A DNA stretch of 64,000 bases from Scyliorhinus canicula (lineage: Eukaryota): contig NC_052146.1 of the NCBI RefSeq assembly GCF_902713615.1, positions 293,392,000 through 293,455,999 of the forward strand, written 5' to 3'. Shown one piece after another: positions 1 through 64,000 of the stretch. Within the stretch, counting starts at the first letter, position 1. Every line of letters begins with the position of its first letter. Made by a program: the position numbers and the translations under genes. A model generated the notes under the pieces. The model did not search any database and had not been told where the DNA came from. It saw nothing but the letters and a program-made list of their open reading frames with translations.

Positions 1-1184
1 AATCTCAAAAGGAGTTTCCCTGGTTAAGAAATCAAAAAGTGCTCGTACAATTAGTATAATTGATCTGAGAATACAGGTTGGATAATGCTTGCTATGATTT
101 CTATGCCTGACTTTTTTGAATCAGCAACTTCATACAGTAACACAGCTGCGATCATATGGAGTTCAAGAACACAAACTTAAATTGCTAAACCCAACCTGCA
201 ACATATTAGACGCCGAAGATATAATTCTGATTTAGCAAGAGAATTCTGGGTCAGAAATGCTGAAGCAGGAATTAAATTTGCATGTTTCTGCAATCAGTAA
301 ATAGGCACAGCCCTTTCTGCCGGACTGGAACAGACTATTACTCGCCTTCTGGCCAAATACCACACTAATCTACTTGAAGCTGCAGGTCATACAAAACATA
401 TCTCTCGTCCCAGTAAATATGTCCCCAAAAGAAATAAAGGACAAAGGCAAATTCCAAAAGAGGAAAGGGAAAATAAAGCAGAAAAATTACCCTGCAAGCA
501 ATTTGGGGATACTGTTGTAGTATTTAAAGTAACTGGTGCAAAAAAGTAAAATGAAACCACAACTACAATTGCTATGCAAACTGTAATTGCTCAAGAGTTA
601 AGTGGACATGTTAATTCAGTTTTCACAGCCCAATAAACTGTGTAAACAGCAGGGTTAGATTAAGTTGCGGCAGCATGGTGCAGGTCAAAGCTTCATTGTC
701 GCTTTATCCCAAAATGTGTAAACAAAAAGTGTTAACCAAGATAATTCCAGTAACAAAAATAGTCATTGATTGCCCCAATTCACAATACTCTTGTTTAGAT
801 ATCAGATGGCTGTATGCAGATTAAAACCTCACTCTTGATTTAAACAATGAAAGGCAAAACTGCACTGTCAGAGGTATTATCTTTGAGATGAATTGTTAAT
901 TTAAACCCAGTCTGCTTGTTCAAGTGGCTATAAAATCTGACATTAATTATACATCGCATCCTGGTCAAGATTATTTTCTGAACCGCAACACAGTTTATAT
1001 CAAAATTACAGCACTGAAACAGACCATTATGCCCAACTGGCCAGCCATACAAGCTTTCTCACACTCCGATCATTAATTTATAGATGGTTGTGGGAGGGGG
1101 GGCTTTGATACTTCCTTGGTATTGGGGGTAGATGGGAGCAGGAGGGGAACAATGTCAAAACCTACAAAATCATTTACTATCAGA

Positions 1185-1560
1185 GGGGCAGGTAGTATTG
1201 AGGAAGCAGGAGTGTGGCAGAAGAATCTGGACAGATTAGGAGAGTGGGCAAAGAAGTGGCAGATGGAATACAATGTGGAAAAGTGTGAGGTTATGAACTT
1301 GGTAGGAAGAATGGAGACATAGGCTATTTTCTAAATGGGAAAAGGCTTAGGAAATCAGAAGCACAAAGGGACTCAGGAGTCCTTGTTCAAATCACCGAGT
1401 GTCTTTATGACAGAGATTGATATGTTCTGATAAGGGGATCAGGGATAATGGAAGAAGGCAGGAGAATGGGGATGAGAAACATATCAGCCATGATTGAATG
1501 GCAGAGCAGACTCGTTGGACCGAATGGCCTAATTCTCTCCTATGTCTTCTGGTCCTGAAG
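1185..1560 (+). mobile_element. Deleted CR1 3' fragment
   Basis: LDRLGEWAKKWQMEYNVEKC plus CR1 tail. Confidence 0.85.
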
Positions 1561-2664
1561 ATTTTGCATATTCCTTAGTTGACCCAAGCATTGCGATTAT
1601 GTAGTTTTCATTCGCAACATTTTAATTACAAAATCCTTTTGGCACCGAACTAGGCCATTCTGCCCAACAGGTTCATCCTCCACACAAGCCTTCTCACTTC
1701 ACCTGATTCTATTAACATATTCCTCTATTCTTTCCTCCCTCAAGTGCTTATCTAGCTTCCCCTCAAATGCATCTCAGCTATTCACCTCAACTACTCCTTG
1801 TGGTTGTGAGTTCCGAATTAAAAGTATTCTGTTAAAAAAAACTCTCCTGAATTCCTGGTTGGATTTATTATCAACGATCTTACATTAATGGTCCCTAGTT
1901 TCTGGTCTCCACAAGCAGAAACATCTTTGTTACCTCTACTCTATATCAAACCCTTTCATAAGCCCTCCGGTATCAAATCAGTTCTGAAAGGTAAATTCTG
2001 TGTCACTTCCTCTCCACAGATGTTCCCTAAACTACTAACAGTTTCCAGCACTTTTTATTTTAATATCAGATTATCAATGTCTATGTGCGTCACTGTTCCT
2101 TGAATACTAATAATGCTGCTTCCACAAAATGTGTTGCACCGTCTGAAGAAACACAAATTCTTATTACTGCGCAGCTGTACTGCAAGACTATTTCTGCGCT
2201 GGGAATGTGCTGTGATAGACAGTATTCCAGAGATCATTCACAAATAAATACTCTACAGTGGTAGGTACATTTGTAACACCTCGCTTTCACTAGCGTGTCA
2301 GGGTATTTAGCCAGGTCTCAAAATATTATTACCTAGATGAAAATAAAATATAGTTCTAGATGTTAATTATGACCTTGATTGCAATTGAAGCTAGGCAGGA
2401 AATGATACTGAAATTGAAAATTCTCACCAAACAAAAAAAAACGAACAAAAATCAAACAGAAAAGAGGACGAGATGCGAGGGCAGGTGGCTACTATCAAAT
2501 GATTTGGCCCAGGGATGGAATTGAGCTTGGCTGTTGCAAGACAAGAGAATTTTTTTTTTTTTTTTTTTTAAAGTGTGCTTTTCAGGACCACACATCTCAA
2601 AAGCGATCTACAGCCAACAAAGTATTTCTTTGAAGCCACTGTTGCAATGCAAGAAGCAGAGGCC

Positions 2665-3615
2665 CGCAAGTATCCTAGAGAAAGGGAACTGTAGTGACAT
2701 GTATGACCGACTGGTAGATAGGGACGACACCGTACTGGACGCAACAAGGAGGAAATGGGAGGACGACCTGGGGATGGAGATAGGGTGGGGACTCTGGAGC
2801 GAAGCACTGCATAGGGTCAACTCCACCTCCACGTGCGCAAGGCTCAGCCTGACGCAACTAAAAGTGGTACATAGAGCCCACTTAACAAGAACCCGTATGA
2901 GTAGGTTCTTCCCGGAGGTGGAAGACAGATGTGAGCGGTGCCAAAGAGGCCCGGCCAACCACGCCCACATGTTCTGGTCTTGCCCCAGACTTGTGGAGTA
3001 CTGGACAGCCTTCTTCGAGGCTATGTCCAAAGTGGTGGGGGTGAGGGTGGAGCCATGCCCGATAGTGGCGGTCTTCGGGGTTTCAGACCAGCCAGATCTA
3101 TTCCTGGGGAGGAGGGCGGACGCCCTTACCTTTGCCTCCCTGATCGCCCGCCGTAGAATCCTGTTTGGCTGGCGGTCAGCAGCACCGCCCAGAGCTGCGG
3201 ACTGGCTGTCCGACCTCTCGGAATCTCTCCAAATGGAGAAAATCAAATTTGCCATCCGAGGGTCGGACGACGGCTTCCACAGAACGTGGGAGCCATTCAT
3301 GCAACTGTTCCGGGACCTATTTGTGGCCAATGTACAAGAGGAAGAATAGTCGGGGGAAGGTAGCGGGAGGGGGGGGGGGGGGGGGGGGCTACAGGTTCGT
3401 TACGGGGGTTCGATGGCTAGCTAAGGCCCAAAACCAAGCTACATAAACATGTTGAGGGGGGGGGGGGGGGGGCGCAGTTACTACTACGAAGATGCTTACC
3501 TGTAAATATGTATGTTAATTTTTGCGTGTTTGTTTTTTTTTGTTTCTCTCTCCTAACAATTTGTAATTTGTTCAATATAAAATACGAAAACTGAATAAAA
3601 ACATTTATAAAAAAA
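2665..3615 (+). mobile_element. 5'-truncated young L1 (ORF2 C-terminus plus 3'UTR)
   Basis: TSD AAGAAGCAGAGGCC (2651-2664 / 3616-3629); frame open to 3349 with CERC...HMFWSC; poly-G 3'UTR; poly-A tail. Confidence 0.93.
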
Positions 3616-3811
3616 AAGAAGCAGAGGCCAATTTGTGCACAGCAAGCTCTCACAAACAGCGATGTGATGGTAATGACCAAATGGTCTGTTTTTTGTGAAG
3701 CTGACCGAGGAGTACATATTGGCCGGGACTGCCGAGGGAGTCTCTCTCTTTCTTCCCTCAGAATAGTGCAAATGGGATGGGGGGGGGGGGGTCGGTTTAA
3801 ATAGGAAGATG

Positions 3812-4025
3812 CAAGCAAATTACTGCCGATGCTGGAATCTGAAATAGAAAATGCTGGACAATCTCAGCAGGTCTGGCAACCTCTGTGGAGAGAGGAAGGG
3901 AGCGAACGTGTCGAGTCTGGATGACTCTTGGGTCACAGCTTTGAGAGTCACCCAAACTCGACAGGTTAGCTCCCTTCTCTCTCCACACAGACCTGCTGTG
4001 GTGGTCCAGCATTTTCTGTTTGGGT
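3812..4025. mobile_element. Degenerate Penelope-like palindromic element without insert
   Basis: Same AAGCAAATTACTGC..GATGCTGGA arm, with mirrored CCAGCATTTTCTG; a single arm also occurs at ~50350-50450. Confidence 0.75.
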
Positions 4026-4319
4026 TTAAATGCCTCGTCCTCCGGCACTGCAGCTCGCCCACTGGAGGGGTGGCTCAGCCTGCACTCTGCTGCTCCAAGT
4101 TCAACCATGTTGGGTGATGAGAAGTCGAAGGACAGAGACACACGGTAGGTAGGCAGAAGGACGCAAACACACAGGGAACAGATTAAATTAAAGCATTCCT
4201 GCAAATATAAGCTGTATGGAGGAATGGCAACGAGCGGGGAGGGAGGGTGGACGACGGCTGCTGCTCTAAGGATCAGAGAGCAGCTGTCTGCAAAAGCCAG
4301 CATTCACAACAAACGCAGA

Positions 4320-4900
4320 AACAGGCGGATAAACCGGGCCCAGCCCCCGCGGCCAACACCGAACCACCGTCCGTGACTGAGCTCCCAATTCACTGGCCAG
4401 TTGGAGGTTACCGAATTTTTTTTTTTTAAAAAACGTTGTGTTTGATATATTTGTTTAAATATACAGGAGCTGCCAGTCAAGAGGAGAAAGGGTGAGGAGG
4501 GGACTCACCCGCGGTGGAAGCGGCAGCGGCACCGCTACGGACCGCATCCATCGCCCGCCCAACCAACCAACCAACCCTCTGCTTCAGCCGCCCGCCAGCA
4601 CCAGGCCTTGACCCTGGCGGCCAACGGTCACCGCGCGAGCCGCGTCCCAACGGGGGGGGGGGGGGGGGTCGCGCCGCGCGCTCCCCTCACCTGCTCGTCA
4701 CCGTCTCGCGCGCCGACAGCACAGCTAGCTCGCGCTGTCGATTCTCCCTCTCGGCACATCCGGGTATTTTCAGCGCCTGAGCCCGGGCCAGGTAACGGCC
4801 AACGAGCTCTTGGTACCTGTGCGGCGTCGACAGCGCTTCTGGGCAGCCTCCGCTGCTGCTACCCCCTATCGAGGGGAGAGTGATGGTGCAGGCCACCCGC
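4320..4900 (-). promoter_or_regulatory. CpG island / first exon(s) of a minus-strand gene running off the left end (CNST by synteny?)
   Basis: Very CpG-rich; minus-strand donors CAG|gtgagg (exon end 4691) and CGG|gtgagt (exon end 4509); identity inferred from synteny only. Confidence 0.6.
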
Positions 4901-4912
4901 ATTCCTTTAGCC

Positions 4913-5523
4913 CAGTGTTCTGCAAGCTTTTTTTCTGGGGACCCATTTTTACCAAACAGCCAACCTTCGGGACCCAACCGGGCCGGCCAAACTGCGCGAC
5001 CCACCATTTTCTCTTACCCGGTTTACTGCTGACAAAAATGGAGGAAATGGTTTTGGGTCCCTTTGGCCCTCGTACTCGCTCCTCCAATGGAACCTGTTAG
5101 ATGAAGGTGAAGCCTTCGGGTGTCGGAAAGTATGAAGTCTCCATCTGTCCAAAGTTCTGCATTTTTTTCCTGTAAAATTTAATCAAATAACCCCCCCCCC
5201 CCAACTTGTAAAAACAATTAAAATGAATAAAGTAAATGAATTACTAAAAATTAAATGAGTAAAATAAATGAATAAACCCCCCCAAACTTGTAAAAAAAAT
5301 GAATAAAATAAATGAAAAAAAAAATTAAATGAATAAAAACCTCCCGAACTTGTAAAACAAAAATTTGCGACCGTTTAAAAAAATAGCGGCTGCACTGCGC
5401 ATTGTTTTGCTGCTGCGCGGGGATTTGCGCATTCAGGAGCGTCGCAAAGGACGGCTCTGCAACCCTCCCGACACACGCCCGCGACCCACCCACAGGTCGC
5501 GCCCCGAAGTTTGAAGAACACTG
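4913..5523. mobile_element. hAT/Charlie-type MITE
   Basis: TIRs CAGTGTTCTGCAAGCTT / AAGTTTGAAGAACACTG; 8-bp TSD CTTTAGCC / CTTTAACC. Confidence 0.85.
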
Positions 5524-8425
5524 CTTTAACCCATGGCGCCAAAACTGTAATATGAAACAATTGGAGAAAATTGTACATTTAAAAAAAAAACTTCATTGCT
5601 GTTCCCCTAAAGATAAATCAAGGAAACCCCAGAAATATTTATGTTTTATTTGATCATAGGATATTGCCATCCTCAGTCCTGTAGGTGCTGGGTCTTCTTG
5701 AACTCCTGCTGATGACACATTCATAGTGGAAGAGAATTCTATTACTTTGATCAACAATGGAGAAGGAATGACGATTTAAGTCAGGATTTTGTGGGACTTG
5801 GGACCATCATTAATCAGCCTTCTGCAATGGGTGTCCAAGTCACAGCATTTGTCAGTTCCATTGCCATTCCATGTCAATTGAATGCATGTCCCAGCAACAT
5901 TGACAGGAAAGACCTGATTGTACCAGAAACCACAGTGATGTTATTGAAAAGGGAAATCTGATAGAAACATGCACCATCGCAGAATCTATTTGCAAAAGCA
6001 CTGATGCACTCAATGGTAAGTAAATTCATGACTATTTATTGGGTTGACATGCCTCGTAATCCATATCTTTCTCCTTGTAAGCGCTTGGCCTTCACTCAGG
6101 ATCTGCATCCGAGGTTAGGCTGAGATTGCTACAATCCTATGCTCTAAAACTTAATGGTACTTTGCAGCCTGGCCAGTTTAATTTGTAAATATTCCTTTGT
6201 TTCTCTAGGGTACATTAACCTCCTGGTATATGTTATTTTGCCACTGGCCATGTGGAGTTCGCACATTTGCCCTGTGCCTGCGTGGGTCTCACCCCCACAA
6301 CCCAAAAGATATACAGGATAGGTAGATTGGTCATGCTAAATTGCCCCTTAATTGAAAAAAAAAGAATTGGACACTCTAAATTTAAAACAAAAATCAAGTG
6401 ACCAAAGGCATGTTGGAAACAAATTGTGAGCATGCTTTTGAAAGCAGAGTGGAGGTAAATGTCAACATATCTAAGGTTGTACTGAATATCTACCCAACAA
6501 CAAAACGCTTGTTTTGCACGTCCTCCCCGTGTGTGCGTGGGTTTCCTCCGGGTGCTCCGGTTTCCTCCCACAGTCCAAAGATGTGCGGGTTAGGTGGATT
6601 GGCCATGCTAAATTGCCCGTAGTGTCCTAAAAAGTAAGGTAATGGGGGGGGTTGTTGGGTTACGGGTATAGGGTGGATACGTGGGTTTGAGTAGGGTGAT
6701 CATTTGCTCGGCACAACATCGAGGGCCGAAGGGACTGTTCTGTGCTGTTCTATGTTTCAGGGATGGATGTCTTTGCATTAGTCACTTATGTTTGTTCTTT
6801 TTGTAATCCAATAAAACAGTTTTATAGTCTTTGATATATTTAAATTTAGTATCCATTAACCTTTCTAGTACATGTTGTTAATTCAAAAACTACATTTTTA
6901 TTTTCTCTTAAAAAGTCTGTCAAGGCTTTTCAAATTAGTTTGAGAATTAAAACTGTTTTGCTGGACCCACATTAGCATTCCAACTTAAAAAAAATTATTT
7001 AGTGTACCCAATTAAGGGGCAATTTAGCGTGGCCAATCCACCTACCCTGCACATCTTTGGATTGTGGGGGCGAAACCCACGCAGACACGGGGAGAACGTG
7101 CAAACTCCACACGGACAGTGACCCAGAGCTGGGATCGAACCTGCGACCTCAGTGCCGTGAGGCAGCTGTGCTAACCACTGCGCCACCATGCTGCCCGATA
7201 GCACTCCAACTTGATATTGTGCTTTGAAAGCTTTAAGTGCACTTAAACTGTTGTACCTTTTCCAGTTGCACAAAAAGGATTGAAGACCAGAAATGTTAGC
7301 AGGTATACTCCCGTAACAGTCTTTTGCGTAACTTGTAACATTCAATATGGAGAAAGAAGAGCCTCACCTACTGGGATAATGTGACTGAGAGAAATTACAC
7401 TTACAAATACAGCAATGCGAGATGTGATACAAATCACATACAAAGAAAGTTTATTGCTTTGCATTTCAAAGTTCATGGAAGCAGGATATCAGAGTACCAG
7501 ATCTTGGAATTAAATGAAAATGGGATTAGTTTACTCAGCTGAAAGCATTGGTGATGACAACCAGAGAGAGAATCAATTTAAAATAATTTGTGAACTCTGA
7601 TGCTCAAACACACGACCAAAATAAGCAGTGTTTTGGAGATTGCACCAAAAACCAAGCCAGAAAGCTATGGAACGCTTAAGATTGTCAAGAACAGATTTAC
7701 AAAGAATAAAGAAAATTACAGCACAGGAACAGGCCCTTCGGCCCTCCCAGCCTGCACCGATCCAGATCCTTTATCTAAACCTGTAGCCTATTTTCCAAGG
7801 ATCTACTTCCCACTGTTCTCCGCTCGTTCATATATCTGTCTAGATGCATTTTAAATGATGCTATCGTGCCCGCCTCTACCACCTCCGCTGGCAAAGCATT
7901 CCAGGTACCCATCACCCTCTGCGGAAAATACTTACTGGATATTAATCATACAGAACAAATGTGCCAAATTTTCCAGCTAACAATGGTGCTTGATAGTTGA
8001 CTCTTAACTGACCTAGGAAATGACTTGGCAAGTCAGTCTGTTGTGCTGTCAAGAATGGAGCTCACCATCTTGAGGACACAACAAATTGGCTTTGTCAGAA
8101 GCACCAGCATCATGTGAATTAAAAAAAACTATACGTTATCGAGTTAAAAAAGAAAATGCCATTTGTAAATCACTTTAATTTTATATTTAAAAGTACGCCC
8201 CCCCCCCCCAAGTAAGGGGCAATTTAGCGTGTGGCCAATCCACCTACCCTGCATATCTGTTTGGGTTGTGGAGGTGAGACCCATGCAGACATTGGAAGGG
8301 GGGGGGGGGGGGGGGGGATGTGCAAACTCCACACGGACAGTGACCCGGTCCTTAGCGCCGTGGCCATTTGTGAATCAACCATTAAGTGACATGCACCACT
8401 GGCCAATTGTTGCACCGGATTAGAA

Positions 8426-9477
8426 CAGGGTTTTTCAAAGCGTGGGTCACAACCTGTGGGTGTCGGGAGGGTCTGGAGTGATCAATCACACTGTTCCTGT
8501 GGTGGTCCCGATTACAGGAGAAACGCCCAACGGCCGCTATTGGCTTTTAAATTGAGAATGGCGGCCGCTGCTAAATGAAAAAACAAATTATGCTGTGTGC
8601 AGTCATCAGGCCAGAAGCAGCAGCAGTGACCAGGTCAAGCCCCTGTACATGTTTTTTGCGCCAAATCACATAGGAGACCTGCGTCTATTTTCTAGCTGCT
8701 GGTAAGCAAGGCAAGAGGATTGTGAAGATGGATTGTTTTCTTACAAGAAAGACATGGTCAAGGACACAAATAGGCAGTGTACCTCCTGGACAGGATCTCA
8801 CTGAACCTGCTGGAGAGAGCTGCACAGGAGAGTCCAGGGCAGGACAAAGCAGTGTTAGCTCTGGACAGAGCTCCAAGGCCCCTATTTAACAGTCTACAAA
8901 CAAGCAACTTAACTGGGGAACAATGCAATATAAAGATAATTTCTTGAGGTATGGTTTTGTCAATTGTCCCAATGCAAATAAGGATGCAAAACCCATGTGG
9001 GTTACATGCAGGGAGGTACTGGCAAATGAGAAGTTTCAGATGTTGAAAGAGAAGTGGTGATTGAGAACCCAGAGTCAGTTATTAGCTTACAGCTGACTCC
9101 AAATTAAAAGACAATACAGCTGTACCGGACCTGTGATACCACATTAAAAACATGCCAGAAGCAGGCTATCCAAAATCTGGAGTAGCATCACCCAGGAGTA
9201 TCCAATGCTGAGTAAAACAAGCATTTTGTTGCTATTGCCCTTCACGACGACCTACATGTGCAAGGTTGGATTTTCCGTTGCAGTACAAAGGAACTGGCTG
9301 ATATCTGCACCCAATATTCACATTGTCCTCTCCTCCTTTGAACCCGAATAAAGTAAGATCAAGACCACCCACCAGGCTTCCATTTCGCACTAAAGGTAAG
9401 CGAATGCGACGTGGGTCGCGAAGGCCGGCTGATTTAGCAAAAGTGGGCCCCGGGGGAAAAACGTTTGAAAAACACTG
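8426..9477 (+). mobile_element. Internally deleted hAT-Charlie DNA transposon
   Basis: TIRs CAGGGTTTTTCAAA / TTTGAAAAACACTG; BED-finger remnant FLRYGFVNC...PMWVTCREVLANE; dimerisation remnant WSSITQEYPMLS...LLPFTTTYMCKVGFS. Confidence 0.85.
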
Positions 9478-10253
9478 GATCATTAACTTTTCATTTGTCA
9501 ATTCTCTCACTCATTATGATCTTGTTGCCCACGAGGCATTTGACCATCCAAAACCATAAAGTGAGCATTAGAATTAGAACAGTACAGCACAGAACAGGCC
9601 CTTCGGCCCTCGATGTTGTGCCGAGCAATGATCACCCTACTCAAGCCCATGTATCCACCCTATACCAGTAACCCAACAACCCCCATTAACCTTATTTTTT
9701 TAGGACACTAAGGGCAATTTAGCCTGGCCAATCCACCTAACCATCTCAACAGAGTATTCCCCTAACCAAAATCTAACAGACTTAAGTTTTTTTAAAACTT
9801 GACAGCTGAACAAAATTATTCAATGGGAATTATATTTCATTAATACACTGTTTCAATAAAAATTCATTTGAATAAAAAGCCATTTTTGGATACGTTTAAA
9901 CAGTATCAATAACTGCAATTTGTATTTCTGTACAGTATATATTCTTTACGCTGGTATCTCCTTTCACGTGTGTCAATTGAGCTCTGGCAGGAATTGGAAT
10001 GGCCGACAAAGATCAACATTCCTTGTAATTATAAGGAGGCTATATTGGTGAGTAGGGTCTGCAACATGAAGATTGAAGCCAAGATTTCACTGACAGTGCA
10101 CAGAATATCATTTCAGAAATGGACCATGCTTTTTAGTAATATGCGAAAAAGCACTTGAAGGTCTCCACTGATTTGGTTGCAGTTGAAGCTGCATAGCATT
10201 CACACAGCACTGAGAGATTGAGGAGCTTGACTGTTTTATCCGAAGTTATGCAT

Positions 10254-10446
10254 TCAGATATGCGACACTGTAGAATTGATGTTCTCCAAGACTTCATCAT
10301 AGAGCCAGCTTTGACGGAAATCCTGAGAGTGCTCCATTGCTTCAAAAAGTTCCTTGTATTCCTCTGGATGCACATCACCTGTTAATACATCCCCTGGTAA
10401 ATTGAGTTGCATCAATAACTTCTCTCCACTTCCAGGACACCAGGAT
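10254..10446 (-). CDS. TFB2M: TFB2M last coding exon
   Basis: (E)SWCPGSGEKLLMQLNLPGDVLTGDVHPEEYKELFEAMEHSQDFRQSWLYDEVLENINSTVSHI*; spliced CDS totals 1311 nt (436 aa plus stop) with no internal stop. Confidence 0.93.
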
Positions 10447-11510
10447 CTATGTAATGATTTTAAAAAAAGATTGTGGAGGATTACTTTCTTTATTTAACAA
10501 AATCTTTAAAAGGTCAATTAACATTCATCATGTTTGATTAAGCAGGATAGGTTATGTTTTATTATACCGTACGACATAAATCCAAAGAGAGGTCTTTTAG
10601 ACACGTTGGTGAAGCTCAATTTGATTTGAAACTGAACAACGTTGAAATTAGATTGAATTATTTACTAAATGTCACAGAGAAGCATCAGTAATTATATGGA
10701 GGACAGATAAGTTTTGATTTTGGAATTTGTAATCAAACATAGTTTTGGTGCTGCACTCAGTGTGTGCATGTGTGGAAAAATTAGCTTTTATGTCTGAATT
10801 CAGTAATCAGGCTGAGCTCGTTTAGCTGTGACAGGCAGATCCATGTGTGGTCACTCAAATTTCCCAAAGATCAAGGGAGGCGACATTAAACAGCTACCCA
10901 ATGCAGACGATGAATTTACCCAGAAGCAGAGGATCTTAAAGAAATGCAGAGCACCTCCACAGATGAGATATAAATTCAACTTGCTTTTAAATTCGATATT
11001 TCAGGTGGAATAATTGAGATTTAATGTTCTGATGCCACAGAAGGCAAACACCACCCCTCCCTAAAGAGACAAGGAAACTAATTCATAAAGTAAATGGTGA
11101 AAGTTCTGGAACATTAACAAGTAAAAAAAAAAATTGAATCTTTTCAATGGACCAATCAACTATTACTGTTAACATGTCAACTATCTATGAAGTCTAACCT
11201 TACTTTCAACAATTTACATCACTTTCTGACTCAAATTAAAAAGAGAAAGCAGTCACTAATTAATTACTTCACATAACTGCCTTTGTAATCCTTCAGTCAA
11301 TCACTTTACCTTCTACTTATTGTACACTCAATTAAGTGCTGCAGCTAGCATTCCAAAGTTAAACAAGCTAGTTAATTACTGACTTCTTTCATTCCGCCAA
11401 ACAAATGGACGGCAATGCAGCACAGTGGTTAGCACCATTGTTTCACAGCGACAGGGACCCAGGTTTGATTCCCGGCTTGGGTCACTGTCTGCACTTTCTC
11501 CCCGTGTTTG

Positions 11511-12530
11511 GATTGGATTGGATTTTGTTTATTGTAATGTGTACCGAGGTACAGTGAAAAGTATTTTTCTGCGAGCAGCTCAACAGATCATTAAGTACAT
11601 GGAAAGGAAATAAAAGAAAATACATAATAGGGCAACACCCGGTCCACAATGTAAATACATAACAGTGGCATCGGGTGAAGAATACAGGGGTGTAGTGTTA
11701 ATGAGGTCAGTCCATAAGAGGGCCGTTTAGGAGTCTGGTAACAGCAGGGAATAAGCTGTTTTTGAGTCTGTTCGTGCGTGTTCTCAGACTTTTGTATCTC
11801 CTGCCCGATGAAAGAAGTTGGAAGTAAGCCGGGTGGGAGGAGTCTTTGATTATGCTGCCCGCTTTCCCCAGGCAGCGGGAGGTATAGATGGAGTCAATGG
11901 ATGAGAGGCAGGTTTGTGTGATGGACTGGGCTGTGTTCACGACTCTCTGAAGTTTCTTGCGGTCTTGGGCCAAGCATTTGCCATACCAGGCTGTGATGCA
12001 GCCAGATTGGATGCTTTCCACGGTGTATCTGTAAAAGTTGGTAAGGGTTAATGTGGACATACCGAATTTCCTTAGTTTTCTGAGGAAGTATAGGCACTGT
12101 TGTGCTTTCATGGTGGTAGCGTTGACGTGGGTGGGCCAGGATAGATTTTTGGAGATGTGTACCCCAAGGAATTTGAAACTGCTAACTATCTCCACCTCGG
12201 CCCCGTTGATGCTGACAGGGGCGTGTACAGTACTTTGCTTCCTGAAGTCAATGACCAGCTCTTTAGCTTTGCTGGCATTGAGGGATAGATTGTTGCAGCT
12301 GCACCTCTCCACTAGGTTCTCTATCTCCCTCCTGTATTCTGACTCGTTATTCGAGATCCGGCCCACTATGGTCGTTTCGTTAGCAAACTTGTAGATAGAG
12401 CTGGAACCAAATTTTGCCACGTATGTCGAGTGTGTACAGGGAGTATTGTAGGGGGCTAAGTACGCAGCCTTGCGGGCCCTCGGTATTGAGGACTATTGTG
12501 GAGGAGGTGTTGTTGTTTATTCTTACTGAT
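11511..12530 (-). mobile_element. Rex1/Babar LINE 3' part inserted into a SINE
   Basis: PQGCVLSP, KELVIDFRK, KAQQCLYFLRKLRKF; (CAATC)n tail; TSD TGTTTG splits the SINE at ~11408-12690. Confidence 0.9.
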
Positions 12531-13141
12531 TGTTTGCGTGGATTTTCTCTGAGTGCTCCGGTTTCCTCCTCCCAGAAGTTCCGAGACACGTGCTTGTAAG
12601 GCGAATTGGACATTCTCAGTGTACCTGAACAGGCGCCGGAGTGTGGTGATTAGGGGATTTTTTTGTGACACTAATAAAGATTATAATAAAGAATTAACTC
12701 AAGCTTGTTGCGAATCCTGCCGGGAGGTCTGTGATGCAAATGTTAATGAAATCCCAACTGATTAATGCAAGACAATTTGGATAGCCAAATATGGGAATCA
12801 TTAACTCCATAAACCGAGTACTGAATTTCAGATGCTTCCTTGATGTGGAGTTAAGCACGTTCTTGGTAAATATCTCATCAGAGTATTAATCTTTTTTTTT
12901 CACATATACACACACACACAATTGGATAGTACAGGTTACATCATGCCCAAATATACCAGAACGTTTGCAATGACTCAGAATATAACCCTATTTAGGAAAT
13001 GTGGATAACGATCATGCACTATATTTATCTTAAAGTCCATCAGAATTTCAAATCTACAAAATACTCCAGTACAAGATGATCAGTTATGATAATATGATTC
13101 TGAATGCAAGTCTGGGGAGGGGTAAACTGCTGTATACTTAC

Positions 13142-13290
13142 TCCAGTCGATCAATCAGTTTAGCTTTACGTTTTATAAGGCACTGCTTTAGCATCAGAAC
13201 CAGTGTGGATGAATTGGCAGCTGTCAAGGTCTGAGTGAATAAGTCTCTGCGTGGAGTCAGTCTCACCAAACACAAATGATCGTTTGTTAG
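13142..13290 (-). CDS. TFB2M: TFB2M coding exon 7
   Basis: 149 nt; [49 protein letters not shown]; tgtag / gtaagt, phase 2. Confidence 0.92.
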
Positions 13291-13844
13291 CTACAGAAAT
13301 TTCAAAAGAGACAAGATGATTAATCTCATACTCAAGTCTAATTTTTCTCACTCAACAAGGCAATACTGTTAAACAATGAATAATTACAAAATGTGCAGAA
13401 TTATAAAATTAGAGAAAATACCAAAGGAGAAGGTTCCAATTGGTTTTCCCATTTTAAGATACAAAGATGAAAATAATTTCAAATAACGTGAACAATAAAA
13501 ATATACATTGAGCACCAGTTAGTTACATTTTTACAAGATAGTGATAAACATGTGCATTAGGAAGTAGGCGGAGAGTAATTCCCTTGGAAGGTGGGCAACA
13601 CCTGGGTAATCCAAATACCACTGACAGCAAGCCAGACCACAATTCGACAGTTTAAACCTTCAAAAACAGATTACCCCGTCAAGCACAAAACACACAAAGA
13701 CATTCACTTCTGGGTGCACACATGACAGTGAAAACCAATGTTTGTTACATGGAAACGGTGTGCAAAAATGGGATTCAAAATTATGTTGATATGTACACCC
13801 TATTATTTATAACATCGGAGGTTTGATAACATCATACCTCAAAG

Positions 13845-16800
13845 GTAGTGAGATAGTAAGAATATCGGATGAATATGTAGCTGAAGAGATGGTGTGAGGT
13901 GGAGGGTTTCAGGTTCCTGGGGTATTGGGACCGGTTCTGCGGGAGGTGGGACCTGTACAACCTGGACAGGTTACACCTGGGCAGGGCCAGGTCTGATGCC
14001 CTTTGGGGAGGGGTTCTTGCTAGAGTGGTTGGGGAGGGGTTTAAACTAATTATGTAGGGGGATGGAAAATTATGTACGGATTCAGAGCAGGGGGAATCAA
14101 GAACAAGAGAAAAGAACAGAAAGGAGAAAAAGAAGTGATAGGCAGAAAAATTAAGGACCAGTATCAGATAATAGTACTTAAAAATAAATAGTAAGGAAGG
14201 GACAGGGTACATTAAAAGGGCTAGCCTTAAGGTTTTGTGCCTGAACAGAAGGAGCATAATAAAATGGATGAATTAGTTGCGTAGATGGATGAAAAGGGAT
14301 ATAATATAGTTGGGATTACGGAGACATGGCTCTAAGGTGACTTGGGATGGGAACTAAAACATTGAGGGATATTCAATTTTTACGAACCACAGACAGAAAG
14401 GAAAAGGTGGTGGAGTTGCATTGTTGATTAAAGAAGATATGGCTGCAATATTGAGGAAAGATATTAGTACAGATGATGTGGAATAGGTCTGGGTGGAGTT
14501 AAGAGCGAGGCGATGGTACAGTGGTTAGCACTGTTGCTTCACAGCACCAGGGACCCGGTTCAATTCCCGGCTTGGGTCACTTGTCTGTGCGGAGTCTGCA
14601 CGTTCTCCCCGTGGGTTTCTTCTGAGTGCTCCGATTTCCTCCCACAAGTCCTGAAAGATATGCTTGTTTGGTGAATTGGACATTCTGAATTGTCCCTCAG
14701 TCAACCCGAACGGGCGCCAGAGTGTGGTGATTTTCGCAGTAACTTCACTGCAGTGTTAATGTAAACCTACTTGTAACACTAATGAAGATTATAATAAAGA
14801 AACCATCAAGGGGCAAAAAACCTTCGTTGGGGTGGTGTACAGACCAAACTGCAGTGATAATGTTAGGAACAGCATTAGACTGGAAATCAGGGATGCATGT
14901 GGATAAAGGAACATGTGCGATTATGGGGGACTTTAATCTGCATATAGATTGGGTGACTCGAATTAGTCACAGTACAGCAGAGGAGGAGTGTACACAGGAT
15001 GGCTTTCTGGACCAGTATGTTGAGGAACCAACATGGGAACAGGCCGTCTTGCACTGGGTGTTGTGCAATGAAAGGATTAATTGGCAATCTAGTTGTGAGA
15101 GAACCCCTGGGGATGAGTGACCATAATATGGTGGAATTCTTGATCAAGGTGAATAGTGAGTTAGTTGATTCGGAGACCAGGGTCCTGAACTTCAATAAAG
15201 GTAACTATGATAGTATAGGGAAATTAGAGATAGTATTGGATTCAAAGAAGAGGCATACAGCCCTCCCCAGGACAAACCAGTGATTGTCACAGATCAGTAA
15301 CCACACTGACGCCCCCTCCAGTCTCATATGCTGCCTCCATTGTCCCCACACCCATAGGGCTGCCACCATCGCAGGACTTGTAGAGTACCGAGCCAGCGAG
15401 AACGGCAGGGGCGCCGTCAGTAAAGCCTCCAGACTCGTACCTTTGCAGGATGCTGCCTCCATCCGCTCCCAGACCGACCCCTCCCCCACTACTTGACCAT
15501 TGATATGTTGGCAGTCCAGTAATAGTTAAAGCTCGGGAGAGCCAAGCCCCCTTTCCCCGCGGGCCTGTTCCAGGAGTGTCCTCTTTACTCTTGGGGTTTT
15601 ACCCGAACACATGAACCTCGATATCACCGCGTTCATACTTCTGAAAAAAGCCTTTGGGACAAAAATTGGGAGACATTGAAAAAAAGAAAAGCAGTCTCGG
15701 AAGGACCGTCATTTTCACCACCTGAACCCTCCCGCTAGCATCAGTGGGAGTATGTCCCATCAACGAAAATTCCTTCGATCCACTGCTTTGCCCAAATTTA
15801 GCTTACAAAGCTTTCAGAAGGCTTTTGACAAGGTCTCACAGGGCAGATTAATATGTAAAGTTGGGGCAGCACGGTGGCGCAGTAGGTTAGCCTTATTGCC
15901 TCACAGCACCGAGGTCCTAGGTTCCATCCTGGCTCTGGGTCACTGTCCGTGTGGAGTTTGCACATTCTCCCAGTGTTTGCGTGGGTTTCGCCCCCACAAC
16001 CTAAAAGATGTGCAGGCTGGGTGGATTGGCCATGCTAAATTGCCCCTTAATTGGAAAAAAAATGAATTGGGCACTCTAATTTTAAAAAAAAATGTAAAGT
16101 TAAAGCTCATGGGATTATGGGTAGTGTTTTGAGATGGATAAAAGTCTGGCTAGCAGACGGGAAGCAAAAAGTTGAAATCAATGTATCTTTTTCTGATTGG
16201 CAGGCAGTGACTAGTGGAGTACATTACCGCAGGGATCTGTGCTAGAGCTCCAACTGTTCACATTATATATTAATGATTTGGACGAGGGAACTCAATGTAT
16301 TATCTCCAAATCTGCAGATGTTACATAGTTGGGTGGAAGGGTGAGCTGTGAGGAGGATGCAGAGATGCTTCAGCGGGATTTGGGCAGGCTGAGTGAGTGG
16401 GCACATGCATAGCAGATGCAGTATACCTTGGTGTCCTCGTGCATCAGTTGCTGAAAGCAAGCAGCTGCAGCAGGCAGTAAAGCAGGCAAACGTTATGCTG
16501 GCCTTCACAGCGAGAGGATTTGAATATAGGAATAGAGATGTTTTACTGCAATTGTATGGGGCATTGGTGAGGCCACACCTGGAGTACTGTGTGCAGTTTT
16601 GGTGCCCTTATCGGAGGAAGGATGTTCTTGCTATGGAGGGAGTGCAGGGAAGGTTTACCAGGCGGATTCAGGACTGTCATATGAGGAGCGACTAAATCGG
16701 TTAGGATTATATTCATTGGAGTTTAGAAGAACAAGGTAGGATCTCGTAGAAACGTGCAAAATTCAAATAGGATTAGACAAGGTAGATTCAGAAAGAATGT

Positions 16801-17102
16801 TCCCGATGGAGGGGAATCCAGAACTAGGGGTCATAGTTTGAGGATAAGGGGTAAACCTTTTCGGACTGAGGTGAGGAGAAATGTATCACCCAGAGACAGT
16901 GATGAATCTGTGGAATTCGCTACCACAGAAGGTACTCGAGGTGAAAACATTGTGTAACTTCAAGGAGGAATTAGAGAAAGGCTTTGGGGCTAAAGGAATA
17001 TGGGGGGAGGGCGGGATCAGGGTATTGAACTTGATGATCATAATGAATGGCGGAGCAGGCTCAAAGGGCTGAATGGCCTCCTCCTGCTTCTATTTGCTAT
17101 GT
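13845..17102 (+). mobile_element. Fragmented CR1 LINE with nested SINEs and an L1 fragment (TFB2M intron)
   Basis: GITETWL, MGDFN, FQKAFDKV, LVRPHLEYCVQFW; CR1 3' tail. Confidence 0.88.
15205..15790 (-). mobile_element. L1 ORF2 internal fragment (antisense) nested in CR1
   Basis: Minus strand EAASCKGTSLEALLTAPLP...WVWGQWR matches the 55.1 kb segment of the full-length L1. Confidence 0.8.
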
Positions 17103-17213
17103 TTAACATAGCTTCTCTTACAAGATCTCCAATTTGTTTCTTTAACTAAAAAGAATAGATAGCGTCCCAAGTATTTATTGATACGTACAATCAGCAGGCA
17201 AATGGAAACTTAC

Positions 17214-17276
17214 CGAACTGCGTGGTATTGCACAGGCACCATTTTTAGAATTTGTAGCAAAAGATGACCAAGGTTC
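17214..17276 (-). CDS. TFB2M: TFB2M coding exon 6
   Basis: 63 nt; EPWSSFATNSKNGACAIPRSS; ttttag / gtaagt. Confidence 0.9.
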
Positions 17277-18890
17277 CTAAAATAAATAATTCACTCAAAA
17301 TTATATTTGATATTTCAAAGCAATAGATATTATAGTAATACTACACTAAACACAAAATGTTCAACCTAATGCCCCATGAATGGAGGTACCATGAAGGGAG
17401 GGCAGTACAGTGGGTAGCACATTGGCCTCACAGCGCCAGGGCCCTAGGTTTGGTTCCCGGGTCACTGTCTGTGTGAAGTCTGCACGTTCTCCCTGTGTCT
17501 GCATGGGTTTCCTCCGGGTGCTCCGCTTTCCTCCCACAAGTCCCGAAAGACATGCTGTTAGGTGAATTGGACATTCTGAATTCTCCCTCTGTGTACCCAA
17601 ACAGGCGCCGGAATGTGGCGACTAGGGGTTTTCCACAGTAACTTCACTGCAGTGTTAATGTAAGCCTACTTGTGACAAAAATAAAGATTATGAACTATGT
17701 CACAATCAATAAAATATAATAATAATCTTCATAGAATCCCTACAGTGCAGAAGGAGGCCATTTGGCCCATCGAGTCTGCACCTACCCTTTGAAAGAGCAC
17801 CCTACATATGCCCGATCTCCCACCCTATCCCGTAACTCCACATACTTGGGGGCAATTCATCATGGCCAATCCATCTAACCTGCACATCTTGGGACAGTGG
17901 GAGGAAACCGGAGCACCCGGCAGAAACTCACGCGTACACAAGGAGAATGTGCAAACTCCACGGTCACCCTAAGTCAGAATCAAACCAGGCTCACTGACGC
18001 TGAGACACAGCAGTGCTAACCACTGAGACAGTGTATTGCCCTACACCACATGGGCTGCAACGGCTCAAGGTGACGGATCACCTTAGGGAAATTAGGGATG
18101 TGCAATAAACGCTGGCCTAGCCAGCGACACGTATATCCTGCAATATAATTTTTTAAAACTGCTACAGCCATGTTATTAAGCCAAGTACTGGAAGAGGGCA
18201 CATGGCCTAGCAAGCCACTCAATTCACGGGCAATTAGGGATGCACAAATGCTGGCCCAGCTATCGATGCACACATGCCCAGGAATTAATTTGTTTTTTAA
18301 ATCTCAATTTAGAGAAGTCCAGTGCAAAGCCAGCTGAATTAGTTTATCATCACAATTTAGCAGTGCTCCAAAGAAGCAAGGATCAGAGAGGGATTCTAAG
18401 CTCTGTGTGAGTGAGGGTTATTGACCACTTAGGGAAAGAGGAAACTGACAAGCGGATGGAACGGCCAAACAGACGAGATTTAAAGAAAAGGCAGCTTTGG
18501 CAAACAACATATGCACAGCTAGTTCTAATTCAGCTTGTGAAAAGCCTAAAAGGGCACATGCATTTGCAGAACCAGTGAGCTCCTTCATTCACATACTTGT
18601 GATTAAAATTAAGATCCACATGAAGCAGGATATAAGGCTGCACAAAAGATCACTTTAATCTTAGTGTTTTCATGATAGCTGACATTTCAAAGTCTGGAAG
18701 TAGATCTTCAGGTTGTCAAATCACAAAGTCACTGCATGATTGCAGTTTGTATTTGTATCACAGTGATGTGATATGGCCACCGGAAATAGTATCAATGTTA
18801 CAGGAGCTAAAAAAGGTGAACGAAATACATGCAAATAAAAGCACAGTCCACAATTTACAATCATAGCATTAAAGGGAAACCAATTCTCAC

Positions 18891-18980
18891 CTTGTGCAAT
18901 AGCTGTATTTCACAAGCAATCTGGCACAGGGCAGCCAATGCCTGATAGTTCTTCAGGTTCCCAGCCTCTGCTGTCAGCTT
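18891..18980 (-). CDS. TFB2M: TFB2M coding exon 5
   Basis: 90 nt; KLTAEAGNLKNYQALAALCQIACEIQLLHK; tgtag / gtgaga. Confidence 0.93.
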
Positions 18981-19083
18981 CTACATGTAAAATAACAAAA
19001 CGCTCGATTTCAACAATTGAATTCAAAGCACAAGTCACACGTATACGTCTCAGGCACTTAAAAAAAAAAATTGTCAAACATAC

Positions 19084-19232
19084 CGTGTATTCTTTCTCAC
19101 TCATGAACATATTCATTTCTATTCTCCCGTGTTGAAACACGGAAATCCGTTCGTAAATAGCATAAATAAGCTTCCAAATCATGCTCCGTTCATTTCTTTG
19201 TGGGAAGATTCCAACTACTCTTATTGGAATAT
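19084..19232 (-). CDS. TFB2M: TFB2M coding exon 4
   Basis: 149 nt; DIPIRVVGIFPQRNERSMIWKLIYAIYERISVFQHGRIEMNMFMSEKEYT; ttttctag / gtatg. Confidence 0.95.
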
Positions 19233-19461
19233 CTAGAAAAGAGAATTGTGATTTCAGAGTGCGATACTTAATTTGTCCAAATCCCAAATCAAAATCCACT
19301 CATGCCATAGCTATAAAACTTCCTGCTACCTTCTCCACCCCCATTTGCTACTGAAGGTGTTGACTCCATGTAGGGGTATGGTTCCACATGTGAAATATAC
19401 TGCACTCCAGTAGTCAGCCTTCATCTGTGAGCCCACACAGGATATTGACCAAAGTCAATAC

Positions 19462-22090
19462 CAAAGGGTTTAAACTAGTATGGCTGGGGGGAGGGTACCG
19501 GAGCAATAGATCAGAAGGTGAAAGCATTGAGGGAGAACTAGGGAACAGGGCCAGTATGGCTCTGAGGAAGAGCAGACAGGGAGATGTTGCTGAAAACAGC
19601 GGGTCTGGTGGCCTGAAGTGCATATGTTTTAATGCAAGAAGTATAACGGGCAAGGCAGATGAACTTAGAGCTTGAATTAGTACTTGGAACTATGATGTTG
19701 TTGTCATTACAGAGACCTGGTTGAGGGAAGGACAGGATTGGCAGCTAAACATTCCAGGATTCAGATGTTCCAGGTGGGATAGAGGGGGATGTAAAAGGGG
19801 TGGTGGAGTTGCGCTACGAGTTAGGGAGAATATCACAGCTGTACTACGGGAGGACACCTCAGAGGGCAGTGAGGTGTGAATACATGAGTAGAGATCAGGA
19901 ATAAGGGTGCAGTCACAATGTTGGGGGTTTACTACAGGCCTCCCAACAGCCAGCAGGAGATAGAGGAGCAGATAGGTAGACAGATTTTGGAAAAGACAAA
20001 GCAACAGGGTTGTTGTGATGGGAGACTTTAACTCCCCCAATATTGACAGGGATATATACGGCAAATTTTGGGAACCTTGGATAACGAGAGATATTGTAGG
20101 CCTCATCAAAAAGAAAAATGTCAACGTCAGCTAGAAGGCTGGGAACAGATGAAGCCTGCGTGGAATAGAAGGAAAATAGGAAGGAACTTAAGTAAGGTGT
20201 CAGGAGGGCTAAAAGGGGTCACAAAAAGTCATTGGCAAATAGGGTTAAGGAAAATCCCAAGGCTTTTTACATGTACATAAAAAGCAAGAGGGTAGCCAGG
20301 GAAAGGGTTGGCCCACTGAAGGATAGGCAAGGGAATCTATGTGTGAAGCCAGAGGAAATAGGAGAGGTACTAAATGAATACCTTGCATCAGGATTCACCA
20401 AAGAGAAGGAATTGGTGGGTGTTGAGTCTGGAGAATGGTATGTAGATAGCCTGGGTCACATGAGATCCAAAAAGACGAGGTGGTGGGCGTCTAGAAAAAT
20501 ATTAAGGTAGATAAGTCCCCAGGGCCTGATGGGATCTACCCCAGAATACTGAAGGAGGCGAGAGGAAATTGCTGAGGCCTTGACAGAAATCTTTGGATCC
20601 TCAGTCTTCAGGTGATGTCCCGGAGGACTGGAGAATAGCCAATGTTGTTCCTTTGTTTAAGAAGGGTAGCAAGGATAATCCAGGGAACTACAGGCCGGTG
20701 AGTCTCATGTCAGTGGTAGGGAAATTACTGGAGAGAATTCTTCGAGATATGATCTACTCCCATTTGGAAGCAAATGGACCTATTAGCGAGAGGCAGCATG
20801 GTTTTGTGAAGGGGAGGTTGTGTCTCACTAATTTGATAAGAGTTTTTCGAAGAGGTCACAAAGTGATTGATGCAGGTAGGGGCAGTGGATGTTGTCTATA
20901 TGGACAAGGTCCCTCATGGCAGACTGGTACAAAAGGTGAAGTCACATGGGATCAGGGGTGAGCTGGCAAGATGGATACAGAACTGGCTAGGTCATAGAAG
21001 GCAGAGAGTGGCAATGGAAGGGTGCTTTTCTGATTGGAGGGCTGTGACTAGTGGTGTTCCGTAAGGATCAGTGCTGGGACCTTTGCTGTTCGTAGTATAT
21101 ATAAATGATTTGGAGGAAAATGTAACTGGTCTGATTAGTAAGTTTGCGGACGACACAAAGGTTGGTGGAATTGCGGATAGAGATGAGGACTGTCAGAGGA
21201 TACAGCAGGATTTAGATCGTTTGGAGACTTGGGCAGAGAGATGGCAGGTGTAGTTTAATCCGGACAAATGTGAAGTAATGCATTTTGGAAGGTCTAATGC
21301 AGGTAGGGAATATACAGTGAATGGTAGAACCCTCAAGAGTATTGACAGTCAGAGAGATCTAGGTGTACAGGTCCACAGGTCACTGAAAGGGGCAACACAG
21401 GTGGAGAAGGTAGTCAAGAAGGCATACGGCATGCTTGCCTTCATTGGCCGGGGCATTTTAGTTTAGACGGGCAATAAGAATTGGCAAGTCATGTTGCAGC
21501 TGTATAGGACCTTTGATAGGCCACACTTGGAGTATAGTGTTCAATTCTGGGCGCCACACTACCACAAGGATGTGGAGGCTTCAGAGAGGGTGCAGAAGAG
21601 ATTTACCAGGCTGTTGCCCGGTACGGAGGGCATTAGATATGAGGAGAGGTTGAATAAACGTGGTTTGTTCTCACTGGAACAACGGAGGTTGAGGGGCGAC
21701 CTGATAGAGGTCTACAAAATTATATGGGGCACAGACAAAGTGGATAGTCAGAGGCTTTTTCCCAGGGTAGAGGGGTCAATTACTCGGGGGCATAGGTTTA
21801 AGGTGCGAGGGGCAAGGTTTAGAGAAGATGTACGAGGCAAGTTTTTTTTCTTTCTTTTTTTTGTTACACAGAGGGTAGTGAGTGCCTGGAACTCGCTGCC
21901 GGAGGAGGTGGTGGAAGCAGGGACGATAGTGACATTTAAGGGGCATCTTGACAAATACATGAATAGGATGGGAATAGAGGGATACGGACCCCGGAAGTGT
22001 AGAAGATTTTAGTTTAGACGGGCAGCATGGTCGGCACAGGCGTGGAGGGCCGAAGGGTCTGTTCCTGTGCTGTACTTTTCTTTGTCCTTT
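19462..22090 (+). mobile_element. CR1 LINE (endonuclease plus RT) with an internal deletion
   Basis: CICFNARS, PEDWRIANVVPLFKKG, KFADDTK, RPHLEYSVQFW; probable TSD GTCAAT. Confidence 0.9.
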
Positions 22091-22983
22091 GTCAATCCTG
22101 AACTTTCTTCATCCATCTTTCAGTGAGAAGCTGGACAGCTTCAAGAACAGGAACCTTGGTTGACATTTCCTTCACCAACTTGAGGGTGCTGATGCCGATT
22201 GCAATGGCCCCAACTGATGCACTCCAAAATATTGGAGAAAAGGCATGTTGAAAATAATGCAGCAGACAGGTAAAGGAGCAGTGTGAAGGATGGACACAAG
22301 CAGGTTATGCCAGCAGGAATGCTCTGGGAGTAAAAGAAAAAAAAGAACCCCCCCCCCCCCAATATTGAAGAATCTACCAAGGAAAACACACAAGGTGTTT
22401 GTCTAGTTAAAATGTGACCCGTATACAATGTGCATAAATCCAATGCAATTATTGAAGTACTATTCAAATTAGTGCAGAAGGTGGATTCAGGGTACAATAC
22501 ACAACATCAAACTGATAAAGAAATAAAACACTTGCAATTATCCAACACCTTTCACGTCTCAAGGACGCCCCAAAGTGCTTTGCAGACAGAGGTTCTTATT
22601 AAATGTAGGCATTATCATGTAGGAAATAAGGCAGTGAATATGCCCACAGCAAACTTCCTCAAACACCAAAGTGATAGTAACATCAATTGAGGAATAAATA
22701 TTGGACAGTACACTGGGATAGCTTCCCCGCTCTACGGCTGCCTTGGGTGTCCACCCCCCCTTCTGCCTGACGGAGCAGACAGGGTCTCAGTTTAACATTT
22801 GAGCCAAAAGTCATGACATACTGCCTCAGTACAGCAATGGAACGTCAATCTCGATTTCTGTGCCCAACTGGGTTTTGAACTCTCAGTTTTGGTCTCAGGT
22901 GAGACTTCCGCCAACTGAATCATTCCGACACAAACCACCTCCACCTGTTCATTCCAAGGGACTAAATAGTATATTTCAATGTT

Positions 22984-23209
22984 CGCGGGAGGCACGGTGG
23001 CACAATGGTTAGCACCGCTGCCTCACGGCGCTGAGGTCCCAGGTTTGATCCCGGCTCTGGGTCACTGTCTGTGTGGAGTTTGCATTCTCCCCGTGTTGCC
23101 GTGGATTTTGCCACCACAATTCAAACATGTGCAGGGTAGGTGGATTGGCCACACTAAATTGCCCTTAATTGGAAAAATATGAATTGGGTACTCTAAATTC
23201 ATATAAAAA
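22984..23209 (+). mobile_element. SINE, poly-A-tailed subfamily
   Basis: 13-bp TSD ATATTTCAATGTT; tail TTAATTGGAAAAA..AATTGGGTACTCTAAATT(A)n. Similar copies at ~6245, 6987, 8165, 15863, 28900, 35180, 40044, 49659. Confidence 0.9.
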
Positions 23210-23264
23210 ATATTTCAATGTTTGCAAAAAGTAGTTGTTGCCAGTACACACAAAGCTGCTCTTA

Positions 23265-23278
23265 GCACCATCTAGTGG
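23265..23278 (-). promoter_or_regulatory. Candidate CTCF site in a TFB2M intron
   Basis: CCACTAGATGGTGC on the minus strand, close to the CTCF core consensus, in non-repeat sequence. Confidence 0.45.
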
Positions 23279-23412
23279 AGTTTTATCCACATTGCGACTC
23301 AGCCTTTAGAAAGTTTGAGGAGCAGTTCTTCACAACATCAGCATTGCTGGAACATTAAAAATGAGGATTGTTGAACTCAATTGCTGAATTAGAGAGAGAA
23401 AGAAATAATCAC

Positions 23413-23566
23413 CTTCACTCCAAGCGACAGGTGGTATTCCCAGATCATCGAAGAGCTTTTCAGAAAACATGGCAGGCGGTCTCACTGGGCCACGACCAAT
23501 TGGATCCAGTTTGAAGAAATCACAGTGCACCACCTCCAATTGTCCATTCAAACGCCTTTCTAGGGA
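23413..23566 (-). CDS. TFB2M: TFB2M coding exon 3
   Basis: 154 nt; SLERRLNGQLEVVHCDFFKLDPIGRGPVRPPAMFSEKLFDDLGIPPVAWSE; HCDFFKLDP is characteristic; phases match neighbours. Confidence 0.95.
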
Positions 23567-23980
23567 CTAAATGTTTATTTCAATGTTTCAGAAAACGCTC
23601 CTGGAGACATTTCTCATAAGCTGCCAATTCCTTTGTTTGACTTTAAAGAACCAATGGCAAAGTCCAGGTAATGGAGCAGCTCAGGTTGGGGGGGGAGGGG
23701 GGGGGGGGCAGGCTGACTTCAAAGTCTAATGGCTTGTATCCGCACTCAGGTGCTATATCAATGGGATAGTTTGCCATATTAAGTGGAGTAGGTCTCAAAA
23801 ACATAGGGCTGGGTGGGAACAAGAGGCTTGTAATGTCTATCAGGACACAGACAGAATTACTTGTGTCAAAAACACAATGCCAAGTACAAACTCGATTCTT
23901 TCAGAAGCTGAATTTAAACCAAAGCTTGCATGCCACAGAATAGGGCTATAAGTCTAAATTTCAACAATCTTGGACAGAGT

Positions 23981-24112
23981 GGCCGGGATTCTCTGTAATG
24001 CCGGAGCCTGGGGATTTCCCAACAGCGTGGAGATGCCCCAGAATGGGAAACCCCATTGACCGGCTGGCGTAACGGAGAATCCCGCCGGCCTGTCGGGGCG
24101 GAGAATCCCGCC
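23981..24112. mobile_element. Short MITE (PIF/Harbinger-like)
   Basis: TIR GGC(C)GGGATTCTC / GAGAATCCCGCC; 3-bp TSD AGT. Confidence 0.65.
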
Positions 24113-24127
24113 AGTATCTCTGAACTT

Positions 24128-26870
24128 AAGAACTAGGAGCAGAAGTTGGCCATCTGGCCCCTCGAACCTGCTCCGCCATTCAATGAGATCACGGCTGATG
24201 TTTTGTGGACTCAGCTCCATTTTCCGGCCCGAACACCATAACCCTTAATCCCTTTATTCTTCAAAAAACTATCTATCTTTACCTTGAAAACATTTAATGA
24301 AGGAGCTTCAACTGCTTCATTGGGCAAGGAATTCCATAGATTCACAAACTTTTGGGTGAAGAGGTTTCTCCTAAACTCAGTCCTAAATCTACTTCCCCTT
24401 ATTTTGAGGCTCTGACCCTAGTTCTGCTTTCACCCGCCAGTGGAAAACTGCCCGCATCTATCCTATCTATTCCCTTCATAATTTTATGTTTCTATAAGAT
24501 CCCCCCGCGTCCTTCTGAATTCCAACGAGTACAGTCCCACTCTACTCAACCTCTCCTCGTAATCCAAACCCCCTCAACTCTGGGATTAACCTAGTGAATC
24601 TCCTCTGCACACCCTCCAGCGCCAGTATGTCCTTTCTCAGGTAAAGAGACCAAAATTGAACACAATATTCCAGGTGTGGCCTCACTAACACCGTATACAG
24701 TCGCAGCATAACCTCCCTAGTCTTAAACTCCCTCCCTCTAGCAATGAAGGACAAAATTCCATTTGCCTTCTTAATCACCTGTTAACCAACTTTTTGCGAC
24801 TCATGCACTAGCACACCCAGGTCTCTTTGCACAGCAGCATGTTTTGATATTTTATAATTTAAATAATAATCCCTTTTGCTGTTATTCCTACCAAAATGGA
24901 TAACCTCACATTTGTCAACATTGTATTCCATCTGCCAGACCCTAGCCCATTCACTTAACCTATCCAAATCCCTCTGTAGACTTCCTGTATCCTCTGCAAT
25001 TTTTGCTTTACCACTCATCTTAGTGTCGTCTGCAAACTTGGACACATTGCACTTGGTCCCCAACTCCAAATCATCTGTGTAAATTGTGAACAATTGTGGG
25101 CCCAACACTGATCCCGGAGGGACACCACTAGCTACTGATTGCCAACCAGAGAAACACCCATTAATCCCCACTCTGTTTTCTATTAGGGCAGCACGGTAGC
25201 ATGGTGGTTAGCATAAATGCTTCACAGCTCCAGGGTCCCAGGTTCGATTCCCGGCTGGGTCACTGTCTGTGCGGAATCTGCACGTCCTCCCCGTATGTGC
25301 GTGGGTTTCCTCCGGGTGCTCCGGTTTCCTCCCACAGTCCAAAGATGTGCGGGTTAGGTGGATTGGCCATGCTAAATTGCCCTTAGTGTCCTAATAAAGT
25401 AAGGTTAAGGGGGGGTTATTGGGTTACGGGTGGTTACGTGGGTTTGAGTAGGGTGATCATGGCTCGGCACAACATCGAGGGCCGAAGAGCCTGTTCTGTG
25501 CTGTACTGTTCTATGTTCTATTAATTAACCAATCCTCTATCCATGCTACTACTTTACCCGAAATGCCATGCATCTTTATCTTATGCAGCAACCTTTTGTG
25601 TGGCACCTTGTCAAAAGCTTTCTGGAAATCCAGATATACCACATCCATTGGCTCCCCATTGTCTACCGCACTGGTAATGTCCTCAAAACATTCCACTAAA
25701 TTAGTTAGGCACGACCTGCCCTTTATGAACCCATGCTGCGTCTGCCCAATGGGACAATTTCCATCCAGATGCCTAGCTATTTCTTCCTTGATGATAGATT
25801 CCAGCATCTTCCCTACTACCGAAGTTAAGCTACCTGGCCGATAATTACCCACTTTCTGGCTACCAACTTTTTAAAATAGTGGTGTCACGTTTGCTAATTT
25901 CCAATCGGCCGGGACCACCCCAGAGTCTAATGAATTTTGGTAAATTATCACTAGTGCATTTGCAATTTCCCTAGCCATCTCTTGCAGTACCCTGGGATGC
26001 ATTCCATCAGGGCCTGGCGTTTTGTCTAACTTTAGCCCCATTAGCTTGCCCATCACTCCCTCCTTAGTGATAACAATTGTCTCAAGGTCCTCACCTGTCA
26101 TAGCCTCATTTCTATCAGTCAATGGTATGTTATTTGTGTCTTCTACTGTGAAAACCAACCCAAAAAACTGTTCAGTTCCTCAGCTATTTTCTCATCCCCC
26201 ATTATTAAATCTCCCTTCCCATCCTCTGAAGGACCAATATTTGCCTTAACCACTCTTTTGTTTTATATATTTGTCGAAACTTTTACTTTCTGTTTTTATA
26301 TTCTGAGCAAGTTTACTCTCATAATCTATCTTACTTTTCTTTATACCTTTATTAGTAGCTTTCTGTTGCCCCCCTAAAGATTTCCCAGTCCTCTGGTCTC
26401 CCACTAATCTTTGCCACTTTGTATGTTTTTCCTTCAATTTGATACTCTCCCTTATTTCCTTAGATATCCACGGTCGATTTTCCCTCTTTCTACCCTCCTT
26501 CCTTTTTGTTGGTATAAACCTTTGCTGAGCACGGTGAAAAATCGCTTGGAAGGTTCTCCACTGTTCCTCAACTGTTTCACCATAAAGTCTTTGCTCCCAG
26601 TCTACCTTAGCTAACTCTTCTCTCATCCCATTGTAATCTCTTTTGTTTAAGCACAAAACATTAGTGTTTGATTTTACCTTCTCACCCTCCATCTGTATTT
26701 TAAATTCCACCATATTGTGTTTGTTCCTTCGGAGAGGATCCCTAACTATGGAGATCATTAATCAATCCTGTCTCATTACACAGGCCCAGATCTAGGGCTG
26801 CTTGTTCCCTTGTAGGTGTTCCCTCGTAGGTTCCATTACATATTGTTCTAGGAAACTATCGCAGATACAA
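24128..26870 (-). mobile_element. CR1 LINE (RT to 3' end), minus strand, with a SINE insertion
   Basis: YLDFQKAFDKVPH, KFADDTK, VRPHLEYCVQFW on the minus strand. Confidence 0.9.
25186..25515 (+). mobile_element. Full tRNA-derived HE1/V-SINE-like SINE with CR1-type tail
   Basis: A/B boxes (GGTTCGATTCC); core GGTTTCCTCCGGGTGCTCCGGTTTCCTCCCAC; TSD TTCTATTA. Similar copies at ~6515, 9570, 17730, 28435, 31433, 37065, 41232, 42004, 43994, 44408, 49895. Confidence 0.9.
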
Positions 26871-27074
26871 TGTAAATTTCTCCAATCAAAATTAGAGGTG
26901 TGTATACGTTGCCAGCAAAGGAAATTCGTGACAATATTTGTGAACACTGGGCGGTGAGTCAAGCCAAAAAGAAGTTTGACTTTGGTGTTTACTGCCTTGA
27001 ACATTTAAGCATTTTTGCCTTGGCTCCAGCTAATCTATCACTTGAAATAGCCGATCAATTAATTGGTTCCCTCT

Positions 27075-29345
27075 TCTCAAAGGAGGGCACAAATAACATA
27101 CGAGAAATGTTGGGGAACACAGGGTTATTGAGAGGAACTGAAGGAAATCAGTACTGGTTGGGGAAATTGATGGGATTGAAGGCTGATAAACCCAGGGCCT
27201 GATAATCTACATCCCAGAGTATTTAAGGAAGTGACCCTAGAAATAGTGGATACATTGGTGGTCATCTTCCAAGATTCTATAGACTCTAGAACATTCCTGA
27301 AGATTGGAGGGTAGCTAATGTAGCCCCACTATCGAAAAAGAGAGGCAAGAGAAAACAGGGAATTGTAGAGCAGTCAGCCTGACATCAGCAGTGAGGAAAA
27401 TGCAGATTTAACAGAGGAGCACTGCAAGAAGTCTTACAGGGTGAAGTCCAACAGGTTTGTTTCAAATCACTAGCTTTCGGAGCACTGCTCGTTCCTCAGG
27501 TGAATCAGATGGCAGGATCAGATGGAGTCTGTATGGATTTATGAAAGGGAAATCATAGAAACAGAGAAAATAGGAGGACATTCAGCCCTTCGAGCCTGCT
27601 CCACCATTCATTATCATGGCTGATCATCCAACTCACTAGCCTAGTCTTGCCTTCCCCCCCCCTATTCTTCGAACCCCTTCGCCCCAAGTGCTATATCTAA
27701 CTGCTTCTTGAAGACATATGATGTTTTGGCATCAACTGCTTCCTGTGGTAACGAATTCCACAGACTCATCACTCTCTGGGTGAAGAAATTTCTCATCTCT
27801 GGTTTAGCTCACTGGGCTAAATCGCTGGCTTTTAAAGCAGACCAGCGAGGCCAGCAGCACGGTTCGATTCCCGTACCAGCCTCCCCGGACAGGCGCCGGA
27901 ATGTGGCGACTAGGGGCTTTTCACAGTAATTTCACTGAAGCCTACTCGTGATAATAAGCGATTTTCATTTCATTTCATTTTCCTAAATGGTTTACCCCAT
28001 ATCCTCAGACTGCGACCCCTGGTTCTGGACACCCCCACCATTGGGAACATCCTTCCTGCATCTACCCTGCCTTGTCCTGTTAGAACTTCATATATTTATA
28101 TGAGATCTCTTTTAATTCTTCTCAACCCAGCGAATACCATCCTAACCGACTCATTCTCTCCTCATACATCAATACCGCCATCCCAGGATTAGCCTGCTAA
28201 ATCTTTGCTGTACTCTCTCTACAGCAATAACATCCTTCCGCAGATAAGGAGACTAAAACTACACATAATATTCCAGGCATTTCCTCACTACGGCCATGTA
28301 TACATCACAGAATTGTTATGGTGTAGGAGGAGACCATTTGGTCCATTGTGTCTGCACTGGCTCTCCAAATGAGCATCGTGACAGAGCATCATTCCACCAA
28401 ACCCCTGCACATTAGATGATTATCTAATGCCCTCATAGAACATAGTGCAGAAGGCGGCCATTCGACCCATCAAGTCTGCACCGACCCACTTATGCCCTCA
28501 CTTCCACCCTATCCCCGTAACCCAATAACCTCTCCTAACCTTTTTGGTCACTAAGGGCAATTTAGCATGGCCAATCCACCTAACCTGCACGTCTTTGGAC
28601 TGTGGGAGGAAACTGGAGCACCCGGAGGAAACCCTCTTGAATGCCTCAATTGAACCTGCCTCCACCAGACTGCCAAGCAGCACATTCCCACCCGGAGCAT
28701 TCATTGTGTGAAAATATTTTTTCTCACATCAAATTTATTTTCTTTGCAAGTCAATTTAAATCCATGCCCTATTCTGCTGGATCCTTTTACGAGTGGGAAT
28801 AGTTTGTCCCTACCTACTCTGTTCAGCCCCTTCATGATTTTAAACATCCCTATCAAGTTTCCTCTCAACGTTCTTCTCTCTAAAGGAGAACAGTTCCTTG
28901 GGCAGCATGGTGGCACAGTGGGTTAGCCTTATTGCCTCACGGCGCCGAGGTCCCAGGTTCAATCCCGGCTCTGGTTCACTGTCCATGTGGAGTTTGCACA
29001 TTCTCCCCGTGTTTACGTGGGTTTCGCCCGCACAACCCAAAGATGCGCAGGGTAGGTGGATTGGCCACGCTAAATTGCCCCTTAATTGGAAAAAATGAAT
29101 TGGGTACTCTAAATTTATAAAAAATAATAAAGGGGAACAGTTCCAACCTCTCCAATCTATCCTCATAATGAAATGAAATGAAAATCGCTTATTGTCACGA
29201 GTAGGCTTCAATTAAGTTACTGTGAAAAGCCCCTAGTCGCCACATTACGGCGCCTGTCCGGGAAGGTTGGTACGGGAATCGAACCGTGCTGCTGGCCTGC
29301 TTTAAAAGCCAGCGATTTAGCTGAGTGAGCTAACCCAGCCCCTGT
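27075..29345. mobile_element. Cluster of CR1 fragments in both orientations, with SINEs and a Penelope-like fragment
   Basis: CR1 motifs (PEDWRVANV on plus; LRGNLIGMFKIMKG on minus). Confidence 0.8.
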
Positions 29346-29987
29346 GGACTGTGCACATATATACCCAGGTCCCTCTACTCCTGCACCCCCTTTAGAATTT
29401 TGCTCCATATTTTATACAGTCTCTCCATGTTTTATTGAAGATGTTAAACAAACTATTCTACTCTTGCAAAGCTTTTTCATTTCAGTACAAGTTCTACCCC
29501 AAGTTTCAAGTTCTGCCTCAATGGAAAACAACACGGGTATGGCTGATGATGATTCTGGTGAGAAAAGACCCATACAGCTAGTCATGAAGGAACTAACGCA
29601 GACATCTGCCTAGAAATGGTTCCGTTTAAAACGGAGGTGCAGGGAGAAGAGAATTGGCGTTCTTGGTCACTTGGGAGCCAATAGTTCTTGGTGACACAGC
29701 GGCAGAGCAGATTGAATAGACTCAAGAGAAAATATTCCTGATCAAGGGAGTTGCACTGGAATGGTCTTGCAGATCAGGTTCATTTTGCCTCCTTTCATCC
29801 CAGTGAGTGTCTGGCCTACATTTTCCACATCAAGGCTGGAATTTGGGAATTGACGTGGAGAGCTGCAATCGCAATTCATTGGTCCATTCAGCTGCCATAT
29901 GTATCTCGCTCACTAAATTGTGACAAGCTCAGTTTGTCAAAACTAATTAACTTTGATCAAGCAAACAAAAATTAAGTATGAATGTAC

Positions 29988-30079
29988 CTGTAATGCAGGA
30001 AGAAACTGTGTGTCACGCTCCAGAGCCACCACTCTCTGAGCTCCACCATTCAGCAATGCACGTGTCAAAACTCCAGGCC
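29988..30079 (-). CDS. TFB2M: TFB2M coding exon 2 (SAM-binding motif region)
   Basis: 92 nt, ag/gt bounded; (G)[30 protein letters not shown], continuing the ECNPGPG motif. Confidence 0.95.
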
Positions 30080-30172
30080 CTAAGAATGTAATCAAACCAA
30101 ACTAATCATCAAGGGAGGGGAAAAGATCCTTCAGCAAAGTACAAACATACGTTCAAAAAAGAGTACCCTTAC

Positions 30173-30593
30173 CTGGATTGCACTCAAAGATTATCGCGTT
30201 TCTTTCAGAGAGGTCACCATCAAGACAGTCCACTATTAGATTTGCCAGGTCGGGATTGAGAACAAATCTCCTGAAATGTTTGCTCCTCTCTGCCTTAATT
30301 ATTATATCTTCAATGTCCTCCAGGTCCATAAAGTCAACCCTGGATAATGGCCTCTGCCATTCCTTTCTCAAGATTGAACTGGTGACTCCCGACAAGCATC
30401 TCCGTGTCCTTCCACAATAGGTTGAATATTCCGCAAGCTTGTGTAGAGCCTGGGATTTTAGTGGGCTACTGTCAGGAAACCTTGTGTCACGGGAATACGA
30501 TTTTGCTAAATGCTGGACTTGTTGAGGACAACCACATGCTCTACAGAGAACAGTCCTTAATGTGAAAAGTGCACTCTTGTTTAATAACGCCAT
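30173..30593 (-). CDS. TFB2M: TFB2M (mitochondrial transcription factor B2 / dimethyladenosine transferase 2), coding exon 1
   Basis: ATG at 30593; MALLNK...FRRFVLNPDLANLIVDCL...IIFECNPG; acceptor tttcag just before 30605; donor CAG|gtaagg, phase 1. Confidence 0.93.
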
Positions 30594-32055
30594 TATGGTG
30601 GTGATCTGAAATAAAAGGGAAGAATTAAAATTCCAGAGGATGAAATAAAAATCCTATCCATCATTCACACCATGTCTCGGCCCTGGGTCACACATCTCCC
30701 CATGTATGTGTGGGTCTCACCCTCACTACCCAAAGACATGCAGGGTTGTGGGAGTGAGCATTGGCTACGCTAAATTGCCCCTTAATTTTTTTTTTTAAAT
30801 AGACCAAACGAATTGCACCCTACACCTCACAACACGATAGCAGCAAAGGGAACTCAAAACCTTGCAGAGAAGATGATGGAGGAAAACAAAAAAATCAAAT
30901 AAACATTCTGAGCTGAAGAAAAATTCAAGAAGCGAAGGCGCGGAAGGAAATCACCAGAGAAAAGCTCCAAAAGAAAGGCTTGGATGCTGACGGCAGAAAT
31001 TAAATTCCTTACTGCAGCATAAGCTCCACTGAATTCCATGGAAGCGCAGCTTCAAGAAGCAGAGTGTGTGCAGAGTCAGCAGACCTAATATGGGGGAGCT
31101 AAAAAATTAATTCCTGGACAATACAAGTGTGGAAAAAAGTTATATCCTGCAGTGGTCAGAAATTGCCATTTAAATTTCAGTCCAAGAAACCAGATTTCCA
31201 AGTCTGCGCCTGAACACATAGCTTGTTCTGCAGCAAGAAAAATAATTTAAAATCAATCACGGCTGAGTAGGAGCTTAAAAAACTCAGTAAAAGCAGGGAT
31301 TCAACTCTTCCAAGGCCTGACAACGTTTCACTAAAGTGGGAAAGACTCTAACCAGTAATTCCAGGCAAGCTTTGCTGAAAAAAGTTGAAAATGCTGTGAT
31401 CACAAACACAATGATGGCAGGAGCCTGCCAAAGGGGCAGCACGGTAGCATTGTGGATAGCACAATCGCTTCACAGCTCCAGGGTCCCAGGTTCGATTCCC
31501 GGCTTGGGTCACTGTCTGTGCGGAGTCTGCACATCCTCCCTGTGTGTGCGTGGGTTTCCTCCGGGTGCTCCGGTTTCCTCCCACAGTCCAAAGATGTGCA
31601 GGTTAGGTGGATTGGCCATGCTAAATTGCCCTTAGTGTCCAAAATTGCCCTTAGTGTTGGGTGGGGTTACTGGGTTATGGGGATAGGGTGGAGGTGTTGA
31701 CCTTGGGTAGGGTGCTCTTTCCAAGAGCTGGTGCAGACTCGATGGGCCGAATGGCCTCCTTCTGCGCTGTAAATTCTATGAAAACCTGCAAAGCACAGGA
31801 AAATCCTTTGTGAAGAAACGGTCAGCAGGGCCATATTGGATTTGCAGAAAACTCGTGAAGCTGAACCTGCAATTTAAAATTTTTAACCTTGATCAGAAAT
31901 TCACTCTTCCAGTTCAACAACTTTGAAGGCTCTGGAGAAAGAGAGATTTCTGAGAAAAGACGGAAACTGAACAAATTAACACACTGCTTTTCTTTGGCAG
32001 GATCGATAGTCGACAATATAATAGCTAGACAAGGAATCAACAAATCATCTGTAAA

Positions 32056-32692
32056 AAAAAAAGCAAATTACTGCGGATGCTGGAGTCTGAAACAAAAGAG
32101 AAAATACTGGAAAATCTCAGCAGGTCTGGCAGCATCTGTAGGGAGAGAAAAGAGCTAACGTTTCAAGTCCGTTGACTCTTTGTCAAAGCTCATGGGATCA
32201 TAGAAAATAGGAGGCCAGCGAATACAATCCTAACCGACTCATTCTCTCCTCATACATCAGTACTGCCATCCCAGGATTAGTCTGCTAAATCTTTGCTGCA
32301 CTCTCTCTACAGCAATAACATCCTTCCGCAGATAAGGAGACTAAAACTACACATAATATTCCAGGTGTTTCCTCACTAAGGCCCTGTATATATATCACAG
32401 AATTGTTATGGTGTAGAAGGAGACCATTTGGTCCATTGTGTCTGCACTGGCTCTCCAAATGAGCACCGTGACTGAGCAACATTTCACCAAACCCCTGCAT
32501 ATTATAGATGATTATCTAATGCCCTCTTGAATGCCTCAATTGAACCTGCCTCCACCAGACTTCCAAGCAGCACATTCCCACCCGGAGCACCCAGAGCTTT
32601 GACAAAGAGTCATCGGACTCGAAACGTTAGCTCTTTTCTCTCCCTACAGATGCTGCCAGTCCTGCTGAGATTTTCCAGCATTTTCTCTCTCT
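32056..32692. mobile_element. Penelope-like inverted-repeat element carrying a captured ~400-bp insert
   Basis: Arms 32056-32191 and 32594-32692 are reverse complements; 14-bp TSD AAATCATCTGTAAA (32042-32055 / 32693-32706). Confidence 0.85.
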
Positions 32693-32749
32693 AAATCATC
32701 TGTAAAGTTTGATGAAGTTGTAAAATCATCCATACTTTTTATTCTTTCA

Positions 32750-33975
32750 TGGGACATAGCCGCTGGCTAGTCCAACATTTTTATTGCCCATCCTCAATTT
32801 TCCTTGAGAAGCTGGTGGTTAGTCACCTTCTTGAACTGCTGCAGTTCATGTGGTATAAGAACACCCATGGTGTCAATAAAAGATTATTATTCGGAAGGGA
32901 GTTTCAGGATATTGACCCAGCGACAGTGAAGGAATGGTGACAGTTCCAAATGAGGATGGCGAATGGCTTGGAGGGGAAATTGCAGGTGGTGGTGTTCCCA
33001 TGCATCTGCTGCCCTTGTTCTTCCAGGTGGTAGAGGTTGAAGGTTTGGAAGATACTAAAGAAGCTTTGGTGAGTTGTTGCAGTGCATTTTGTAGATGGCA
33101 CACGGCTGCATCGTGCGCCAGTGGTGGAGGATGGGGTGACAATGAAGCAGGTTGCTTTGTCCTGGATGGAGTCAAGTTTCTTGAATGTTGTTGGAGCTGG
33201 ACTCATCCAGGAAAGTGGAGTGTATTCTGGACTTGTGCCTTGTGGACAGGCTTTGGGGAATTAGTCGACACATGTTTCCCAGCCTCTTGTAGCCACAGTA
33301 TGTATATGGCTGGCTCAGTTCAGTTGGTAACCCGCCCCAAGATGTTGATAATGGGGGAATTCAGCAAAGGTAATGCATTGAATGACAAGGAGAGATGTTT
33401 AGATTCTCTCTTGGTGGAGATGGCCATTGCCTGGCACAAATGTTACTCGTCACTGATTCAGGTCTTGCTGCGTGTGAGCAAGAACTGTTTCAGTATCTGA
33501 GGAGTCACGGATGTTGTGCAATCATCCCCGCTTCTAACCTTATGATGGAGGGAAGGTCATTGATAAACCAGCTGAAGATGGAAGATAGAAACTACCCTAA
33601 AGAACTCTGCAGTGATGTCCTAGGAGGAGATGATTGACCTCCAACAACCACAACCATCTTTCTTTGTAATAGGTGCGACTCCAACCAATGGAACGTCTCC
33701 CCCCCCCCCCCCCCAAACCCCGGTTTCCATTGATTTCAGTTTTGCTAGGGTCTCTTTGATGCCATACTCAGTCAGTCAAATGCTGCCCTGATGTCAAGGG
33801 CAGTTACTCGCACCTCACCTCTGGAGATCAGCTCTTTGATTCATGTTTTGATTAAGGCTGTAATGAGGTCAGGAGCGGAGTGGCCCTGACTGAATGTAAA
33901 TCAAGCAAGAGTGAGAAGGTTGTTTCTGATTAAGTGCCACTTGACAGTACTGTCGACAACACTTTCAATCACTTA
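32750..33975 (-). mobile_element. Old CR1/L2-group LINE fragments plus associated tail repeat
   Basis: KLDSIQDKATCFI and RT remnants on the minus strand; heavily degenerate. Confidence 0.6.
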
Positions 33976-33984
33976 ATCTCAGAA

Positions 33985-34228
33985 ATAACAAAATCCTTCA
34001 AAAGGCTAAATTTAGTAAAATGTGTCCAGCAACCAGGAGAAACTGTTGACTCCTTCTCAGCTGCACAGAATAGCCGAAGACTAGGATTAGTGTCCTGAAA
34101 TCTGAACTAATCATGGAGACAACAGTTGGAGTAGCAGATGAGGCACTCTCCAACTTGTTTCAAGCAAAGAAAGATCTAACCCTTGAAAGATCCATCCAGA
34201 TTGTCAGGCAATCGGAAATCACATCATC
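33985..34228 (+). mobile_element. Gypsy gag remnant
   Basis: QQPGETVDSF...VGVADEALS..QAKKDLTLERSIQIVRQSE. Confidence 0.6.
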
Positions 34229-35699
34229 AGGGGCTGATTTAGCACAGTGAGCAAAACAGCTGGCTTGTAATGCAGAACAATGCTAGCAGCGCGGGTTCAA
34301 TTCTCGTACCGACCTCCCCAAGAAGGTGCCAGAATGTGGCGACTAGGGGCTTTTCACAGTAACTTAATCGAAGGGCTGCAGAAGGATTTGGACAGACTAG
34401 GAGAGTGGGCAAAGAAGTGGCAGATGGAATACAATGCGGAAAAGTGTGAGGTTATGCACTTTGGAAAGAGGAATGGAGGCATAGACTATTTTCTAAATGC
34501 TTAAGAAATCAGAAGCAAAAAGGGACTTGGGAGTCTGATAGTAATCGACTATTTCCTGATCGATTTGATAGGTAAAAGAAAGCTATTTAGTGTAAATATT
34601 AAGCCCCAGTTTTAATATTCATTTTAAATTGAGGATTTCAGCACTCATAACCTCAGGTCAGGATAAAACAATAGCTTCAACAGAGACACAAAAAAAGCCT
34701 GACATGCATAAACTAATTGGAGATTAAAACATCATTTTCACAAAGCAAGATGAAAAAGCTATTGTTCTAATAAACATATTTTCAAAGACAGTTTGAGATT
34801 AAGAAATGAGCTGCATCAGTAATCAAATCAAGGACAAAGCAGGCACCATAGCAACATGAAGGCACCATTGTTCACAATGTGGATAAAGCAGTCAGCAAAA
34901 AACCAGAAGAAAATAGTCTTGACAATAGCACAGAATCACATTCCATAACTTACACAAATATTCAAACATGAAACATTCAGAATTTATGTTGCACATTAAG
35001 GATTGACAGCTAATCATTGAATCAAATGTACTTGATTCTAACCCAAACCAATTAGGACGACATAGACATGTAGATAGATGACTAAAGTCTGATAAGATTC
35101 TCCTTAAACATGATGATCCGTACGGCCACCTTTATCCAGGATCATCCTATACTTTGATCTAACTACTCGCTATCCTTATTAAAAAAAAAAGAAATTTAGA
35201 GTACCCAATTCATTTTTTCCAATTAAGGGACAATTTAGCATGGCCACCACCTAGCTTGCACATCTTTTGGGTTGTGGGGGCGAAACCCACGCAGACACGG
35301 GGAGAATGTCCAAACTCCACACGGACAGTGACAGAGAGCCGGGATTGAACCTGGGACCTCGGCGCCGTGAGGCTGCAGGGCTAATCCACTGCGCCACCGT
35401 GCTGCCCTCTACTTGCTATCCTTATTTGCAAATTTTCACTTTTCCATTCTAACTCTTGACTGTTTTGCCGTAAGCAAGAAACCATTTCTGTATTATTTTG
35501 AAAGTTAAATTGTTTATAAGTTATTTCTGTTTAAGTCATTTTGCTAGCAGGACTTTATTGAGAATAGATTTACGTTTCTCTCAATTGTAATCAGATAGAG
35601 GCAATAAAGATTCTTGTTTGCATCCGAGAAGTTTAACTCCAATTTCTACTGAGTTTTAGTGTCGCAAGACTGCATTAATTCCGCATGGTAGATCCCATC

Positions 35700-36390
35700 A
35701 AAGTCCTTGTTCACGATTTTCTTAAGGTTAACATGCAGGTTCAGTTGGCAGTTAGGAAGGCAAATGCAATGTTAGCATTCATGTCGAGAGGGCTAGAATA
35801 CAAGACCAGGGATGTACTCCTGAGGTTGGAAAGGCGCTGGTCAGACTCCATTTGGAGTATTGTGAGCAGTTTTGGGCCCAGTATCGAAGGAAGGATGTGC
35901 TGGCCTTGGAAAGAGTCCAGAGGAGGTTCACAAGAATAATACCTGGCATGAAAAGCTTGTCCTATAAGGAACGGTTGAGGACTCTGGGTCTGTACTCGTT
36001 GTTGGAGTTCAGGATGAGGGGGGATCTTATTGAAACTTACAGGATACTGCAAGACCTTGGTACAGTGGACGTGGAGAGGATGTTTCCACTTGTAGGAAAA
36101 ACTAGAAGCAGGGGACACAATCTCAGACTAAAGGGACGATCCTTTAAAACAGAGATGAGGAGGAATTTCTTCAGCCAGAGGGTGGTGAATCTGTGGAACT
36201 CTTTGCCCCAGAAGGTTGTGGAGGCCAAATCACTGAGTGTCTTTGAGACAGAAATAAATTCTTGATTAATAAAGGGATATGGGGAGAAGGCAGGAGAATG
36301 GGGATGAGAAAAATATCAGCCATGATTGAATGGCAGAGGAGACTCAATGGGCCAAGTAGCCTAATTCTGCTCCTATGTCTTTTGGTCTAA
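35700..36390 (+). mobile_element. CR1 3' fragment
   Basis: EYCEQFW...ERVQRRFTRIIPG...NFFSQRVVNLWNSLP plus tail. Confidence 0.9.
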
Positions 36391-36392
36391 GA

Positions 36393-36572
36393 GAACAGTA
36401 AGAAGTCTTACAACACCAGGTTAAAATCCAACAGGTTTGTTTCGGAGCGCAGACCCTTCATCAGCTGCACTCTGAAAGCTAGTTATTTGAAACAAACCTG
36501 TTGGACTTTAACCTGGTGTTGTAATACTTCTTTCTGAGCCCACCCCAGTCCAACACTGGCATCGCCACATCA
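36393..36572. mobile_element. Second Penelope-like palindromic family
   Basis: AAGAAGTCTTACAACACCAGGTTAAA mirrored by TTTAACCTGGTGTTGTAATACTTCTT; TSD GGTCTAAGA; one arm also at ~27420-27505. Confidence 0.75.
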
Positions 36573-37735
36573 GGTCTAAGAAAACACAGGGCCTGCACTT
36601 CAGAGATCAGTCTTGTGTTGGACAGGGCCTTGTATAGAAGCTTGGAGACAGCTCCCAGCTTGGACCTTTACTGTATCTCTGTATATAGTTTCTAGCAGTT
36701 AAACGCATACTGTCAAACCGCCTACGAGTACAAGTATCTTAATAAGACCAACTAAACTACACGCAGCACCTTACAACAGCTGGTATCAGGAAATAAAAAT
36801 ATAGCCAAAGATCCCAACATCCTTTCAAAATGAAATATGATACTCATACCTAATCTGTACTGCGTAACTCCTGTGCCCATATACCTAGTTGACTCGATTG
36901 CTCTGCAAACTAGCATTACTATAAGCCAAGTGGGGGCCAGTAATGAATGCACATCATGCATATATGTATGTTTGTATGTTTGAAAATACTGGAGAGAAAG
37001 TTTGATCATGCATCTCCTCCTCTCTCTCTTTCCCCCCTCCCTTTTTCTCTCAATGCATTTTAGTCATAGAATCATAGAATGTACAGTGCAGCAGGCAGCC
37101 ATTCAGCCTATCGAGTCTGCACCTACCCAGACAAAGAGCATCCTACTGATTCCCATGTATCTACCCTGTCCCCGCAACCCCCACTTAACATTTTTTGTAC
37201 GCTCAGGACAATTTAGCATGGCCAATACACCTAACCCACACATCTTTGGACTGTGGGAGGGAACCGGAGCACCTAGAGGAAACCCACGCAGACACGGGGA
37301 GAACCTGCAGACTCCGCACAGACAGTGACCCAGCCAGGAATCGAACCTGGGACTCAGGAGCTGGGAAGCAACTGTGCTGACCACGATGCTACCGTGCTTT
37401 CCCCGACTAAAGTTCTCTCTGAGAGCAGGTAACCACCGCCACACTGGTGACTACAAATTGAAATGTGCAGCACTGCATGGTGCTGAATGCGGAATTTCAG
37501 CGTCGTTACCCAACACGTTGGGGGAAAAGGACACATAACAAAAGTAGAGTCGGCCCTCTCCCGGGCAGCACCCCTCAAGCGGGAGGGAGATTGGTCTCCT
37601 CGTGTTTCAAACAGCAGCAGGTCAGCCTGGCCCACCTGGACACCATGCATTGCTGCTGTCAGCCGCCATGGAGACTCCTTCCTGCATTGCGGAGACCAAT
37701 ATACAAGACGTGCAGAGGGTGTCATTGGAGCTGAC

Positions 37736-37845
37736 CTGATGGGGGAGAAGCCCAGCCTGCAGAGTGGGTTCAGGCGCCGCTCATGATGCTGCCGTTGCCG
37801 CCGCTGACGCTCTCCTCAAACGGGCCGCCGCCATTGTGACATTGA
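37736..37845 (-). other. TFB2M: Probable 5'UTR exon 1 of TFB2M containing upstream ORFs
   Basis: CpG-rich; donor CAG|gtcagc at 37736/37735; the ATG exon starts with a splice acceptor, so an upstream exon is required; transcription start not defined. Confidence 0.65.
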
Positions 37846-38180
37846 ACTCCACGTGACCGGCGTCCTATTACGTCTGACGTCACCATCGAGGCCCTGGCGA
37901 CGCTCGAGGCTCCGCTCTGCGGTCAGTGATTAGAATTATGCACAAAAACAAACAAATCCCTTCACTCCGGGCCATTTACAATCACACCGGAGAGAGTGTG
38001 TGTAAGTAAGGAAGGAAGAACGATTACATTCTTCCACGCTGCTGCGACACGCCAAGTATCTGCTTTGAATCACGGTTCTGATCGATGGGAGCGGCCTCCT
38101 CCTCCCCCGCCCACCCGGCGAACATTCGGGAAGATGACGGTGCGCGTGCCCGTGCGGATGCGCGTGCCCTTTGCCTTGGG
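37820..38180 (-). promoter_or_regulatory. TFB2M CpG promoter
   Basis: YY1-like GCCGCCATT (~37827-37835), E-box CACGTGAC 37850-37857, CRE TGACGTCA 37875-37882, two NRF1-like TGCGCGTGCC near 38141 and 38159. Confidence 0.65.
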
Positions 38181-38249
38181 CAATTTGTCCCATGTACACC
38201 TAGGTCGAGGTCATTGTTTCAGATCATGAAGATCAGCAATACCAACCCT

Positions 38250-39355
38250 TCCACTCACCACCTCTCCCATTCACTCTCCCTCCTCACTTACCCCCCCCCC
38301 TTGCCACCTCTCCCAGTCACTCTCCCTCCTCACTCCCCCCTTGCCACCTCTCCCTCCTCACTCCCCCCTTGCCACCTCTCCCATTCACTCTCCCTCCTCA
38401 CTCCCCCCGCCCCTTGCCACCTCTCCCATTCACTCTCCCTCCTCACTCCCCCCTTGCCACCTCTCCCATTCACTCTCCCTCCTCACTCCCCCCTTGCCAC
38501 CTCTGCCATTCACTCTCCCTCCTCACTCCCCCTTGCCACCTCTCCCATTCACTCTCCCTCCTCACTCCCCCCTTGCCACCTCTCCCATTCACTCTCCCTC
38601 CTCACTCCCCCCTTGCCACCTCTGCCATTCACTCTCCCTCCTCACTCCCCCCTTGCCACCTCTCCCATTCATTCTCCCTCCTCACTCCCCCCGCCCCATG
38701 CCACCTCTCCCATTCACTCTCCCTCCTCATTCCCCCCCTTGCCACCTCTCCCATTCACTCTCCCTTCTCACTCACACCCCTTGCCACCTCTCCCATTCAC
38801 TGTCCCTCCTCACTCCCCCCCTTGCCACCTCTCCCATTCACTCTCCCTTCTCACTCACACCCTTTGCCACCTCTCCCATTCACTGTCCCTCCTCACTCCC
38901 CCCTTGCCACCTCTCCCATTCACTCTCCCTCCTCACCCCCCTTGCCACCTCTCCCATTCACTGTCCCTCCTCACTCCCCCTTGCCACCTCTCCCATTCAC
39001 TCTCCCTCCTCACCCCCCCTTGCCACCTCTCCCGTTCACTGTCCCTCCTCACTCTCCCCTTGCCATCTCTCCTGTTCACTGTCCCTCCTCATTCCCCCTT
39101 GCCACCTCTCCCGTTCACTCTCCCTCCTCACCCTCCTCTTGCCATCTCTCCCGTTCACTGTCCCTCCTCATTCCCCCTTGCCCCCTCTCCTGTTCACTGT
39201 TCCTCCTCATTACCCCTTGCCACCTCTCCCGTTAACTCTCCCTCCTCACCCTCCCCTTGCCACCTCTCCCGTTCACTTTCACCCCTCACCCCCCCCCTCC
39301 CCCCCCCCCCCCCCCCCTCCCCCCCGCAACCTCTCCCGTTCAATGTCCCTCCTCA
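38250..39355. repeat. ~38-bp C/T-rich minisatellite (TTGCCACCTCTCCCATTCACTCTCCCTCCTCACTCCCCCC)n
   Basis: Roughly 28 visible tandem units; a degenerate continuation lies beyond a SINE, to ~39800. Confidence 0.95.
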
Positions 39356-40547
39356 TCCAGGGGCTGGTTTAGCACAGTGGGCTAAATAGCTGACAGCAAT
39401 GCAGATCAAGGCTAGCAGCGCGGGTTCAATTCCTGCACTGGCTTCCCCAAACAGGTGCCGGAATGTGGCAACTAGTGGGTGTTAACAGTAACTTAATTGA
39501 AGCCTACTCGTGACAAGCAATTATTATTATCCCCCCCCCCCCCCATTGCCACCTCTCCCATTCACTATCCCACGACAGTCTCCGTTTCTCCCCTCACCAC
39601 CTTTCCCATTCACCGCCCCTCCTTGCTCCCCATCCCTCCCACTCGCCACCATTCACTGTCCACCCCTGTTCCCTGCCCCTCCCACTCGCTGCCTCTCCCA
39701 TTCACCAACCCTCCCTACTCCCCGCCCTTTCCCACTCTCTGATCCTCCCTGCTATCTGACTCTTCTGCTCGTCAGCTTTCCAGTCACTGACTCTCCATGA
39801 TCCCGGACCTTCCTTCTCCCCAAACTGCCCGCTTGCTCACCCTCCTACTCCCCTCAAAACAACCTCAATCAAGTTAGTGAAACATGTTGTGAATCCATGT
39901 TTAAGTTTTCTTTTGTTAATAAATGTTTTAATTTGATGTTTAAAGTCCCAAAAGTGTTACTGGAATTTATGACCTCTGAATTCAGTAAACTTACCTTCTC
40001 GTGTTCAAAATACAAAAAAAAAAGTTAGAAATAGGCAATGCTCGGGCAGCACGGTGGCGCAGTGGGTTAGCACTGAGGCCTCACAGCACCGAGGTCCCAG
40101 GTTCGATCCCGGTTCTGGGTCACTGTCCGTGTGGAGTTTGCACATTCTCCCCGTGTTTGCGTGGGTTTCGCCTCCACAACCCAAAAATGTTCAAGCTAGG
40201 TGGATTGGCGACGCTAAATTGCCCCTTAATTGGAAAAAAAATTAATTGGGTACTCTAAATTTATTTTTTAAAAAAGAAATAGGCAAAGCTTCCCTTTGGG
40301 ATTGGACTTGCAAGACAATTGACATTTGCTGGATCATTGCAGTAAGCAAAAATATATTGTGCTCAGATTCAAAGTTATTTATTGAGCTGGCATCTGCTAT
40401 CTTTTGTAGGAAAGAGGGGCGGCACGGTGGTTAGCGCTGCTGCCTCATGGCGCTGATGACCCGGATTCGATCCCGGCCCTGGGTCACTTGGCATGTGGAA
40501 TTTGCACATTCTCCCCGTGTCTGCTTGGGTCTCGCTTCCACAACCTT

Positions 40548-41030
40548 AAGATATAGGAGTAGAATTAGGCCTTTCAGCCCATTGAGTCTGCTCCACCATT
40601 CGATCATGTCTGATATGTTTCTCATCCCCATTCTCCTGCCTTCTTCCTGTAACACCTCATTCCCTTATGAATCAAGAACCTATCTATCTCTGTCTTAAAG
40701 ACACTCAGTGACTTGGCCTCTACAGTCTTCTGCGGCAAAGAGTTCCACAGATTCACCACCCTCTGGATGGAGAAATTCCTCCTCATCTCAGTTTTAAAGC
40801 ATCGTCCCTTCAGTCTGAGGCTGTGCCCTCGGGTTCTGGTCTCTCCAACCAGTGGAAACACCTTCTCCAATTCCACTCTGTATAGACCTCTCAGTATTCT
40901 GTAAGTTTCAATGAGATCCCACGTCATCCTTCTAAACTCCATTGAGTACAGACCCAGAGTCCTCAACCGCTCTTCATATGACAAGTCTTTCATTCCCAGG
41001 ATCATTCTTGTGAACCTACTCTGGAACCCC
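40548..41030 (-). mobile_element. CR1 3' fragment
   Basis: LSYEERLRTLGLYS...QRVVNLWNSLP. Confidence 0.88.
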
Positions 41031-42357
41031 TCAGGCTTCTACCACCCACATTGCGAAGAAGTATTTTTAAGTTCTCTCTTGAAAGGCCAGGCTCTTGATT
41101 TCAAGATTGAGTCTCCCTTGTCCTAGATTTTCCGACTGGTAGAATATCAGCTCCATTAGTTCTTTGCCAAAGCCTAAAAACCTCTATCAAATCAACCTAT
41201 AATGGTTTACACTCCAGGTAATGCAACAACATGGGTGGCATGGTAGCATAGTGGTTAGCACAGTTGCTTCACAGCTCCAGTAAATCCCAGGTTTGATTCC
41301 CGGCTTGGGTCACTGTGGGTTTCCTCCGGGTGCTCCGGTTTCCTCCCACAGTCCAAAGATGTGCAGGTTAGGTGGATTGGCCATGCTAAATTGCCCCTCA
41401 GTGTCCAAAAAGGTTAGGTGGGGTTGTGGGGATAGGATGGAGGTGTGGGCTTAGATAGGGTGCTCTTTCCAAGGGCTGGTGCAGATTCGATGGGCCGAAC
41501 GGCCTCCTGCACTGTAAATTCTATGATTCTAACAACTGCTTCTATTTATATTGCATTTTAAGCTAAGTAGAACATCCCAAGATGCTTTAAAAGAGGGATC
41601 AGAGTTAGAGAGGTGGAGGGTTGAGGGAGGGAATTCCAGAACTTATGAGCTTGGCATTGAAGGCACGAGTGCCAATGGGGGAATGACTAAAATTGGCATA
41701 CACAAGAGACCAGGTTTATGGATTCATGCTTCATAATTTAATCACTGGAGCCCTGGTTAATATGTGTCTCACTTCTCCCAAAGTCAAAAAACTAGTCTAG
41801 TTAGATGCAAAAATAAATTTAAACCAGTCTTAATACCAAACATTTTCTGAGAAATTTCATGGGGTGGTTGGTTGAAATATATGCAGCAGTACCTAACACT
41901 CACATCAAATATTCCTTTGTGTCCCCTGCTAATTTAGTGAAAAAAAGCAATGGATCTAATTTTTTTTCAGCATTCAATTGTTTTTCACAGCACTTCAGAA
42001 ACAGGGCAGCACGGTAGCACAGTGGTTAGTACTGCTCCCTCACTGCGTCAGGGACCCAGGTTCAATTCCAGCCTTGGGTGACTGCGGAGTCTGCACGTTC
42101 TCCCCATGTCTGCGTGGGTTTCTTCCAGGTGCTCCGGTTTCCTCCCACGGTCCAATGATGTGCAGGTTAGGTGGATTGGTCATGATAAATTGCCCCTTAG
42201 TTTCCAGGCAAATGAAAGTTAGGTTACAGGGATAGGGCGGCGTGAATGGGGTGGTGGCGGGGTTAATGGGGTGGTGGGGGGTGGTGGCCCTGGGTGAAGT
42301 GTTCTTTCCTCGGGTCGGTGCAAACTCGATGGGCCGACTGTCCTCCTTCTGCATTGA

Positions 42358-42672
42358 AGGGATTCTATCCTTGTTCTGGGAGGGAGGGGGCAAGGGTGGC
42401 AGCACGGGAGATGGACCACATGCTGTTGAATGCCCTGTCAACAACTGTAGGTGAGTAATCACTGTTGAGGAAGAAGGAACACATTTTTGAAGCACACTTT
42501 GGAACATTGGAACAAATGTGACGGAGGCAAAGGAGCTGAGAGAAAGGGATGGAGACCTGACAGGGTGTAGAGTGTGAAGAGCTGTAGTCCAGATAGCTGT
42601 GGGAGTCAGTGGGCTTGTAATGGATATTAGTAGATATCTATTGCCGGAAATAGAGAAAGCAAGGTCAAGGAA
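42358..42672 (-). mobile_element. Penelope-like retroelement coding fragment
   Basis: Minus strand KPTDSHSYLDYSSSH...SIPFSQLLCLRHIC, typical of the Penelope RT C-terminal region. Confidence 0.75.
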
Positions 42673-42739
42673 GCTCTGTCTTTTACTTGCTCTTATGCTG
42701 TTTAGCACACAAGTATCCTGTGTTGTAGCTTCACTAGGT

Positions 42740-43330
42740 TTACACCTCATTTTTAGGTTGCCTGATGTTGCTCCTGGCATGCTCTCCTGCACTCTTCATT
42801 GAACCAGGATTGATCCTCTGGCTTGGTAGTAATAGTAGAGTGGAGATTATGCCGGGCCAAGAGGCTGCAGATTGTGGTTAAATACAATTCTGCTGCTGCT
42901 GATGGCCCACAGCACCACATGGATGCCCAGTCTTGAGTTATTCCATTTAGCACGGTGGTAGTGCCACATAACACGATGGAGGGTATCGTCAATGTAAATA
43001 CAGGACTTAATCTCCACAAGGACTTTGCAGTGGTCACTTCTACCGATACTGCAATGGACAGATGGATTTCCAGCAGGCAGATTGGTGAGGATGAGCTCAA
43101 GTGTGTTTTTCCCTCTTGTTGGTTCCCTCACCAGCTGCACTAGTCTCAGTCTAGCAGCTAAGTCCTTTAGGACCTGGCCAGCTCGGTCTGTGGTGGTATG
43201 GTGAGCCACTCTTGGTGATGAGCATTGAAACCCGCCACCCAGAGCATATTCTGCGCCCTTCCTCAGTGTTCCTCTAAGTGGTGTTCAACATGGAGGAGTA
43301 CCGATTCATCAGCTGTTGATGGCCGACACA
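42740..43330 (-). mobile_element. Old CR1/L2-group LINE endonuclease fragment
   Basis: VREPTRGKNTLELILTN...IGRSDH, QSWFNEECRRAC. Confidence 0.7.
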
Positions 43331-44719
43331 TGGTAATCAACAGGAGGTTCCTGGCTAGGCCAGCATTAATTGCCCATCCCTAATTGCCTTTGAGAAGGTG
43401 TTGGTGAGCCGCGTTCTTGAACAGCTGCAATCCATATGGTGTATGTGCACTCAGTGCTGTTAGGGAGGGAGTTCCAGGATTTTGACCCATAAGACCATAA
43501 GAAATAGGAGCAGAATTAGGCCACTCGGTCCAATGAGTCTGCTCCGCCATTGAATCATGGCTGATATTTTTCTCATCCCCATTCTCCTCATAACCCCAGA
43601 TCCCCTTATTGATCAAAAACCTATCTACCTCTGTTTTAAAGATACTACCCTCTGGCTGAAGAAATTCCTCCTCATTTCTGTTTTAAAGGATTGATGACCC
43701 CTCAGGTGAAATCACAACCAGCCAGCTCTCAAAGGGGAGAGCAGCCTACAGTCTCTCACGATGTTCACTTTATACTGCACAATTAATTGTGGAGTTCTAA
43801 TTTGCAGAACAGTGAACATTGGGAGGAACTTCAGAAATAAGATCTACAATCAAGTTACAGACCCATTTAAATAAATGAAGGTGTGTAGTTGGATGCACTA
43901 ACACAGGTTAAGTATATCAATCAAAATTGATCAGACTACAATATATTAAGGGTCAATAATGCTCAACTGCAACACCAAGTCAAGATGCAAAGAGGGGTGG
44001 GCACAGTTGCACAATGGTTAGCACAGTTGCTTCATAGCTCCAGAGTCCCAGGTTTGATTCGCGGCTTGGGTCACTGTCTGTGCGGAGTCTGCACATTCTC
44101 CCGTGTCAGCGTGGGTTTCCTCCGGGTGCTCCGGTTTCCACTCAACAGTCCAAAGAAGTGCAGGTTAGGTGGATTGGCCACGCTAAATTGCCCTTAGTGT
44201 CCAAAAAGGTTAGGTGGAGTTACTGGATTACAGGGATAGGGTGGAGGTGTGGGCTTTGGTAGGGTGCCATTTCGAAGGGCTGGTGCAGGTTCAATGGGCC
44301 GAATGGCCTCCTTCTGCACTATAAATTGTATGATTCTATGATCATGGGCCTCCTCCTGAGCAAAGGTGGCCATTTACAGGTTTGAGTCAGGTGTGGCTAG
44401 CTTTGAATCATAGAATTCCTACAGTGCAGAAGGAAGCCATTCGGCCTATTGAGTCTGCACTGATCATCCGAAAGAGTACCCTACTCAGACCAATGCCCCC
44501 ATCCCGTAACTCCACCTAATCTTTTGGACACTAAGGAACAATTTAGCGTGGCCAATCCACTTACACATCTTTGGACTGTAGGAGGAAACCGGAGCACCCA
44601 GAGGAAACCCACACAGACACGGGTAGAAAGTGCAAACGCCACACTGACAGTCACCGAAGGCCAGAATTAAATTTGGATCCTTGACACTGTGAGGCAGCAG
44701 TACTAACCACTGTGCCACC

Positions 44720-46850
44720 TGTGCTGATATGCATGTACACATAAATGTATATAGTTGTCTATCAGTGTACATAGTTATCGGTATGACCTCCGACCTGCGG
44801 GTAGTGATAGAGATCCACCACGTGACTGGAGTGTCAGTTGGTAGTGAGTCATAAAAGAGGATAGTTGCACTTTGAGTAGCTCCAGGAGAATTCACTGAGT
44901 TTATTTAGTAGCCATCGTCTATTATAGTTCGTTAGTTATCTTCCCACGTGTTTGTTAACAAATCATCTTCCTAGTTAAACAACTCGATGCTTGGTGTACA
45001 TCATTACAATGGTCATTACACAGAACACAACATGGTACCAGACCTGCAGAACAATTAAAGATAATGACGGAGAAGACAGGGCAAAATAGGCTGAAGAACG
45101 AAGAGAAAATTCTTCCGCCGACCTGATGAACTACGGCCATCTGCAACTCAACGCAACAAAAGACTGAAGTTATCGATGGAAGGTTTGAAGAAAATTAGCG
45201 TGTTTTCAAGCAGCAATTTAGACTATGTTGCACCCCTTGGTCCGCAAGCACAACCTGATAAGAGGCATATTGTGTTGCTGCTCCTGGTAGCAGCTCCTCA
45301 AGCATTAGAAATATACAATACCTTCGACAGCGAAGACAAGAGCAAGAGCTTCGATGAAGTAATACAGTACTTTGGTTGGCATTGCTGTCCGAAGAAAAAC
45401 TTTGATTCTTTTGTATCCGACTTGTGGTTGAAGGCGCAGTAGTGCAATTTTTGTACTTTAGACTCGCCGATAATCCGTGACCAGATAGTGTTCGGCGTAT
45501 TGACTGACAAAGTAAGTGAGAGATTATTGAGGGAAAAGACCTGAAATTAGAAAATGCCATCACGATTTGTCAGGCAAGTGAACAGCGGATTAGTACGCTC
45601 ATCCCACAACATTTTGACGCCAATCTGGGTGAAGACGCCAGCGCCATAAGCAACGCCATGATGATCTCACCACTGTGTCTTTTCTAGTCTCCGATGAGAA
45701 GACGCACCTAATAAAGTAAGAGACAGTCAAGGACATACTCCTACAAAAGGTAAACAAGTGTCTCCGAGAGGGATGGCCGAAGGGTTCCTGCTCAGGTTAC
45801 TATAATATGCAGTCAGAATTGAATGAGGCGAATGGCCTTCTACTGCAACAGCACAGGATTGTGATTCCGCATTCCTTGAGGCCACTGATGATCAAGAAGC
45901 TTAATGAAAGGCACTTGGGCACTGAGAAGTGCAAGCACAGGGCCAGGAATACAATTTATTGACCAGGCATCACCCAAGAGATTGCAGGTATGGTAGACCA
46001 CTGTGACATGTGTCAGAAATTCCGCCACAAACAAAATATAATCTTTATTGTCACAAGTCGGCTTACATTAACACTGCAATTAAGTTACTGTGAAAAGCCC
46101 CTAGTCACCACATTCCAGCGCCTATTTGGGTACACAGAGGGAGAATTCAGAATTCTCTGCTGGTACAGGAATTGAACCTGCGCTGCTGGCCTTGTTCTGC
46201 ATCACAAACCAGTTGTCCAGCCCATGGGCTGAAACAAAGCAAATAGCCAATACACATGGGTGAAAACATCGCAAATCTGTGGCAGAAGGTGGGCATGGAT
46301 CTTTTTCACTTCAATGGAAAAGACTACCTTTTGGTTATTGACTACTTTTCAAATTACCCAACTACTCGGTATGTCATCGGACATGCTAAAGAGATTTTTG
46401 CCCAGCATGGCATACCAAGCATTCGTATGTCTCACAATGGTCCTGTTTTCAAAATTTTGAGTGGACTGAATTTGCCCATCACTACAATTTTAGGCACATC
46501 ACCTCAAGTCCTCTAAATCCCCAGTCAAACGGGAAGGCAGAAAAGGCCGTGCACATTGTTAAACAGCTGCTAAAAGACGCCATTGACAGCCAGGAAGACA
46601 TCTACCTGGTTTTTCTGAGCTATCGTTCGGCGCCACTTATCAATGGGCTGTCACCAGCACAGCTACGACCTTGCCTTTCATTACAACTCACCCTGTGGAT
46701 CGAGGAAACTGCTTCTTCAAAAGAGGGGGCAGAAAGGGTTCTACGATAGATCCACAAAGAAGTTCCGGCCACTGCTCCAGGTGATACGGTCAGACTGGAG
46801 GATGCCAATGGAAATTAATGTTCAAGGCTGGCAAAGGTACTGTCACAGGC
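44720..46850 (+). mobile_element. Heavily deleted Gypsy/Ty3 LTR retrotransposon (5' LTR, PBS, gag, integrase)
   Basis: LTR end ...CACAACA then PBS TGGTACCAGA (~45033); gag ALEIYNTF, IRDQIVFG; integrase H..C..CQK, WQKVGMDLF..DYLLVIDYFSNYP, SSPxxPQSNGKAEKAV; no 3' LTR seen. Confidence 0.82.
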
Positions 46851-47156
46851 AGGTCTACATTTTGTTTTTGTAAATCCACCACTCTGTCTTAGAATTCCCC
46901 CTATACCAAAAAAGGGCCAATATTCTAAAATGGTGAACAGGGATTCTCACTCCCTGACTCCGATACATGCTTCTGTGGGTGCTATTCAGGTCAAACTCTC
47001 CTTTCAAGTTATCCCCCGGTATAACCCATACCTTCACCGAAGAATTTTACCTACTTACCCCTTAATAGCATTGATGTCCTGGGTCCTGCGTTCTTAAGGA
47101 AGTAAAGTAAGCTAATAACCACTTTTTCAGGTTAAATTATTTTATTATTATTATAC

Positions 47157-47800
47157 TTTTTTTTTATAAGTTGTAAACACTTTCTTTACAGAAAGGAAAA
47201 ACGATTAGTGATTCTGGATGCTGCTGGTTTGTTGTAGGGACCTTCAGACTCTCTCTCTCTCTCTTGTAGTTCTCCCCTTCTCTCCTGTTGCTGTTTCTCT
47301 CTCTCGCTCTCTTTTCGTTCTCCTCCTCTTCTCTCCTGTTGCTGTTTCTGTTTTCTCTGTTCTCTGTCCTCCCCATTGCTGCTGGTTGCTGCTGCTGGTA
47401 CACTTCCTTAGATTGGGCCAATTTTATTTCAACCTTGCCCTTCATAGCCTGAGCTTTCTTGGGATCAATAACTCTCCCATCAAGTTTGTGCTCCCCCTTC
47501 AATACCCTGTCTACTCTTTCAGGATCCATTTTAATTAAGCAGTCTACAATCTCTCCACCTCCAGAAAAGCAGTCCCTTAAATCTTTCTTACTTGTTTCCC
47601 AGCTGAGTCCACCAACAAACACCTTCCTTCTCATCCTCCTCATTCTTGCTGCCGTTTCTTTGAGCTTCCACCTCCTTGGGGGGAGCGGAGCTCCCCCGGG
47701 CCGTCAGCTGTTCTTGCCTCGCGTTCTGCTGCTCTCTTCCTCTGCTGCTCTCTTCTGATGGCTGCTGCCTCGCGCGTGGGAGGAGTGAGGGAAGCCCGCG
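47157..47800 (-). pseudogene. Intronless, internally deleted hnRNP D/AB/DL-family copy
   Basis: SKNEEDE, frameshift, then [16 protein letters not shown]...[12 protein letters not shown]...[18 protein letters not shown]...[16 protein letters not shown]; no introns; A-rich end at 47157-47165. Confidence 0.85.
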
Positions 47801-48649
47801 CTTAGTGCTTTTTGGCGGGAAAATCGGGACCTCCGATAGGGAAAGGACTACGGGGCTTAAAGGGGCAGTCCATTACAATATTTCAACAGCACAAAGAAAT
47901 CTATGCAAACTCTCTTTTTTCTTTTTCCCTTTCTCCTGCTGCAGGTTGTAATAACAATTCTGACAGACTGAAATTGACTGCATTTTTGACAGAAGAGCTG
48001 GCCACAGTTTCTGCTCTTTTCAGCTGCCACCAACCTCTTGTGGGATCTTTCCCTGCACTCTCCCAGACCAGATATTGGCAGACCTCTATGTTTCAAATGA
48101 CACATTCTGTATTTTCCAGAACAATTTGTTTCTGGTTATTAAGTTAAAAGTTTTGCATATCATACTTCCAAAGGAGGGGAGAAGCAAATAGCCAATGCAC
48201 ATGGGTGAAAACATCACAAGTCCTTTGCCGAAGGTGGACTTCTTGAGAATGAGTGGCCTCAATATATATAGTCTGTACACTGATAATCTATCACACAGTC
48301 ACACGGTACACACCATGCCGCCCACTTGCTTTTCCTCTCTTTCGTGGCCTTGTCTAGCCCTCCATGGGACTGGTGAAGGACCAAGTAATGTTTGCTCCAG
48401 TCTTTATTGGCCACTGGTGGGCCACTTGGTATGCTGAGGTTTAAAGGGCATTTAAAAAAAATGCTTTCCTGGGAGGTGAGTGGCCAGGCCAGTATTTTGC
48501 TGCTGACACAAAATCTATGCAAGTCTCCTTTATTTTTGCAGTTCGGCTCTTTACGAGTTGTGCCTCTTCAAAGGGAAAAAGGAAGGGGAACCCTTCTGCT
48601 TGTTCTCTGTTGGATGACACTGGAATCACACATTGGGTGAGTGGTGGTT

Positions 48650-48803
48650 AGCAGAAAGAGGTAGCACGTGGGGTGGGGTGTCACCTGACTACCCCTTTCT
48701 CTTCACGCCAGCGTCTGACGCGGACGCCAGTGGGCGGGGCGAAGGACGCATGACGTCGGAAAACGTCTGTCTCCAGATTCCAAATCAGCTGTTGCGGGTC
48801 AGG
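48650..48803 (+). promoter_or_regulatory. SMYD3 CpG promoter / 5'UTR
   Basis: CACGTG E-box, GGGCGGGGC GC box, TGACG CRE half-sites, CpG cluster. Confidence 0.65.
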
Positions 48804-48964
48804 ATGGCGCGCTTCTTCCAGAGGAGCAGCTGTGGGCACAGGGGAGAAGGACTGAGAGCGAGCAGGGATATCGTCCCGGGGCAGCTCCTCTACTCCGCTT
48901 CGCCTTACACTTACATCCCTTCCAAGAAAGCCAGAAGCTCCGTCTGCGAACACTGCTTATCCAG
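48804..48964 (+). CDS. SMYD3: SMYD3 (SET/MYND lysine methyltransferase), coding exon 1
   Basis: MARFFQRSSCGHRGEGLRASRDIVPGQLLYSASPYTYIPSKKARSSVCEHCLS: N-SET GxGLRA plus start of MYND CxxC; donor AG|gtacca, phase 2. SMYD3 preferred over SMYD2 because of TFB2M synteny. Alternative in-frame ATG at 48750. Confidence 0.85.
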
Positions 48965-50760
48965 GTACCAATGATCTCTGTCTTGCTGCTGCATGTGCCC
49001 CATTGATGATGAGCTGTGTGCTTATGTACCTGTCACTCTACCTGCAGCACTGGTGGTGCAGGCGGGATACACTGGGCACACCTTCGCATTAGTATGAAGC
49101 ACCCCGCTTTGAAGTTTAGTTGTCACCTCTATTGCTCTATTCAAAATTTTAGCGACTCGTGATCTCAATACGTTTGATACGCAGCGCATGAGAGATGTAT
49201 AGTTATAAAGAAGAAGCTTAGCTAAGCATGGGTACAATCTCCTGTCTGAGGAATGAAAACAGAAAAGTTGGAAAAACTAAGCACCTCTAGAGAGAGAAAC
49301 AGAGTCCTTGAGGAAGTTGCCAACCATTGCCCTGTTTGCAGTTCACCACTTTACTGTTTGTATAGCTCACTCAGGCCGAGAACTAAAAAGATTACACTTG
49401 TATAGCGACTGTAGGAAGTACCAAAGCACTTTACAGTCAGTGGAGTGCTTTTCAGCTGTAGTCACTGATGTGACATAGGAAATGTGGCTGCCTGCATTGT
49501 GCAGGTAATCTGTTGTTTGAGGGACGTTATGGTGTTAATATAGGAGTGCAGAGGCAAATCTGGTCAAAGCCCAGTTAGATATGTTCTCTGGAAATAGAAG
49601 TAGAAGAGGTGGAAATGTTATAGGATTTGGTAGGACTGATCAGTTTTAGATCACAGCAGGGCAGCATGGTGACGCAGTGGGTTAGCCCTGCTGCCTCAGG
49701 ACGCCGAGGTCCCAGGTTCAATCCCGGCTCTGGGTCACTGTCCGTGTGGAGTTTGCACATTCTCCCCGTGTTTGCGTGGGTTTCGCCCCCACAACCCAAA
49801 AGATGTGCAGGGTAGGTGGATTGGCCACACTAAATTGCTCCTTAATTGGAAACAATTAATTGGGTACACTAATTTTTTTTAAAAAGTTTTAGATCATAGA
49901 AACCCTACTCTGCAGAAGAAGGCCATTTGGCCCATCAAGATGGCACTGATCCTCCAATCGAGCAGCCTATGCAGGCTGATTCCCCTGTCCTATCCCTGTA
50001 ACCTCAGTTAACCTGCACATCTTTGGACACTACGGGGCAATTGATCATATCCAATCCACCTAACTTACACAACTTTGGACTGTGGGAGAATTGGAGCACC
50101 TGAAGGAAACCCATGCAGACACAGGGAGAACGTGCAAACACCACACAGTCACCCAAGACCAGAATTGAACCTGGGTCCCTGCCGCTGTGAGACAGCAGTG
50201 CTAACCATTGTGCCACCATGCTGTCTGTTTGAATGGAAGCATAATGAAAGTGGGCAGGTTGATGATGGCTTTATGTGTGATTTGAATTGCATTGTGATTA
50301 AACGTGGCTGTATTTAGATCTGGTAGGAAAAAGGAATTGTTTTGTTAACCAAAGGAAAAATGCTGGAAAATCTCAGCAGGTCTGACAGCATCTATAGTGA
50401 GAGAAAAGAGCTAACCTTTCGAGTCCAGATGACCCTTTGTCAAAGCTGTCAAAGAAAAAAAAATCTGTTAATGTTGAAGATGGAGCAAAAGGTTTTAAAT
50501 CAGATGTGGAAAGGAGAAAGAGCAAGATTCCTAATCAAAGCAGAAATTTGAGGCATTTAATTGATACGAAGATTAAGCATAATCAAGTAAATCAAGACTT
50601 TAAAAAACCCTAACACCCAACTATGGAACCATTCATTTTTAGGATGTGGACATCACTGGCATTTATTGCCCAATCCCAATTCCTCCTGGGAAGGTGCAAG
50701 GGTAGGGGTTTGGTAAAACTTTCTTGGCCAGTTCCAAGGGCAGTTAAGAGTCAACCACAG

Positions 50761-53700
50761 GACTTCCGGTTGCAGCTATGCCTGGGTAGGTTGCACGGTC
50801 GGCAGCTCCCGCTGATAATGGACTTTCGGGCCCTTTTAAGGAGCTCCAGCAGCATTTGGTCGATGATTCCCGGTGTGGGAAGGAAGCAGTGAGGGTCCCC
50901 CAGCACTGTATGGAGTGGACCAGGAGCGGAGCGGTCAAAAAAGTGACTTTAGAGAAGAGAGGAGAACGGGCACGAAAAACAAGATGGCGGAGGGCGGGGA
51001 CCAGGCAGCGTGGGCCCAGTGGTCTCGGGAGCAGCAGGAGCTTTTAAGAAGCTGCTTTGCTGATTTGAAGGCGGAAATGTTGGCCCCTATGACGTCGTCG
51101 ATTGAAAGGTTGGTGGAGACCCAGAAGATGCAGGGGACGGCGATCAAGGAGGTGCAGCAGAAGGCCTCTGACAATGAGGACGAGATTCTGGGCCTGGCGG
51201 TCAGAGTGGAAGTGCATGAGGCGCTGCACAAAAAATGGCAGGAAAAGCTGGCAGGAGAAGCTGGAGGACCTGGAGAATAGGTTGAGGAGACAGAACCTGC
51301 GGATTCTGGGTCTCCTTGAAGGCATGGAGGGGTCGGATGCTGGGGTGTATGTGGCCATGATGCTGAGAACGCTGATGGGTGCGGGGGCCTTCCCAAGGCC
51401 CCTGGAGCTGGATGGAGCGCACAGAATCCTGGCCAGGAGGCCGAGGGCGAATGAGCCGCCGAGGGCTATGGTGGTGAGATTCCACTGCTTCACTGACAGG
51501 GAGTGTGTCCTGCGATGGGTGAAGAAGGAGCGGAGCAGCAGGTGGGAGAATACCGAGATCCGTATTTATCAGGACTGGAGTGCAGAGCTGGCCAAGAAGC
51601 GGGCAGGATTCAACCGGGCTAAGGCGGTCCTCCACGGGAAGGGGGTGAAGTTCGGTCAGTTACAGCCGGCGAGGTTGTGGGTCACATACCAGGACCGACA
51701 CCACTATTTTTTGATACGCCGGGTAAGGCGTGGACTTTCATCAAAAACGAGAAGTTGGACTTGAATTAATGGTTTGCGATATGTTATTGGGGATGTTGGT
51801 GAGGGAGAGGGGGCGATGTTTGTTTGGGTGGGGTTTCCCCCGCGTTTTCTTGGGACTGTGTGGACCCGGGGCCCTCGCGGATAGGGGTGAGGTCGCAGTT
51901 AGAGGAGCTGCACCACAGGGGGTGGGGTCGGCTCAGGCAGGGAGCGTGGCTTTTTCCCGCAAAATGGTGGGGGCGGTACCCGAAGCGGGGGGGGGGGGGG
52001 GGGGGGGGGGCGGTACTGTGTTCGATGTCCGCATTGGTTTATATGCGGGGGGGGGGGGGGGGGGGGGGGTGACTTTCTTTACCCCACTTTGGTGGGGAGG
52101 AGGACTGGAGATTTGGATGGGAAATCCAAAGGGGGATTAGAGGCAGAGGCGGGAGCGGCCGGGGTCAGCATGAGTCACCTGTCTTACGGGAGTGCAATGG
52201 GGGGGGGGGGTAAGCAGTTGCTTGGCTTGGGGAGGGGAACTGGGTTGCTACTGTGCTGATTGAGGGGTAGTTGATGGTAAGAGGGAGAGTCGGGCGGGAG
52301 CCTCCGCCTGGGGAGCTGGAGAGTGCGGGAGGCGCGGGCACATGGCTGGCCTAAAAAATGAGCTGGCTAGTTGGCTGGGGGGGGGGGGGGGGGGGGGTAG
52401 ACCCCCGATCCAGCTGATCGCATGGTTCGTGAGAGGCTTGAATGGGCCAGTCAAGAGGGCCCAGGTGTTTTTGCACTTAAAGGGGCTGAAGGCAGATGTA
52501 GGTATGCGACAGGAAACACACCTGAAGATCGCGGATCAAACCAGGCTGAGGAAGGGATGGGTGGGACAGGTTTTTCACTCAGAGCTGGATGCGAAAAACA
52601 GGGGGGTCGCAATCCTGGCGAGTAAGCGGGTGGCATTTGAGGCGGTGGCTATTGTGCCGGATATTGGGCCGATATGTGATGGTGAGTGGTAGGCTGCAGG
52701 GGGCCTGGGTGGTGCTGGTGAATGTGTATGCCCCAAACTGGGATGATGCAGGGTTCATGAAGCGGATATTGAGCCGGATCCTGGATCTGGAGGCAGGTAG
52801 TTTGATAAAGTGGGGGGGCCTTCAATACGGTTTGGGACTCGGCACTGGATCGGTCTAGATCGGGTAAGAGGCTGGCAGCGGCTAAGGTTCTGAGGGGGTT
52901 CATGGACCAGATGGGGGGAGTGGATCCGTGGAGATTTGCCAGGCCAAGGGCGAGGGAGTTTTCCTTCTTCTCCCATGTACACAAGGCTTACTCGGGAATA
53001 GATTTTTCCGTGGTAAGCAGGGTGCTAATCCTGAGAGTGGAGGGTGCGGAGTATTCAGCCATTGCGATCTCTGACCATGCCCCGTACTGGGTGGACCTGG
53101 TGATGGGGGAGGAGAGAGGCCAGCGCCCGCTGTGGCGAATGGACGTGGGGTTACTGGCGGACGGGGAGGTCTGGGGGCAGGTCCGGGGGTGCATCCAAAG
53201 ATATGTGGAGGCCAATGATAATGGGGAGGTGTCGGTGAGTGTGGTCTGGGAGGCGCTGAAGGTAGTGGTCAGGGGGGAGTTAATCTCAATCAGCGCCCAC
53301 AGGGAGAAGAGGAAGAGGATGGAGAGGGAGAGATTGGTGGGGGAGATACTGAGGGTGGATAGGAGATATGCGGAATCCCCTGCGGAGGGGTTGCTGAAGG
53401 AGCGCCGGAGCCTCCAAACGTGACTTGCTAACCACGGGCAAGGCTGAAGCCCAGTTGAGGGAGGTACAGGGAGCAGTGTATGAGTATGGGGAGAAGGCAA
53501 GTAGGATGCTGGCGCATCAGCTGCGGAAGAGGGAGGTGGCTAGGGAGATTGGGGGAATTAGGGATTGGGGGGGAACACGGTGCGGAGTCCAGCTAAAATA
53601 AACAAGGTTTTTAAGGACTTTTATGGTAAATTGTACGAGTCAGAACCCCCGGAGGGGGGGGGATGCGACAGTTCCTGGACCAACTTAGGTTTCCAAAGGT

Positions 53701-56345
53701 GGAGGGAGGGCGGTTAGAGGGATTGGGGGCTCCGATTGAAATGGAGGAGCTGGTTAAGGGGTTGGGGAGTATGCAGGCGGGCAAGGCCCTGGGGCCGGAT
53801 GGGTTCCCCGTTGAGTTCTACAGGAAGTTCTCGGAGCTGTTGGGCCCGCTGTTGCTGAGAACCTTTAACGAGGCTAAGGAAAAGGGAATGCTTCCCCCGA
53901 CGATATCGCAGGCTTTGATCTCGCTTATTCTCAAGCGTGATAAGGACCCGTTGCAATTCGGCTCCTATCGGCCGATTTCGCCCCTCAATGTGGATGCCAA
54001 GCTGTTGGCCAAGATTTTGGCCACTAGGGTTGAGGACTGTGTCCCGGGAGTGATCAATGAGGATCAGGCGGGGTTTGTGAAGGGCAGGCAGCTGAATACG
54101 AATGTGCGGAGGCTCCTGAATGTGATCATGATGCCCTCGGAGGGGGTGGGGACGCAGAGGTGGTAGCGGCAATGGACGTGGAGAAGGCCTTTGATCGGGT
54201 GGAGTGGGAGTACCTGTGGGAGGTGTTAGGCAGATTTGGGTTCGGGGAGGAATTCATAGGGTGGGTCAAATTGTTGTACCAGGCCCCGGTAGTGAGTTCT
54301 TCAACGAACCGGCGGCGGTCAGAGTATTTTAGGTTATATCGTGGAACGAGGCAGGGGTGCCCTTTGTCCCCCCTGCTGTTTGCCCTGGCGATTGAGCCGC
54401 TGGCCATGGCGTTGAGGGAGTCCAGAAACTGGAAGGGTTTGGTTCGGGGGGGAGCATCGTGTCTCACTGTATGCGGATGACCTGCTTTTGTACATTGCGG
54501 ATCTGGTGGAGGGGATGGGGGAGGTCATGCAGATTCTTAGGGATTTTGGAGACTTCTCAGGGTACAAGCTAAATGTGGGGAAAAGCAAGCTTTTTGTGGT
54601 GCATGTGAGGGGCCAGGAAAAGAGGTTGGGGGAAGCTACCACTCAAGATGGTGGAGAGGAGCTTTTGGTACTTAGGTATCCAGGTGGCCAAGAGTTGGGG
54701 GGTCTTGCACAAGCTCAATTTAGCGCGGCTGGTGGATCAGATGGAGGAGGACTTTAGGAGGTGGGACATGTTGCCACTCTCCCTGGCGGGCAGGGTGCAG
54801 TCCGTAAACATGACGGTTCTCCCTAGGTTCCTGTTCGTCTTTCAGTACCTGCCCATTCTCATCCCCAAGGCCTTCTTTAAGTGGGTAAACAGGAGTATTA
54901 CGGAATTTGTATGGGCAAATAAGACCCCGCGGGTTAAGAGACTGTTTTTGGAGCGCAGTTGGGGGGGGGGGGGGTTGGTGCTGCCGAACTTGTGCAGCTA
55001 TTACTGGGCAGCGAATGTGTCTATGATTCGGAAATGGGTAATGGAGGGAGAGGGGGTGGGGTGGAAGCGGCGTCCTGTATAGATACTAGCTTGGGGGCAC
55101 TGGTGACGGCATTGTTGCCGCTTCCAGCGACGTGGTATACCACGAGCCCGGTGGTGGCGGCGATGCTGAGGATTTGGGGGCTGTGGAGACGGCATAGGGG
55201 GGAGGTAAGGGCCTCAGTCTGGACCCGGATATGGAACAACCACAGGTTCGTTCCAGGTAGGATAGATGGTGGGTTCCTAAGTTGGCACAGGGCGGGTATC
55301 AAAAGGATGGGGGACTTGTTTATTGATGGGACCTTTGCCAGTCTGACGGCGCTGGAGGAGAAATTTGGGTTCCCCCTGGGGAATACCTTTAGGTACATGC
55401 AGGTTCGGGTGTTCGTGAAAAAGCAGGTGGGGGAATTCCCACTGCTGCCTGCCCAGATGATACAGGACAGGGTGATCTCGGGCGTGTGGGTAGGGGCCTG
55501 CAAGATATCGGAAATATATCAGGAGCTGCAGGAGGTGGAAGAGCTGAAGGGCAAGTGGGAGGAGGAGCTGAGTGAGGGCCTGTGGGCTGATGCCCTGGGC
55601 AGGGTCAATTCCTCCTCTTCTTGCGCCAGGCTTAGCCTGATTCAGTTTAAGGTGGTCCACCGGGCGCATATGACAGGGGCGAGAATGAGTAAGTATTTTG
55701 GGGTAGAGGACAGGTGTGTGAGGTGCTCAGGGAGCCCAGCAAACCACTCCCATATGTTCTGGACATGCCCGGCACTTAAGGAATTTTGGAAAGGCTTTGC
55801 AAAGTTTATGTCCAAGGTCTTGGATACTCGGGTAAAACCGAGCTGGGGGACGGCGATATTTAGGGTATCGGACGATCCGGGAGTGCAGGAGTCGAAAGAG
55901 GCCGGAGTTCTGGCCTTTGCCTCCTTGGTAGCCTGGAGACGGCTCTTGTTAATGTGGAGGGACGTGAATCCCCCAAGCGTGGAGGCTTGGGTCAGTGACA
56001 TGGCGGGGTTTGTCAGGTTGGAGAAGATAAAGTTTGTCTTGCGAGGGTCCTTGCAGGGGTTCTCCAGGCGGTGGCAACCGTTCCTTGACTTTCTCGCGGA
56101 AAGTTAGGTGGAGGTCAGCAGCAGCAGCAGCAGCAGCAGCAACCCAGAGGGAGGGGGGGGGTCGGTTGATTTCATGTTATTTGTAAGGGGCAGATGCCCC
56201 ACTTTGCTTTGTTTTGTTTGTTATATTTTTAGTTGGTTAGAGGGTTAAGTTGTTTTTGTTGATGTATTGCTTTGCATTATTTTCTCTTTTGAAGTGTTAT
56301 GTAAAAATTATTGAAAAATTTGGAATAAAAACATGTTTTTAAAAA
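50761..56345 (+). mobile_element. Full-length L1-clade LINE (~5.6 kb) in SMYD3 intron 1; ORFs disrupted
   Basis: 15-bp TSD AAGAGTCAACCACAG (50746-50760 / 56346-56360) preceded by TT; ORF1 LEDLENRLRRQNLRILG; APE endonuclease (QETHL, ISDHAP), RT (GTRQGCPLSP, YADD), C-terminal CxxC..H..WxC; AATAAA plus A tail. Confidence 0.95.
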
Positions 56346-56659
56346 AAGAGTCAACCACAGTGCTCTGGCTCTGAAGTCACATGTCGGCCACATCAGGCAA
56401 GGATGGCAGAGTTCCTTCCCCAAAGGACATGAGTGAACCAGATTTGGTTTTACACAGTCTGATGGTTTCATGATCACTATTAAAGATTTTAATTCCATGC
56501 TGGGACTTGAACTCCTACTTCTGGATGCCTACTCATCCAGTAACATAACCATTATTCAACAGTGTTTGTGTTTATCTGAATTCTAGAACCACTGGGAACA
56601 AGTTGGAATTATCAGCGAAATGGTGGCATAATGGTAATGTCACTGACCTGATAATCCAG

Positions 56660-56851
56660 AGGGGCTGGTTTAGCATAGGGCTAAATCACTGGCTTTTAAA
56701 GCAGACCAAGGCAGGCCAGCAGCACGGTTCAATTCCCGTACCAGCCTCCGCGAATAGGCGCCGGAATGTGGCGACTAAGGGCTTTTCACAGTAACTTCAT
56801 TGAAGCCTACTTGTGACAATAAGCGATTTTCATTTCATTTCATTTCATTTC
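56660..56851 (+). mobile_element. Short SINE with (TTTCA)n tail subfamily
   Basis: GGCGCCGGAATGTGGCGACTA..TCACAGTAACTT..AAGCCTAC tail. Related tails at ~14503, 17398, 27800, 29168, 34230, 39360, 46035, 62442. Confidence 0.85.
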
Positions 56852-56869
56852 AGAGGCCCAGGATAATAG

Positions 56870-59550
56870 GCTCAAATCAGGTTCAAGTAAAATCGGTTTG
56901 GGTGTAGATGAAGAATAGTCAGGGAAATAAGTCATGAGTGGGACAGGTCTACAGATCCCCCAACAGTTACCACAATGTAAAGCAAATTTATAGAAGAAAA
57001 AATATTGTATGCTTGTGATAAGGGCAATGATCATACAAACTGGAAAAATCAAATTGGCAGTAGTAGCCTGATGAGAATTCCGAGAATGCTTTCGAGATAG
57101 TTTCTTCAAGACTTGCTAATGATAATATGACAGGATTAATTAATGATCTCAGTAATGGCACCTCTAGCTAGCTGCAACCTCAACATAACTGAATATTACA
57201 TCCAATTTGAAAGGGAGAAGAGTGGGCCTAAGACTAGTATTTAAAACTTAAATAAAGGCACCTATGTGGGCATGAAAGCGGATCGAGCTGAGGTGACAGG
57301 ATAGATCAATAGAAAAGCAGTGGCAGACATTTTAGTTTTTTCTCGCATATTCCTTCTAAAGAGAGAAATTCTAAAGGGTGGACCACCATGAATGATGAAC
57401 TAAAGAAGTTAAGGAAAGTTAGTTCTTTGCCTTGGCTATAGATCACTGGCAATGGCGCTGAGAGCATCAAGGGAATGGCTGGGGATAGTATGGTGCGGGG
57501 GTGGAGTATAGAGTTTCACTGTAAGCGGATGACTTGCTGCTGTATATTTCAGACCCATTGGAAAGTATTGGAAGGATTGAGGATTTTGGAGGAATTCGAC
57601 TGGTATAAATTGAATATGGGGAAGAGCGAGGTTTTTCTGATCCAAGTAAGGGGGCAGCAGAAGAGGCTGGGGGAGTTGCCATTTAGGGTGGTGGGGGGGA
57701 ACTTTCGGTACTTGGGCATTAAAGTGGGGTGAGGGTGGGAGCAGCTGCACAAGCTGAATCTGGCTTGATGGATGGAACAGATGAAGGGGGACTTCAGGAG
57801 GTGAATGTGCTCCAGCTGTCAATGACGGGGCGGCTGCAATCGGTCAAAATGATGGTCCTCCCAAGCTTCTTGTTCGTGTTACAGAATCTCCCGATTTTGA
57901 TTCCTAAGGCTTTCTTTAGGAGGGTGAATGTGATGATTTCAGGGTTTGATTGTGTGGACAAAGACTCGTTGTGTGCTAGGCGTAGCCGTATCCATTTTAA
58001 GGTGGTCAACAGGGCGCATATGAATATGGCCAGGATGAGCAGGTTTTTTGAAGGGGCGGAGGATAGGTGTGGGCGGTGGGGGGGCACACATCTTGTCCAC
58101 ATATTTTGGGCATGTCCAAAGCTTGGGGGATTCTGGAAGGGGTTTGCCGACATTATGTCGGAGGTCCTGAAGATGAAGATGGCCCCGAGTCCAGAAGTAG
58201 CGATCTTCGGTGTGTCGGGAGACCTGGGAGTCCAGGGGATGAGCGAGGCCGATGTCTTGGTTACCCAGAGATGGATATTGTTGGAATAGAGGGGGGGGGG
58301 GGGGGGGGGGGAGGTGAACTGGCGCAGTTTCTCGGGTTAGAAAAAATAAAGTTTACCTTGAGGGGTTCTATGAAGGGGTCTGCCCGGAGGTGGCAGTCGT
58401 TTATCAACTTCTCCAGGAAAGGTTCAGATGTCAGCAGGGGGAGGGGGCGCGCAGCATTAAAATGGAGAGGCAGGGGAGTTGGCAAGTGGGGGACATGATG
58501 GGGTATTTTGTTGAGTTATTTGCAGTCTTGTCAGCTTGTTTTGTTTGGTGATTATGTTTGTTGTATGAATATCTAAATGCCTCAATAAAATATTTTAAAA
58601 AATAATTAAGAATAGTATCAAACTTAAGGGAAACGCATATAACTGCGCAAACATGAGTGGCAGGTCAGATGTTTAGTCACAATATAGAGAAGGGCAGAGA
58701 ATGGCTAAAACGTTAATCAGGAAAAATAAATTACAATATGAGAGGAAGCTAGCGAGAAATATAAAAACTGATAGGAGTTTTTGCAGGTATTCAAAAAGGA
58801 AATGAGTAAGTTAAGTGAGTGGTACTCTGGAGAGTGAGACTGGGGAGTTAACAGTAGATAATAAGGAGATGGCAGATGAAATGAACAAATATTCTGTTTT
58901 TGCTATTACAGGATAGAAAAACCATTCCGACAATAGCTGTAAATCGGGAGGTGGAAGGGAGAGAGGAACTTGGTGAAATTACTATCACTAGGGAAGCAGT
59001 ACTGAGCAAACTAATGGAGCTGTGGGCTGACAGGTCTCCAGGTACAGATAGACTTCATCCTAGGGTCTTAAAAGCGAAGCTAATGAGACAGTCAATGTGT
59101 TAGTGTTCATTTTCCAAAATTTGTGAGATTCTGGAAAGGTTGCATCAGACTGGAAAGTAGCAAATGTGATCCCTCTATTCAGGAAGGGAGGGAGCAGAAA
59201 ACTGGAAATTATAGGCCAATTAGCATGACGTCTGTCATGGGGAAGGTGCCAGCATCAATCATTCAGGAGGTTATAGATGGGCACTTAGAAAAGCTCACGG
59301 TAATCAGGAAGAGTCAGTAAGGTTTTGTGAAAGGGAAATCATGTTTTGACCAATTTATTGGAGTTCTTTGAAGGAGTAACATGTGCTGTGGATAAAGGAG
59401 AGCCTGTAGATGTACTGTAGTTGGATTTCTACAAAGCATTTGAGAAGAGATTGCATCAAAGGTTATTGTGGAAAATAAAAGCTCATGGTATAGGGGGTAA
59501 CATATTAGCCTGGATAGAAGATTGGCTGGATGGCAGAGTATGCATAAATG
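56870..59550 (+). mobile_element. Old CR1 interrupted by L1 and truncated by Rex1
   Basis: SPGTDRLHPRVLK, GNYRPIS, DFYKAF, ILAWIEDWL. Confidence 0.8.
57425..58602 (+). mobile_element. Degenerate, internally deleted L1 ORF2/3' fragment nested in CR1
   Basis: YKLNMGKSE, FRYLGI, HIFWACP motifs; AATAAA plus A tail. Confidence 0.85.
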
Positions 59551-59552
59551 TA

Positions 59553-61582
59553 GGCACCCTTAATGTTTGTGTAGCAGTGGTCAAGGATTTTGGGGCCCCT
59601 GGTGGGACAGAAGATGTGTTGGTGGAATTTTGGCAGTACACTCTTGAGGTTGGCCTGGTTGAAGTCCTCGGCCATGATAACAAAGCCTCTGGGTTTTCCG
59701 TTTCACTGTTATTTATAGCAGTGTACAATTCATCAAGCACCTTCTTCACCTCTGCCTGGAGTGGGATGTAGACCGCTGTGATAATGGCAGAAGTGAACTC
59801 CCATGGACGATAGAACGGGCACACTTTGGAAAATCGTACCACATGGTGCTCCTTCTCCCGGTATACAAGCAGAAACTTAAGCGCGAGAATTCGGTTACGA
59901 AGGTCGTGCAATGTTGGTCCAAGGGAACGGAAGAGCTTCAACACAATTGTTTGGAGTCACTGGACTCGCCCATATTCAACAATTCAGCGGCCAACCTAGA
60001 TATGTTACCACCGTCACAGACTTTATCTTCACTTATCTGCAAGTGAGTTGACGATCGCGTGCCAAAGAATGTAGTACATGATTTCCCCAACCGGAAAGCA
60101 TGGTTTAAGTGGCAGATCCACTCCCTACTGAAGTCCAGGTCTGAAACGTTCAAGGCAGGCGACCCTCACATATACAAAAATCCAGGTACGACCTTCACAA
60201 AGCCATCTGGGACGCCAAGAGACAATTCCAGACTAACGACACGGACTCTCGTCGGTTGTGGCAAGGCTTAAACAACACAATGGGCTGCAAAGTAAAGCCG
60301 AGTAGAATCTGCGGCAGCAGCGCACCTCCTCAATGAACCTAATACATTCTATGTTCATCGGTTTGAACAGGATGCCAATAAATCGCTGTCAACTTCCCCA
60401 ACAGCCTGGGACATACCCATATCTACCGTCACAGCTTCAGATGTTAGATCGGCCTTCTTGAAAGTGAACCCCAGAAAGCAATGGGTCCTGATGGAGTCGT
60501 CCCTGGTCGTGCACTCAGTTCCTGCATGGACCAACTGGCGGGTGTGTTCGAGGCCATCTTCAATTTCTCCCTACTCCATTCTGAGGTTCCCAACTGCTTC
60601 AAGAAGACCACCATCATACAGGTGCCAAAGAAAAACCAGGCAATGTGCCTCAATGACTACTGTCCGATGGTCTTGACATCTATCATTATGAAATACTTCG
60701 AGAGGTTGGCCATGAGACACATCAACTCCATACTCCCAGAATGCTTTGTTCCCCTGCAATTTGCATACCGCCACAACTGATCCACAGCAGACGCCATTTC
60801 CCTGGCCCTACACTCCTCCCTGGAGCATCTCAACAACAAGGACTCCTCCGTCATACTCCTATTCACTGACTACAGCTCCGCCTTCAACACCATAATCCCA
60901 GCCAAGCTCATATCAAAACTCCAAAACATAGGACTTGGCTCCTCCCTCTGCAACTGGATCCTTAACCCTGACCTATAGACCACAATCAGTAAGGATAAAC
61001 AACAACATCTCCTCCATGATAGTCCTCAATACCGGGGCCCCGTAAGGCTGCGTACTTGGCCCCCTACTATACTCCTTATACAGACACTGTGTGGCAAAAG
61101 TTGGCTCCAACTCCATCTACAAGTTTGCTGATGACAAACCTTAGTGGGTCGGATCTATAACAATGATGAATCAGACTACAGGAGGGAGATAAGAGAACCT
61201 AGTGGCGTGAATTAACGACAACAATCTCTCCCTCAATGTCAGCAAAACTAAGGAGCTGGCCATCGACTTCAGGAAGCGAAGTATCATGCACACTCCTGTC
61301 TTCATCAATGGTGCCGAGGTGGAGATGGTTGACAGCTTCACATTCCTAGGTGTACACATTACCAACAATCTGTCCTGGTCCATTCACATAGGGGCTATGA
61401 TCAAGAAAGCACAACAGCACCTATACTTTCTCGGGGAACTAAGGAAATTTGGCATGTCCACATTGACTCTTAGCAATTTTTACAGATGCACCATAGAAAG
61501 CATCCTATCTGGCTGCATCACAGCTGGGGATGGCAACTGCTTGGCCCAAGACCGCAAGAAACTTCAGAGAGTCGTCAACAGA
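59553..61582 (+). mobile_element. Rex1/Babar LINE with inverted 5' segment
   Basis: HFGKSx[42 protein letters not shown]; endonuclease piece on the minus strand at 59553-~59825. Confidence 0.88.
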
Positions 61583-62262
61583 GCTGGAAAAGGCCTCAAA
61601 AGACCAGAGACACTGGATCGTCGCCCTGGAGATGGAGATAGCGAGGTTGGAGACAACACAGGGGAGCCTAAAGGGGCGGATAGAAGACCTGGAGAACCTG
61701 TCGCGGTGCCAAATTCTGAGGATAGTGGGCCTGCCGGAGGGAACTGAAGACAGGAACTCCACCGACTGCGTGGCCCAGATGCTGGGAAACCTGGTGGGAA
61801 GGGACAGCTTCCTCAACCTGACAGAAAGAGACAGAGCCCATCGGTCGCTCCGGCCGAAACTCGGGGCCGGGGAGCAGCCGAGGGCCATAATTGCCAAAAT
61901 GCACCAGGACCAGGAAAGAATCCTGCGCTGGGCCAGGCAGGCAAAGACCTGCAACTGGGAGGGACCCGGATATACCAGGACATTGGGGCGGACCTGGCCA
62001 AGCACCGGGCTGAGTTTAACAGAGTAAAGGTAGCCCATGTGAGGTGACGTTTGAGATGCTATACCCAGCCAAATTGTGGGTTGTTTTCAGGGCAGGGAAC
62101 ATGAAATTCGTGCAAGAAGACAGCAACATGAGCAACGATGAAAAGGTCACCCGGATAGACTGAAATGCTAAAAGACGAAGAAAAGCAGTGAGCAAAGGGG
62201 AGGCTTATAGTGACCCCAAGAAGGGGGCCACCACACCAGTGGGAAAGCTAGCGCTCCGAGTG

Positions 62263-62299
<37 letters not shown>

Positions 62300-64000
62300 C
62301 GGGGGGCGAGGGGCGGGTGCCACGCATCCTGCAAACATCCACTTTAGAGGGTCCCCAAACAAAGGGAAACCTCAGAGTGCAAGGTTCACCCACATGGTGT
62401 ACACATAGTTGGCGGCCAGGTTGAGTGGCGCCTGGACAATAAATGAAATGAAAATCGCTTATTGTCACGAGTAGGCTTCAAATGGAGTTACTGTGAAAAG
62501 CCCCTAGTCGCCACATTCCGGCGCCTGTTCGGGGAGGCTGGTACGGGACAAAGGTAAACCCCAGAGCGCAGGGGCCCAGTATCATGGTGACCATGATCAT
62601 ATCGGATGGCCCACTAACAAAGGGAAGCCCTGGAGTGCAGGGGCGCATCCACCAGGTATGGTTGATCCCGCAGGAGGAGGCAGACAGACCCCCCCCCCCC
62701 CCCAATTAGTCACCTGGAACGTTAGGGGACTTAACCCAGTGAAAGATTCAGAGTCTTCGCCCACCTGAAAAGTATGAAAGCAGACATAGAGTTCCTCCAA
62801 AAGACGCACCCGAGGGAGAAGGTCTGATTGCGGGTAAGGAATGGCTGGGTGGGACAGATTTACTATTCTTCCTACGGGACGAGAGCTGGGGAGTAGCCAT
62901 ACTGCTTAATAGGAGGACAGCATTTACCACAATGAGGACACGGATCTAAGGGGGATGGTATGTCATGGTCAGCGTTGTACTGGAAGGGGCACCAGTAGTC
63001 GTTAATGTGAACGCTCCCAACTGGAATGACATGGAGTTCATAAAGAAGTCCATGGGGGAAATACCTGACCTAGACATTCCCTGACTAATCATGGGGTGAG
63101 GGGGGGGGGGGGAAGGAGACTTTAACTGTGTACGGGACCCACAGACGGACAGATCGAGCCCCAAACCGGGGAAGACCTCCAATATGGCGAAAGAACTAGG
63201 TTTGTGAATGGAGCAGATGGGGGCAGTGGACCCGCCGAGGTTCACACCTCCCAGGGGAGAAGGAGTTCTCCTTGTCCCAGGTACACAAGGTATAAACACG
63301 CATTGACATCTTTGTGGTGAGAGTGGAATACTCCGCGATCGTAGTGGACTCGAGGTTGGAGATGGGCCGTTCCCAACGTTCCGCATTTACCCCCCCCCCC
63401 CAATGGAGGTTCCACACCAGAATGATGAGGTCTCTCCCTCCCCGTTCTGGGAGATGCTGAAGGCTGTGGTTAGGAGCGCGTTTACCGTTTATAAAGCGTG
63501 TAGAGACTGGCAGGAGAGGGTGGCCAGGCAACAACTGGTCGACTCCATGTGTGTGTCTGTGTTCCGGGCATGCCCCAGGCTGGTCGAGTTCTGGACAGCC
63601 TTCTTTGAGGCAATGTCCAGGGTTGCGAGGGTGAAACCGAGCCCAAAAGGGGTGATGCCCTAGCCTTTGCCTCCCTAATCGCCCGCTGAAGATTCCTGCT
63701 CGGCTGGCGAAATCAAATTAACCACGTTGGGGGGATCGGAGCAGGGCTTCCACAAGACGTGGAAGCCATTCACCAACTTGTTTCAGGACCTGTTTGTAGC
63801 CAACAGCTCAGGGGGGGGGGGATGCACAGATTGACCACAAAGCACAAAGGAAACAGAAGGGAGGGGGGAAGGGGGTGGGGCGGAAACCAACAGGCAGACA
63901 GTGGAAGTTCGGATTCGCAGCCAGGAATCAGGAAAAGCAGGGTCAAAGGATTCTAGGGCACAGCAAAAGTGTATATATACACCAACCACATCCTGCGGGG
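61583..64000 (+). mobile_element. Degenerate L1 (ORF1, endonuclease and 3' fragments)
   Basis: RIEDLENLSRCQILRIVGLPEG, NVNAPN, DFNC, LVEFWTAFFEAMS; SINE inserted at ~62442-62548. Confidence 0.85.

What the first reader, a model, noticed from the sequence alone, without database searches (positions are those of the whole stretch)
32042..32706. Penelope-like palindromic element carrying ~400 bp of neighbouring TFB2M intron at its symmetry axis
Seen: inverted arms with a perfect 14-bp TSD enclose an insert placed where the empty copy (3812-4025) has its AGCT centre. Insert 32215-32589 is a close copy of 28127-28699, a junction of two CR1 fragments about 4 kb away in the same gene. It lacks the SINE at 28435-28631 (TSD CCCTC), so that SINE entered the donor after copying. 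The first ~20 bp of the insert (GGGATCATAGAAAATAGGAGG) resemble 27547-27578, suggesting a template jump from 27.55 to 28.13 kb. Inference: either the element's reverse transcriptase switched onto local TFB2M pre-mRNA during integration, or a break at the hairpin tip was repaired from nearby DNA. Either route would let such palindromes capture host sequence.
Basis: partly seen in the sequence, partly recalled or inferred. Interest (0 to 1): 0.8.

Follow-up and report, generated by a model that had tools for sequence, protein, structure and literature searches.

The report
Penelope retroelement pair bridged by nearby DNA
A shark Penelope-like retrotransposon landed as its usual head-to-head pair of short end-pieces, but the gap between them was bridged by about 390 bases copied in three co-linear pieces from 3.5-4.6 kb upstream, and smaller bridges of this kind recur in the family, so the copy preserves how these elements finish integrating.

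Summary
Arms 32097-32196 and 32590-32688 are 95-96% complementary, a perfect 14-bp TSD bounds the unit, and the 393-bp centre copies 28127-28434 (93.6%) and 28632-28699 (98.5%). Genome-wide, only that neighbouring locus spans the filler's internal junction.

The "palindromic element" is not a separate kind of element. It is the last 132 nt of an abundant RT + GIY-YIG Penelope-like element (PLE), inserted in the known PLE way. One arm carries the ~38-nt tail and the inverted arm lacks it.

In 14 head-to-head pairs, nine are joined directly and four carry fillers of 40 nt or more. Fillers sit exactly where the two copies meet, even when the arms are very unequal, and each composite has its own TSD. 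Two other fillers (L017, L036) are also copied from DNA 0.3-1.5 kb away, and L017 uses both strands. Two further fillers have no donor anywhere in the genome.

Arm-to-arm divergence (about 4%) matches filler-to-donor divergence (about 5%).

Best reading: both target strands primed cDNA, and the gap between the cDNA ends was filled during integration by template-switching synthesis on nearby DNA. Nascent RNA is a less likely template, and a later break at the hairpin tip is disfavoured.

This is a known kind of element and event with a new, locally templated variant. The "TFB2M" and "CR1" labels and the late-SINE inference were not confirmed.

The parts
32042..32055 (.). Left target-site duplication AAATCATCTGTAAA
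   Evidence: Exact 14-bp direct repeat with 32693-32706
32056..32190 (-). Long arm: last 132 nt of the PLE (ruler 569-700, including the ~38-nt tail), read antisense on the + strand, plus 3 extra A next to the TSD
   Evidence: 96.2% to the 3' terminus of a natural copy, L046; 95-97% to dozens of genomic copies
32191..32196 (.). CATGGG, an extension beyond the discrete 5' end, mirrored as CCCAG on the other arm
   Evidence: CAT/CATG beyond position 569 recurs in L016, L017, L032, L033, L062 and C23:16399049
32197..32214 (+). 18-nt leader of the filler, probably copied from 27560-27577 (start of the same donor repeat)
   Evidence: 16/18 ungapped, or 18/18 with one 8-nt slip between AGAAA repeats; only near-match in the window, 0.10 expected; 11 exact copies in the genome
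32215..32526 (+). Filler segment copied from 28127-28434
   Evidence: 93.6% over 312 nt; alignment; unique genome-wide across the junction at query 194
32522..32589 (+). Filler segment copied from 28632-28699 (shares CCCTC 32522-32526 with the previous segment)
   Evidence: 98.5% over 68 nt
32590..32594 (.). CCCAG, the mirror of the CATGGG extension
32595..32692 (+). Short arm: PLE ruler 569-662 in sense, lacking the tail, then CTCT
   Evidence: 96.8% to the L046 terminus; tailless arms end at 644-675, mostly 661-673, in all 20+ pairs examined
32693..32706 (.). Right target-site duplication
27548..28312 (+). Donor repeat, complete and in context (~600-bp family unit interrupted by a tRNA-like SINE at about 27802-27980); source of the leader and the first filler segment
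   Evidence: Other family copies, e.g. L011, align contiguously to 27548-27797 and then 27975-28312. This fixes the direction as donor to filler
28313..28434 (+). Near-unique donor sequence copied into the filler
   Evidence: Repeat coverage 0-1 in 311 kb of sample
28435..28631 (+). Block absent from the filler: a 3'-truncated 5' fragment of an abundant TCATAGAA... repeat, bounded by CCCTC
   Evidence: Family copies continue past ...GGAGGAAACCC; homology spans 28433-28634; age test inconclusive
28632..28699 (+). Last donor segment
3813..4017 (.). Older head-to-head pair of the same family, joined directly at AGCT, TSD GGTTTAAAT
50347..50447 (-). Solo tailless copy of the same terminus (ruler 569-668)

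Best explanation
This is one integration event of a Penelope-like retrotransposon. Shown: the element's endonuclease made a 14-nt staggered break. The two arms are two copies of the element's 3' end in opposite orientation, one starting at the outermost site (with tail) and one about 38 nt further in (without tail). Both run to the same discrete 5' end of a 132-nt short form. Inferred: each 3' end of the broken target primed its own cDNA on element RNA, as the anole PLE protein does in vitro. Normally the two cDNA 3' ends, which finish in the self-complementary AGCT, pair with each other and give a tight palindrome. Here both ends carried extra letters (C(A)TGGG) and were not joined directly. 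Instead one end was extended by a template-switching polymerase on sequence 3.5-4.6 kb upstream on the same chromosome. It copied three co-linear pieces (about 27560-77, 28127-28434, 28632-28699) with two forward jumps, and was then joined to the other end. I favour chromosomal DNA as the template, in the manner of microhomology-primed, polymerase-theta- or MMBIR-like templated insertion, or the element's own RT copying DNA. Which polymerase did it, and in which direction, is not resolved.
For: Family identity: an ORF with RVT_1 (E=2e-6) and YIDD, followed by a C-terminal LVYCIRCSQCGLPYIGET...R...EH block. Atlas neighbours at 0.97 combine RVT_1, HTH_animal and GIY-YIG. The ORF lies upstream of the arm sequence in L045 and L047. 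Two-sided priming: in every pair one arm reaches ruler 694-700 and the other stops at 644-675, matching the two RT start sites and the extension of both strands shown for the anole PLE (PMC11167929) and the known 'inverted 5'-truncated copy plus 30-40-bp tail' (PMC8557442). Inner ends are often unequal (L019: 468 against -238; L036: 500 against 218), which a self-copying snap-back does not predict. Filling during integration: 4 of 14 pairs carry fillers of 40 nt or more, always at the copy-to-copy junction, and each composite has its own 10-16-bp TSD. Arm-to-arm divergence is 4/94 and filler-to-donor divergence is 18/375 plus 2 indels. Local DNA templating: the L036 filler matches a site about 300 bp away (45 nt, 93%, E=1e-13). 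The L017 filler is a 19/19 match on the minus strand 1.45 kb away plus a 23/25 match on the plus strand 1.1 kb away, with TGAT overlap, and its first donor is preceded by CTTTGTCATTGCT, which resembles the arm end. A control of 311 kb of unrelated sequence gives no comparable hit. The window filler's donor is unique in the genome and the direction is donor to filler.
Against: No direct evidence identifies the template as DNA rather than RNA for the window copy, because a co-linear, single-strand origin fits a nascent transcript equally well. At 393 nt it is long for polymerase-theta-type insertions. Two of its four junctions show no microhomology (27577 to 28127, and 28699 to the arm). Fillers in L028 and L058 have no second site anywhere in the genome within 3 mismatches, so local DNA copying is not the whole story. 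The sample is small (14 pairs, 3-4 mapped donors) and partly chosen by similarity to the query. The age comparison has wide error.
Confidence: 0.6

Rival explanations
1. The integration event is the same, but the bridge was reverse-transcribed from RNA. After reaching the 5' end of the element RNA, the PLE RT jumped onto nascent host pre-mRNA or an intron transcribed from the donor region, skipped two segments by intramolecular template switching, and the product was then joined to the other cDNA.
For: The three pieces are co-linear, on one strand and from one short region, as expected for a single RNA molecule. The CCCTC-bounded skip looks like the direct-repeat deletion typical of RTs. PLEs are reported to mobilise intron-containing host sequence and to frame unrelated sequence between pLTRs with TSDs (PMC3846280). 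L1 RT template switching is established (PMC11702581). Fillers without any genomic donor could be patchworks of RNA origin.
Against: The L017 filler uses both strands of flanking DNA. The donors of L036 and L017 were not shown to be transcribed. Entry into the donor is at internal positions, not at an RNA 3' end. No listed holder run is on record as RNA, and the host gene and its strand are unverified. Neither skipped segment has GT-AG or CT-AC boundaries (read).
Confidence: 0.22
2. This was a two-step history. The element first inserted as a tight palindrome. Later the palindrome extruded a hairpin or cruciform, was cut at its tip, and the break was repaired by copying from nearby DNA.
For: In the window copy both arms end at the same position, so the filler sits on the symmetry axis. 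Long palindromes are known to be fragile (general knowledge). A donor in cis a few kb away suits synthesis-dependent repair.
Against: In L036 and L028 the filler lies at the junction of arms that differ by hundreds of nt, which is not at a hairpin tip. The filler-to-donor divergence (about 5%) is not lower than the arm-to-arm divergence (about 4%). The TSD and both arms are intact, with no resection.
Confidence: 0.12
3. This is an artefact or a coincidence: either a mis-assembly of a foldback, or two independent insertions in opposite orientation flanking a small segmental duplication.
For: Palindromes and PLE arrays are known to trouble assemblies (PMC8557442). Solo tailless copies do exist (50347-50447).
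Against: The copies differ by 4-6% rather than being identical. A perfect 14-bp TSD bounds the whole composite and neither arm has a TSD of its own. Junction-spanning words occur in contigs of two studies. The same architecture recurs at other loci.
Confidence: 0.04

Closest known systems
Canonical EN+ Penelope-like elements and their insertion architecture (Penelope/Poseidon, Neptune and similar; Evgen'ev and Arkhipova 2005, Craig et al. 2021, PMC8557442)
   Same: A single ORF with RT then a C-terminal GIY-YIG-like endonuclease. Heavy 5' truncation. An adjacent inverted 5'-truncated copy. A 30-40-bp tail at one end only. TSDs of variable length. A palindrome at the inverted junction.
   Different: No hammerhead ribozyme was found in the parts examined. 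About half of the copies are a discrete 132-nt short form. The clade was not determined.
Anole PLE (PAc) in vitro: nicking and extension of both strands, with two internal RT start sites that define the tail (Frangieh et al. 2024, PMC11167929)
   Same: The genomic copies here look like the end product. One arm starts at the outer site and the other about 38 nt further in, each adjoining one side of a staggered cut.
   Different: That work did not follow how the two extended ends are joined. The shark copies record that step, either by direct AGCT pairing or through fillers.
Unrelated or host sequences framed by PLE pLTRs and TSDs in Adineta vaga (Arkhipova et al. 2013, PMC3846280)
   Same: Foreign sequence lies between PLE terminal repeats inside one TSD. 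Introns or non-coding DNA are retained.
   Different: There the sequence lies between direct pLTRs and the event is read as trans-mobilisation of a transcript. Here the sequence lies between head-to-head arms, is a patchwork, and its donor is identified a few kb (or less) away in cis.
L1 twin priming, and templated insertions or template switching at L1 insertion junctions (PMC2837659, PMC11702581)
   Same: The second target strand primes on the RNA internally. The TSD is preserved. The two cDNAs are joined with or without microhomology, and junctions sometimes carry extra templated sequence.
   Different: In L1 the two parts are different regions of the RNA, giving an inversion. Here both are the same short region, giving a palindrome. 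The endonuclease is GIY-YIG rather than APE.
Templated insertions in break repair (polymerase-theta end joining, MMBIR; PMC2621351, PMC12426944)
   Same: Donors in cis close to the break, use of both strands, several switches in a row, and short microhomologies (TGAT, CCCTC, GGG).
   Different: 393 nt is at the long end for theta-mediated events. The break here is made and held by a retroelement. Enzyme dependence is untested.

Membership tests
Penelope-like element (EN+ PLE) | Reverse transcriptase domain in the element's ORF | tested here: met
   RVT_1 E=2e-6 at 28.1 bits, just under Pfam's 29.6 cut-off. YIDD is in the ORF. The nearest Atlas clusters carry RVT_1. PLE-type versus LINE-type RT was not resolved by phylogeny.
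Penelope-like element (EN+ PLE) | GIY-YIG endonuclease fused C-terminal to the RT | tested here: inconclusive
   Pfam GIY-YIG gives no hit on the C-terminal 127 aa. The block LVYCIRCSQCGLPYIGETKRRLGDPFAEH, preceded by CNRRRCNTC, is visible, and the top Atlas cluster (0.97) has PF01541 in 47% of its members.
Penelope-like element (EN+ PLE) | 5'-truncated copies with an adjacent inverted 5'-truncated copy (head to head) | tested here: met
   14 pairs in the sample, and many more in pattern searches.
Penelope-like element (EN+ PLE) | [quoted passage not shown] | tested here: met
   One arm reaches ruler 694-700 and the other ends at 644-675, mostly 661-673, in all pairs.
Penelope-like element (EN+ PLE) | Target-site duplications of variable length | tested here: met
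   10-16 bp around six composites and 10-13 bp around solo copies.
Penelope-like element (EN+ PLE) | Hammerhead ribozyme motif in the pLTR | tested here: not met
   No Rfam hammerhead at E<=1 in the window copy, L046, L042 or L052. No CUGANGA...GAAA core in the last 1.1 kb or in three ORF-bearing loci, apart from one likely chance hit inside an ORF. The 5' pLTR of a full-length copy may not have been covered, and some PLE clades lack the motif.
Penelope-like element (EN+ PLE) | Partial tandem arrangement (pseudo-LTRs) | tested here: inconclusive
   L016 has two direct units plus one inverted unit, and L026 shares its inter-unit sequence.
Templated insertion at a break (TMEJ/MMBIR-like) | Filler copied from sequence in cis near the break | tested here: met
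   Window: 3.5-4.6 kb away, unique in the genome. L036: about 300 bp. L017: 1.1 and 1.45 kb. The control was clean. Not met for L028 and L058.
Templated insertion at a break (TMEJ/MMBIR-like) | Microhomology at switch points, serial switches, either strand | tested here: inconclusive
   L017: TGAT overlap, both strands, and an 11/13 homeology at the priming site. Window: GGG(A) and CCCTC at two junctions, none at the other two.
Templated insertion at a break (TMEJ/MMBIR-like) | Dependence on a host repair polymerase | not testable with these tools
   Needs genetics or biochemistry.
RT template switching to cellular RNA (L1-U6-type chimeras) | The acceptor is an RNA, and the chimera's polarity follows the transcript | not tested
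   The host gene and its strand are unverified. Both synthesis directions are compatible with the structure.

The most novel reading that the evidence does not exclude
In this shark, PLE integration regularly leaves a two-ended intermediate. When its cDNA ends fail to pair through AGCT, it samples nearby chromosomal DNA (or nascent RNA) to bridge the gap. With on the order of 10^4-10^5 copies, the family would then be a systematic source of short-range duplications of intronic and intergenic sequence enclosed in hairpin arms. The fillers would form a genome-wide natural record of the unknown last steps of PLE transposition. Some composites are later amplified further (the L057-type copy occurs about 20 times).
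Probability: 0.3. Interest if true: 0.6.

Novelty: new variant of a known kind. Interest (0 to 1): 0.45.

Why it matters
How Penelope-like elements complete integration is still open. The only biochemical study (PMC11167929) shows that both strands are nicked and extended, but it leaves the joining of the ends "yet to be validated". These shark copies are the finished products of that step. They suggest that the two cDNAs usually pair through a self-complementary AGCT at their ends. In a sizeable minority the gap is instead filled by copying nearby sequence, sometimes from both strands. That gives a concrete prediction that a census can test, and it identifies a mechanism by which an abundant retroelement duplicates local host DNA. 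For genome annotation, such hairpin "elements" with unique centres should be read as PLE insertion scars and not as a new transposon or as miRNA-like genes.

Tried and rejected
- **Rfam:** no family matched the window copy. On other copies there were only sub-threshold miRNA-like hits caused by the perfect hairpin, and no hammerhead.
- **Pfam on decayed ORF pieces of L045 and L047:** nothing. I switched to the longer ORF in L052.
- **PDB sequence search with the ORF:** no meaningful hit.
- **PF00398 search to confirm TFB2M and its strand:** no hit in the window, so gene identity and orientation are left unverified.
- **Earlier scan notes:** none for this place or these words.
- **The fetch from genomes for 10-kb neighbourhoods of other filler-bearing copies:** Donor searches for those copies are therefore limited to ±1.5 kb, and the loci could not be cut out.
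- **Splicing as the cause of the two skips:** rejected. No GT-AG or CT-AC boundaries exist in any register.
- **5' transduction from a source copy next to the donor:** rejected. There is no PLE at 28699 and no other copy of the composite in the genome.
- **Snap-back self-copying as the origin of the arms:** considered less likely, because the inner ends are unequal and the tailless arm always stops at 644-675, mostly 661-673.
- **Dating the 28435-28631 block against its family:** inconclusive.
- **Similarity between the filler/right-arm junction (GGAGCACCCAGAG) and the end of the skipped block (GGAGCACCCGGAG):** noted, but treated as chance.
- **Consensus:** One search used per-column majorities only to count differences.
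Full report
**1. The observation**

- Arms 32097-32191 and 32594-32688 are 96% complementary over 95 nt. AAATCATCTGTAAA is repeated exactly at 32042-32055 and 32693-32706.
- BLAST of the unit against the window extends the arms to 32097-32196 and 32590-32688 (95%). It shows 32215-32526 = 28127-28434 (93.6%) and 32522-32589 = 28632-28699 (98.5%), on the same strand, with 28435-28631 missing (alignment).
- A search of the whole 4.22-Gb genome found only that neighbouring locus spanning the filler's internal junction (query 19-330, 94%). Thirty-eight dispersed repeat copies stop at query position 194 and reach at most 89%. The centre is therefore a copy of this particular locus and not part of a family consensus.
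- Direction of copying: in the donor the first repeat is complete and in context. Other family members align contiguously to 27548-27797 and then 27975-28312, so the repeat is interrupted here by a tRNA-like SINE. The rest of the donor is near-unique. The element holds only sub-fragments, so the direction is donor to filler.

**2. What the 'palindromic element' is**

The left arm has more than 2,600 first-look candidates in the genome, many 95-97% identical. Reading 29 of them showed that the arm is a fixed terminus.
- Every copy starts with AAAAGCAAATTACTGCGG...
- Many continue past ...CAAAGCT into a shared internal sequence.
- Others stop at various points and fold back.

Longer copies place this terminus about 700 nt downstream of an ORF.
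- A better-preserved ORF (L052:1810-3333) has RVT_1 (E=2e-6, 28 bits, just below Pfam's cut-off) and YIDD.
- It has a C-terminal block LVYCIRCSQCGLPYIGET...R...EH, preceded by a CxxxxCxxC motif.
- Its nearest Atlas clusters (0.97) combine RVT_1, HTH_animal and GIY-YIG.
- RT followed by a C-terminal GIY-YIG endonuclease is the layout of canonical EN+ Penelope-like elements.
- Pfam's GIY-YIG model itself did not fire, and no hammerhead ribozyme was found. I mark those two membership features as inconclusive and not met.

**3. Anatomy against a ruler**

The ruler is the last 700 nt of a natural copy (L046), with 700 as the tail end.
- About 20 of roughly 45 copies begin at exactly position 569 (AGCTTTGACAAAG...). 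This is a discrete 5' end that defines a 132-nt short form.
- In every head-to-head pair, one arm reaches 694-700 and the other ends at 644-675, mostly 661-673.
- The window copy fits both rules: long arm 32059-32190 = 569-700 (antisense on the + strand), short arm 32595-32688 = 569-662 (sense).

This is the published PLE architecture: "an inverted 5'-truncated copy ... immediately adjacent" and "a 30- to 40-bp extension (tail)" at one end (PMC8557442). It also matches the anole PLE protein, which nicks and extends both target strands and starts reverse transcription at two adjacent internal sites that delimit the tail (PMC11167929).

The inner ends of the two arms are often very unequal (L019: 468 against -238; L036: 500 against 218; L029, L014, L034). 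That fits two independently primed cDNAs better than a cDNA snapping back on itself. The tailless arm's constant stop near 661-673 fits a second start site. AGCT, the last four letters of both cDNAs in the short form, is self-complementary. Two such ends can pair and prime on each other, which explains the tight palindromes centred on AGCT (L042, L016, and window 3813-4017).

**4. The filler is one of a class**

Among 14 head-to-head pairs in the sample:
- Nine are joined with -12 to +6 nt.
- Four carry fillers of 40 nt or more: L028 (40), L036 (51), L017 (56) and the window (393 plus the short extensions).
- One apparent gap (L044) is only the ruler's limit.

Pattern searches for arms 40-70 and 90-120 nt apart found further independent foreign fillers: L058, L062, L061, C23:16399049, C20:36208477, C7:181373590, C20:40058347, C15:54166245 and others. 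One filler-bearing pair is amplified about 20-fold on unplaced contigs. The whole composite is bounded by its own TSD in the window (14 bp), L017 (15, one mismatch), L062 (16, one mismatch), L028 (12, one mismatch), L057 (11, one mismatch) and L036 (10, one mismatch). Each is therefore a single insertion event.

**5. Where fillers come from**

- L036: 45 of the filler's 51 nt match a site about 300 bp away in the flank (93%, E=1e-13).
- L017: the filler is a patchwork of a 19/19 match 1.45 kb away on the minus strand and a 23/25 match 1.1 kb away on the plus strand. The two overlap by TGAT. The first donor is preceded by CTTTGTCATTGCT, a near-copy of the arm's end CTTTGTCAAAGCT.
- L061: the filler combines an 18-nt local match with snippets of its own arms.
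- Control: against 311 kb of unrelated sequence from the same genome, the L017 and L036 fillers have no comparable match.
- Exceptions: a 30-mer of the L058 filler and the 40-nt L028 filler have no second site in the genome within three mismatches. L057 and L062 have no donor within ±1.5 kb. Local copying therefore explains some fillers, not all.

**6. The window's filler in detail**

- The 18-nt leader (32197-32214) is a rare word, with 11 exact copies in the genome. Its only near-match in the window is 27560-27577, at the very start of the same donor repeat, 550 bp upstream of the main donor segment, on the same strand and in order. About 0.10 such matches are expected by chance.
- The filler is thus three co-linear pieces with two forward jumps, skipping 549 and 197 nt.
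- Microhomology at the four junctions, from left to right, is GGG(A), none, CCCTC and none.
- Neither skip has splice-site boundaries in any register.
- Both arms carry the same short extension beyond position 569 (CATGGG and CCCAG). CAT or CATG beyond 569 recurs in other copies, so part of it comes from the RNA's 5' end. The terminal G's would have prevented AGCT or CATG pairing, which may be why this event needed a bridge. That last point is inference.

**7. Timing**

- The arms differ at 4 of 94 aligned positions, two of them at sites that are polymorphic in the family.
- The filler and donor differ by 18 substitutions and 2 indels over 375 nt.
- The filler is therefore not younger than the arms, within wide error.
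- Fillers also sit at copy-to-copy junctions irrespective of symmetry. Together these points favour filling during integration over a later break at a hairpin tip.

**8. Template and enzyme**

These are not resolved for the window copy. Either cDNA could have been the one extended, and a single-strand, co-linear origin fits nascent RNA as well as DNA. I favour DNA because L017 uses both strands of flanking DNA and because of the homeology-primed start there.

My odds:
- Bridging during integration on DNA: about 0.6.
- Bridging during integration on RNA: about 0.22.
- Later repair at a hairpin tip: about 0.12.
- Artefact or coincidence: about 0.04.

**9. The skipped block**

28435-28631 is not a clean SINE insertion. 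It is the first ~200 nt of an abundant TCATAGAA... repeat whose other copies continue beyond ...GGAGGAAACCC. The TC and CCC of the flanking CCCTC are the repeat's own letters. Its mean identity to 15 other members (0.843; range 0.764-0.862) does not show it to be younger than the duplication. It may have entered the donor later, or the copying polymerase may have jumped across the CCCTC repeat. I cannot decide between these.

**10. Assembly**

All three sampled 31-mers from a 61-nt stretch, in which every word spans a filler junction, are held by contigs of two samples from two studies. Combined with the 4-6% divergences and the intact TSD, a mis-assembly is unlikely.

**11. Comparison with what is known, and verdict**

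- PLE inverted pairs, tails, junction palindromes and variable TSDs are textbook features for this class.
- Foreign sequence framed by PLE terminal repeats inside a TSD has been reported in a rotifer (PMC3846280).
- Twin priming and templated insertions are documented at L1 insertion sites (PMC2837659, PMC11702581).

What appears new is that, for a PLE, the foreign centre can be traced to donors a few hundred bases to a few kilobases away in cis, as a multi-piece patchwork, in several independent copies. I could not find this in the papers searched, and the search was limited.

I rate it a new variant of a known kind. It is of moderate interest to transposon and repair specialists, mainly because the fillers offer a census-testable record of the unknown last step of PLE integration.

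The labels "TFB2M intron" and "CR1" remain unverified.

Noticed in passing
L057:1392-1670, and about 20 near-identical places on unplaced contigs (C120, C140, C150, C173, C184, C188 and others): One head-to-head PLE pair with a 51-nt foreign filler has been amplified about 20-fold, apparently as part of a satellite or segmental duplication on unplaced contigs.
   Followed up: no
L042:1543-1718: Perfect PLE pairs score as miRNA-precursor-like hairpins against several Rfam miRNA models (up to 59.9 bits), all below their gathering scores. This could lead to false miRNA calls, and such pairs may be a real source of hairpin RNA.
   Followed up: no
Ruler position 569 of the family; window 32190/32191 and 32594/32595: About half of all copies start at exactly AGCTTTGACAAAG, often with extra CAT or CATG. 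So there is a 132-nt short form with a discrete 5' end, with no hammerhead motif to explain it. It could be a transcription start or a processing site.
   Followed up: partly
window 28433-28634: A 3'-truncated 5' fragment of an abundant TCATAGAA... repeat, bounded by CCCTC that is partly its own sequence. It is either a microhomology-mediated insertion or the site of a polymerase jump, and is not a standard SINE insertion.
   Followed up: partly
window 27802-27980: A tRNA-like SINE interrupts the ~600-bp repeat 27548-28312. It lies in the part of the donor that the filler skips.
   Followed up: no
window 50347-50447: A solo copy of the PLE terminus without the tail (ruler 569-668), followed by an A-run. 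It shows that the inner start site is also used for single-arm insertions.
   Followed up: no
L020:1501-1700 (read on the strand shown): The 5' junction carries a slipped duplicate of the arm end and the flank (CTTTGTCAAAGCTGGCGA / CTTTGTCAACGCTGGCGA). This is another trace of template slippage at the cDNA 3' end.
   Followed up: no
G000:C1:135967369 and G000:C1:136033830: Two near-identical filler-bearing PLE pairs lie 66 kb apart on the same chromosome, suggesting a later segmental duplication that included the composite.
   Followed up: no
Runs X12-X14 (organism B): A second species' runs hold about 20% of the sampled words of window 31950-32800.
   Followed up: no
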